Sequence record: SRR31156797_5131
Length of the DNA stretch: 38,712 bases
Reading direction: 5' to 3' (one strand)
Shown here in pieces: positions 1 to 38,712 of this stretch (its first letter is position 1; every line of letters begins with the position of its first letter). The notes beneath the pieces were generated by a model. The model was not told the origin of the DNA. It did not search any database and was given only the letters and a program-made list of their open reading frames with translations. Made by a program: the position numbers and the translations under genes.

Positions 1-115
1 CGCACGAATCCTTTCGTGTGGTTTTTATAACTAAAGGAACGCGATAGAATGGCACACCAATGCTTGGTTATTTCTTCTTTGCAGAGCACGAGCTAAAAGC
101 TCGCGCTAGTGGGGG
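1..115. repeat. GC-rich double-hairpin element at the 3' end of the AIPR gene (truncated by the window edge)
   Basis: Hairpin 1-20 (CGCACGAA-tcct-TTCGTGTG) and hairpin 85-107 (AGCACGAGCT-aaa-AGCTCGCGCT) share a GCACGA motif. They are followed by AGTGGGGG; the AIPR stop codon (106-108) lies inside the element. Confidence 0.6.
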
Positions 116-1845
116 CTTTTACTTTTTAAGTATTTGTTTACCAATCTTTGTTCAATTGCATCCGTAGTATTTTTTCTTTCAACAGTCTTTCTATCCTTAA
201 AATTCAACCCCAATTCTTCACTTTTTAAAAATGCAATAGACTCCTTAAATTTCTCAATCGCCAATTCCTCATTCTTCAACACCTCAATTATTCGACTACA
301 AAACACATCAACTTTTTTCTTGTCTTTTAAACATGGAACTGATTGTGGCGAGACAATAAATCTAAATATCATTAACAATTGATATCTAAACCTACGTGAG
401 GTTTTATCTAAATGATTTTGGTTATAAAACTGTTCAAGCTTGTAGTACGTCAATGCACTTGTATAATATGGTAAGTAATCATGGGACACATTAAAAATAT
501 CCTCTCCCATATCTTTTATCAATTTTCCATAATAACCTGCGACCAAATGTGGTTTATTTAGAAGCATCGAAGAAAAGACCTTAATCTGATTTTCCCTATT
601 TATTATTCTATTCATAGGGATATCAGAGTTCTTAAACTGATTCGTCCTTCGCTCATAAAACAATTTGAGATCATCTTCAGGTAGTGCATTATAATAATAT
701 TCAAGGTTTCGTTGAAATTCAGTTAAGGCTTCAAGTTCAACCGCATCTACAGCAGTTTGATTATTTGTAGCCCTTGTAATTTGGCTTTTAATATCATTTT
801 TGTTGGTAACGATAATCTTAATCGGCACATACATATCATCAATCCCCTCAACACTTCTATTTTCATATAAAACATTACTAGTCTGACAACCATTCACAAT
901 TTGATAATTGGTTATTGTAATATTATCTCCTGCACCTGATATTTCGTCAGCAACTATAGTAACTCCATTGTTTAAAATACAGAAAGAATCTAGATCTCCT
1001 GTTTTCAATGTTCCTGCAATATCTGTATTAACAGGATTATTCTCTTGCTCTAGATAATCTCGAATATTATCGTTGAATACAGATTTCATTTTACCTGTTT
1101 CATCAATGATTATTTTACGAAATTCAGAAAACGGTATCATTCCAGAATAGGCGACTTTAATGTTTGAAATTGTTGGAATTGTAACCTTCTTTTCGAACTT
1201 GATAGACGCCTCAACAGGTTCTTTTGTTTTTCTATATAAACTTTGCAGTTTCTTTGAATCACATGGAAAGAAATTGATATCTTCAAATAAACTTAAATCA
1301 TCAAGTTCTCGTTTATTACTGCTCACAACTTGAATCAAATTTGGGTCTTCCGTCCATTTGCCTGTTGAACAAAAATAGAGATTACAAATAGGATTTCTTT
1401 CTTTCATAAATTTAGAGTTCCTATATATAAACTCTTTCATTTCTATGAAATTTTTCATTTCATTGGTTAGAAACAAATCAGGAGCATCATTAAAAAATGA
1501 TTTTGTCCACCTAAAGAAATTATCAATCAGGGTGCCATCAAATTTAGAAGATGTTTTGGATTGAATTAAAATAAAAGTTACAGTTAATGTTCTGTTTAAA
1601 TTAATAAGTTCTTGAATTTCATTGCTCGAATTGCAAAGTTTATTATTTACAATTATTCCAATCCCATCAATACCCTGAGTGCTTTTTCCTGTTGAAATTT
1701 CTTTTTCATCAAATGAAACAGAGTCATACTCTTTATTTACAACGCAAAAATTTGTGAACATTTCAAATTGCTCACTTGGAATCAGAGAGTTGTAACCTTT
1801 GCTTTCAATAAATTCATTCAAGAAACTCTTAGTTATTGCATCCAT
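106..1845 (-). CDS. AIPR family protein (abortive infection phage resistance)
   Basis: 579 aa ORF with AIPR motifs FNDNIRDYL, FCILNNGVTIVA, YQIVNGCQTS, ITRATNNQTAV, YERR. Confidence 0.9.
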   Translation of the reverse strand: MDAITKSFLNEFIESKGYNSLIPSEQFEMFTNFCVVNKEYDSVSFDEKEISTGKSTQGIDGIGIIVNNKLCNSSNEIQELINLNRTLTVTFILIQSKTSSKFDGTLIDNFFRWTKSFFNDAPDLFLTNEMKNFIEMKEFIYRNSKFMKERNPICNLYFCSTGKWTEDPNLIQVVSSNKRELDDLSLFEDINFFPCDSKKLQSLYRKTKEPVEASIKFEKKVTIPTISNIKVAYSGMIPFSEFRKIIIDETGKMKSVFNDNIRDYLEQENNPVNTDIAGTLKTGDLDSFCILNNGVTIVADEISGAGDNITITNYQIVNGCQTSNVLYENRSVEGIDDMYVPIKIIVTNKNDIKSQITRATNNQTAVDAVELEALTEFQRNLEYYYNALPEDDLKLFYERRTNQFKNSDIPMNRIINRENQIKVFSSMLLNKPHLVAGYYGKLIKDMGEDIFNVSHDYLPYYTSALTYYKLEQFYNQNHLDKTSRRFRYQLLMIFRFIVSPQSVPCLKDKKKVDVFCSRIIEVLKNEELAIEKFKESIAFLKSEELGLNFKDRKTVERKNTTDAIEQRLVNKYLKSKSPH

Positions 1846-1886
1846 AATTTACTCTATATATTTAATTTATTGCACTGTATGATAAT

Positions 1887-2024
1887 TGCATGTAGCGTTT
1901 CGCGGGTATGGCGTCGTGCCGCCGAATCCGCAGGTTTGTTGTTTAGTGTTCAATCGTTAAATTCTCACTTCCGTATCCAGCCGAGCCGAACCGCGGCATG
2001 CGCTATGACCCGCTGTTAGGTGTA
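1887..2024 (-). repeat. attC-like recombination site (138 bp imperfect inverted repeat) between two co-oriented genes
   Basis: The minus strand begins TACACCTAAC (RYYYAAC) and ends GCTACATGCA (degenerate GTTRRRY). Arms 1902-1922 and 1993-2013 form a 20-bp stem on the + strand with two G-T wobbles and bulged G2007 and T1914. It is a GC-rich island in AT-rich DNA. Confidence 0.8.
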
Positions 2025-2905
2025 GTATTGATTATTTCTTGAAGCATTTTTAAATATTCAGCATGAAAATTATCACGGTTTTCCATAGAAAATGTTAAAT
2101 TTTTTTTCCTAACATATGCTAATTCCCATACATCTGAAGTGACTGAATTTTTAAAGGAATTATAGTTTTTAATTAAATCAGATGTGCTATAATTTAATGG
2201 ATCAATTATAGTTGCATCTTTTAGCAACTTTTTAGATTTTACTTTGTCGCCTTTAATAAATTCAATAATTGAAAGATAATAGTATAAATCAGATTTTTCT
2301 AGAAGGTAGACCGAGTATTTCTTAGCAAGAGTAAGATTTTCTTCAGCTTTTATTAAAGATGAATCTACCTGTTGTTCAAATTTTAAAAAACAAAATGCAA
2401 GGTTTATGTTGAGTGTTGGGTCCTTATGTTGATTTAATACATAATTCTGGAAGTCAATGTCATCTTGAAGCTTTTTCCAATGAAAACTACCATTTTGTGT
2501 GTTCTTTGAGTCAGAAACTTCAATAGATGATAAAATCCATAACAAATTTGAAAAATAGTATTCTTTTAACCCGTCATTGATAGTGAATTTCCCAGATTTT
2601 ATATCTTGCCATGACGTGGATATCATACTTAAAGACTTTTCCCAAACTCCATTTTCTGCTAGCCTAACAGCAATGTTTAAATTATCTAATACTTGCATTC
2701 TTTTTGCGACTCTATTGTCAACAACTTCATTTAGGATAATTGAAAGAGATAAAAGTCCAGGAATTGATGTAATACCAATGAATAAAACAATTCTTTTTAA
2801 CCATTTTTTCCATTTATTTATTTCATTAATGATCTCTTTATTCTCATTTAGTTTTGAATCAACTTGCTCCTCAATTAATTGTCTCAAATCTTCAGTTATT
2901 TCCAT
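2003..2905 (-). CDS. Hypothetical membrane-anchored helical (TPR-like) protein, gene-cassette cargo
   Basis: 300 aa ORF with a short coiled N-terminus, one hydrophobic segment (IVLFIGITSIPGLLSLSIIL) and TPR-like helices (NLAFCFLK..AEENL..A; LYYYLSIIEFIKGD..SKKLL..A...DP). The stop codon is inside the attC-like site. Confidence 0.75.
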   Translation of the reverse strand: MEITEDLRQLIEEQVDSKLNENKEIINEINKWKKWLKRIVLFIGITSIPGLLSLSIILNEVVDNRVAKRMQVLDNLNIAVRLAENGVWEKSLSMISTSWQDIKSGKFTINDGLKEYYFSNLLWILSSIEVSDSKNTQNGSFHWKKLQDDIDFQNYVLNQHKDPTLNINLAFCFLKFEQQVDSSLIKAEENLTLAKKYSVYLLEKSDLYYYLSIIEFIKGDKVKSKKLLKDATIIDPLNYSTSDLIKNYNSFKNSVTSDVWELAYVRKKNLTFSMENRDNFHAEYLKMLQEIINTTPNSGS

Positions 2906-2919
2906 TTTTGTTTTTTTAT

Positions 2920-2960
2920 TACACCTAACTAGTTAACATGCGCACAACAAGTGCATATAT
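2920..2960 (-). other. Cassette-start core site / candidate attI-like site
   Basis: Minus strand GTTAGGTGTA (2929-2920) lies just upstream of the ATG at 2905. It is the exact complement of TACACCTAAC (minus 2024-2015) at the far end of the same gene. No attC-type stem lies beyond it. Confidence 0.65.
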
Positions 2961-2977
2961 TTATAATAGTTGGGTTT

Positions 2978-3024
2978 TAAAAGTGCACAATACTGACTTA
3001 TAAGGTATGTATTGTGCACTTTTA
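2978..3024. repeat. Perfect 16-bp inverted repeat with 15-nt spacer next to the attI-like site
   Basis: TAAAAGTGCACAATAC (2978-2993) / GTATTGTGCACTTTTA (3009-3024). Confidence 0.85.
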
Positions 3025-3038
3025 TATTTACCAGTCTC

Positions 3039-3069
3039 CGAAAATACAAATCTTTCTTCGCTAATTCAA
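3039..3069 (-). promoter_or_regulatory. Candidate Bacteroidota sigma70 promoter directed into the cassette array
   Basis: Minus strand TTG (3069-3067), 20 nt, then TATTTTCG (3046-3039), one mismatch from the TAnnTTTG -7 box. Confidence 0.4.
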
Positions 3070-3608
3070 GGAATCATAAAAAAGCTTTAAGCATTACTTT
3101 TTTGTGATTGAATAATGTGCTTGTGATTTATTTCTTTTTGACATGAATGATGAGGTGTTCTATTGCTTTATTGGGCTTGATGTGTATTGCATTTATTGAG
3201 GGTTGTTGGTGCGTATGAATTTAACAAAGCAGTATGAATTTGGAGTGGCTTACAATGTAGTTATTGGTTCTTTTGGCAAGTGTATGTTGTTCTTTTTGCT
3301 TTGTAAGTAATCTGTAAAACAGAGTTTAAGCTTTAGGTGTGGTAATTTTAAAAAAAAGACTAAAAATCAAAATAAATTAACATAGCGAAATGGCTAGTGT
3401 TTTGGTAGGTTTGAGATGTATTTAACTAATAATGAGAGAGTGCAGGCTTGCAAATTGTTGCTAAAAAAGTTTTTTTATTTAATTATAATTTTATAGCTTA
3501 GTTAGTGTTATAGTAAAAATGAGTGTCGACCGACATCGCTTATTTAAATTTATTTTTTTGAGAAAGATTTGTGGAGAGAGATAATATTAATCTTTTAAAT
3601 TTATTATT

Positions 3609-3680
3609 ATGTCTGATCAACAAAATTTACAGGATCACCTGGAAGAAATTAAAGCAGTACCCGAAGAAAATGTGAATTAA
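3609..3680 (+). pseudogene. 23-codon ORF, probably the truncated 5' end of a gene
   Basis: MSDQQNLQDHLEEIKAVPEENVN*, preceded by a typical AT-rich Bacteroidota leader (TTTTAAATTTATTATT-ATG). Protein-like codons end abruptly. Confidence 0.4.
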
Positions 3681-4095
3681 TTCCCCTTTATATTTATTAA
3701 TCATTGTAGTTTAGTTGTGGAGGGCAGAAGTGTCCTCCATATTTTGTATCCGTACATTTGCTTGATCTATTTGTATGCCGGGGCAGGATTTCCGTTACAG
3801 AAAAATCCTTATTTAAACACGGAGGAGGATCTTCCGTAACATCAATTTGACTCTATTGGGGGTGTATTCATGTTATTTATTTGTTTTTTGATTTTCCTGC
3901 CTTAAGTTTGTTGTGAATTGTTCTGCCTGTTTTCTTTGTAGGCAAAGGAGATTAAGCAGTATATTTATCCAAGGAATTGTGCAACAAGTGTTGCGTTTGT
4001 CATAGCGGTTGAGGGCATGATAGTGCAAGCTCAGCTGGATCAGAGCATGAGTGAGTAGTAAACTTATTTTTATATAGCTGAATTCAACTAAGATA

Positions 4096-4965
4096 ATGGA
4101 CGATAATATAGAAAATATATATCACCAGGCTGTAGCGTTACAGTCCTTGCCTTTCGAGATCATTACTTTCGAACAGCTATACGAACGTCATCAGCAAAAT
4201 TTTAACCTCTTGTTTGATTGTCACCGCATTCAGTTTAATGCCTTGTTCATTATTACATCAGGAAAAAGTGTGCACAGTATCGATTGCCAAAAGTTCAACA
4301 TGCAGGCAGGTACAATTATTCCTATGGTAAAGGGTCAGGTGCATCATTTCGAAAAGGAGCTGAATGTAGAGGGAGTTATCATCACATTTCCCGATGAATT
4401 TATTGCCGATAACATTTCGGAGGGGGACCTGATTCATTTTCTACATCTTTACCATTCGCCAATACTGCAGGTAGATAAAAATAACCTGACACTTTTAAAA
4501 CCTTTTGTAGATTTGCTGTTCAGCGAGCAGGAATCGGAAAGTACCTACCTGAAGAGTGATTTGATAAGATCCACATTTCTATCCTTAATCATACAGATAA
4601 AACGCTTAATTCCACATCAAAACATTGCGACTAACAGTGATCGTTTTGTTGATTTTGTAAGATTTAAGAGACTCATAAAGGGGCTATTTACAAAAACTCA
4701 TAACGCCAAAGAATATGCTGCCGAATTAGGTGTTAGCTACAAGTACCTTAATTCTATTAGCAAAGAAAATGGCAATAAAACAGCCAAAGCCTTTATCGAT
4801 AGCTGGTTGGTTTTAGAAATCAAGAGGAATATTGCCGAGAAAAAAACGTCGGTAAAGGAAATTGCTTACAATACCGGATTCGAAGAACCTACCAATATGA
4901 TCCGCTTTTTTAAGAAACATACCGGATTTACCCCAAAAGAATATGCCGAAGAGCTAAATAAATAG
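4096..4965 (+). CDS. AraC family transcriptional regulator
   Basis: N-terminal cupin-like domain (HRIQF..GQVHHF) and C-terminal double HTH (YAAELGVSYKYLN; VKEIAYNTGFEEPTNMIRFFKKHTGFTPKEY). Confidence 0.95.
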   Translation: MDDNIENIYHQAVALQSLPFEIITFEQLYERHQQNFNLLFDCHRIQFNALFIITSGKSVHSIDCQKFNMQAGTIIPMVKGQVHHFEKELNVEGVIITFPDEFIADNISEGDLIHFLHLYHSPILQVDKNNLTLLKPFVDLLFSEQESESTYLKSDLIRSTFLSLIIQIKRLIPHQNIATNSDRFVDFVRFKRLIKGLFTKTHNAKEYAAELGVSYKYLNSISKENGNKTAKAFIDSWLVLEIKRNIAEKKTSVKEIAYNTGFEEPTNMIRFFKKHTGFTPKEYAEELNK

Positions 4966-4971
4966 CTCAGG

Positions 4972-5036
4972 GATCAGATTGATTATTCTTAAGATCAGAT
5001 TGCTTATATCCGCACCAGAGGTCTGATATATCTTTG
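4972..5036 (+). promoter_or_regulatory. Tandem direct-repeat operator (21-bp period) plus -7 promoter box of the redox operon
   Basis: GATCAGATTGATTAT (4972-4986) and GATCAGATTGCTTAT (4993-5007), then TATCTTTG (5029-5036) matching TAnnTTTG. Confidence 0.7.
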
Positions 5037-5052
5037 TACCATAATCTTACAG

Positions 5053-5427
5053 ATGAGAATTATGGATAAAGGCATATCGTTTTATAAAAATTATCACATC
5101 AAGAGGGAGTATATTGATACCTGGCAAAAGGCAGTGAACAAGCTGCTTGAAAAAATGTCGGGCGAAAAAGATTTTATATGCGCCTATCTTAACAAGGATG
5201 CCAACGATTCTACTCATTTCACTCTATTTGAGCGTTGGCACGAACCTTCTATTGAATCCTTCATAGAAAATCAGCTAAAAAAGAAAAGGTACCGAATCGA
5301 CTACGAGAGAAATCTTGCCAAATGGTCGAAATGTCCTTGTTCACTCTCTAGTCTGCATCCCGTTGAGGAATGGCATAAGAATGATGAAAAGAATTTACAA
5401 ATCAAATCACCGTGTAAAGATGATTAA
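5053..5427 (+). CDS. Antibiotic biosynthesis monooxygenase (ABM)/quinol monooxygenase-like protein
   Basis: 124 aa with the pattern MSGEKDFI.AYLNKD.ND..HFTLFERW; paralogous to both domains of the next gene. Confidence 0.75.
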   Translation: MRIMDKGISFYKNYHIKREYIDTWQKAVNKLLEKMSGEKDFICAYLNKDANDSTHFTLFERWHEPSIESFIENQLKKKRYRIDYERNLAKWSKCPCSLSSLHPVEEWHKNDEKNLQIKSPCKDD

Positions 5428-6196
5428 AAAATGGATGCTTAAAGGTGCAATTGTGGCAATCTGTGTATTTGCAAGTGTGCACTCCAGTAAAGCAAATAAG
5501 AACAACATGAAAACTATGAATAGTAAAGAAACAACATTAGCAAATCAGGATGACCTGGTTTTTTACGTGAAATTTCATCTACATCCCGAGTATGTGGAGG
5601 ATTTTAAGAGCAGTCTTCTGGAATTGGCAGAGGCGATGTCGAAGGAAGAGTCATTTGTGAGCACTTTCCTGCACAGCGATCCCAATGATAATACAAAGTA
5701 CACCATCTACGAGCGCTGGAAAGAACCCAGTATGAATGCTTTTATTAAGAATCAGTTAGAAGGAAAAAGCTATCGTGATGATTACGAGTCACACATCGAA
5801 AAATGGAGCGCTACCAGTCGCGAGATATCAGTCTTAAAGCCTCTGAACCAATGGGTGAGTTCATCAAACGAGCCTTCGAACGAAGATCTGGCCTTTTATG
5901 TGAATTTTCATATCAAACCTGATAAAGTTGAGGAATGGAAAGAGGGTGCACTTCATGTTTTAAACAGCATGTCGGTTGAGGAAACTTTTGTAGGAGCATT
6001 CCTGCATCAGGATGCTGAAGATATAGGCAAATTTACATTATATGAAAGATGGGCAGAACCGAATATGGATGCCTTTGTGAAAAATCAGCTTAATGCTAAA
6101 GAGTACCGAAAAGTATATGAGGAGCAATTGCCAGCCTTGGTGGCAAGTCCAAGAACCTTTTCGGTATTGAAACCTGTTCGAACCTGGATAAAATAA
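5420..6196 (+). CDS. Tandem two-domain ABM/quinol monooxygenase-like protein with possible signal peptide
   Basis: Start moved to ATG 5420 (MIKKWMLKGAIVAICVFASVHSSKA), overlapping the upstream stop. Two repeats DL.FYV.FH..P..VE...MS.EE.FV..FLH.D....K.T.YERW.EP.M.AF.KNQL. Confidence 0.8.
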   Translation: MIKKWMLKGAIVAICVFASVHSSKANKNNMKTMNSKETTLANQDDLVFYVKFHLHPEYVEDFKSSLLELAEAMSKEESFVSTFLHSDPNDNTKYTIYERWKEPSMNAFIKNQLEGKSYRDDYESHIEKWSATSREISVLKPLNQWVSSSNEPSNEDLAFYVNFHIKPDKVEEWKEGALHVLNSMSVEETFVGAFLHQDAEDIGKFTLYERWAEPNMDAFVKNQLNAKEYRKVYEEQLPALVASPRTFSVLKPVRTWIK

Positions 6197-6251
6197 TAAT
6201 TGAATTTAGGTTATTAAATAAACTACTAGAAACATATTAATATACAAAAAC

Positions 6252-7010
6252 ATGAAAAAATTAGAAGGAAAAGTTGCTGCCATAACTGGTGGAACAAGCG
6301 GAATAGGACTGGCTTCGGCCAAATTGTTTGCCGAGCAGGGTGCAAAAGTTGCTCTTTTGGCACGATCACAGGAAAAATTGGATGCAGCAATATCTGAAGT
6401 AGGTCATGGTGCAATTGGATTTATTGGTGATGTAATTGATTTACCAAGTTTAAAAGATTTTTTTAAAGGTGTTGAATCTGAACTTGGAAAAATTGATGTT
6501 CTTTTTGCAAATGCCGGTGTCACAGGTTTTAAAATGATGGAAGATGTGGATGAGGAAAACTTCGATCATACTGTAAATGTAAATTTTAAAGGTGCTTATT
6601 TCACAGTTAAATATGCAAGCACCCACCTTAATGAAGGTTCGTCTATTGTGTTAACGGCTTCCTGTCTTGATGAAATGGGAGCTGCAGGATTATCTGTTTA
6701 TAGCGCAACAAAAGCAGCGGTTCGTTCATTGGCAAGAACATTCACTCATGAACTTAAAAAATACGGAGCTCGAATAAATGTTTTAAGTCCAGGACCTGTT
6801 GCTACCGATATTGAACGAAAAGCAGGATTTTCTGATGAAGATGTAAAAAATCAACATGAGTACGTTAGCAAGGCGCTTCCGGTAGGAAGAATGGGTGAGG
6901 TCAAAGAAATGGCAAGTGTAGCTTTATTCCTTGCTTCTGACGACTCATCCTTCATGTATGGTTCAGAAATACAGGCTGATGGAGGTATGAATCAAACTAG
7001 GTGGCAATAA
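6252..7010 (+). CDS. SDR family NAD(P)-dependent oxidoreductase
   Basis: TGGTSGIG, NAG, YSATK, RINVLSPG. Confidence 0.95.
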   Translation: MKKLEGKVAAITGGTSGIGLASAKLFAEQGAKVALLARSQEKLDAAISEVGHGAIGFIGDVIDLPSLKDFFKGVESELGKIDVLFANAGVTGFKMMEDVDEENFDHTVNVNFKGAYFTVKYASTHLNEGSSIVLTASCLDEMGAAGLSVYSATKAAVRSLARTFTHELKKYGARINVLSPGPVATDIERKAGFSDEDVKNQHEYVSKALPVGRMGEVKEMASVALFLASDDSSFMYGSEIQADGGMNQTRWQ

Positions 7011-7031
7011 TCGGTAACTCAATTATAGATC

Positions 7032-7667
7032 ATGAATAAAATAATTAGAATTTCAATTTTGTTAATGGTAGCACTTTTTAGCTTGCTACCAGTGCATGCA
7101 AATTCAAAAACAAAAATGGATACCGAAAAATTACAACAAGTTTGGGACAGACAGGAGATTGAACAGTTACTGTTCCGTCTTACCCGATCGTTTGACAGAA
7201 GAGATGCTGACCTGATGAAATCGTGTTATTGGCCAGAAGCTGTTGAAGAGTTGGAAGATATTATAACGGGGGAGTTTCAATATAATGGTAATGCATGGGA
7301 ATTTGTCCCAATGGCTATGCAAGGTTTTTCTTTTTTCAATAAAACATTCCACCGCTTATCAAACATTCTTATTGAATTAGATGGAGATAGAGCTACAGCT
7401 ACAGCAGAGACTTATATAGTTGCATACCATCAATTTACTGATGAAGATGGCAATGAGAAAGAACAATTTGTTGGAGCTCGCCAGCTGTATAAGTTCGAGA
7501 AAAGAAATGGTGAATGGAAAATTATGCATCGTTTATCAATATGGGAGTACAACCAAAATTTAAATTCAACAGCAGTGTGGATTGATTTAAGTAAGGTAAA
7601 TGGAAGATATATCTCTAAAAGAGATAAGACAGATGTGAGTTACCAGTTTATTAAGAATAAAAAATAA
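7032..7667 (+). CDS. SnoaL-like/NTF2 family protein with signal peptide
   Basis: DRQEIEQLL....RSFDRRD....CYWPEA, HRLSNILIELDGD.A, FEKRNGEWKI.HR; N-terminal signal ending VHA. Confidence 0.85.
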   Translation: MNKIIRISILLMVALFSLLPVHANSKTKMDTEKLQQVWDRQEIEQLLFRLTRSFDRRDADLMKSCYWPEAVEELEDIITGEFQYNGNAWEFVPMAMQGFSFFNKTFHRLSNILIELDGDRATATAETYIVAYHQFTDEDGNEKEQFVGARQLYKFEKRNGEWKIMHRLSIWEYNQNLNSTAVWIDLSKVNGRYISKRDKTDVSYQFIKNKK

Positions 7668-7669
7668 GA

Positions 7670-8071
7670 ATGATCATGGAAGCAAATAAAAAAGACAAAT
7701 TAATTTATAGGATCTCAACAGGTTTAATGTGTGCCCTGTTTTTGTTCTCAGCTTTTCTGTACACATTTATGAAACCCTTTGCAGCAGAAGCATATAATGT
7801 AATTGGTTTCCCTATATGGATTTTAGTTCCATCGGCTATAATCAAGGTTTTGGGTGTAATTGCAGTAGTTACAAGAAAGTCTAAAATGCTTATTGAATGG
7901 GCCTATTCAGGATTCTTTTTCGACGTTGCATTTGCTACAATGGCTCACCTTGCGGTTAACGATCCACAATCAGCAGTTTTATCAACTTTTGGAATAGTAG
8001 TTACTGTGATATCAAGGATTTATTATAGTAAGATGTATGGTAAATTATCTTATTCAAAAGAAGCAAAATAA
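7670..8071 (+). CDS. DoxX-like family membrane protein
   Basis: Four hydrophobic segments; IYRISTGL, GFP, KVLG, EWAYSGFFF, AHL..ND. Confidence 0.85.
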   Translation: MIMEANKKDKLIYRISTGLMCALFLFSAFLYTFMKPFAAEAYNVIGFPIWILVPSAIIKVLGVIAVVTRKSKMLIEWAYSGFFFDVAFATMAHLAVNDPQSAVLSTFGIVVTVISRIYYSKMYGKLSYSKEAK

Positions 8072-8073
8072 TT

Positions 8074-8685
8074 ATGAGAATAAAGTATATAACCTTTACA
8101 CTACTTGCAGTTTTAGGATTGGCTGCAAGTAGTTGTACTAAAAAAGCTGATACCATTGATGCAAAAGCAATTCAGGAAGTCAAGGATTATCAGGATATAA
8201 GCCAGTTATTATACAAAAATGTCCGATCTATTGATCGATTAGATGCAAACTTGATGAAGTCAACCTATTGGTCAGATGCCATTCAGGATCATCAGGATCC
8301 AATAAATCCAATTGACTATAGTGGTAATGCCTGGGAGTTTTGTGATTATGCCATTTCTGAACTGGCAAAAGTAGAGAGAACCCATCATCGCTTAAGCAAT
8401 ATTATTATTGATATTAATGGTGACAAAGCTTATGCAGAGGCTTATGTGTGGGCTTATCATTATTTTAAAACACCTCAAGGCAATAAAGAAGGTATTTTAT
8501 TAGGCAGATATCAAAACCGGCTTGAGAAAAGAAATGGAGAATGGAAAATCGCTTATCGACTAACTATTTTTGATGCCAATCAAACTTTTGATGCTACAGA
8601 TATTTGGTCGGATGATTTTAGAAACATGGGTAAAAGAATTCCTGACGACAAGAGTTACAAAATTCAACAGTCAATTCGAAAATAA
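8074..8685 (+). CDS. SnoaL-like/NTF2 family lipoprotein
   Basis: Lipobox-like LAASSC; DYQDISQLL...RSIDRLD, HHRLSNI, GRY.NRLEKRNGEWKIAYR; paralog of 7032-7667. Confidence 0.85.
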   Translation: MRIKYITFTLLAVLGLAASSCTKKADTIDAKAIQEVKDYQDISQLLYKNVRSIDRLDANLMKSTYWSDAIQDHQDPINPIDYSGNAWEFCDYAISELAKVERTHHRLSNIIIDINGDKAYAEAYVWAYHYFKTPQGNKEGILLGRYQNRLEKRNGEWKIAYRLTIFDANQTFDATDIWSDDFRNMGKRIPDDKSYKIQQSIRK

Positions 8686-8690
8686 ATTAA

Positions 8691-8789
8691 CATGCACCAG
8701 CAATCTGGAGTGATAAATTAAATGATAAGTTCCGTCCTCATAGCGGCGATAGAAAAGATGATAGCAATAATACAAAAGGGATTAATTAA
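8691..8789 (+). pseudogene. Start-less fragment resembling the C-terminal tail of a SnoaL paralog
   Basis: Frame reads HAPAIWSDKLNDKFRPHSGDRKDDS; compare DATDIWSDDFRNMGKRIPDDKSY and NSTAVWIDLSKVNGRYISKRDKTDVSY in the neighbours. Confidence 0.4.
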
Positions 8790-8875
8790 GAGTATTTAAG
8801 GGGGAGCAAGGTGTTAGTTGGTGTAATAATTAATTGTTGCCTTGCTGCTTTTTATTAATTGGAATTAAACTAATT

Positions 8876-9496
8876 ATGAAAAAAATTATAGGATTCAGCT
8901 CTAGTCCGACCAAGGGAGGTGCTTTGGAGAGTGCGCTTACCAAAGTATTGGAGTCGACAGGAGAAGAATGGGAGTTGATTCGATTAAGCAATAAGAATAT
9001 CAAGTTTTGTTCGGGTTGTGTGGGTTGTGCTGCCACAAACAAATGTGTTTTTCGTGATGACATGGACGAACTGATAGCAAAATTTATGCAAGCCGATGCA
9101 GTGGTTTTTGGCGGTATTACCCGTCACAATGGTGTAAATGCTATCATGCAAAACTTCATGGAGCGATTTTTTCCGCTTTATCATCGAAAAATATTGTCTG
9201 AAGGGAAACCGGTTGCAATTGTGAGTACAGGCTTGTACTCGGCAGAAGAGGCTTACAAAGACATGGCAGGCTTTGTGAATGGCTTTAAGATGAAGGAAGT
9301 TGGTTCGCTGATTACCGGAGGCAATGCTTCCTGCTATAAGTGTTGTTTTGGCGAAACATGTCCGCATAGTGCTCACAGAGCCATTAATGGAGATGTGAAA
9401 ATTACAAAAGATACTTTTTACAGTTTCGAGAAAGATGCTGCTTGTGTAGAAGAAGCAGTTGAATTGGGACAAAAACTTGCAGAAAACATTAAATAA
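8876..9496 (+). CDS. Flavodoxin-fold iron-sulfur flavoprotein / NADPH-dependent FMN reductase family
   Basis: Start set to ATG 8876 (MKKIIGFSSSP); CSGCVGC....C motif, DDM, ADAVVFG, second Cys cluster CYKCCFGETC. Confidence 0.85.
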   Translation: MKKIIGFSSSPTKGGALESALTKVLESTGEEWELIRLSNKNIKFCSGCVGCAATNKCVFRDDMDELIAKFMQADAVVFGGITRHNGVNAIMQNFMERFFPLYHRKILSEGKPVAIVSTGLYSAEEAYKDMAGFVNGFKMKEVGSLITGGNASCYKCCFGETCPHSAHRAINGDVKITKDTFYSFEKDAACVEEAVELGQKLAENIK

Positions 9497-9503
9497 CACA
9501 ATT

Positions 9504-10154
9504 ATGACAAAAAGTTTAAAAGAACAATTGGAAAAAACTCATTCTGGTTTTACATCGTCTGCTCCCAAAGAGGTATTGGATGTTATTAATGATGGAATTA
9601 AGACTTTAGCCGAAAGTGATTTAATAAAGAATGTTATTCAAAAAGGTCAAAAGAGCCCCGACTTCACTCTTATTAATGCAGTTGGTGAAAAGATTAATCT
9701 CTACGATGAGTTGAAAAAGGGACGTGTAATTTTAACATGGTACAGAGGTGGTTGGTGCCCATACTGTAATTTGCAATTGCAGTATATGCAACAAAGCTTA
9801 TCTGTATTTAAAGAGTTGGGTGCTAATCTTATTGCTATTACTGCAGAAAAACCTGATGCTTCGCTTAGCACAAAAGAGAAAAACGAACTGGATTTTGAGG
9901 TTCTTTCAGACATTGATGGTTCAGTAAGCAAGTCGTTTGGATTGACATTCAAATTAACAGATGAGGTAAGTGATCTTTATAAAAACACTTTTGGTTTAGA
10001 TTTAGTAGAATTTAACGATAATAACTCCGACGAATTACCTATACCGGCCACTTATATAATTAATCAGGATGCTACAGTTGAGTATGCATATATTAACGCA
10101 GACTACACCCAAAGAGCAGAGCCTGTTGATATAATTAAAGAGCTAAAAAAATAA
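9504..10154 (+). CDS. Peroxiredoxin-like AhpC/TSA family protein
   Basis: Start set to ATG 9504; PDFTL, WYRGGWCPYCNLQL, LPIPATYII, DYTQRAEP. Confidence 0.92.
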   Translation: MTKSLKEQLEKTHSGFTSSAPKEVLDVINDGIKTLAESDLIKNVIQKGQKSPDFTLINAVGEKINLYDELKKGRVILTWYRGGWCPYCNLQLQYMQQSLSVFKELGANLIAITAEKPDASLSTKEKNELDFEVLSDIDGSVSKSFGLTFKLTDEVSDLYKNTFGLDLVEFNDNNSDELPIPATYIINQDATVEYAYINADYTQRAEPVDIIKELKK

Positions 10155-10157
10155 GAT

Positions 10158-11258
10158 ATGGCAAAAAAAATATTCGAACCAACAACAATAGGTGATTTAG
10201 AACTAAAGAATCGATTGTGGCGTTCTGCTACATGGTTGGGTATGGCTGACGATGAGGGTTTTGTTACTGATGCAGTTAAGGAGCAATACAAAAGACTTTC
10301 GGAAGGTGGAGTAGGGAATGTTATTGTCGAGTTTACCAATATTTTAAAGGAGGAAAAGACATATCCTGGAATACTTAGCATTAGTACTGATAAACATATC
10401 GACGGTCTAAAAGAGTTAACCAATATTATTCATGCTAATAATGCAAATGCATTTATTCAGATTGGATATGGAGGTTCTACAACCAGCTTATCAACTTATG
10501 ATCGTGTAGTGTGGGGACCATCTGCGGTGAAAAACCCAACCAACCAATTTGTTCCTAAAGAGATGACAGAAGAGGAGATAAAAACAGTGGTAGATGGCAT
10601 GGGACAAGCAGCTCTTAGAGCCAAAAAAGCTGGTTTTGATGGGGTGCAGATTCATGCAGCTCATGGTTATTTGTTTTCTCAGTTTTTGTCACCCTTTTTT
10701 AATCGTAGAAAGGATGAATATGGTGGATCTATTGAAAACAGATCGAAGATTATTTTGGAGTCTTTGGAGAGTATGAAAGCTCAGGCTGGTAAGGATTTTC
10801 CGGTCTTGATAAAAATGCATTGTGAAGATGAATGGGGTGAACATGGCTTAAGACTTGAAGAGAGTTTGTGGCTGGCGAAAGAGTTAGAAAAAAGAGGAAT
10901 TGATGGCATAGAGTTTAGTGGTGGTAATATTGATCCGAACACTGGAAATTCTGCATTGAAGCCTCGTTTGTTAAAACCAGAAAAGCAGTCGTACTACAAG
11001 AAGCAGGTTAGCCAGATCGCAGAAGAATTGAAAGTTCCGGTTATTTTGGTTGGTGGAAACAGGAACATGGGAATCATGAATGAGATCCTCAACAATAGTA
11101 ATATCTCCTACTTTTCGCTTTCACGAATCTTACACTCCGAGCCCGATTTACCTGAAAAATGGATGGAGAATCCAGATCAACGCCCCAGATGTGTTTCGTG
11201 TAACAATTGTTGGGCAGAGGGAGGTAACATTTGTATAATAGATAGAAAGAAGAATTAA
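10158..11258 (+). CDS. NADH:flavin oxidoreductase (old yellow enzyme family)
   Basis: LKNRLWRSAT, AGFDGVQIHAAHGYLFSQFLSP.FNRR.DEYGGS.ENR, C-terminal CVSCNNC cluster. Confidence 0.95.
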   Translation: MAKKIFEPTTIGDLELKNRLWRSATWLGMADDEGFVTDAVKEQYKRLSEGGVGNVIVEFTNILKEEKTYPGILSISTDKHIDGLKELTNIIHANNANAFIQIGYGGSTTSLSTYDRVVWGPSAVKNPTNQFVPKEMTEEEIKTVVDGMGQAALRAKKAGFDGVQIHAAHGYLFSQFLSPFFNRRKDEYGGSIENRSKIILESLESMKAQAGKDFPVLIKMHCEDEWGEHGLRLEESLWLAKELEKRGIDGIEFSGGNIDPNTGNSALKPRLLKPEKQSYYKKQVSQIAEELKVPVILVGGNRNMGIMNEILNNSNISYFSLSRILHSEPDLPEKWMENPDQRPRCVSCNNCWAEGGNICIIDRKKN

Positions 11259-11259
11259 T

Positions 11260-11547
11260 ATGATTGAAGTAGTATCAAAAATGTATGCCAAAGATGGTAG
11301 AGTAGAGGAGCTTATCTCAACATTTAAAGAGATGATCGAACCTACAAAGAAAGAGAAAGGATATTTGTTGTATGAAATGTATCAGGATCAGAAGAATCTT
11401 TCTGTTTTGATTGTCCTTGAACAATGGGAAACACAGGAGGATTTTGATAATCATTGTATTTCTGATCACTTTAATCGAATCGTGCCCCAAATGCTTGAAT
11501 GTATGGAAAGGGCATCCGAAGTGAATATTTGCAATAGAGTGGCTTAA
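11260..11547 (+). CDS. Putative quinol monooxygenase (ABM domain)
   Basis: 95 aa; TKKEKG...YEMYQD, EQWETQEDFDNH..SDHF. Confidence 0.9.
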   Translation: MIEVVSKMYAKDGRVEELISTFKEMIEPTKKEKGYLLYEMYQDQKNLSVLIVLEQWETQEDFDNHCISDHFNRIVPQMLECMERASEVNICNRVA

Positions 11548-11549
11548 GA

Positions 11550-11594
11550 TATCGGGAAGCGATTATTATTCTGTGATCGCTTCCCGATAGTTTC
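11550..11594 (+). terminator. Rho-independent terminator ending the redox operon
   Basis: TATCGGGAAGCGAT (11550-11563) / ATCGCTTCCCGATA (11576-11589), followed by GTTTT. Confidence 0.85.
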
Positions 11595-11665
11595 CTTACT
11601 ATTATTCGTTACATTTTCTAAAAAAAATCTTATTTTCATATCATGTTGAATTAAAATTATAAAAT

Positions 11666-11815
11666 ATGATTTTAGGCGTATCAGGATGGCTTAGTGGAAA
11701 ACTAGGTTGGGATGTAACAATTATAAGAGTTGCATTTGTTGTAGGAGTGTTGTGTTTTGGTGTTGGATTAGGACTGTACTTGATTTTGTGGTTGGTGAAA
11801 ATGTTTTCTAATTAA
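11666..11815 (+). CDS. Minimal PspC-domain membrane protein (49 aa; not in ORF track)
   Basis: MILGVSGWLSGKLGWDVTIIRVAFVVGVLCFGVGLGLYLILWLVKMFSN matches the PspC pattern GV..GL....G.D...R..F......G.....Y..LW; AT-rich leader. Confidence 0.85.
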   Translation: MILGVSGWLSGKLGWDVTIIRVAFVVGVLCFGVGLGLYLILWLVKMFSN

Positions 11816-11996
11816 ATGGTTTTAAAATTTAAGAATAGTTGTTGTTAGGTGTAACTGGTTGGTTGTGAAATAGCGGTAGGAACGTAAAGGTTTTGTAATT
11901 TATAATGAGTCTAGGAGTTGAATGGTGAGTGTTTTTGCAAATGATAATTAATTTTATTAGTACGTTGAAAATTAAGCCACCCTAAGTATCATCGAT

Positions 11997-13901
11997 ATGA
12001 AAAATAATCTTATTGTACTTGTATTTATTTGTTTATCTATAGTGTCTTGTGAAAAGGAAGACGAAGAAAAGAGATTCGGTGGATTGGAAGGTGACGTAAA
12101 AAATAAATTTGGTCAGGGAATAGGTAACGCTCTTGTTAAAGCTGGACTTTCTACCGTTAAAACAAATGAGTCGGGCAGATATCGATTTACAAAACTAGAG
12201 GTTGACGATTATGATATTACTGTTATTGGCGAAACTTTTCTTCCAGAAACAAAGCAAGTTCAGATAATGGAAGATGAAGTAAATCAATTAAATTTCATAC
12301 TCCAAACAGGTGAGCCTACACTTAGTATTTCCGAATCGATTTGTAATGTTAGACCTGTAAAGGGAGTACAATATATTAATGTTGAATCTAATGCAAGTTG
12401 GTTGATTGAAGAAAAGTGTCAATGGATTGAATGTGACCAATCTAAAGGAGAAGGAAATGGAAAAATACGTGTATCCTGGAATGAAAATAATGGGGATCTT
12501 GAGCGACAAGACACCATTTGGTTTAGGGCTGGGGATTTAACTCGGACCTTAGTGGTACTTCAAACCAATAAATTAAAAATATTAGAAATTAAAGGAATTA
12601 TTGGGAATAATGCTGTAGATATAAGAGATTCGGTATATGTGAAATTTAATAAAGCGATAACTATTGAAAAAATTAAAAGTAATTATGATTTGTGTTATTC
12701 TGATATGAATTATGAATTATTAGAGAATAGTACAGCTCTCGAATTTTCATACGCTTGTGCTAAGCTTGGCAAAAGTTATCCGTTTTCAATTCGAGTGAAG
12801 GATGATAAAGGTCAAGTAGCATCTTTCGAAATAGATGTTCCTTTTTTTAAGCATAAACTAGAGTATGAAGGATATATAACTGGCTATGCTTTGCTTAATG
12901 ATGAAAAAGAAGCCGTTATTTCATCTTTTAATCCGCCAAGAGTTACACATTACTCACTCGAAAGTGGAGAGGTTCTTAATACTTTTGATTTATCAAATTA
13001 TTTTTCGCCTACGGATATTTCCTACAACCCATACAATTCTCTTGTTTATTTAGTTGGAGCAGAAACTGATGCAGTTTTTAGGCATACTTCTACAAAGTAT
13101 CCCCATGTTCATACACTTAATTTAACGACAGGTAAGATTGAGAAGGTGATTACTTTGGAACCGGATGAAAATGATCATCCTGACTACCCTCATACTATTC
13201 CTAGTGTACCTCAATTTACTGAAACAGGTATCGGTATTATAACTATGAAAGACAAGGCAGGTAATTTTGGAGGATGGAAGGTTGTTGACTGTACTGGAGA
13301 TACACATGAATTATATAGAGTGGAGAAATCAAATCAGGAGATTAATGGTGGTGAAGCAATTTCAAAGATGTATTTGAATCATGATAAAACGAAACTAATT
13401 ATTATGCAACATTATGGTAGTTGTCAATATTTAATCTTCGATGGGATAACACAAAGTGTTGAGATAGTTACCTCACCTGAAATTACTCGTTCTGGTTTTT
13501 TAGCACCTAACAAAAGGAATAGTAAGGTCTATGTAGGGCAGCTCTATGCACAATTTATTATGGAATTAGATAAAAGTTTTGTTAGTCCAATGTCGTATAT
13601 GGGGGGTGGAAGCCTGGAAGGAGCCGGATTTAGTTATAAAGAAGGCGAGGAGAATATCATTTATTCACTAAGTGAGAATTACTTGAAGCTAATGGATTAT
13701 AATAAATCTGAAACCCCAATGTGGTGTGATATTGAATATGACCTTGATGGTTTTACATCCACGGTTGATGGTAGACATTTGATCGGTTATAAGAAGTACA
13801 ATTATAAAAGTTCGTTCTTTGTATTTGATACTAATCTTTTTTATAAACATTTAAGTACTACGAAAAACAAGAATGTGAAATTGGATAGTAATGATTGGTA
13901 A
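11997..13901 (+). CDS. Surface lipoprotein with carboxypeptidase-regulatory-like domain, BACON domain and probable beta-propeller
   Basis: Lipobox IVSC; G.V....G..I.NA.V......TNESGRY.F..L....Y; VESNASW......WI.....GEGNG.I.V....N.....R; beta-rich C-terminus. Confidence 0.75.
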   Translation: MKNNLIVLVFICLSIVSCEKEDEEKRFGGLEGDVKNKFGQGIGNALVKAGLSTVKTNESGRYRFTKLEVDDYDITVIGETFLPETKQVQIMEDEVNQLNFILQTGEPTLSISESICNVRPVKGVQYINVESNASWLIEEKCQWIECDQSKGEGNGKIRVSWNENNGDLERQDTIWFRAGDLTRTLVVLQTNKLKILEIKGIIGNNAVDIRDSVYVKFNKAITIEKIKSNYDLCYSDMNYELLENSTALEFSYACAKLGKSYPFSIRVKDDKGQVASFEIDVPFFKHKLEYEGYITGYALLNDEKEAVISSFNPPRVTHYSLESGEVLNTFDLSNYFSPTDISYNPYNSLVYLVGAETDAVFRHTSTKYPHVHTLNLTTGKIEKVITLEPDENDHPDYPHTIPSVPQFTETGIGIITMKDKAGNFGGWKVVDCTGDTHELYRVEKSNQEINGGEAISKMYLNHDKTKLIIMQHYGSCQYLIFDGITQSVEIVTSPEITRSGFLAPNKRNSKVYVGQLYAQFIMELDKSFVSPMSYMGGGSLEGAGFSYKEGEENIIYSLSENYLKLMDYNKSETPMWCDIEYDLDGFTSTVDGRHLIGYKKYNYKSSFFVFDTNLFYKHLSTTKNKNVKLDSNDW

Positions 13902-14057
13902 AATGGCGTAGGATGTTTAAGGTAAACTCCTAACACAAATATAATTAGTTCTGTTTTTATTAATTATTCTTTTCGGGTAATCTATTATTTTGTGAAGGCG
14001 TTCCTATAAACACATTTAGGAGGCTAAGAAAATGTATTTGTTTAAAACCCCTATTAT

Positions 14058-14891
14058 TTAATCTGCAAAATAGCTATTTGCTGCAGCATAGGAAAAATCA
14101 TGATTTAAAAGACTGTTGATATCAGCATTTTCAATTATCTCTTTACTGCTTTGTATTAGATTTGAAAACATCGCGCGAACTGGTCCCGATCCTAAACTCA
14201 AGCGACTCACACCCAATTGTTCCATCTCCTTAAGATCGTGATAAACTGGATTGGCAATTGCATTTAGGGGACCATTGATATTGGCAAGCAATTCAACAAG
14301 GGTTTCCTTTTGGAGCAATCCTGGAACAAAAACACAATCGGCACCAGCCTCCAAAAAGGCATTACATCGTTCTGTGGCAATGGCTAACTTTTCTTCATCG
14401 TTTCCAGCATTTAGCCAATAGGTGCATGTTCTGGCATTGATAACAAAAGGCAATTCCAATTCTTTTTTTAGTTCTGCTATTGCTTTAATTTTCTCTAATT
14501 GAAGGCTGAGATCATCCAATTTTCCATCAGGTCTGCCATCTTCCAGGTTGATTCCGACGGCTCCTGTTTCCAGTATCTTACGAACATTCTCTTTTACCTC
14601 TTGTGGATTATTGGAATATCCTCTCTCTAAATCAACTGATAAAGGAATACTAATTCTTCTTGATATTTGTTGGCTCACCATACATAAATCTTCTATGTCT
14701 ATGATTTCACCATCGGCATATCCCATTGCAAACGCAATTCCTGCGCTAGTGGTGGCTACTGCCTTGAATCCTTCTTTTTTGAATACCTTAGCCGAGCCAG
14801 CATTCCAGGCATTGGGCAAGAGTAACATTTCTTTATTGTGGTGTAAAGCCTGAAATTCTTTTGCTCTTTGTTTTTGTTCAGTGGTAATCAT
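14058..14891 (-). CDS. Isocitrate lyase/PEP mutase family protein
   Basis: LPNAWNAGSA, ATTSAGIA...GYADG, PLSVDLE.GY, GAVGINLEDG, FVINART, AGADCVFVPG. Confidence 0.93.
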   Translation of the reverse strand: MITTEQKQRAKEFQALHHNKEMLLLPNAWNAGSAKVFKKEGFKAVATTSAGIAFAMGYADGEIIDIEDLCMVSQQISRRISIPLSVDLERGYSNNPQEVKENVRKILETGAVGINLEDGRPDGKLDDLSLQLEKIKAIAELKKELELPFVINARTCTYWLNAGNDEEKLAIATERCNAFLEAGADCVFVPGLLQKETLVELLANINGPLNAIANPVYHDLKEMEQLGVSRLSLGSGPVRAMFSNLIQSSKEIIENADINSLLNHDFSYAAANSYFAD

Positions 14892-14989
14892 ATAATTTTG
14901 AATCCTATTTTAAACAACAAATTTACTATTGCTGTAGTTTGAATGTTTGATTTTTTAAGAAAAAGCAATCACTTGTCAGTATTCAGCTT

Positions 14990-16078
14990 TTAAATTCTCT
15001 TGTTGCAAATTGCTTGCAATGGGCAATTATCACATAAAGGTTTCTTCTGACAAAAAGCTTTGGCATGCTCTACTACTAAAGCATGATTTAAATTGTATGT
15101 TTGGGTATCCTTAGGAATTACCTCTTCCATTAACTTGCGAAAATCTTCATATTTTTCTGGAACCTCAATTCCTACACGGTAAAAAATTCTTCGTGTATAG
15201 GCGTCAATCACAAAGAATGGTTTTTCAAGAGCATATACCAAAATGCTATCGGCTGTTTCACCACCAACACCATTAATACTCAGTAATTCCTGTCTAAGTA
15301 AATCGCCATCCTGTTTTTTAGCTTCGCTGATATTGTAATCATACTTTTTAAACCATTTGCTTAGTGATTTTAGTTTTAAAGCTTTCTGGTTGTGGTAGCC
15401 ACTTGGACGTATTATTTCTGCTAATTCTTCGGGAACAGTTATTTCAACGAATTCAGGTGTTAACTTTCCATTGAAATTAGACAAAGCCTTTTCAACATTT
15501 TTCCAATTGGTGTTTTGGGTGAGAATGGCACCTACCATCATTTCAAAATCACTATCTGCAGGCCACCAATTCAACTTTCCGTAGTGTGCTTTTAAAATTT
15601 CGAATGTATGATTGATCAATTCCAAATTCAGTAATTGCTTTTTCAACTCCAAACCATAGGCATAGCCAACCAATTTTTTATTGGCACCAATTACTCTGTG
15701 GCAGGGTACAATTATAGGGATAGGATTTTTGTTGTTCGCCATTCCAATTGCCCTTGCGGCTTTAGGATTACCGATAGCGACTGCAATATCCTTATAGCTT
15801 CTCAATTCACCGTATGGAATATTATCTAGTTCGGTCCAAACTTTACGTTGGAAATCGGTTCCTTTTGGATTTAATTTTAGATTGAAACGAGTTCTTTTGC
15901 CTTCGAGATATTCAAGCAATTGAGCTTTAGCCTCTACAAACTGATTTTCTGATTTTACCCAGTTCTCGTCAATAAATATCTCTTTGCTCTTGTTGTCAAC
16001 CAGAAGTTGACTGATTCCATTTTTGTCTCCAATCAAGATGATTTTCCCGATTGGAGTCTCAAAGCTTTCGTAATTCAT
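14990..16078 (-). CDS. Fusion: O6-alkylguanine-DNA alkyltransferase (Ogt) + HhH-GPD DNA glycosylase with Fe-S loop
   Basis: N-half GTDFQRKVW..IPYG..SY, NPIPIIVPCHRVIG. C-half WWP....FEMMVGAILTQNT, IRPSGY..QKA, INGVGGETADSIL, VIDAY, C-x6-C-x2-C-x5-C. Confidence 0.92.
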   Translation of the reverse strand: MNYESFETPIGKIILIGDKNGISQLLVDNKSKEIFIDENWVKSENQFVEAKAQLLEYLEGKRTRFNLKLNPKGTDFQRKVWTELDNIPYGELRSYKDIAVAIGNPKAARAIGMANNKNPIPIIVPCHRVIGANKKLVGYAYGLELKKQLLNLELINHTFEILKAHYGKLNWWPADSDFEMMVGAILTQNTNWKNVEKALSNFNGKLTPEFVEITVPEELAEIIRPSGYHNQKALKLKSLSKWFKKYDYNISEAKKQDGDLLRQELLSINGVGGETADSILVYALEKPFFVIDAYTRRIFYRVGIEVPEKYEDFRKLMEEVIPKDTQTYNLNHALVVEHAKAFCQKKPLCDNCPLQAICNKRI

Positions 16079-16084
16079 ATCTGT

Positions 16085-16756
16085 TTAATCTTTCAGAAGA
16101 TCAACAATTTTGCTGATGCTGTTTGTAGTGTAGTTTGGAGTTTTTTCCCAGGGATCGAAACTGTTCTCTTCGTTTCGTTGTATCCAAATGGATTGCAATC
16201 CAGAATTCATTGCGCCCAGTATATCAAAGGAATTGCTGGAAATCAGATAGGTATTCTCCTTTTTGGATGCGGTAGTTTCAATAAAATGCTCATACGCCAA
16301 TGGATCGGGTTTGAAAGATTGAATCTCTTCAAGACTAACCACATGGTCGAACAAGTGAATGATATCGGCGTAGTACAGCAGACTATGAATGTCTTTTTTT
16401 GTGCCATTGGAAAAGGCAGAGATTTTATGTCCCTTACTCTTTAAAGTCTGCAATCCTTCAATTACATCCGGAAATACGGGTAATTCCTTATATTCCCAAA
16501 GTAGTTGCTGCCTTTGACTTGTAGTTAGTTTTACTTTGTATTGCAGACAGCAAAAAATTAGAGCTTGTTTTGTGCAGACAGAGAAATCTACGTAATCTTT
16601 CATTAATCCTCTTCGAAAAGAATATTCCAATTGCTTATTTCTCCAACTATTGGCGAATGATTTTGCTTTTTCTCCAATCAAGTTTTCAAGCGATTCCTGA
16701 ATTCCAGAGGTGTTGATTAAAGTGCCGTAAATGTCAAATGCTAATGAATAGGTCAT
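16085..16756 (-). CDS. Haloacid dehalogenase type II (HAD superfamily)
   Basis: Start set to ATG 16756 (ATGA overlap with ada stop); AFDIYGTL, WRNKQLEY, SNG, KPDP..Y, SSNSFDILGA. Confidence 0.9.
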   Translation of the reverse strand: MTYSLAFDIYGTLINTSGIQESLENLIGEKAKSFANSWRNKQLEYSFRRGLMKDYVDFSVCTKQALIFCCLQYKVKLTTSQRQQLLWEYKELPVFPDVIEGLQTLKSKGHKISAFSNGTKKDIHSLLYYADIIHLFDHVVSLEEIQSFKPDPLAYEHFIETTASKKENTYLISSNSFDILGAMNSGLQSIWIQRNEENSFDPWEKTPNYTTNSISKIVDLLKD

Positions 16757-17811
16757 GCTTGTTTGTGTTTTAATTCGTGATCGAGTAGCCATTGTTTTCT
16801 TTGCAGTCCACCGCCATATCCGGTAAGTTTTCCATCTTTTCCAATCACTCGGTGACAAGGAACAATAATGGAAACTCTATTGTGACCGTTAGCATTTGCC
16901 ATGGCTCTAACTGCTGTTTCCTGATTGATTCGCAAAGCCATTTGTTGATAGGTAGTGGTAGTGCCAAATGGTATTTTTTGCAATTCTTCCCATACCGTGT
17001 GTTGAAATGGGCTGCCTGGTAAATCCAAATTGAGTTGAAACGAGTTTCGGTTCCCTTCGAAATATTCTTTCAATTGCTTTTTACATGCTTTAGAATGCTC
17101 ATTTTCTCCCTGAAGTATTACCGCATTTAGTTTCTTTTGAAGATCTCGAAATTCTGTTTCCAGCATTTTTCTATCGGTAAATTCTACCAAACAGATTCCT
17201 TTATCGGTGGCACATATAAACATGGGTCCCAATGGACTTGTGATTCTGCTAATTAGAATGACTGACTTATCCTTACTCTCTTTTGGAGAATCGCCAACCA
17301 ATACTTTAAAAGTATAGCCAAAACCACTTAAGGAATTGTACCCTGAGTTGAAAGCGGAATCGGTTACCTGTTTTCCTTTTTTGAGTTCCTGAAATGCAGA
17401 GTTAATTCGTAGCATTCTTTGATAAGCCTGAAAGGTCATGTCGTGGTGCTTTTTAAACCATCGTCTGATTTTTTCGGGTTGCAAACCGTTTTGTTTCAAT
17501 TGATAATCACTTACTTTTTCGAATACATTCTGATTGACCAGTTCTATGGCTTTTTTAATATCATCAGGTGGTTCGTAGGCATTATTGGTGGGCTTACAGA
17601 TTTTACAAGGTCTGAAACCATTGTGAAGTGCATCTTTTGATTGCGTGTAAAATTCAATGTTTTCAAACTTGGGCGTTCTTGCACGGCAGGTAGGAATACA
17701 GAATATGCCAGTGGTTTTCACAGCCAGGAAAAAGGTACCAATGTACTGGCTGTTTTTTTCCTTTACCGCTCCATAATATTCCTCTCTTTTTTGCTGATCT
17801 GAAATAAGCAT
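16753..17811 (-). CDS. ada: Bifunctional transcriptional activator/DNA repair protein Ada
   Basis: Zn domain VKTTGIFCIPTC...GFRPCKIC, AraC-type HTH (GYNSLSGF), methyltransferase PCHRV. Confidence 0.95.
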   Translation of the reverse strand: MLISDQQKREEYYGAVKEKNSQYIGTFFLAVKTTGIFCIPTCRARTPKFENIEFYTQSKDALHNGFRPCKICKPTNNAYEPPDDIKKAIELVNQNVFEKVSDYQLKQNGLQPEKIRRWFKKHHDMTFQAYQRMLRINSAFQELKKGKQVTDSAFNSGYNSLSGFGYTFKVLVGDSPKESKDKSVILISRITSPLGPMFICATDKGICLVEFTDRKMLETEFRDLQKKLNAVILQGENEHSKACKKQLKEYFEGNRNSFQLNLDLPGSPFQHTVWEELQKIPFGTTTTYQQMALRINQETAVRAMANANGHNRVSIIVPCHRVIGKDGKLTGYGGGLQRKQWLLDHELKHKQA

Positions 17812-17835
17812 ATTGCTAATGGTTTTGTTCTAACA

Positions 17836-17843
17836 CAAAGATA
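17836..17843 (-). promoter_or_regulatory. -7 promoter box of the ada operon
   Basis: Minus strand TATCTTTG (TAnnTTTG), 24 nt upstream of the ada start. Confidence 0.55.
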
Positions 17844-17943
17844 CCTGCTTCGTTCATGCAGAACAACCGAAAAATGGACAAGTATGTTTTAAGTGGATAG
17901 CAGAGCTTACAAATTTACACCGATATTCTTATTTAAATTTTTC

Positions 17944-18504
17944 TTACAGCCAATGAAGTAGGGTACCTACTATAGCAAAGCAAATTCCTACAATTAGGTT
18001 TATAAAAATGAATTTTCGGCAATTGTAAGCCAAGCGAATCATATTCCAATTCAAATAAAATAGCAATGGAGCAATTAAGAACTTAATGATATCAAGATAG
18101 GGACCAGCTAACATTACTCTCATTTCCTCAAATTTTACAGGATTGTAAGTAAATTGGCTGGTGTTGAAAATAGAAGAGTTGAAGAGTACCAGATAAATAA
18201 ATATTTGTGTGATTCCGAATCTGATATGCCTTGCCTTGTTTTTAACGTGTAAGCGAGCGTTTAAAAACCAGATGAGAATTACAACACCAGAAATATAGGC
18301 TACAAGTCCAAAATAGTGTACAAACAGATGTGCAAGATCAGGATAACTGAGATGCTTGTGAATGAACATTCCTGATCGGATATTCAGCAAACTATTTCCA
18401 ATTGTTCCCAATAAGAACAATATACCGATGATAAGACCAGTATAGAATCTGGCTTTGCCAATGATTTCAATATGTAGTTGTTTTTTGAATTCGATTGTAT
18501 GCAT
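17944..18504 (-). CDS. Hypothetical integral membrane protein
   Basis: 186 aa with about five hydrophobic segments; no recognised family. Confidence 0.7.
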   Translation of the reverse strand: MHTIEFKKQLHIEIIGKARFYTGLIIGILFLLGTIGNSLLNIRSGMFIHKHLSYPDLAHLFVHYFGLVAYISGVVILIWFLNARLHVKNKARHIRFGITQIFIYLVLFNSSIFNTSQFTYNPVKFEEMRVMLAGPYLDIIKFLIAPLLFYLNWNMIRLAYNCRKFIFINLIVGICFAIVGTLLHWL

Positions 18505-18566
18505 ATTACAGATTAATTATTAATCTTGAAGAGAAGCTATGATTAGAGAAATGAGGTAAACAAAGG

Positions 18567-18589
18567 ATGCGACCCCAATGGGATCGCAT
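18567..18589. repeat. REP-like short palindrome
   Basis: ATGCGACCCC-aat-GGGATCGCAT; near copy at 22421-22439. Confidence 0.6.
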
Positions 18590-18596
18590 ACCTAAA

Positions 18597-20498
18597 TTAT
18601 TCTATCACCAAGTGGCGAAATTTTGGATATTTTACTGAATATTTTAATTCGATCTCTTTTTTGAGTGTAGGCAGAAGATTGAACTCCCATTTGACTTCAC
18701 CACTTTGGGAATTGAATTTTCCAGCTGTTTGATTTAAGATATTAACTTCTATTTCTTCCCGTGTAGATACAGGAATCTGGTCGATAAGAATCATCTTGAT
18801 TTCCTGATTTTTATTGTTTTTAATTGTTGTTTTCCAGGCCAATGTTTCCTCTTTGTTTTTTCCAAAACTACGTCTTTCTGAAAAGTCTTTTACCTTTTCT
18901 CTATTTACACTTACTTTCTTGTCTACACCCAATGATATTTGCAGGGTATCAGAAGCATATCGAAGATCTAACAGAGATTTACCAATGTAAGTATCTTCAA
19001 AAAAGATATTGGCTTCTCCATCCAGAAGGTTGTATTTTTCCCAATTCAGAATGTTGGCCAATAAGAAAGCATTTTTATCGATCTTAGGAATGCAATAGTA
19101 TTGGTACTGGGCTGGCAATTCGTAATTGGCCATATCAACAGCAAAGCTAGCATTGCCTGATTTGATAGAGTAGGGTGTTTTAATTTCAAAATTAACAGCA
19201 GTTGTAGTATTTACCTGATCAACCGGAATGGCTAAGCTTGTTTCTCGTTTTTTTACAAATGCATCACCAGTATTTACATATCCTTTTGTGGCAGAATAAT
19301 CTTCTTCCTCGTCATAATCCACAATTTCAAGTTCATCATCTATGTAAGAATCTGTAATCATAAGTTCGTTCATTGCCGATGATTCTTCTTCCAGCGTTAT
19401 ATTCATATTGCTGCCTAGAATGGGTATGGTTTTGGATTTCATCCCTATAAAGGAGTATTCCAATTGACTGGCATTAGATGGAATCGTAATGGAATATTTT
19501 CCATTTGTATTTGTTGCTGTTCTAATGCTGGTTCCTTTAACGAATACGAAAACACCAGGAAGAGGATTACCCTTAATATCTCTTACTATTCCGGTAATGC
19601 TACCTGAGTTCATTTTGTAAACAGGAGGTAGTATGTTGTAATCTAAATAATAGGTTTGCAGTTTAGGTGCTACACCCGAGGTGTTAGGATCAACAGAAGA
19701 AAAAGTAAGTTTTACATTCTTCCAATCTACTCTTGTGTTTTGCTTTACATTGGCCTTGTAAATGAGTTGAATGGGTTCGTTAATATTATTGGCTCTGATA
19801 TCGTAGGTTGGAAACCATCCGGCATTAATCACCATATAATTGAGTTCCATCGGGAAGGATTTAGCTTGTTTGGCATCCACCTTAACCCACACTTCTCCTG
19901 TAGGATATACCTTCTGAGTACTTATCTCGGCAATTTGATTTTGAATGTCTCTTAAGCTCTGCTGAAGCTTTTGTGCAGTACTTTTTCTTTCTATTTCCTT
20001 TAACTTTAAGGCAGTGAGTTTCTTGCTATAATAATCTGCAGTTTGTTGCAAATTGTTAAGTGTAAGTTGTTGGTTTTTGCCTCCAATGTTTCTGTTCTCT
20101 TTTAGGAATGCCAACTCTTCTTTAATGATGGACAGGTAAGTGTTCTCAAGTGTTATTTTTGATTTTATAGTTTCAAGTTTGCTTTCCAATAACTTTATTT
20201 CTTCTGATTTTTCTGCTTTATTCAAGTAGTTTAGCTGATGATTAACAGAAAGTACCGTTAGCTCTCCTTTAGTTTTTAATTGAACACTTTTGGCTTCGAT
20301 AAAAGGAGAGAGTTTGGTAAACTTTATGATGGTTTTTCCTTTAGGAATGGTGATGTTTTTATTGCGAAATACTTGTGCTCCATCTAAAAATACGATGGCT
20401 TCCTTTACTTCGGTTTCTACTTCTTGTTCTGTAATTTCTTGTGCGAATAACAGGTTGTTGAAAATCAGGCTGAAAATTAAAATGCTTATTGTTCTCAT
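18597..20498 (-). CDS. DUF4139/DUF4140 (mucoidy inhibitor MuiA-like) protein with inserted carboxypeptidase-regulatory-like domain
   Basis: Start set to ATG 20498 (signal peptide MRTISIL...LFAQ); VFLDGAQVFR, coiled coil, AGWFPTYDIRA, QNT.VDW.NV.L, G.PLPGV.V.VKGT, LL.GEANIFFE..YIG. Confidence 0.88.
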   Translation of the reverse strand: MRTISILIFSLIFNNLLFAQEITEQEVETEVKEAIVFLDGAQVFRNKNITIPKGKTIIKFTKLSPFIEAKSVQLKTKGELTVLSVNHQLNYLNKAEKSEEIKLLESKLETIKSKITLENTYLSIIKEELAFLKENRNIGGKNQQLTLNNLQQTADYYSKKLTALKLKEIERKSTAQKLQQSLRDIQNQIAEISTQKVYPTGEVWVKVDAKQAKSFPMELNYMVINAGWFPTYDIRANNINEPIQLIYKANVKQNTRVDWKNVKLTFSSVDPNTSGVAPKLQTYYLDYNILPPVYKMNSGSITGIVRDIKGNPLPGVFVFVKGTSIRTATNTNGKYSITIPSNASQLEYSFIGMKSKTIPILGSNMNITLEEESSAMNELMITDSYIDDELEIVDYDEEEDYSATKGYVNTGDAFVKKRETSLAIPVDQVNTTTAVNFEIKTPYSIKSGNASFAVDMANYELPAQYQYYCIPKIDKNAFLLANILNWEKYNLLDGEANIFFEDTYIGKSLLDLRYASDTLQISLGVDKKVSVNREKVKDFSERRSFGKNKEETLAWKTTIKNNKNQEIKMILIDQIPVSTREEIEVNILNQTAGKFNSQSGEVKWEFNLLPTLKKEIELKYSVKYPKFRHLVIE

Positions 20499-20576
20499 AA
20501 TTATAGTTTTCTTGTAGGATGCAACAAGATTGATGATTCCATAAAATGGATTGAAAAAAATTACTACCAATTAAAA

Positions 20577-22238
20577 TCAAGGATTGAATCTTAGAGGTGG
20601 TGGAGGTGTGAATTTAGGACCTGAATTTAACTGATGAAAGTGATTCATATGATTGAAGAAGTGATTGTAATTAAAAGGCTGTCTATAGAAGCGTACTATG
20701 CTAAAATCGAATGGTAATACGAATTCGCAAAATTGTTTTGTTTTATGGTATTTGTAAACTTTAAATTTGTTGAACACCCTCTGGTTTGCTCGAAAATTCT
20801 CAATACTTAAACTTGTTGTGTTTTCTCCAAGCAAAAATTCACGAACCATTGAATCTATTTGTGGATGAATGCTGTTTAAAAGTTTACAATCAACCATTCG
20901 TCCCTTCTTGTTAACAATTATTGATGCAAGTATGATGCCTTGGGCATTAACGCTTAAAGCTTCTTCGTAGTTTTTATTGGATAAGAAATATTCCAGGTTT
21001 TTTTGTAAGGTTTTGGTTTTAAATTTGAAGTTAGGATTGGTGATTTGATAGATGGTATCACCTTTATGAATCCTATATGAAGCTTCCAGTTTTTTGTCTT
21101 TATAGACCTGTATATATTCCAGATCTCTATACTTATCGCTTCTGATAATGGTTTTACACGAATCTAATAGAGGAATGGTGTTATTGTTTGAATCCTCAAT
21201 AGAATCGTACTTAATTGTTGTTACATACGGACTAAAAGTATCTCGTTTAGTCTTATAGTATTGGTAGCTGTCAGTTAATTGACCCAATATATTATAGGAT
21301 TTGACTTGTTTGATCTTATTGTTTTTGTACCTAATGCATTTCCTTTTGATACCATCAGGATAGAATGCCTTAAACTCACCATCTTTTACATTTGGATAGA
21401 AAGAGCTGTAGTTAATGCTATAAAGCTTTACACTATCCTGGTAATAATCGATAGTCCAAATTGAATCCTGAATATTAGTGATATTCGCGTGATATATGGC
21501 ATTATTTATATTCCTGGTTTCTTGCCAGTATTGATCGTATAATATAGGTTCAGAATTTTTGTACTTATATTCATACTCAGCATATTTAATCGCGGATACC
21601 ATGCTCTCAGCTTTAATTTCTCCTGATAAGATTTGTTTTTTGATATAAGGTAAATGTCCAAAATACTGTAAGGCTTTTTCTTCAAACTTTCTGTTGTCAG
21701 GAAAATTATCCCAAAGCATTTTGTCCTTCTCCTTTATCATGAAGGTTTCTTTTATCGATTTGCTATCAGGCAACTGTAACGCAAAGGTTGAATTGAAATG
21801 ATAGTGCTTTGCAAATTTTTTGCCTTCAAATTCGGTTATGTATTGAACAAATTGAGGTTTTGTTTGCAGCTTACCTCGCAAGTAATAATTGGAAACGACA
21901 AAAAAGGAATCTACCCCAATCACAAAGTTCTTAACCAAATCGGGAGTCAGCTTAGTCCTCCTATATGAACCTTTTTCTTTGAAAAATATCTTTTTGTTTT
22001 CAAATTTTATGAGCCCTTCCACTTTCTTACCATTCGCATTGTAATAGTGACCAACTTCATAGGAATCCGAATAATGAACTTTGCTCAACTTGTTTTTTGG
22101 CGAATAAGTCAAGGGGTCAAAAAAACCATTCATTGCTTGACCGTTAATGTCGTAATGTAAACCTACAGGCGTTTGAGAGTTAGAATACTTCACCAATAGC
22201 AGTAGTGCAAGTAAAATAGTGATCTGGAAGTTCTTCAT
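20577..22238 (-). CDS. Exported hypothetical protein with MORN-like segment and possible TonB C-terminal-like domain
   Basis: Signal peptide; KDGEFKAFYPDG; EEALSVNAQG.I....IVNKKG.......SIHP.ID; Pro-rich tail. Confidence 0.65.
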   Translation of the reverse strand: MKNFQITILLALLLLVKYSNSQTPVGLHYDINGQAMNGFFDPLTYSPKNKLSKVHYSDSYEVGHYYNANGKKVEGLIKFENKKIFFKEKGSYRRTKLTPDLVKNFVIGVDSFFVVSNYYLRGKLQTKPQFVQYITEFEGKKFAKHYHFNSTFALQLPDSKSIKETFMIKEKDKMLWDNFPDNRKFEEKALQYFGHLPYIKKQILSGEIKAESMVSAIKYAEYEYKYKNSEPILYDQYWQETRNINNAIYHANITNIQDSIWTIDYYQDSVKLYSINYSSFYPNVKDGEFKAFYPDGIKRKCIRYKNNKIKQVKSYNILGQLTDSYQYYKTKRDTFSPYVTTIKYDSIEDSNNNTIPLLDSCKTIIRSDKYRDLEYIQVYKDKKLEASYRIHKGDTIYQITNPNFKFKTKTLQKNLEYFLSNKNYEEALSVNAQGIILASIIVNKKGRMVDCKLLNSIHPQIDSMVREFLLGENTTSLSIENFRANQRVFNKFKVYKYHKTKQFCEFVLPFDFSIVRFYRQPFNYNHFFNHMNHFHQLNSGPKFTPPPPLRFNP

Positions 22239-22369
22239 TTAATAAAAATACTTAAAGAGGTTAGGTTAGCTACATAATAATTAGGCATCCCAATTTATTT
22301 AAAAGCATTTATTAAACAAAATAGAATGAATGTAAATTAATAGAGGGATAGGTGAATATTTGGTATGGA

Positions 22370-22484
22370 ACAATCCCAGAGGGATTGTATGATTATAGAA
22401 GATGATATAAATAGGACATTCGATCCCGATGGGATCGCACTCATATCCTGTCAATAATACTATATATATGAATCCTTTGGATTC
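22370..22484. repeat. Composite REP-like element of three tri-loop hairpins
   Basis: ACAATCCC-aga-GGGATTGT (22370-22388), CGATCCC-gat-GGGATCG (22421-22437), GAATCC-ttt-GGATTC (22470-22484). Confidence 0.7.
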
Positions 22485-22536
22485 TACTCTAGGCGAGAAC
22501 CATTTGAAAACTTCGCCAGTGCTGTCAGCTTTAAAC

Positions 22537-23988
22537 CTATTTTACCATTCCAGCTTTTTCGATAAATGCTTTTGCTTTCTCCGGTTCCGATTGTGTAAGA
22601 TAACTTATCAATACGAAAATAATGGCTGAACCAATCATGCCGACTGCAGCTTGTTGAACCGAAGCAATTTCCCATGGAGTAGGGAGTTGAAGACCTAAGG
22701 CTACCAGTAAATTGTAAGTGGAAAAAAGTAGGCCAAATACAATTGAACAAGCCGCTGCAGTGGAGTTTCCTCGCTTCCAAATAAAGGCTAGTATCAAGGG
22801 AACGAAAGCTCCTGTTGCCAGAAAGTCGGAACCAATCCAGGCGATTCTTAGAATGGAGCGAATTTCGAGCGCAATTAGTAAGCCCAGAATTGCAATTACC
22901 AGAGTTGAGATTTTTCCCATCCAAACCATTTGTGAGGAATTGGCATTGGGTAGAATTCTACTTTTTATAATGTCTACACTTAGTACCAGAGCTCCTGTGT
23001 TTACCATGGAATCCATGGTTGACATGATAGCAGAGCACAAGCCCACAAATAGCAAGGCTGCCATTCCCATTGGCATGTAATCCACGATAAAAGCAGCTAC
23101 AATACCACCTTCGGGAACTGTATCGTATAAGCCGACGGTTAACATTCCCGTTAAAGTAACAATAAGGTAGAGCGGAATGAATACGAAAAAAGAGAGCGAC
23201 ATCATCTTTTTGGCATCATCAGGTGTTTTGGTAGCGGATATTCTTTGCCAGATATTGGCTTGAATCATCCAGGAACAACCAAAGGTGATGATGAATACAA
23301 AGTTGCCGGATATGTTGTGAAAGAAAGAGAAAAATTCTGGTTTGTTTGTATTCATGGCTATTTGGTGCACTTTTTCAAATCCACCCGAATGGTGATAAGC
23401 AAATGCAAATAAGGCAATGGCAGCAATCAATAAAAAGACAAATTGAATAATATCAGTAACTACAACTCCTTTAAAACCACCAAAAAATGAATAGACCAAA
23501 ACGATTAGCGTACCGATTAAAGCTGCTACTTTGTAATCCACATCAAAAAAGGATTGGAAGAATCTGCCAATAACAACAGCCTGAGTGGCTACGCCCAATA
23601 TCATGAAAATCAGGATTAGGATGGATAGGAGCAGAGCAACTTTTCTGTCATAGCGCTCTTCCATTAATTGCGGTTGAGTAATGGTGCCTATTTTTCGTAT
23701 TCCTTTCGAGAATAGAAACATTAAAAAAGTAGAGAAAAGTACTGGCATTCCATAGATCCAAAAGGAACTGATTCCCTGATTGAAACCATGATCCACCAAA
23801 TCGATTGCAGATCCGCCTCCCCACCAGGAAGCAATGAAAGTGATAGATAGTGCCCAAAAAGGAAGTTGTCTTCCAGCCAAAAAATAATCTTCGGTGTTCT
23901 TGCTGGCTTTCGATCGCAAAACGATAAATAGGATGGCAATAAAGTAAGCAACCAGAAGGACTATGGATATATTTTGAAGCTGATTCAT
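22537..23988 (-). CDS. Sodium:solute symporter family protein
   Basis: Start set to ATG 23988; DYFLAGRQL, EERY, YS.FGG.KGVV.TDIIQF, WQRI.A.K, SAIMSTMDS; about 13 TM segments. Confidence 0.95.
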   Translation of the reverse strand: MNQLQNISIVLLVAYFIAILFIVLRSKASKNTEDYFLAGRQLPFWALSITFIASWWGGGSAIDLVDHGFNQGISSFWIYGMPVLFSTFLMFLFSKGIRKIGTITQPQLMEERYDRKVALLLSILILIFMILGVATQAVVIGRFFQSFFDVDYKVAALIGTLIVLVYSFFGGFKGVVVTDIIQFVFLLIAAIALFAFAYHHSGGFEKVHQIAMNTNKPEFFSFFHNISGNFVFIITFGCSWMIQANIWQRISATKTPDDAKKMMSLSFFVFIPLYLIVTLTGMLTVGLYDTVPEGGIVAAFIVDYMPMGMAALLFVGLCSAIMSTMDSMVNTGALVLSVDIIKSRILPNANSSQMVWMGKISTLVIAILGLLIALEIRSILRIAWIGSDFLATGAFVPLILAFIWKRGNSTAAACSIVFGLLFSTYNLLVALGLQLPTPWEIASVQQAAVGMIGSAIIFVLISYLTQSEPEKAKAFIEKAGMVK

Positions 23989-24064
23989 ATATTGAGATCT
24001 AAATTGAAATGTGTTAATTGCTATTCTCGCAAACTGCAAATGTACAATACAGAATTTCTATTTG

Positions 24065-24946
24065 CTATGAATAATGCGGTTTACCACAGCATTTCTTGAA
24101 TTTAAGTCCACTATTGCAAGGGCAAGGACTGTTTCTGCCAATACTCTGTTTTGATTTCATCAATTTACGAGTTGACATGTTTTGATTGAAAATCTCCTCA
24201 AGTAAGCGGTAGAGTTCAGGATGAGATTGTTTTAAAAGTTTTGGTCTTTCGAAAAAGTACTCACTAATAACGGCGAAAAACTCTGCTTTATTGGTGCCTC
24301 CATAAGGATTGATGTCTGATTTGTTTTCATAGATTTCATCAATCTTTTTCGATATTAAATCTACCCAGGGCAATGCAAATTGGTTGTTTACCAATACCTC
24401 AGGAATGCCATCAACGTTGCCATCCAATTTGTCGATTAAATGTACAAACTCGTGAATGGCAGTATTTTTTTTATCAGATCCGTTCGAAAATCCATGATGA
24501 AGTGCTCGTTGAGACAGAATCATTTTGCCTTCCATATACCCCGAGCCTACCATGCCTAATATTCTGGAATCTTCTCCATTGGTTTCAAATTTATCGTTGA
24601 AACTGCTTGGGTAAATTAATACTTCGAACAGATTGGTGTATTTCCAGTGAGGGAATTCAAATACCGGAATTATGGCGCTAGCAGCAACCAAGACTTCATC
24701 GGTAGTATCCGTTGAGGTATTGATACCAGTAATTCTACAATTCAGTAGAAACTCATGTAGCTTAAATTCGAATCTTGTCTTTTCATCGGCAGATAAGCTA
24801 TTGTAAAAATTCACTTTTGAGATTAATATTTTTCTCCAATCGCCTGGAAATGGAGTTTTAGGCGTTTTCCATGTCTTGTTATTCCAAAGCTTTCTGAATA
24901 AGTAATAGGCAAGTGACAGGAGAATAAGCAGGTAGATAATTTTCAT
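24065..24946 (-). CDS. MtfA/M90-like zinc-dependent peptidase with C-terminal SEC-C motif
   Basis: IHEFVHLID..DG..DG.P, YG.TN.AEFFAV.SEYFFERP, GRNSPCPCNSGLKFKKCCG; N-terminal membrane anchor. Confidence 0.9.
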   Translation of the reverse strand: MKIIYLLILLSLAYYLFRKLWNNKTWKTPKTPFPGDWRKILISKVNFYNSLSADEKTRFEFKLHEFLLNCRITGINTSTDTTDEVLVAASAIIPVFEFPHWKYTNLFEVLIYPSSFNDKFETNGEDSRILGMVGSGYMEGKMILSQRALHHGFSNGSDKKNTAIHEFVHLIDKLDGNVDGIPEVLVNNQFALPWVDLISKKIDEIYENKSDINPYGGTNKAEFFAVISEYFFERPKLLKQSHPELYRLLEEIFNQNMSTRKLMKSKQSIGRNSPCPCNSGLKFKKCCGKPHYS

Positions 24947-25062
24947 AATTGATGTGAGAGGTTTAAATGTATAGCTTAGTAAATTTTTACGGATCCTAAA
25001 TTAGAAAACTTGTTATGACTTAGCAATAATGTTTTATCAAATTGTATCTTATTTTAGAATAA

Positions 25063-25109
25063 AGATCGTGACCGATCTAAAATAAGTATATTCGTATCGC
25101 AAACGATAC
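25063..25109. promoter_or_regulatory. Two palindromic operators (ATCG-N4-CGAT), probable OhrR/MarR sites
   Basis: AGATCG-tgac-CGATCT (25063-25078) and GTATCG-caaa-CGATAC (25094-25109), immediately upstream of the peroxidase-MarR pair. Confidence 0.7.
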
Positions 25110-25119
25110 AAATAAAGAA

Positions 25120-25602
25120 ATGGAAAAAAGTTTTTATGATTTTACAGCCAAAAGTCTACAGGGCAAAGAGCTTAGCATGAGAAATTTTGAGGGGAAAATG
25201 GTTCTGCTTGTGAATACGGCAAGCAAATGTGGATTAACTCCTCAGTACAAAGGCTTGGAGGAATTGTATCAAAAATATAAAGAGGATGGTTTGATCATTC
25301 TTGGATTTCCTTGCAATCAATTTGGAAATCAGGAGCCAGGAGATGCTAAAACCATATCCGAAGGCTGTTTAATCAATTATGGAGTGAGCTTTCCTATGTT
25401 TGAAAAGATTGAGGTGAATGGCGAGAATGCACATCCTTTGTATCAGTATCTTAAAAAGGAATTGAAAGGATTTTTAGGAGGGAGTATCAAATGGAATTTT
25501 ACAAAATTTCTGATGGATAGAGATGGAAAAGCAATAAAACGATTTGCACCGACTACCAAGCCAGAAAAAATAGGGAAGTTTTTAGAAAAACTTTTGAAAT
25601 AG
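25120..25602 (+). CDS. Glutathione peroxidase
   Basis: [37 protein letters not shown]. Confidence 0.97.
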
Positions 25603-25656
25603 TGCTGGAATTGTAACAATTTTGTTGCTTCATAAAATTAACATATAGAATTCGTA

Positions 25657-26097
25657 ATGAGTTTTGATCAACTTAAATTAGATAATCAACTGTGTTTTCA
25701 CTTGTATGCAGCTTCACGCCTGATTACAAGAGAGTATCAACCTTTTTTAGATGAATTGGGGATTACTTACCCGCAATATTTGGTATTTATGGTGCTGTGG
25801 GAAAAGGATGGAGTAACAGTGAACGATATTTCTCAAAAGCTAATATTGAATACCAATACGGTAACGCCTCTACTAAAGAGAATGGAAACATCTGGTTTTA
25901 TTAGTCGCGAACGTTGCAGTGAGGACGAAAGAAGAGTGATTGTAAAATTGACCGAGAAGGGGAGAGCTATGGAAAAGGAGGCTGCAAAAATTCCGAAAGG
26001 CATTTCCTCTTGTATTTTATCGGATGAAATGAAAATGGAAGATTTGATGGAATTAAAAGACAAGCTGCATGAACTGATTGATGTTCTTAAGAAATAA
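25657..26097 (+). CDS. ohrR: OhrR-like MarR family regulator
   Basis: LDNQLCF.LYAASR, LGITYPQYLV.MVLWE, TPLLKRME..G.I.R.R...DER.V.V.LT..G. Confidence 0.9.
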   Translation: MSFDQLKLDNQLCFHLYAASRLITREYQPFLDELGITYPQYLVFMVLWEKDGVTVNDISQKLILNTNTVTPLLKRMETSGFISRERCSEDERRVIVKLTEKGRAMEKEAAKIPKGISSCILSDEMKMEDLMELKDKLHELIDVLKK

Positions 26098-26135
26098 AAA
26101 GAGCCTGAAATAATTTTTTCAGGCTCTTCTTTTTT
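26096..26135. terminator. Bidirectional Rho-independent terminator
   Basis: AAGAGCCTGAAA / TTTCAGGCTCTT flanked by A and T runs between convergent genes. Confidence 0.85.
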
Positions 26136-26138
26136 GGT

Positions 26139-27632
26139 TTAATAAGCAACCTCTTTGTTTTTTTCAAAGTTGTAAAAGGTTTTTCTCATTAAATCCGCCA
26201 GATTCATTTTGTAGCTAATGTATGCTTCAAGGTGGGAAATGTGTGAATTGTCCAGACGTTCCCGGTCTAGAGCTAATGCCTGAGTATCGATATCGCCATT
26301 AGAAAAACGTGATTGTGATATGGCAAAACTTTTCTCTGCAACCTCAACATTTTTCTCGAGCAATTGCAGTCTGCGTAAACTACTGTGAAGGTTATTTACC
26401 GTGCTAATTATTTCTCTTTCTATGGTAACAGTTTCTTCTTCAATATCAAGTAAATTCTGATTGATTTGAGTTTGAGCTGATTTTACTCTTGCCTTATTTT
26501 CACCCCAATCCAGAATTGGAATACTAACTTTAAAGGCAACACCAAAGTTTCCAGGTCGATCTTTCAGATTACTCCAGGAGTTTTTAATTGCGCGGTTCAA
26601 AGAAGTGTTTCGGTCGGTTCTTTCAATTCCAATTAAATCATAATAGGCATTAATACTACCTGAAATGGCTCCATAGGATTTCACTCTTTTAATATCCAGC
26701 TCAGCCAGTTTCAATTGCAGTTGTTTTTCTTTCAATTCCATTCTGGAATCCAAACCATGTTTAATGGCTTTTTGTACATCAACCTGTATGGGATGGTAAT
26801 TAAAATCACTTTTTAGAACAATGCTATCCTTTAGTGAGATACCAAGGGTTTGCTTGAAAATATTCAATTGTGTTTCATAATTTACCGAAGCCAGATCGTA
26901 GGTGTTTCTTGCTTCTCCTAAATCGACTTCCATTTGCAGGGCTTCTACCTCTCGAATTAAGCCCGCTTTGAATTTATTCTCGGCTATTTGATATGCTTTT
27001 TCCTGGCGCTGAAGCGATTTGTTGGCAATTTTCATTCTTTCCTTCGAGGAGTGCAATCGATAAAAGGTTTCACTAACCTGATAAATGATGTCCAACTCAT
27101 TTCTTTTAAGACGCTTACCCGTTAACTCGTAATTGGTTTTTGCTCTTTCGTAATCGGTTTTAATCTTGTTGTACATGTACAAGGATTGAATGGGCTGTGA
27201 AAATCCCAATCTGGTTGTCATTTGCATTATTTTTTCATCCTGATCGTAATCGTCGGTATTAAAAATACCAGATTGAATAAACAAATTCCCATCGGTTGGT
27301 AAGGGCTGGTTTATGGTAAGATTAGTGGAATAAGACAATTGCTTATCCGAAAAGTAAGTTAAACCAATGGAATCCTGGTAGGATGTAATGCGTTCGGAAT
27401 AGTTGGGCAATTCCATATCCAAAGTTACATGTGTTTTAAAAGAACTGGTTGCCGCTTTAAGATTGTACTCGGCTCCCTTTAAGCTTTCACTAAGCATGCG
27501 AATGCTGTAACTTTGTTTTTTTGCGATTTCAATACTGGCATCCAAATCCAAAGTAAGGATGTTTTTTTTCTGGGCATTTGCACTAAGGCAAAAGCTGAGT
27601 ATGGCAAAAATATATAGGTATTTTAATTTCAT
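26139..27632 (-). CDS. TolC family outer-membrane efflux protein
   Basis: Signal peptide, LTLDLDASIEIA, KF.AGLI..VE.LQ, VSIPILDWG, RF.NG.I. Confidence 0.9.
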   Translation of the reverse strand: MKLKYLYIFAILSFCLSANAQKKNILTLDLDASIEIAKKQSYSIRMLSESLKGAEYNLKAATSSFKTHVTLDMELPNYSERITSYQDSIGLTYFSDKQLSYSTNLTINQPLPTDGNLFIQSGIFNTDDYDQDEKIMQMTTRLGFSQPIQSLYMYNKIKTDYERAKTNYELTGKRLKRNELDIIYQVSETFYRLHSSKERMKIANKSLQRQEKAYQIAENKFKAGLIREVEALQMEVDLGEARNTYDLASVNYETQLNIFKQTLGISLKDSIVLKSDFNYHPIQVDVQKAIKHGLDSRMELKEKQLQLKLAELDIKRVKSYGAISGSINAYYDLIGIERTDRNTSLNRAIKNSWSNLKDRPGNFGVAFKVSIPILDWGENKARVKSAQTQINQNLLDIEEETVTIEREIISTVNNLHSSLRRLQLLEKNVEVAEKSFAISQSRFSNGDIDTQALALDRERLDNSHISHLEAYISYKMNLADLMRKTFYNFEKNKEVAY

Positions 27633-27649
27633 GTTGTTGAGTTTTAAAT

Positions 27650-28363
27650 TCAGGCTTTCTGACCGTTTAGAATTATTTGGGCTTGTTTATTAATTTGATC
27701 CTGCACAATCAGACCATCTTTAATTACAATTCCTCTGTCGGCATATTCTGCGATTTCAGGTTCGTGGGTAATCAATATAATGGTGTTGCCTTCCTGGTGC
27801 AATTCCCTAAAAATGGACATGATTTCAACACCGGTTTTCGAATCCAAATTTCCAGTTGGTTCATCGGCTAGTATTATTCCAGGTTTGGTAACCAGTGCTC
27901 TTGCAATGGCAACTCTTTGTCTCTGCCCTCCAGATAGTTCATTTGGTTTGTGATGAGCTCTTTCTTCCAATCCCATTTTGGCGAGAGCCTCATAGGCTAG
28001 CTTTTTTCGTTCGGCTTTGTCTTTACCAGCATATACCAATGGTAGTTCTACATTCTGTAATGCATTCAACTTGGGCAGAAGATTAAAGGTCTGAAAAATG
28101 AATCCAATTTTACGATTTCGAATCTCCGACAATTCATCATCGTCAAGCGTTGCAACGTTTACAGCATCAAAAATGTAATCACCGGAACTGGGAATGTCAA
28201 GACAGCCCAAAATGTTCATGAGTGTTGATTTTCCCGATCCGGAAGGTCCCATGATAGAAACGAACTCATTTTCTTTAATGTTGAGATTGACTCCCTTTAA
28301 GGCTTCAACCTCAATCTCACCCATTATATATTTCTTTTTAAGATCTTTTATTTCGATAAGCAT
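27650..28363 (-). CDS. ABC transporter ATP-binding protein (MacB/LolD-like)
   Basis: [38 protein letters not shown]. Confidence 0.97.
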
Positions 28364-28374
28364 AGCGATAGGTT

Positions 28375-29613
28375 TTATTCGTAACGAATTGATTCTATTG
28401 GTCTAAGGTTGGCTGCTTTTTTTGCTGGCAAATAACCAAATGTTACCCCAACAATTACAGAAAACAAAAATGCGATTACAACAGAATACAAGGTGACACT
28501 AGTGGTAATTTCCGTAAAGAGCGTAATGCTTAAGGATAAGCTTAAGCCAAAGAGTACGCCAATAATTCCCCCAGTAATACTAATTACCAATGCTTCGGTT
28601 ATAAACTGTGAGAGTATCGCATCTCGTTTGGCACCAATGGCGCGTCGAACACCAATTTCTCTGGTTCGTTCCATTACGGTTGCCAGCATAATGTTCATGA
28701 TTCCAATTCCTCCAACAAGGAGTGATATCGCTGCAATAGAGCCAAGAAGAATGTTGTAAATTCTGCGTTCCTTCTCTTCTTGTTTTAACAATTCAACAGG
28801 TATAACAATGCTAAAATCCTGATTCTCGAAATGGTGACGACTCACAAGATTTTCAATGATCTCCGCAATTTTTGTAATGTTTTTGGAGTCTTTTACCTTA
28901 ACCGTGATTTGCTTTAGTTCACTAGCGAGTTCCTTTTCTTTCTCAAATCGTCCATTAAAGGTCGATAGGGGAATGTAGATGTCAGAATTTAAATCTCTCG
29001 AAGCCAGTTCTCCAACTGTTTCGGTAAAGAGCGATTTGCTTTTTAAGACACCAATTACTTCCAGCCACTGATCATCAATTTTAATGCTTTGTCCTATAGG
29101 ATCGTTCACATAAAAGAATTTTGCAGCAATGTCGGAACCAATAACGCAAACTTTTAATTGTCTGTCGTAATGATCCTGGGTGATAAAGCTTCCCAATTCT
29201 GTAGTATAATTCAGAATTTTTGAAAACTCTGGTGTGATACCTATTAGGTTCGATTTTACCGATTTATCCTGATATTTAACATCTGATGACTTTTCAGCCT
29301 GAGGAGCGATATTCTCCACCTGAGGAACAATGTTTTTTATCGCTTCTACATCCTCCAATGACAATCCTTGCGAAAATTTGGCACGTGCAGTCTCCAGTTC
29401 TTCGTCCGATAAATCCTTGTCGCGAATAATAATATTGTTTACACCTAGCTGTTGAAACTTTTTTATGGCTTCACGTTTTGCACCTTCACCAATGGAAAGC
29501 ATAGCAATAACAGATGCTACACCAAAAATAATTCCCAACATGGTTAAAAATGAACGCACTTTATGATCGATGAGACCATTAAATGCCACTCGTAGATTTT
29601 CTTCAATTTGCAT
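28375..29613 (-). CDS. ABC transporter permease (MacB/FtsX-like)
   Basis: [60 protein letters not shown]. Confidence 0.97.
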
Positions 29614-29627
29614 GATAAGATTTTTGA

Positions 29628-30824
29628 TTAGCTTTCTATTTTCACTTTACTGATAGGAATTAACTTTTGACCCGTTTTTAGATCAGACTTGAGAAGGGTG
29701 AATTTGTTATTGACGGCTTCTACGCTAATGTTATGCTTTTGTAACTTTCCACTTTCTTTCGTAAAAACATAAGAAATCCCCTCTTCTGTTAGTACACAAT
29801 CATTGCTTACAAAATTTGCCTCCTTGTAATTGGCATAGTAGATTTCAGAACTAACCGTCATACCTGGTTTTAGTCTTGGATCCGATTCTTCAATTAATAT
29901 TTCACAATCAAAAGCTTTTATTCTGCTATCTTTTTCTTTTGGCTTACTAAGTTTTCCCAGGGAATTAACCGATCCATGAAAAGCTACTGATGGTAAAGCA
30001 TCCAAGCGAACAAGGACTTTCTGTCCCAATTTGATTTTTTTGTAATCCAATTCATTAATCTTGGTGCGAACCTTCATTTTCCTTAAGTCAGGAACCAAAG
30101 CGAATGCCTGTCCTAAAAATAGTTCATCACCAATTTTATATTTCAATTTGGTTCTTCTGTTCGGTTTTATTTGAACAATGCCATCGCTCGGACTCTTTAC
30201 ATTTAGTTTGTCGATTGCGGAATACGCATTGTCAATATTATCTTTTATCTGCTTCACTTTCAGTTTCTGAATAATGAGCTCATTTTTTCGGATAATTTCC
30301 TGAAGAGAGATTCTTTCTTTAGCCTTTGCCAGTTGAATCTCAACTTGCTCAAATTCCATCTTCTTTATTTTGTATTTCTGCTTCGATTCAAACTTGAATT
30401 TTTCCAGTTCAAGTTTTTTCAGATCGTAATTGGCTTTCTCTTCTTCCAAAGCTGTTTCCAGTTTATGAATCTCGATTTTATTGCTAACAATGGTTTTATT
30501 TAAATTGGCTTGCTCCAATTCCAGTTGGGTTTGTAGTTCGATGATCGCTTTTTTAACTGAGGATTGATCGAATTTGGCGATAATGTCACCCGTTTTAATT
30601 TCCTGACCATTTTCTGCCAAATCAATAATTTTAAATTCCCAACCATAGGAATAACCAATAGATGGCAAAGTAATTCCCTTGGAATAAACAGCTTGTAATT
30701 CACCCGATTCGTTTATAGAAGCTTTGTATTCTCCTTTTTGTATGCTGTGAAGGTTCTTTTTATCGATACTATTACAGGAACAAAAAAGAAGACTTATAAA
30801 AATGTATTTTACAATTGATTTCAT
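29628..30824 (-). CDS. Efflux periplasmic adaptor subunit (HlyD/MacA-like), copy 3
   Basis: Lipobox-like FCSC, GEL.A, ENG..IK.GD, coiled coil, SPSDG, LKPGMTV. Confidence 0.9.
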   Translation of the reverse strand: MKSIVKYIFISLLFCSCNSIDKKNLHSIQKGEYKASINESGELQAVYSKGITLPSIGYSYGWEFKIIDLAENGQEIKTGDIIAKFDQSSVKKAIIELQTQLELEQANLNKTIVSNKIEIHKLETALEEEKANYDLKKLELEKFKFESKQKYKIKKMEFEQVEIQLAKAKERISLQEIIRKNELIIQKLKVKQIKDNIDNAYSAIDKLNVKSPSDGIVQIKPNRRTKLKYKIGDELFLGQAFALVPDLRKMKVRTKINELDYKKIKLGQKVLVRLDALPSVAFHGSVNSLGKLSKPKEKDSRIKAFDCEILIEESDPRLKPGMTVSSEIYYANYKEANFVSNDCVLTEEGISYVFTKESGKLQKHNISVEAVNNKFTLLKSDLKTGQKLIPISKVKIES

Positions 30825-30834
30825 AATTACTGTT

Positions 30835-32046
30835 TTAGGATTCTTTTACTACTTCCTCTTCAAGTTTAAAAGGATCGGTTAAAGCAATTTTGTCATCTTC
30901 AGCTAAGCCTTTTTCAATAATGATAAAATCGTTGTTTGAAGCTCCTATTTCTACATTTTTCTTTACAAATGAATTCCTTTTTTTCAGGTAAACCCAATGC
31001 TCATTTTCCTTTGAAAAAAGTGCGTCGGATGGAATAATGAGTTTGTCGCTAACTTTATCGATAAGGATGTCGCAACTCACGGTCATACCAGGCAAAAGCT
31101 TATCCGAAGAGCCTTCAATTAATGCTTCTACCGGAAAGACTTTTATTTTAGTCTTATTGTTTTTGTTTTCCGCCAAATTTGCAATTTTCGAAATCTGAGC
31201 CTTAAAATTAAGATCCGAATAGGCATCAAGCTTAACTTCAACATCTTGTTTGGGAAGTATTTTCGAAATGTCAATTTCATTGATTTGAACCATTGCCATG
31301 ATCTCACTCAAATCGGGTAAGGTAATCATAGGGTTGCCTGGCCAGGTTTGATCACCAGTTTGCCATTTGTTTCCCGTTCTCCAGTTCTTGGTGAGTATGG
31401 CCAAGCCATTCGAAGGACTAATTACCGTTAGGCTTGCTAGAGCTTCATCTCCCTGTTCCAGTTTTGTTTTTAGCTGTTCTATTTTTAGAATGGATTGTTG
31501 AAGTTCTTCCTTTTGAATTTTTTTTGTGTTTTCAATTTCATCCTGAGCCTTGGATAAGGATATTTTTGCCTTTTTAAGCTTCAATTCAATTTCCTTTTTG
31601 GTTACCTCTGCTTCAAACTCAGCCAGTTCAAAATTTATTTCCGAGATTTTATGCGATAGGGTAGTTACCTTTAAATTCGACTCCAATTCATCTAATTTTG
31701 AGGCATTCTGTGCCTTTAGTTTCTCAAGTTCGGCTTTGGCAATTTCCATTTCATTTTTCGATTGCTCAATTACTTTACCTACTTCCGAAGGATCGAAAAC
31801 AATAACGGTATCGCCTTTGTTTACTTCGGCACCATCTTCAATCAATTTAATGATTTTAAGGTTCCCATATCTCCATGAAATGTTAGGGGAGGAAATGTTT
31901 ACTGAATTGGTTGCCTTTAATTCACCCTCTTCGGAGAGTACAATTTTCAGATCACCTTTCTTTACTTTGTACAATCCAATATCTGAATTGGTTTGATTGC
32001 CACAAGCAGCAAGCACTAAAAGCAAGGGAATTAGGAATTTGTTCAT
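30835..32046 (-). CDS. Efflux periplasmic adaptor subunit (HlyD/MacA-like), copy 2
   Basis: Lipobox LAAC, GELKA, EDG..V.KGD, coiled coil, SPSNG, LLPGMTV. Confidence 0.9.
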   Translation of the reverse strand: MNKFLIPLLLVLAACGNQTNSDIGLYKVKKGDLKIVLSEEGELKATNSVNISSPNISWRYGNLKIIKLIEDGAEVNKGDTVIVFDPSEVGKVIEQSKNEMEIAKAELEKLKAQNASKLDELESNLKVTTLSHKISEINFELAEFEAEVTKKEIELKLKKAKISLSKAQDEIENTKKIQKEELQQSILKIEQLKTKLEQGDEALASLTVISPSNGLAILTKNWRTGNKWQTGDQTWPGNPMITLPDLSEIMAMVQINEIDISKILPKQDVEVKLDAYSDLNFKAQISKIANLAENKNNKTKIKVFPVEALIEGSSDKLLPGMTVSCDILIDKVSDKLIIPSDALFSKENEHWVYLKKRNSFVKKNVEIGASNNDFIIIEKGLAEDDKIALTDPFKLEEEVVKES

Positions 32047-32082
32047 GTGATTTAAATTTGAACTGTTTGGGTTTGTTTCGTC

Positions 32083-33309
32083 TTATAAATTCTGAGTTTT
32101 TTTTATCAAACTCTTTTCCGGTTCTATTATCGAAATAATATCACCTTCATCAACACCCTTTTCGATAACCATAGAACTGGAGTTTTTGTACAAGGCTTTT
32201 ACCTCTTGTTTAATAAACTCTCCATCTAATTTTTTGTATACATACAGGCAAGTGTCCTCTTTTTGAATAGCTACCAATGGTAAACGAATTGTACTATCCA
32301 ATTTTTGAGTTTCTACCTTGCAGATAACAGTCATACCCGGTTTAGGCTCAAAATTTAGACTGTCTACACTTGCACTCACATCAAAAAACTTGACTTTGGA
32401 ATCTTTCGAAATGGGTTTTCCAACAGGCGACTTCTGTTTTACAAATCCGGTAAGGAACGAATTGGGTACAGAGCTAATGGTCGCCTGGTAATTATTGTCT
32501 TTATTTATTGTTTTGTATATTCCTTCTGGTAGGTTGAATTTAATCTGATATTCACTTGTATTGGAAATAGTTACCACTGGCATTCTTCTCCAAACCGCAT
32601 CTCCTTCGACCAAAACCGGACCGCGACCCCATTTCTTCGACCGCAATGCTATTCCATCGGTACTGGCTTTTAAATTCAACTGATCTAACAAACTTTTACT
32701 GCTTTTTAATTTATTTTCGGCTTGTTTGATCTTTAGATTTTGCTTGTTGATTTCAGATTGGTTAATCTTTATCAAGCTTTTAATTTTGCGCTCAATCTGC
32801 TGCAGTTCTATTTCTGCCATCTGTAAATTTAGACTCAAAAGCTCCTTTTTTGTTTCACTGATAAATTGCTTTTGGATGGTATCCAATTGCTGTATTGCCA
32901 CTGAAGCCTCAATGGTCTCCTGTTGTGCATAAAGCAGTTGCAATTGTAGTTGATGGTTGGCTTTTACTTTTTCAAGCTCTGCTTTTTCTATGGCAAGTTC
33001 TTTGGATTTATTGCTGTACTGATCTTCAAGATTTGAGCATTGCAATTTACAAACTACATCGCCTGCTTTCACTTTTGATCCATTAGGTATTAGGTAGGAT
33101 ATAGTGGCGTCACCACTAATGTTGGGACAGGATATGGTTGTGGTTTTAATAGGTTCCAATTCTCCGGTAATCACAACATGATCCAAAAAGGATGATCTGG
33201 ATACTTTAAAGGTGAATTCTTTCTCAGAATCGGAGTTGGAGCATGAAAAACAGCCTAAAATGAATATGAATAGCGAACTTTTAAGTAGAATAGAATAAAA
33301 TTTAATCAT
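32083..33309 (-). CDS. Efflux periplasmic adaptor subunit (HlyD/MacA-like), copy 1
   Basis: Lipobox-like CFSC, GELEP, PNGSKVKAGD, coiled coil, ASTDG, KPGMTV. Confidence 0.9.
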   Translation of the reverse strand: MIKFYSILLKSSLFIFILGCFSCSNSDSEKEFTFKVSRSSFLDHVVITGELEPIKTTTISCPNISGDATISYLIPNGSKVKAGDVVCKLQCSNLEDQYSNKSKELAIEKAELEKVKANHQLQLQLLYAQQETIEASVAIQQLDTIQKQFISETKKELLSLNLQMAEIELQQIERKIKSLIKINQSEINKQNLKIKQAENKLKSSKSLLDQLNLKASTDGIALRSKKWGRGPVLVEGDAVWRRMPVVTISNTSEYQIKFNLPEGIYKTINKDNNYQATISSVPNSFLTGFVKQKSPVGKPISKDSKVKFFDVSASVDSLNFEPKPGMTVICKVETQKLDSTIRLPLVAIQKEDTCLYVYKKLDGEFIKQEVKALYKNSSSMVIEKGVDEGDIISIIEPEKSLIKKTQNL

Positions 33310-33944
33310 GTACTGGTATTATTATCATCTGCACAAATCTTTCTCCCTCAAATTAACATTATAGTTGACGGATATAAATATAACTATAAATTTAGTACAA
33401 AACTTAAGTAAAGTTTACTCATTTCTGATTTGAGCCAATGTTTTAACAAAATTTAACAAGCTAAGATCTCATGTTTTTTAGGATTTGTGAAAGGAAATGG
33501 TGCTTGTTTCAAATGGGTTATCTGTAGTGAATGCCTGCCTCGGATTGTTTAGTGTATTGATATGTAGTGATTTGTGGATTTTTATTGGAGAGGGTGAAGG
33601 AGATAGGTGCTTTGTAGTTTCCATTTAAATTAGAAGAATTTAGATCCTTGGTTTTGTAAATTCAGATGGAATAAAAGGGGTAAGATCGTTGAGCACATAT
33701 TGGTAATATGTAATTCATGTAATATATCATCATAAGTTTAATTTGAAACTACATTGTAACTTACAATGTATTGGGTTTTGTTTATAAGATAGGTAGGAGT
33801 TATGGGTGGATATCTATTGAGGAAATACAGAAGGTAACCTATTTTGGATTTAATCTAAGAAAAAATGACTCCTGCTTAACCTAAGACTTTGTATGGAGAG
33901 ATAAAAAGCTGTAACTTAAGTCTTATTCACTAACACTATCTGAA

Positions 33945-34727
33945 ATGAGAAAAATATTACTTTTTGTGGCGCTGGTCTTGTTTTGTGGTACAAGCATGGC
34001 ACAGCAGGAAACATTTCTGGTTTTTGAGTTTATGAAAGTTACAGATAACCAGGAGATGGATTATTGGGAAACCGAAACGTTCTGGGAGAAAATACATGCC
34101 GAGCGTTTGAAGAGTGGAGAAATTAAAGGTTGGGATCTTTGGTCCCTTAAACCTGGAGGTACAGAGCAAGGCTTTCAGTATTTGGCTGTTACTTTGTATG
34201 ATGATCCGGTAAAAGCGTTGGCTGATGGAGATATTTGGGGTGCAGCTAAAAATGCATATCCTGAACTGACGGATGAGGAGTTGCGTGAGGCTCTAAAGGA
34301 AGGGACAGCTTCGCGGGAACTAAGTAAAAGAATGTTTTTGACGGTTATTAAATCAACTACCGATAATTATAAAATGGAAGTGGGTTCGGTAATGAGAATG
34401 AATTTTATGGAAGCTTTGGATGGTAAGTATGATGAATACGAAAAAGCGGAAATGGAATTGTTTTTACCGATTCATCAGGATAGGGTAGATGCTGGAACGA
34501 TGAGTCATTGGGCACTGGCTAAGGTATTAATGCCATCGGGAAGTAAGGTGAGAACGACTCACATGACATTTGACTGGTTCAAAGGGTATTTGCATTATTT
34601 TGATGCCTATGGCAGAAATGAAGTGTTCAATGTTGATGCGGAAACTCAAATGAAAATTGATGAGGCGATAAAAATGCGGGATTTGAATTGGACTTATCTG
34701 GCAACCATGAAGAAAACAGTGAAATAA
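33945..34727 (+). CDS. Exported hypothetical protein made of two related domains
   Basis: Signal peptide ending SMAQ; internal repeat FMK....E.DY...E..W..IH..R...G....W.L vs FME.......Y...E...F.PIH..R...G....W.L. Confidence 0.8.
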   Translation: MRKILLFVALVLFCGTSMAQQETFLVFEFMKVTDNQEMDYWETETFWEKIHAERLKSGEIKGWDLWSLKPGGTEQGFQYLAVTLYDDPVKALADGDIWGAAKNAYPELTDEELREALKEGTASRELSKRMFLTVIKSTTDNYKMEVGSVMRMNFMEALDGKYDEYEKAEMELFLPIHQDRVDAGTMSHWALAKVLMPSGSKVRTTHMTFDWFKGYLHYFDAYGRNEVFNVDAETQMKIDEAIKMRDLNWTYLATMKKTVK

Positions 34728-34747
34728 CCACACAAATATTGAATTGT

Positions 34748-34783
34748 AAAAAGAGGATTTTCAATCTTGAAAATCCTCTTTTT
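34748..34783. terminator. Bidirectional Rho-independent terminator
   Basis: AAAAAGAGGATTTTCAA-tc-TTGAAAATCCTCTTTTT between convergent genes. Confidence 0.88.
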
Positions 34784-34820
34784 GTATAATTCTTAAACAG
34801 CTTAAAGCAGTAATTGTGCC

Positions 34821-35399
34821 TTAAGGAACCGTGTTCATGATCACATACCAATCCCATTCATTCGGATCGCCAACACCTACACTTGGTGTGTAACGAAAAA
34901 TGCCAATCTTTTTACCACTTTTAAGATATCTGTTTACAATCGATAAATTGTTGATGGAATTCCAAATCGACTCCAAAGGATAATCGACTCCTTCCTCGGC
35001 GAAGATGATTTGAAATTTGTCATCAACTGGCGTATCTATTCGGGTATCCAACTCAAGAAATTTACCAGGAGCATAAATGTATTCAGGAAACTTACGCTTC
35101 CCTTTTCCTGCCCACACAATCGACCCATCAAATAGCAACTCTTCCTTTGGTTCATAGTACAAACTAATGTTACCAAAATCTCCTGGTGGATCGTAATCCA
35201 CGCGAATTGGAATTTCTTCCGATTCGTTAAATTCCGAGTGAAGGAACAATTCTATACCACCCTCAAAAACATAATCGGTGTAATTTACCTGAAGTAAAAT
35301 TACACTATTATGGTGTGTGTGATATAAATAATCATCGTCATTATCATCCAAACAAGAGGAGAGCAATCCAACCAATAAAATAAACATCCACTTCTTCAT
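34821..35399 (-). CDS. Hypothetical lipoprotein
   Basis: MKK..hydrophobic..LLSSC followed by an acidic stretch; C-terminal YTPSVGVGDP.EWDW. Confidence 0.8.
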   Translation of the reverse strand: MKKWMFILLVGLLSSCLDDNDDDYLYHTHHNSVILLQVNYTDYVFEGGIELFLHSEFNESEEIPIRVDYDPPGDFGNISLYYEPKEELLFDGSIVWAGKGKRKFPEYIYAPGKFLELDTRIDTPVDDKFQIIFAEEGVDYPLESIWNSINNLSIVNRYLKSGKKIGIFRYTPSVGVGDPNEWDWYVIMNTVP

Positions 35400-35739
35400 C
35401 GCTTCTAAATTTTAGATTTACCGATCTAAAAACCACAAAAGTAATACCAGATTCACAATTGATTTTTGAGTTTTTGGATCCATTCTTTTATTAGCAGATG
35501 ATGAAAAGGAGATTTGGTTGCTTTCAAGGACTTGAATATTATTCGAACACTGAATTGATATTTTATTTACGAATCAAGAAGAGGAATTACAACATTTTGA
35601 TAATCATATCTCAATATTTACAGAGACTATTTCTTTTCAACTGGAATGATATTAAAAAGGATTTGTAAAACAATAATAATATTAATTCTCTGTTAATTAT
35701 CTTTGAAAAAGGGTATGGACTCCTTAAGCTGATTTTACT

Positions 35740-36594
35740 ATGATAGAAATGCAATCTAGAAAACTATTAATATTTATTTTCCTTATTATATCCACAACGC
35801 TTTGTGCTCAGAAGGAACATGGGATATGGGAGGTTAAAGGAGGAAGACTGATTGGGAACGACTCAGCAAACTTTTCAATGGCTGAAGATTATTGGCAGAC
35901 GATACATCACATTTTACCTTCCGATTTAATCGACAAGTATATTGTTTCGCTAAGGCTATTTACAGATGGTATTGATAAGGATATGGGTGGACTAAATCAG
36001 ATGGATAAGACCGTTGAGTATTGGCAATTCGACCTGGATACAGAAGATATGGATCTATTGACAAGTGATTCAATAAAAATACTCAATTACACTCATACCT
36101 TGATACATGAGTTTGGTCATTTACTGACTTTAAATTCGACCCAAATTGAACTTACTGATGATAACTATCAATCCGAAGGAAAAGGATATTTAACAGAGGA
36201 AGGATATGCACGCAAAAGCAGTTATCTGAATTTGTTTGTAAAACAATTTTGGAAGCCAGCTATATTAAAAGAATGGGATAGAATAAACAGGAAGAAAAAT
36301 GAATCAAAGAGAATTGATTTCTTGTATGATTTTTACTTGTTACGTCCTAATGAATTTGTAACAGATTATGCAGCTGAAAGTCCTGAAGAGGATATTGCGG
36401 AATCCTGGACATTTTTTGTTTTAACAGATAAACCTCTACCCACTTCAATAAAATATCAAAAGCTTGAGTTTTTCTATCAGTTTCCAGAATTAATTGCTTA
36501 TCGGGAATTGATCAGAAAAAGGGTGAAATTTATTCCGAATTTGTACCTGGAGAACTATAGGAATAATGATACAAGTGACAAGCAGAAAAATTAA
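35740..36594 (+). CDS. Putative exported zinc metallopeptidase
   Basis: Signal peptide; TLIHEFGHLLT (HExxH), FVTDYAAESPEEDIAESW. Confidence 0.8.
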   Translation: MIEMQSRKLLIFIFLIISTTLCAQKEHGIWEVKGGRLIGNDSANFSMAEDYWQTIHHILPSDLIDKYIVSLRLFTDGIDKDMGGLNQMDKTVEYWQFDLDTEDMDLLTSDSIKILNYTHTLIHEFGHLLTLNSTQIELTDDNYQSEGKGYLTEEGYARKSSYLNLFVKQFWKPAILKEWDRINRKKNESKRIDFLYDFYLLRPNEFVTDYAAESPEEDIAESWTFFVLTDKPLPTSIKYQKLEFFYQFPELIAYRELIRKRVKFIPNLYLENYRNNDTSDKQKN

Positions 36595-37164
36595 GCCTAT
36601 TTTTTTACCTGTGGATCCGATTTTGTCGCTAATATCAGTATCAGAATTCATTGGGTTTTGAGCATAGGATGAAAAAAGAACTTCTCGAATCCTACTTTGT
36701 CCTGTAGGATTGTTCATGCTGGTTTGTATGTAATGTATTGGCGAATTTTAGCGATAATCACCAAATTGAATGTAAGAAGACCTCACCTAAAAGGGTAGCA
36801 CAACATGCAAATACATACTTATTTAAAACGCTAGTTTAGATCTATCAAATAAATTGGCATGATGAAAATAAGAGGTTTACAAAAAAAAATATTTTTATCT
36901 AAATAGTCGGAGGGAATTGAAAACACAAGCACTCTAACTTGTTACGAACATTCGTTTTTACCTGACAAACAAACCTAATTTTCACATTAATCAACTTTTC
37001 TTTTGGTAATTAAAGAAATTTTTCTTTAACTTTATTTAAACAATTCAACCAATTGATTACTTGAGTAACAGATCAGAAGTAGAATCTTAATCTACTTAAT
37101 TCACTACATACTTTTAAGATCATCAGATCGAAGTATGATACATTTGCTGATTCACTCCCACGAT

Positions 37165-37180
37165 TCCGATACGTATCGGA
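37165..37180. repeat. Perfect 16-bp palindrome
   Basis: TCCGATACGTATCGGA. Confidence 0.75.
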
Positions 37181-37240
37181 GCTTCGCAGTTAGCAATATT
37201 CCAAATCAAATTTAGATCATCTGCAGAAATGCTAAGCCTT

Positions 37241-37481
37241 TAAATTCTTAAAAATTGGAAATTCATCTCTTTCAAAGCGAAGTAAATACTTCCCGAGAGT
37301 AGGAATATCAAAGAATAATGTAGATAAATCCGTTCAGAATAGAAGTAAATCGTTTCCCGGACTTGGAAAATCAAAGAATAATGAAGGTAAATCAATTCAG
37401 AATGCAAATAAATCGTTTCAGAATGGAAATAAATCGCTTCAGAATACAAATAAATCCTTTCCGACACCTGGTAAATTTTAA
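37241..37481. repeat. Degenerate tandem repeat array, 21-bp period with a 63-bp higher-order duplication
   Basis: TAAAT starts at 37241, 37283, 37325, 37346, 37388, 37409, 37430, 37451 and 37472 (all spaced by multiples of 21). Best units read TCAGAATnnAAATAAATCnnT. Confidence 0.85.
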
Positions 37482-37689
37482 AAAAAGAAGGGGTAAAATG
37501 ATCAATTTTCAATTCTGAAAATGGGACCTATAGTAAGCTTAATTAGGTCTTAAAAGTACAATTAAACAAAAGAGAAAGCAGATGAATAAAGCAATTGAGT
37601 TTTTTATTTCGAATCGTGTTATGTGATGCAAAAAGTGCATTATTCTTAGGCATTTTGATGTTGATCATACTACTTAAATTTTACTAAAA

Positions 37690-38616
37690 ATGAACACATC
37701 GATTAATTTAAAATTAGATTCTTATGTGCAAACCGAAAAGGCTTTGACTGAGAATGTGAGTATTTACGAAACCAATGTAACTACCAAAGCTCAGGTAGAT
37801 CAATTTACCCAGGACTTGAATCGGCTAATTGGCTTGAGAGATGAGGTAGATCAGCCTTTAAAGTGGTTGATTGGTGAGAAAAATACATTCAAAAAAGCAC
37901 TGGGAGATAAGCTGTATCCTTTTTCCAATTCACTGGTCTGCTATGCCAACAGCGTATCCGATAGTGAGATCGTGGAGAAGGTCAGTATCTCTAAAAATGG
38001 TTTAAAGTGGTTCACCGAATTGGACCTGATTGCCTATTACAAGCAGAACATTAGCATTGCCAAAGAGCATGTGGCAAGCTTGGAGCCTTTTGGTATTACC
38101 GAAGCGAGTATTGCCGCTGTTGAGGCAGATGGGGATGCCTTTGAACAAAAACGCGCCGACCTGATTGTCCTGAAAGAGGATAAGGCGAATGCCAAAAAGG
38201 ATTTCAAGTTGTTGCAAAAGGTGATCAATAAGCTTTTAAACAACAAACTGGATTATAGTATAGAAAATCTGCGGGCTAGCAATGTCGATTTTGTGAATTA
38301 CTATTTTGCAGCCCGACAAAAAGCCAAAGGGGTACAGCGCCATTACGATGTGCTGGGCTATTTAAAGGATAAGCTAAGCGGCGAGCCAGTTGCCCTGGGC
38401 ATGGTATCGGTTGAAGGGCTGGATTTGGCAACACACATTACCGAGAATGGTACCTTTAGATTCAAACACTTTCCTGAGGGAGAGCACCGACTGATAATTG
38501 AAAATATCAATTACAAAACCCTATATGTACCAATTCGTCGCTACGCATCGGAGCGAAGCAAATTTCATTTGGAAATGGAAGCCATTCCTTTAGAAGTTGA
38601 AACGCTGGTAGAATAG
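37690..38616 (+). CDS. Hypothetical protein: helical N-terminal region plus C-terminal carboxypeptidase-regulatory-like domain
   Basis: 308 aa, no signal peptide; C-terminal G.LKD..SGEPV....V.V........T.ENG.F.F...P.G.H.L......Y. Confidence 0.8.
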   Translation: MNTSINLKLDSYVQTEKALTENVSIYETNVTTKAQVDQFTQDLNRLIGLRDEVDQPLKWLIGEKNTFKKALGDKLYPFSNSLVCYANSVSDSEIVEKVSISKNGLKWFTELDLIAYYKQNISIAKEHVASLEPFGITEASIAAVEADGDAFEQKRADLIVLKEDKANAKKDFKLLQKVINKLLNNKLDYSIENLRASNVDFVNYYFAARQKAKGVQRHYDVLGYLKDKLSGEPVALGMVSVEGLDLATHITENGTFRFKHFPEGEHRLIIENINYKTLYVPIRRYASERSKFHLEMEAIPLEVETLVE

Positions 38617-38690
38617 GGATAAAAAAAAGCCTTTGTTTGTTCCAAGCTCTTGTAAGTTGAATTGTATAGGAAAGGAACAAATAGAACTAA

Positions 38691-38712
38691 GCTGTGGTAG
38701 GAGTGCCACAGC
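38691..38712. terminator. Hairpin at the window edge, possible terminator
   Basis: GCTGTGGTA-ggag-TGCCACAGC; downstream context not visible. Confidence 0.35.

Follow-up and report, generated by a model that had tools for sequence, protein, structure and literature searches.

A probable integron-like gene-cassette array with an AbiU-type gene in marine Bacteroidota

Introduction

The attC sites of Vibrio chromosomal integrons have a length similar to 133 nt. As far as the descriptions cited here go, the closest published systems are classical integrons and the rAID-1 (recombinase-associated acquired interbacterial defence) arrays of gut Bacteroidales, the latter set beside our locus by description. 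The rAID-1 arrays were presented in 2019 as integron-like (Ross et al., 10.1101/471110; 10.1101/2025.05.03.651265). Integron cassettes encoding defence systems have been reported (10.1101/2024.07.02.601686), and canonical integrons were reported as nearly absent from Bacteroidetes (PMC9024848). Within these publications, the cassette system treated here has so far only been touched on, in gut Bacteroidales.

We analysed a stretch of 38,712 nucleotides (38.7 kb) from sequence record SRR31156797_5131, called the window. A sequence-only reading had proposed an integron-like cassette array in a Bacteroidota genome. This proposal is supported by a site family, an end rule for cassettes, a conserved head, a strain break and AIPR cassettes in other genomes. 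Positions 1–3024 probably comprise the head of an integron-like gene-cassette array together with its first units, an array of a kind present in marine Bacteroidota.

Results

Layout of the locus

Two co-oriented minus-strand ORFs encode proteins of 579 and 300 amino acids (Table 1). The GC content is 0.27–0.36 across positions 1–3600 and mostly 0.32–0.45 further right in the window. The ORFs are separated by a GC-rich, imperfect long-range hairpin, whose arms occupy 1901–1923 and 1991–2013. Recomputation of ORFs, GC content and hairpin arms reproduced the initial observation of two AT-rich, co-oriented genes split by a GC-rich hairpin. The folding energy of the hairpin was no better than that of shuffled sequences (z −0.83 to +0.09). 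For the SDR gene of the window, the relatives retrieved share at most 52% identity and come from many phyla. The best identity was 45% for the window's 657-aa protein; for its FtsX-type permease it was 66–68% around G035 and 74% in G988.

Table 1. Features at the left end of the window.
Feature	Position	Strand	Basis
Non-coding array head (attI-like)	2930..3024	−	Same module in G1063, G1166
Cassette 1 start core GTTAGGTGTAAT (GTT-N7-AT)	2918..2929	−	Inverted pair; run X2 break
Cassette 1, 1,033 bp, gene and own attC-like site	1896..2928	−	Family rule
Cargo gene, 300 aa	2003..2905	−	ORF; without Pfam or PADLOC match
attC-like site, 133 nt	1894..2026	−	G1059 matches, covariance models, run X4
AIPR unit start core GCTACATGCAAT, GTT changed to GCT	1885..1896	−	Comparison with G1059 sites and AIPR cassettes elsewhere
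AIPR/AbiU-type abortive-infection gene (by profile match), 579 aa, intact	106..1845	−	Pfam, PADLOC
Repeat B, second multi-copy structured repeat, three local hairpins	1..109	−	Folding; contigs of source run, X2, X4; G938

The exact 10-bp inverted pair described as bracketing the 300-aa gene was located as GTTAGGTGTA on the plus strand at 2015–2024 and its reverse complement at 2920–2929. A third plus-strand copy of GTTAGGTGTA is present at 11844–11853, making three matches in the 38.7-kb window versus 0.04 expected from shuffles. This copy has no adjoining hairpin and was rejected as a further site; the pair 34049/33526, also without a hairpin, was attributed to chance. By itself, the inverted pair is no rarer than chance. 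Pairs of the form GTT-N7...N7'-AAC at a distance of 150–4000 nt occur 16 times in the window when both strands are counted (8 distinct); simulated sequences had a mean of 10.7, with at least one pair in 299 of 300. The meaning of the pair comes from its context: it is raised above chance by its 12-nt extension under the family rule (GTTAGGTGTAAT / ACTACACCTAAC) and by its contact with a site of a recognisable family.

A family of attC-like sites

On the minus strand, the 133-nt site starts with the inverse core ACTACACCTAAC (2026–2015), followed by an imperfect stem, a loop and a 3' end ...CCCGCGAAAC-GCT. A DNA search with the window sequence covered 401 genomes of one order and yielded matches in four. 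Window 1880–2030 had 14 matches in genome G1059, 84–90% identical with E values down to 1e-42, all on contig C111. Twelve were on one strand over ~26 kb and two on the other strand, nearer the contig start. The proposed check for site copies in related genomes revealed a co-oriented, gene-spaced array, and the window hairpin is a member of a site family forming long co-oriented arrays.

Twelve G1059 sites (132–134 nt) were alignable with the window site, with a mean column identity of 81% and near-identical arms. The consensus fold had 20 pairs, three of them with compensatory changes. All 12 aligned sites end with GTT, whereas the own 3' core of the window site is GCT.

Covariance models R1 and R2 were built from the sites of genome G655 only. 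Both ranked 2025–1880 on the minus strand first in the window, in alignments spanning the whole model (16.7 bits, E 0.041; 18.2 bits, E 0.037); these scores are modest (E ~0.04, with a rough calibration), and a noise match of similar size (14.8 bits) lies inside the 300-aa ORF. The models also matched sites flanking AIPR genes in metagenome loci, with 39.4 bits for L094 and 26.6 bits for L096. The 38.7-kb window contains one family site only, and Rfam and tRNA searches of the window gave no matches. An exact 24-mer of the hairpin, which included cassette-specific bases, had zero occurrences in the genome contigs and zero in the metagenome contigs. Model R2 had no match on G988, G035, G004 and G810, a result that carries no weight.

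The end rule of cassettes

In the arrays of G1059 and G655, a unit starts with GTT-N7-AT and ends with AC-N7'-AAC: ten complementary bases are joined by a fixed A/C mismatch at position 11. The G655 array begins with a 392-aa Xer-like recombinase, followed by 41 co-oriented sites over ~39 kb. Scored by script, the cassette ends were complementary at 10/10 positions in 21 of 41 cassettes and at ≥9/10 in 30 of 41; the first cassette, scored one base out of register, was also 10/10 by eye. Position 11 had A against G in 36/41. Full complementarity of N7 was seen in 54% of own pairs but in only 0.5% of non-own pairs. The 13 neighbouring pairs of G1059 comprised four with 10/10, three with 9/10, one with 8/10 and five with 7 or fewer. 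In this array region, ORFs of at least 70 aa were found 28 times in sense and 9 times in antisense orientation, and the cargo includes SUKH, ankyrin and TPR proteins, typical of immunity genes.

The window pair GTTAGGTGTAAT (2929–2918) / ACTACACCTAAC (2026–2015) has 10/10 complementary bases and the same mismatch at position 11. The unit limits 1896–2928, as first read, agree to the base with the crossover points that the family rule predicts. At the start of cassette 1, the crossover is presumed to lie between G2929 and T2928. The motif GTTRRRY...RYYYAAC had been taken as the sign of an integron; the window cores do fit this consensus, but the fit is incidental, as N7 is free in the family and in general not RRRY/RYYY (e.g., GTTGTGC, GTTGGCA). 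The AIPR unit of the window is outside the rule, with a GCT core and only a GCTA/TAGC pair between its ends. Two units are present in the window before the contig ends, compared with at least 14 sites in G1059 and 41 sites in G655; any units further left, as the sequence-only reading predicted, would lie beyond this end.

Array head and strain breakpoints

The head is composed of a perfect hairpin with a 16-bp stem (2978–2993 / 3009–3024), a spacer, a GCAC...GTGC palindrome (~2938–2958) and ~10 nt to the GTT core. G1063 has two copies of this module and G1166 has one, all of them followed by GTT-N7-AT; the G1063 match shares 72% identity over window 2907–3038. Multiple copies of the hairpin part occur in the source run as well as in runs X2–X4. 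The 300-aa unit had been assigned to the first position of the array, and cassette 1 indeed lies directly behind this conserved non-coding head.

A strain comparison at G|TT had been proposed, and a related strain (run X2) breaks at the core 2924–2929. One X2 contig matches 81–2929 and continues with unlike sequence. Another has 1004 unlike bases and then matches from 2924 rightwards. Protein P0001 of X2 has a different upstream reading. The identity was 99.4% on the cassette side (18 differences, 81–2929) versus ~96% on the right flank (85 differences, 2924–5000). These are metagenome contigs, in which two loci instead of an insertion could produce the same pattern. A contig of run X4 matches 1896–2017 exactly and diverges after AAC. 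Run X3 has a joint 3055/3476, and stretches without cover occur in runs X3 and X4.

The AIPR/AbiU unit and repeat B

The 579-aa protein has a Pfam AIPR domain (1.5e-46) and a PADLOC AbiU match (2.8e-117) covering residues 2–568 against profile positions 3–534 of 537. By this near-full-length profile match, the protein is AbiU-type and putatively anti-phage. AIPR genes are bracketed by GTT-N7-AT and its complement in G655, L093, L094/L095 and L096, and AIPR cassettes elsewhere start with GTTATATGCAAT, GTTGTATGCAAT, GTTAGGTGCAAT or GTTATATGCAAA. Many public contigs with close AIPR relatives are only 1.8–2.1 kb long. The suggestion that AIPR is the next unit of the array thus stands in so far as its homologues are cassettes elsewhere; in the window, however, its 5' core is mutated to GCT and no site of the same family follows the gene. 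Owing to this core and the missing cognate site, the AIPR unit of the window is probably a decaying remnant that is no longer separable.

Repeat B overlaps the AIPR stop codon, and both contig and window end inside or at it. Its fold had a z of −3.17 on the minus strand and no long-range stem, and models R1 and R2 gave no match to it. Lacking both stem and model match, it was rejected as the AIPR unit's own site of the 133-nt family. Other contigs of the source run match 32–94 and 72–109, and one of them diverges after 109. A 107-nt contig of run X2 corresponds to 1–108, and a run X4 contig joins the 5' arm of a 133-nt-type site to repeat B. G938 shares 1–59 at 81%.

Cargo of cassette 1

Searches with the 300-aa protein found 63 distant relatives, and weak TPR_2 matches were detected in 8 of 37 relatives. 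The AlphaFold model (pLDDT 91.8) is all-helical, and Foldseek returned weak TPR matches only. A long N-terminal helix with a hydrophobic stretch, recognised by eye in the sequence, precedes TPR-like helical repeats. The cargo is a putative TPR-like membrane protein. The TPR cargo of the G1059 array was compared as a candidate relative and is unrelated.

Recombinase

A tyrosine recombinase was not detected in the 38.7-kb window: the 33 scanned ORFs had no Phage_integrase domain, and tblastn with the G655 enzyme was negative. The same tblastn search revealed no remnant in the 1.1-kb non-coding stretch or elsewhere in the window. An IntI integron integrase was likewise absent from the window. No recombinase was seen beside the arrays of G1059 or G1063, nor in seven metagenome loci. 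A G655-type recombinase was found in the order-level genome sample that includes G1059 and G1063. In G938, such a recombinase is at the head, with GTTGCCACACAT within ~45 nt after it. Array heads thus have a recombinase in G655 and G938 and none beside them in G1063.

The G655 enzyme scored 212.7 bits on TIGR02249, with a cut-off of 265, and matched in two stretches. Its alignment to PDB 2a3v is likewise split in two, and the first part stops at chain residue 189. The closest solved structure is the archaeal XerA. The sequence-only reading had considered a distinct cassette system. The Xer-like head recombinase of G655, below the integron-integrase cut-off, speaks for this, while novelty is limited by the integron-like precedent of rAID-1 from 2019.

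Discussion

Proposed mechanism

Direct observations are the hairpin's membership of the site family, the array organisation in related genomes, the complementarity rule for unit ends, the conservation of the head and the strain breakpoint at the core. From this anatomy and the analogy to integrons, we infer the enzyme, the strand used and the chemistry. Along the minus strand, the order would be the head (3024–2930) with its GTT core, cassette 1 (2928–1896), the AIPR/AbiU unit (1895 leftwards) and repeat B. A Xer-like tyrosine recombinase, with its gene at another place in the genome, may fold the 133-nt site on its bottom strand, where the fixed A/C mismatches would become G-T wobbles. The enzyme would then carry out strand exchange at G|TT, with either the head site or a further site as partner. 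Complete units (TT...gene...site...G) could in this way leave as circles and enter again at the head.

A more tentative extension, which we regard as possible and somewhat doubtful, is a distributed system with multiple heads. Each genome would have several autonomous non-coding heads that serve as landing pads, every one of them built from the 16-bp-stem hairpin, a palindrome of the GTGCAC type and a GTT core. One Xer-like recombinase would serve them in trans, and the strand choice would be written as fixed A/C mismatches, with a G-T wobble only on the bottom strand. Such a system would shuffle genes for phage defence and immunity (AbiU, PDC-S02 nuclease, SUKH) among marine Bacteroidota. Standard integron searches do not appear to report a multi-head system of this kind.

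Alternative explanations

The locus could derive from a classical integron, as a CALIN fragment that depends on a true IntI encoded elsewhere in the genome. The window cores GTTAGGT / ACCTAAC fit GTTRRRY / RYYYAAC, and the length of the 133-nt site is like that of Vibrio chromosomal attC sites. Among the cited sources, PMC8618304 lists integrons in Bacteroidota, and PMC9024848 reports one complete integron from Salinibacter. However, the cores of the family do not follow RRRY/RYYY in general, the end complementarity is 10+2 nt instead of 7, and the only array-linked recombinase found, that of G655, is below the TIGR02249 cut-off and closest to XerA. This origin is therefore very unlikely.

Alternatively, the hairpin and the other repeats could be REP/BIME- or MITE-like intergenic repeats or terminators that spread by themselves, with the inverted pair as a by-product. 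The source run has multiple copies of several short repeats of the locus (1–109, 1967–2007 and 2981–3023). Repeat B consists of local hairpins and, in run X4, sits inside a 133-nt-type site, as a small mobile insertion would. Pairs of 10-bp GTT...AAC arise by chance. Yet the G1059 matches are not scattered: 14/14 are on one contig, 12 of them co-oriented and at single-gene spacing. Complementarity of own pairs (54% versus 0.5% in G655) is not predicted for self-spreading repeats, and a recombinase heads the G655 array. Taken together, we consider such repeats a highly improbable explanation.

Pure chance, with two horizontally acquired genes flanking an unrelated, GC-rich terminator and with a fortuitous 10-bp inverted repeat, would accord with the high chance rate of such pairs and the unremarkable fold energies, but is hardly credible for a site 84–90% identical to 14 G1059 array sites, with limits that match to the base, adherence to the position-11 rule and breaks at the cores in X2 and X4.

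Implications of the probable cassette array

An integron-like cassette array accounts for short-read assembly breaks at such loci and for an AbiU gene beside a near-orphan gene at the contig end of the window. The base-precise unit limits, the simple end rule and the recognisable head make the mechanism directly testable. If active, the arrays give a major marine and gut phylum a gene-capture platform of its own, based on a Xer-like enzyme. The arrays are a route to new defence and immunity genes, with any cargo between two such sites as a candidate.

Comparison with known systems

CALIN elements resemble the locus as cassette units without a nearby integrase, which according to the cited description are often at draft contig ends (PMC9024848). 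In contrast, they are defined by at least two attC sites of the IntegronFinder model, and the window has one family site and a head.

The window protein shares with AbiU/AIPR proteins the full-length PADLOC AbiU match and the Pfam AIPR domain. It differs in that the gene is packaged as a cassette here and in G655, L093, L094/L095 and L096, with an altered core in the AIPR unit of the window.

The rAID-1 arrays, compared by their published description, belong to the same phylum. SUKH, ankyrin and TPR cargo is found in the G1059 array. Short, co-oriented, low-GC genes and intergenic motifs that are conserved characterise rAID-1; of these features, the window shows low GC (0.27–0.36) and co-orientation. 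Unlike our locus, rAID-1 was, in the sources cited, described for Bacteroidales with T6SS immunity cargo; the window cargo is AbiU-type by profile match, and no recombinase adjoins the head.

Sedentary chromosomal integrons, e.g., of Vibrio, differ in several respects. The linked recombinase of our arrays (G655, G938) is Xer-like and co-oriented with the cassettes, and the G655 enzyme is below the integron-integrase cut-off. Cassette ends here pair over 10 nt with a fixed mismatch and one further base, versus 7 nt, and N7 is not RRRY. The heads in the window, G1063 and G1166 are a non-coding module without an adjoining recombinase gene. Shared with chromosomal integrons are compact, co-oriented arrays of mostly single-gene units, unit ends with an imperfect hairpin site of ~130 nt and AAC...GTT cores, unit starts complementary to the own inverse core, insertion at the array head (presumed for our arrays), and anti-phage genes among the cargo.

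Inverted pair and hairpin

The left end of the window comprises a real array head and two units of an integron-like array of Bacteroidota; at the junction to the AIPR unit, this fragment has partly decayed. As the sequence-only reading had described, two AT-rich, co-oriented genes (GC 0.27–0.36) are located here with a GC-rich hairpin between them. An exact-sequence check also confirmed the inverted pair bracketing the 300-aa gene.

Features at the left end of the window
Feature	Position	Strand	Remark
AIPR-domain ORF, 579 aa	106–1845	−	
300-aa ORF	2003–2905	−	bracketed by the inverted pair
Imperfect long-range hairpin, GC-rich	arms 1901–1923 and 1991–2013		between the 300-aa and AIPR ORFs
Inverted pair, GTTAGGTGTA	2015–2024	+	
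Inverted pair, reverse complement	2920–2929		
Start of cassette 1, GTTAGGTGTAAT	2929–2918	−	
Start of the site of cassette 1, ACTACACCTAAC	2026–2015	−	
Start of the AIPR unit, GCTACATGCAAT	1896–1885		C for T in the core
Repeat B	1–109		3' flank of AIPR

Taken alone, the inverted pair is no more than chance. The window contains 16 GTT-N7...N7'-AAC pairs spaced 150–4000 nt (both strands counted). Simulated sequences matched to its first-order composition had a mean of 10.7 such pairs, and at least one in 299 of 300 cases. The folding energy of the hairpin was no better than that of shuffles (z −0.83 to +0.09). As the pair is common by chance and the folding energy unremarkable, the case rests on the comparison with other genomes.

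A chance control is provided by a 10-nt pair at 33526–34049 (−), GTTATCTGTAAC / ACTACAGATAAC, which mimics the cassette rule with one arm within an ORF; a hairpin beside this pair was sought and is not present. GTTAGGTGTA occurs a third time, unchanged, at 11844–11853 (+) (GTTAGGTGTAAC). This copy lacks an adjoining hairpin and lies in G/T-rich intergenic DNA flanked by a small PspC-like ORF and the gene at 11997; it may reflect chance or represent a secondary site. The ~1.1 kb at 3030–4095 are without an ORF of at least 60 aa, with a 23-codon ORF at 3609–3680; G strongly exceeds C there on the + strand (skew 0.47 at 3201–3600). Conservation of this stretch is ~96% in the public run X2, where 21 nt are deleted at 3281, and ~90% in contigs of run X4 covering 2973–3847. 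It could represent decayed units or a regulatory leader. A motif, GAGAAAGATTTGTG...GATAATA, is common to 3559–3592 (+) and ~33340–33375 (−), upstream of two unrelated genes, and may serve as a promoter or operator.

Sites of the same family in a related genome

Exact-word scans of genome and metagenome contigs with a hairpin 24-mer, which included cassette-specific bases, yielded no matches. A DNA search with window positions 1–4100 against 401 genomes from a single order returned matches in four. The sequence-only reading had called for copies of the site in relatives, and these exist: genome G1059 has 14 matches to the window hairpin with 83–96% identity, all on contig C111. Twelve share one strand and are spread from position ~17 kb up to the end of the contig (42.9 kb); the remaining two are on the opposite strand. 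Parsing by arms resolved the 14 sites into twelve of 132–134 nt and two shorter sites, 75 and 98 nt long; the window site has 133 nt. Aligned with the twelve, it has near-identical arms and a mean column identity of 81%. The consensus fold comprises 20 pairs, three of them with compensatory changes. The 3' end reads GTT in all twelve aligned G1059 sites, whereas the window has GCT.

The ends of 13 neighbouring G1059 pairs were complementary at 10/10 positions in four, 9/10 in three, 8/10 in one and at most 7 in five; the low-scoring pairs span long gaps containing an IS110 transposase gene or sites missed by the parser. ORFs of the array are mainly in sense orientation (28 versus 9 antisense). 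The cargo consists for the most part of unknown proteins, together with TPR, ankyrin, SUKH, SnoaL and Rce1-like proteins, and PADLOC matches were weak. The IS110-family transposase gene (L110:11328–12707, −) is located inside the array, in an 8.8-kb gap between recognised sites.

A recombinase-headed array and the end rule

Searching 401 genomes of one family with the AIPR protein gave four matches at E ≤ 1e-100. The AIPR gene of genome G655 is 64% identical and has a ~140-nt repeat on both flanks, with 28 matches across the genome, most in one array. This array is headed by a 392-aa tyrosine recombinase with Pfam Phage_integrase and SAM_4 domains. The enzyme scored 231.9 bits with NCBIfam NF040815, above the 220-bit cut-off, and 212.7 bits, in two stretches, with the integron integrase model TIGR02249, under its 265-bit cut-off. 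Among solved structures, archaeal XerA was closest, followed by the Vibrio integron integrase 2a3v (two stretches). Beginning ~27 nt past the recombinase, 41 co-oriented sites extend over ~39 kb.

Every proximal G655 cassette starts with GTT-N7-AT, with AC-N7'-AAC at the beginning of its own site. A script found 10/10 complementarity in 21/41 cassettes and at least 9/10 in 30/41; the first cassette, one base out of register in the scripted row, also read 10/10 by eye. Complementarity extended over the whole N7 in 54% of own pairs, versus 0.5% of non-own pairs. Position 11 had A against G in 36 of the 41 cassettes. On the gene strand, A and C form a fixed mismatch, for which the opposite strand has a G-T wobble.

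Cassette 1 of the window follows this rule: GTTAGGTGTAAT and ACTACACCTAAC are complementary at 10/10 positions, followed by an A/C mismatch at position 11 and a pair at 12. Covariance models R1 and R2, built from G655 sites only, both ranked 2025–1880(−) first in the window over the whole model length, with 16.7 bits and E 0.041 (R1; 21 matches listed up to E 10) and 18.2 bits and E 0.037 (R2; 18 matches listed). These scores are modest, and a 14.8-bit match inside the 300-aa ORF shows the noise level of R1.

Array head and recombinase

Window positions 2907–3038 share 72% identity with genome G1063. There, the head module occurs twice: a hairpin with a 16–17-bp stem, a spacer, a GTGCAC-type palindrome, ~10 nt and then GTT-N7-AT. 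One head is followed by a two-gene unit ending ACTACCCACAAC and then by a different type of site; behind the other is a PDC-S02/YhcG nuclease unit. A third instance of the module is present in G1166.

The PDDEXK nuclease gene (PDC-S02/YhcG) behind the second G1063 head is at ~11,890–13,075 of locus L114 (G1063:C31). The 67-nt sequence after this gene is a direct repeat ~5.9 kb apart (5,960–6,030 / 11,830–11,897) and is probably another site type.

No recombinase gene adjoins the G1063 and G1166 heads, and none was found in the window by a domain scan and a protein-versus-DNA search with the G655 enzyme. A homologous recombinase in G938, from the same order-level genome sample, is 37% identical to the G655 enzyme; GTTGCCACACAT and a gene come next, within ~45 nt. 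The homologue in G988 adjoins a different gene instead. On this 3.2-kb contig (L116, G988:C288), the recombinase gene is directly followed by a gene with cysteine-rich motifs. For the array of the window, we infer the enzyme and its chemistry.

Junctions in public sequencing runs

The contig of the source run terminates exactly at window base 1. Run X1 may be the source sample; other X1 contigs match 32–94, 72–109, 1967–2007 and 2981–3023, the last in three contigs. Run X2 represents a related strain within a metagenome. One X2 contig covers 81–2929 with 18 differences and continues with 84 unlike bases; a second has 1004 unlike bases and then 2924–5000 with 85 differences. Their depths are nearly equal (9.18 and 8.99). 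Ending at 2929 and 2924, the contigs place the break inside the six bases 2924–2929, the core. An 814-nt contig of X4 spans exactly 1896–2017, with 10 differences and 2 gaps, and is divergent beyond 2017. The sequence-only reading had proposed a strain comparison for precise gain or loss between G and TT of the core. The X2 break agrees with this position; being contigs and not reads, the X1–X4 data establish that joined forms exist, and neither rates nor absence can be deduced from them.

P0001, 99% identical and encoded on a 2,933-nt contig, is the one close relative of the 300-aa protein; upstream of GTT it reads differently from the window. Distant relatives number 63. The predicted structure is all-helical (pLDDT 91.8), with a long N-terminal helix in which a hydrophobic stretch was seen by eye in the sequence. 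Similarity was limited to weak TPR-like matches.

The AIPR unit

The AIPR protein matched Pfam AIPR (1.5e-46) and, over nearly the full profile length, AbiU in PADLOC (2.8e-117). In four of seven metagenome loci with AIPR relatives (L093, L094, L095, L096), the AIPR gene lies between GTT-N7-AT and its complement, and R2 matched the flanking sites of L094 and L096. The AIPR-relative loci L091, L092 and L097 had no such flanking sites. The AIPR unit start in the window is akin to the starts elsewhere. Repeat B is multi-copy, forms three local hairpins (fold z −3.17) and stops sharply at 108/109 in three distinct contexts. It may be a site of a different type, or a short inserted element that took the place of the cognate site.

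In X4, repeat B is preceded by the 5' arm of a 133-nt-type site, as though it had been inserted in the loop of that site. Very many public contigs encoding close AIPR relatives are only 1.8–2.1 kb long, about one gene plus flanks. This is expected from repeats on both sides and suggests that repeats at both ends of AIPR genes break assemblies in many samples.

Comparison with known systems

Canonical integrons are reported to be very rare in Bacteroidetes (PMC9024848; PMC8618304). A literature search with incomplete coverage of subscription journals retrieved no Bacteroidota paper with the hairpin structure, the end rule or non-coding heads. Defence genes are established as cargo of Vibrio integron cassettes (10.1101/2024.07.02.601686). 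For the rAID-1 arrays of Bacteroidales, the published description includes a XerD-family recombinase, low-GC genes in one orientation and repeats between genes that are 'reminiscent of integrons' (10.1101/471110; 10.1101/2025.05.03.651265).

Follow-up and report, generated by a model that had tools for sequence, protein, structure and literature searches.

A palindromic element of 138 bases lies at positions 1887..2024 of sequence record SRR31156797_5131, and it raises the question whether the genes at this locus were gathered as mobile cassettes and, if so, by what kind of enzyme. We analysed the whole stretch of 38,712 nt, referred to as the window in this text. Its base composition is A+T-rich, and its gene content looks like that of Bacteroidota. 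The initial annotation had read the element as an attC-like site on the + strand (the folding or 'bottom' strand, the neighbouring genes being on the - strand), serving a recombinase other than classical IntI. A full-length match to a covariance model of related sites (R1, described below) and the DNA fold both led us to list it as an attC-like recombination site. We consider it probable that the element is the attC equivalent that closes the cassette of the gene P0001, as part of a two-cassette orphan array belonging to an integron-like capture system common in Flavobacteriaceae.

The DNA fold of the + strand reproduced, base for base, the stem that had been proposed between 1902-1922 and 1993-2013. 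It is built from three segments (G1902-T1907/A2008-C2013, A1908-G1913/C2001-T2006 and C1915-C1922/G1993-G2000) and contains both of the bulges claimed for it. In the 5' arm (1902..1922, + strand), T1914 is bulged while G1910 and G1916 take part in wobbles; in the 3' arm (1993..2013, + strand), the bulged base is G2007, which stands seven bases before the inner box. As had been stated, the only non-Watson-Crick pairs of the stem are two G-T wobbles, G1910-T2004 and G1916-T1999, which turn into C-A mismatches on the - strand. The pairing of the core boxes was confirmed in the same register by the R1 alignment (T1893-A2018, A1894-T2017, G1895-T2016, C1896-G2015 and G1897-T2014). Between boxes and stem, the spacers measure 5 nt (1897-1901) on one side and 1 nt (2014) on the other. 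The arms enclose a variable central loop (1923..1992, + strand), which is unconserved in alignments A2 and A4 and in which the X3/X16 homologues carry indels at 1923-1927.

When both strands were folded, as the initial annotation had suggested, the + strand was favoured with -20.1 kcal/mol against -18.6 kcal/mol for the - strand, a small bias of 1.5 kcal/mol. The folding energy as such does not stand out from chance (z -0.66; 53 of 200 shuffled sequences equal or exceed it in stability), so that other evidence is needed to argue for a real feature. Three observations go beyond chance: the match to R1, a 10-nt complement at the start of the cassette, and the location of the element at the 3' end of a gene with the folding strand opposite to that gene.

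Searches at the sequence level did not reveal relatives of the element. A scan against Rfam and for tRNA and tmRNA returned nothing, blastn against plasmids gave one chance match of 30 bases, and blastn against five related genomes gave short chance matches, mostly in the loop, and no homologue. The family thus had to be reached through structure. We searched the 10-20 kb around tyrosine recombinase matches in four of these genomes (G002-G005) for arrays. In Aquimarina, Salegentibacter and Winogradskyella, the recombinase gene is followed by a row of small genes on the same strand, which are separated by palindromic sites; a fourth locus, from an uncultured Aquimarina (L057), has one site only. 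The bottom strands of 22 sites from Salegentibacter, Winogradskyella, Aquimarina and two metagenome contigs were aligned, the window being excluded, and R1 is the covariance model made from this alignment; its E-values are rough.

Covariation supports the stem of these sites. In the training alignment 95.2% of the cells are paired, compared to 76.3% in shuffled alignments, none of which reached the observed value in 500 trials, and a shift of the register by one or two columns reduces pairing to about 35%. RNAalifold predicts 22 pairs for the 22 sites, 13 of them with compensatory changes on both sides. Conservation of the sequence itself is concentrated in the AAC/GTT boxes: the bottom-strand AAC-G at the outer box is invariant (22/22), and so are two G-T pairs, the alignment pairs 11/138 and 29/123, which are G-T in every training site. 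The consensus has a spacer with unpaired columns 13-15 on the side of the outer box and none opposite. Strand bias is a property of the family as well: of 42 distinct full-length sites (window included), 36 have the more stable fold on the bottom strand. G-T cells outnumber A-C cells by 101 to 5 in the training sites and by 78 to 9 in 20 further sites, the latter in an alignment that was fitted to R1 and leans towards its structure.

The element in the window is a member of this flavobacterial cassette-site family. With filters switched off, the top match of R1 over the whole window is 1887-2024 on the + strand, covering model positions 1-138 with 20.7 bits (E 0.0064), and the second-best match on either strand of the 38.7 kb reaches 10.9 bits. 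The score is low compared to the 70-120 bits of training-like sites and lies in the range of a 171-nt Aquimarina subfamily (18-25 bits). G1916-T1999 falls on the invariant wobble pair 29/123 and G1897-T2014 on the invariant G-T pair 11/138 of the R box, while G1910-T2004 corresponds to pair 23/128, which is G-T in 11 of the 22 training sites. At the outer box, the element departs from the family by having AGC-G instead of AAC-G, with G1895 in place of an invariant A.

Two features had been singled out as unusual in this site, the strongly asymmetric spacer and the placement of the two bulges on opposite arms. The first turned out to be the rule of the family, whose members leave 3-5 bases unpaired on the R' side and at most one on the R'' side; the one-sided 5-nt spacer GTTTC of the window (1897..1901, + strand, R' side) sits in the same place as the 3-nt one-sided bulge of the consensus. 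The second is not conserved. Only the window has both bulges, although their positions recur singly in other subfamilies. Nine other sites, namely L013:9827 and 8 of the 9 in the Salegentibacter array, have an additional G or T in the column of G2007, which precedes the inner GTT by seven bases. T1914 is located immediately 5' of a conserved C-G/G-T/T-A triple, where two Winogradskyella sites have an extra T as well, and six sites of the 171-nt Aquimarina subfamily carry an extra T beside the same triple on the other arm. The subtype nearest to the window element, which was found with the pattern CGTTTYGCGG...CCGCTGTT in 4 of 401 genomes (control pattern: 0), has neither bulge. The inference of the initial annotation thus is partly supported: it appears to be right in substance, though the opposite bulges that prompted it are unconserved.

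The boxes of the site define the cassette boundaries. The inner (R'') box ACCTAAC (2015..2021, - strand) fits RYYYAAC and overlaps the last codons of P0001, and the outer (R') box GCTACAT (1890..1896, - strand), which stands in place of GTTRRRY, has its predicted crossover between 1895 and 1896. On the gene strand, the P0001 cassette starts with the junction GTTAGGTGTA (2920..2929, - strand), with a predicted crossover between 2928 and 2929. These ten bases, just 5' of the P0001 start codon, complement 2015-2024 at all ten places. Such a complement is an integron-type cassette signature, because the first bases of a circular cassette complete the outer box of its own site. Together with the R1 match, it bears out the reading as an attC-like cassette site. 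The 10-mer has three exact copies in the window, where 1.37 matches are expected when up to one mismatch is allowed. We took the third copy (11844-11853), beside a frame for a small membrane protein, as a chance occurrence; R1 has no match there.

The same relation holds along the arrays of the relatives. Judged by eye, the outer box of one site agrees with the inner box of the next one in at least 5 of the 7 variable places at 27 of the 28 consecutive junctions (8/8 in L054, 7/7 in L055, 11/11 in L056 and 1/2 in L007). The tally comprises three arrays adjacent to a recombinase and L007, which has no recombinase in its stretch. This agreement across arrays indicates that the exchange point is fixed beside the AAC/GTT triplet, as in integrons. 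A scan that instead required complementarity between the two boxes of one and the same site had found nothing, but this criterion is wrong for arrays.

Natural breakpoints in public metagenomes coincide with the predicted boundaries. In an aquaculture metagenome (X2), one contig matches the window from 81 to 2929 with 18 differences and then continues with 84 unmatched letters. In a second contig from the same data, the backbone match begins at 2924 and is preceded by 1,004 unmatched letters. The X2 strain therefore parts from the window at the crossover predicted upstream of P0001, as an extra cassette inserted there would produce. A 1,213-nt contig from a microbial-mat metagenome (X3) matches just 1896-2017, with about 92% identity (10 differences, plus 2 gaps that fall at 1923-1927), and is unlike the window in its flanks on both sides. 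Homology thus starts at the very base that is predicted as cassette boundary. The letters preceding it in X3 end in ..ATAA, so that the X3 copy has an intact AAC. This copy has no indel at 1914 or 2007 and hence keeps both arm-length asymmetries, its substitutions being partly known. In another public run, which possibly is the source run, a single contig covers the whole stretch and ends at position 1 of the window. Runs X4-X15, X17 and X18 share few words with the stretch.

The two co-directional cassette genes have a G+C content of 0.25-0.33, compared to roughly 0.35-0.42 further along the window, and one clear site lies between them. P0001 (2003..2905, - strand) encodes an orphan protein of 300 aa with one predicted N-terminal membrane helix. 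No family was assigned to it by Pfam, NCBIfam or PADLOC, a search of 401 genomes yielded no homologue, and the leads from remote similarity are TPR-like and weak. The second cassette gene, P0002 (106..1845, - strand), codes for an AbiU/AIPR abortive-infection protein of 579 aa (Pfam AIPR, 1.5e-46; PADLOC AbiU, 2.8e-117), whose best match, at 87%, comes from Aquimarina. No AbiU relatives were detected among viral contigs. AbiU homologues in five loci (L001, L002, L004, L010 and L013) are bordered by sites of the same type, and in the last four of these the GTT box upstream of the gene complements the ..AAC box downstream of it. The letters ..GCAATT that follow the outer box in the window are the opening bases of the AbiU cassette in all five loci, where the outer box reads GTTRYAT or GTTAGGT as opposed to GCTACAT in the window.

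The backbone around the cassettes is absent from the five related genomes and has just three short matches (68-71%) in the 401 genomes. A scan of the window for integrases of any kind found none. Upstream of 2929 there is no recombinase or remnant of one, the following 1.1 kb being without a long frame, and tblastn with the Aquimarina recombinase gave no remnant in the window (best E 2.7). An array next to an Xer-like recombinase is a trait of the family that is absent at this locus over 38.7 kb. Because of the missing recombinase and the outer triplet GCT instead of GTT, we regard the site as an orphan that is possibly weakened, and its activity is uncertain. Orphan arrays occur in relatives, too: the array L013 is located 1.5 Mb from the recombinase in G002.

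It is possible, though in our view less likely than not being so, that the element is a genuine family member which has become a dead fossil and is at most an intergenic hairpin now. G1895 replaces an A that is found in all 22 training sites, and the close X2 strain, which shows no difference at 1895 among the differences listed, appears to have the same triplet. There is no recombinase within the 38.7 kb, the two boxes of the AbiU cassette mismatch, and R1 finds no site after AbiU. Orphan arrays are also common in general, as 32 of 135 site-bearing genomes are without a recombinase at E <= 1e-60. However, when one partner alone was altered at position two or three of GTT in class 1 integrons, recombination stayed near the wild-type level, according to PMC2811028. 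Moreover, the element retains its inner box, its stem, the conserved wobble and the full 10-nt complement of the cassette start, and the place where X2 departs from the window is exactly the upstream junction, which suggests that this junction was active recently. We continue to favour the reading as the closing site of the P0001 cassette and see in the element a new member of a widespread integron-like family, somewhat atypical and possibly weakened. At the other end of the AbiU gene, an R''-like AAATAAC and a cut-off site (about 1-74) had been considered as candidates, but they are unsupported, R1 finding nothing in 1-300.

The recombinases of the relatives bear on the question which enzyme serves such sites. 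None of the frames in the five related genomes with AbiU relatives passes the cut-off of the integron integrase model TIGR02249. The top match in each of them is a tyrosine recombinase frame of 313-423 aa (381-423 aa in G002-G005) that matches the model in two pieces. The arrays in G002-G005 are linked to Xer-like tyrosine recombinases of 375-420 aa, with the array directly downstream of the recombinase gene and co-directional with it. Identity among the four enzymes is 34-57%, and all of them are extended at the N terminus by about 105 aa. P0003, the 377-aa enzyme from Aquimarina, passes the XerA-type model NF040815 with 229.3 bits (cut-off 220), whereas it fails TIGR02249 with 194.5 bits in two stretches (cut-off 265). 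Its nearest solved relatives are archaeal XerA structures (4a8e, E 6.8e-42; 5hxy), ahead of IntI4.

The comparison with IntI4 shows what the flavobacterial enzyme lacks. Residues 115-278 of P0003 correspond to 13-177 of IntI4 and residues 301-375 to 243-317, and it follows from this alignment that the 65 IntI4 residues 178-242 have only 22 counterparts in P0003. According to PMC3053210, K209, Y210, W219, P232, H240 and H241 touch the two extrahelical bases. All six residues are included in the segment that is largely missing from P0003.

Linkage between sites and this enzyme is not confined to the four loci. Among the site matches listed (the best 150 of about 1,777), at least 16 further genomes carry recombinase and sites on one contig, the sites being co-directional and at most 70 kb downstream; G146, G125, G123 and G012 are examples. 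Of the 151 Flavobacteriaceae genomes sampled, 135 contain R1 sites at E <= 0.001, and 105 have a match to the recombinase profile at E <= 1e-60. Both occur together in 103 genomes, 32 have only the sites, two (G017 and G019) only the recombinase and 14 neither, but the sampled genomes are related and these counts are not independent. As to the claim that the enzyme is other than classical IntI, the relatives speak for it with their Xer-like recombinases without the IntI insertion; the window itself contains no recombinase, and its site would be served by an enzyme of this kind.

These data also make it improbable that the element is an ordinary integron attC in a CALIN that is served by a classical IntI elsewhere in the genome. 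Its inner box fits the integron consensus, the 5' end of the cassette complements this box, and the crossover at G|TT is as in integrons. The length of 132-138 nt is within the attC range, and the search for IntI covered the window and five related genomes. On the other hand, no related genome (0/5) exceeds the IntI cut-off, and the arrays begin beside the Xer-like enzyme in the related genomes and at least 16 more. The bulges on opposite arms and the one-sided spacer are unlike the extrahelical bases of classical sites, which lie on the same side. The Bacteroidetes are almost free of integrons according to the IntegronFinder 2.0 survey, which reports only In0 elements and a single complete integron, in Salinibacter (PMC9024848).

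Spread by some other route, as a REP- or MITE-like palindrome moved for example by a Y1/HUH transposase, seems very unlikely. The family is highly repeated, with up to at least 21 scored matches in a genome, and other short palindromes of the window are repeated in the source run. Yet the sites form arrays in which each of the co-oriented genes has a single site at its 3' end, and the complementarity of the boxes tracks the cassette and not the repeat. The sites co-occur and co-locate with one family of tyrosine recombinases, and blastn of five related genomes gave no copy of the sequence. Least likely of all is a terminator, an RNA-stabilising hairpin or a small RNA between co-directional genes, which the initial annotation had named as the outcome that would overturn its reading. 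It would suit such a role that the hairpin is rich in G+C and directly follows a stop codon in an A+T-rich gap between genes. However, the gene strand has no T-run after the stem, a terminator scan is empty there, the transcript would be the strand that folds worse, and Rfam gives no match. Sequence conservation centres on the AAC/GTT boxes, and the cassette-permutation rule has no explanation at the level of RNA.

The cassette sites of the Flavobacteriaceae, then, resemble integron attC sites in many respects. Both are imperfect palindromes at the 3' end of a single-gene cassette that looks promoterless, with inverse core boxes ..YAAC and GTT.., a G|TT crossover and a cassette start that complements its own inner box. 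In both, structure is conserved above sequence, the stems covary and one strand folds better. They differ in that classical attC spacers are roughly symmetric, whereas the flavobacterial spacer between R box and stem is one-sided, and in that the flavobacterial sites have no fixed extrahelical pair but the invariant G-T wobble instead. The recombinase is different as well, as it is without the IntI insertion, has the N-terminal extension and is encoded upstream of the array and in the same direction. In classical folded attC sites, both extrahelical bases are reported to be on one side, and moving one of them to the other side abolished excision by IntI1 (PMC3053210). The window element differs from this classical arrangement, since T1914 and G2007 belong to the 5' and the 3' arm, respectively. 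In its cargo it is again similar to chromosomal integrons, for which anti-phage defence genes are described (bioRxiv 10.1101/2024.07.02.601686), AbiU being the example here.

Xer/dif modules (XerC/D, archaeal XerA and the pdif sites of Acinetobacter plasmids) are related through the enzyme, the closest solved relatives of which are archaeal XerA proteins. Sites of the dif type are short, double-stranded and about 28 bp long. These modules are not known to have folded palindromes of 60-200 nt with covarying stems or such arrays of one-gene cassettes.

The nearest published system is rAID-1 of the Bacteroidales, which we liken to the flavobacterial one by its description and not by sequence. The name stands for recombinase-associated acquired interbacterial defence clusters (Ross et al. 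2019, bioRxiv 10.1101/471110). They are described as having a XerD-like recombinase at the 5' end, co-directional genes of low G+C content and intergenic repeats "reminiscent of" integrons. The criteria given there call for a recombinase with 44% or more identity to the B. fragilis reference and for two or more co-directional downstream genes of low G+C content, separated by repetitive sequences, and close homologues of the recombinase (>50% identity) are stated to be restricted to Bacteroidales. Both systems thus come from the same phylum, but rAID-1 belongs to Bacteroidales and carries interbacterial immunity genes, whereas the window carries AbiU and an orphan, with no recognisable immunity genes in this cargo. 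A literature search, whose coverage left out most subscription journals, found no description of such a system in flavobacteria.

We lean towards the view that Flavobacteriaceae, and perhaps Bacteroidota including rAID-1, have a second, independently built kind of integron, in which a Xer/XerA-like enzyme without the IntI insertion would act on folded single-stranded sites. The strand would be chosen by means of the invariant G-T wobble and the one-sided spacer, not by two extrahelical bases. The window element would be a member of this system, and its opposite bulges would show that the enzyme tolerates changes in bulge position. By analogy with integrons, the + (bottom) strand would fold into a hairpin in which a brief duplex of the R boxes is followed by the one-sided spacer and then by the long stem that bears the conserved G-T wobble. 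Cleavage by a tyrosine recombinase would fall within the bottom-strand AAC, after its second A and before the C, which corresponds to G|TT on the gene strand, and cassettes would move as units from TT... to ...G. The acting enzyme presumably would be of the kind found at the array head in relatives, that is, Xer/XerA-like with the N-terminal extension of about 105 aa. It lacks the IntI insertion, the part that holds most of the residues gripping the extrahelical bases in classical integrons. Recombination probably involves a single strand that folds in vivo, with the predicted cleavage chemistry and an enzyme of this type, and the copy in the window may still be active.

For the window locus itself the stakes are smaller, as it is an orphan remnant of two cassettes. 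IntI with its special domain is what defines an integron, and the site family described here, which follows the logic of integrons and occurs in most of the sampled Flavobacteriaceae genomes, is tied to a different and simpler recombinase. If the mechanism holds, the capture of cassettes through folded strands is not bound to the IntI domain, and the system would provide a new pair of enzyme and site for studies of strand selection. It would also explain the trade of defence genes such as AbiU among marine flavobacteria and perhaps, via rAID-1, in Bacteroidales of the gut.

Upstream of the P0001 cassette, at 2930..2985 (- strand), we noticed a possible attI-like or decayed short site. It comprises a hairpin (2938-2962) a few bases before a GTT and an R''-like ACCCAAC (2979-2985), and R1 gives a weak match of 7.8 bits to 2939-2978 (E 3.7). 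The attI-like site of the flavobacterial system differs from integron attI in being a short hairpin followed by GTT after the stop codon of the recombinase. A similar short hairpin and GTT directly after this stop codon can be seen in all four loci from L054 to L057.

An AraC-type regulator gene of the window (4096-4965) has a counterpart that is associated with cassette sites in another genome. Locus L059 (contig C22 of genome G031) carries two matches to R1, the covariance model built from 22 flavobacterial cassette sites of other genomes, at 436-573 (43.1 bits) and 2363-2496 (46.5 bits), and a gene in the stretch between them matches a portion of the window gene with 71% DNA identity across 185 nt. 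Since R1 sites lie on both sides of this regulator-like gene, such a regulator is a cassette elsewhere. The gene in the window lies on the other strand and has no adjoining site.

Homologues of AbiU, the AIPR-type abortive-infection protein encoded by the second cassette gene of the window, were found in other loci as well. The closest one, from Aquimarina sp., displays 87% identity, and three R1 sites (locus L007, 4031-5762) are located 4-6 kb upstream of it. These sites form an orphan array on contig 4; the recombinase-linked array of the same genome is on contig 2. On a 274-kb metagenome contig (L005, 10001-11730), a probable frameshift divides an AbiU homologue into two frames, 10001-10885 and 10990-11730, and no cassette site of the R1 family is evident next to it.

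On the 3' side of the window AbiU gene, R1 detected no site within window positions 1-300. This region contains two short hairpin segments (1-30 and 72-115) that recur on other contigs in all four runs compared, and position 1 is the exact end of the probable source contig. The sharing of these segments with other contigs, together with the contig end, indicates that the window begins at an assembly-breaking repeat. A further hairpin, with a perfect 15-bp stem, was noticed at 2981-3023. Copies of this stretch of about 40 nt, bearing 2-4 differences, are present on contigs of an aquaculture metagenome (X2), a microbial-mat metagenome (X3) and a further public run (X16), and in the probable source run they occur on four or more contigs besides that of the window. 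It looks like a separate family of short palindromic repeats, either REP-like or a mobile terminator.

The 10-mer found at the cassette start, GTTAGGTGTA, has a third exact copy at 11844-11853 on the + strand, directly past a small hydrophobic frame. R1, run over the whole window, gave no match near this copy, which is probably there by chance.

Two adjacent genes at 14990-17811 both encode O6-methylguanine methyltransferase domains; one adds an HhH-GPD glycosylase domain, the other Ada zinc-binding and AraC HTH domains. They constitute an adaptive-response-type alkylation repair cluster without relation to the cassette site. Finally, in a repeat family (D1, 37296-37463) near a 90-aa frame (37240-37512), a 42-nt unit is present five times in register, the copies being mostly 21 nt apart.
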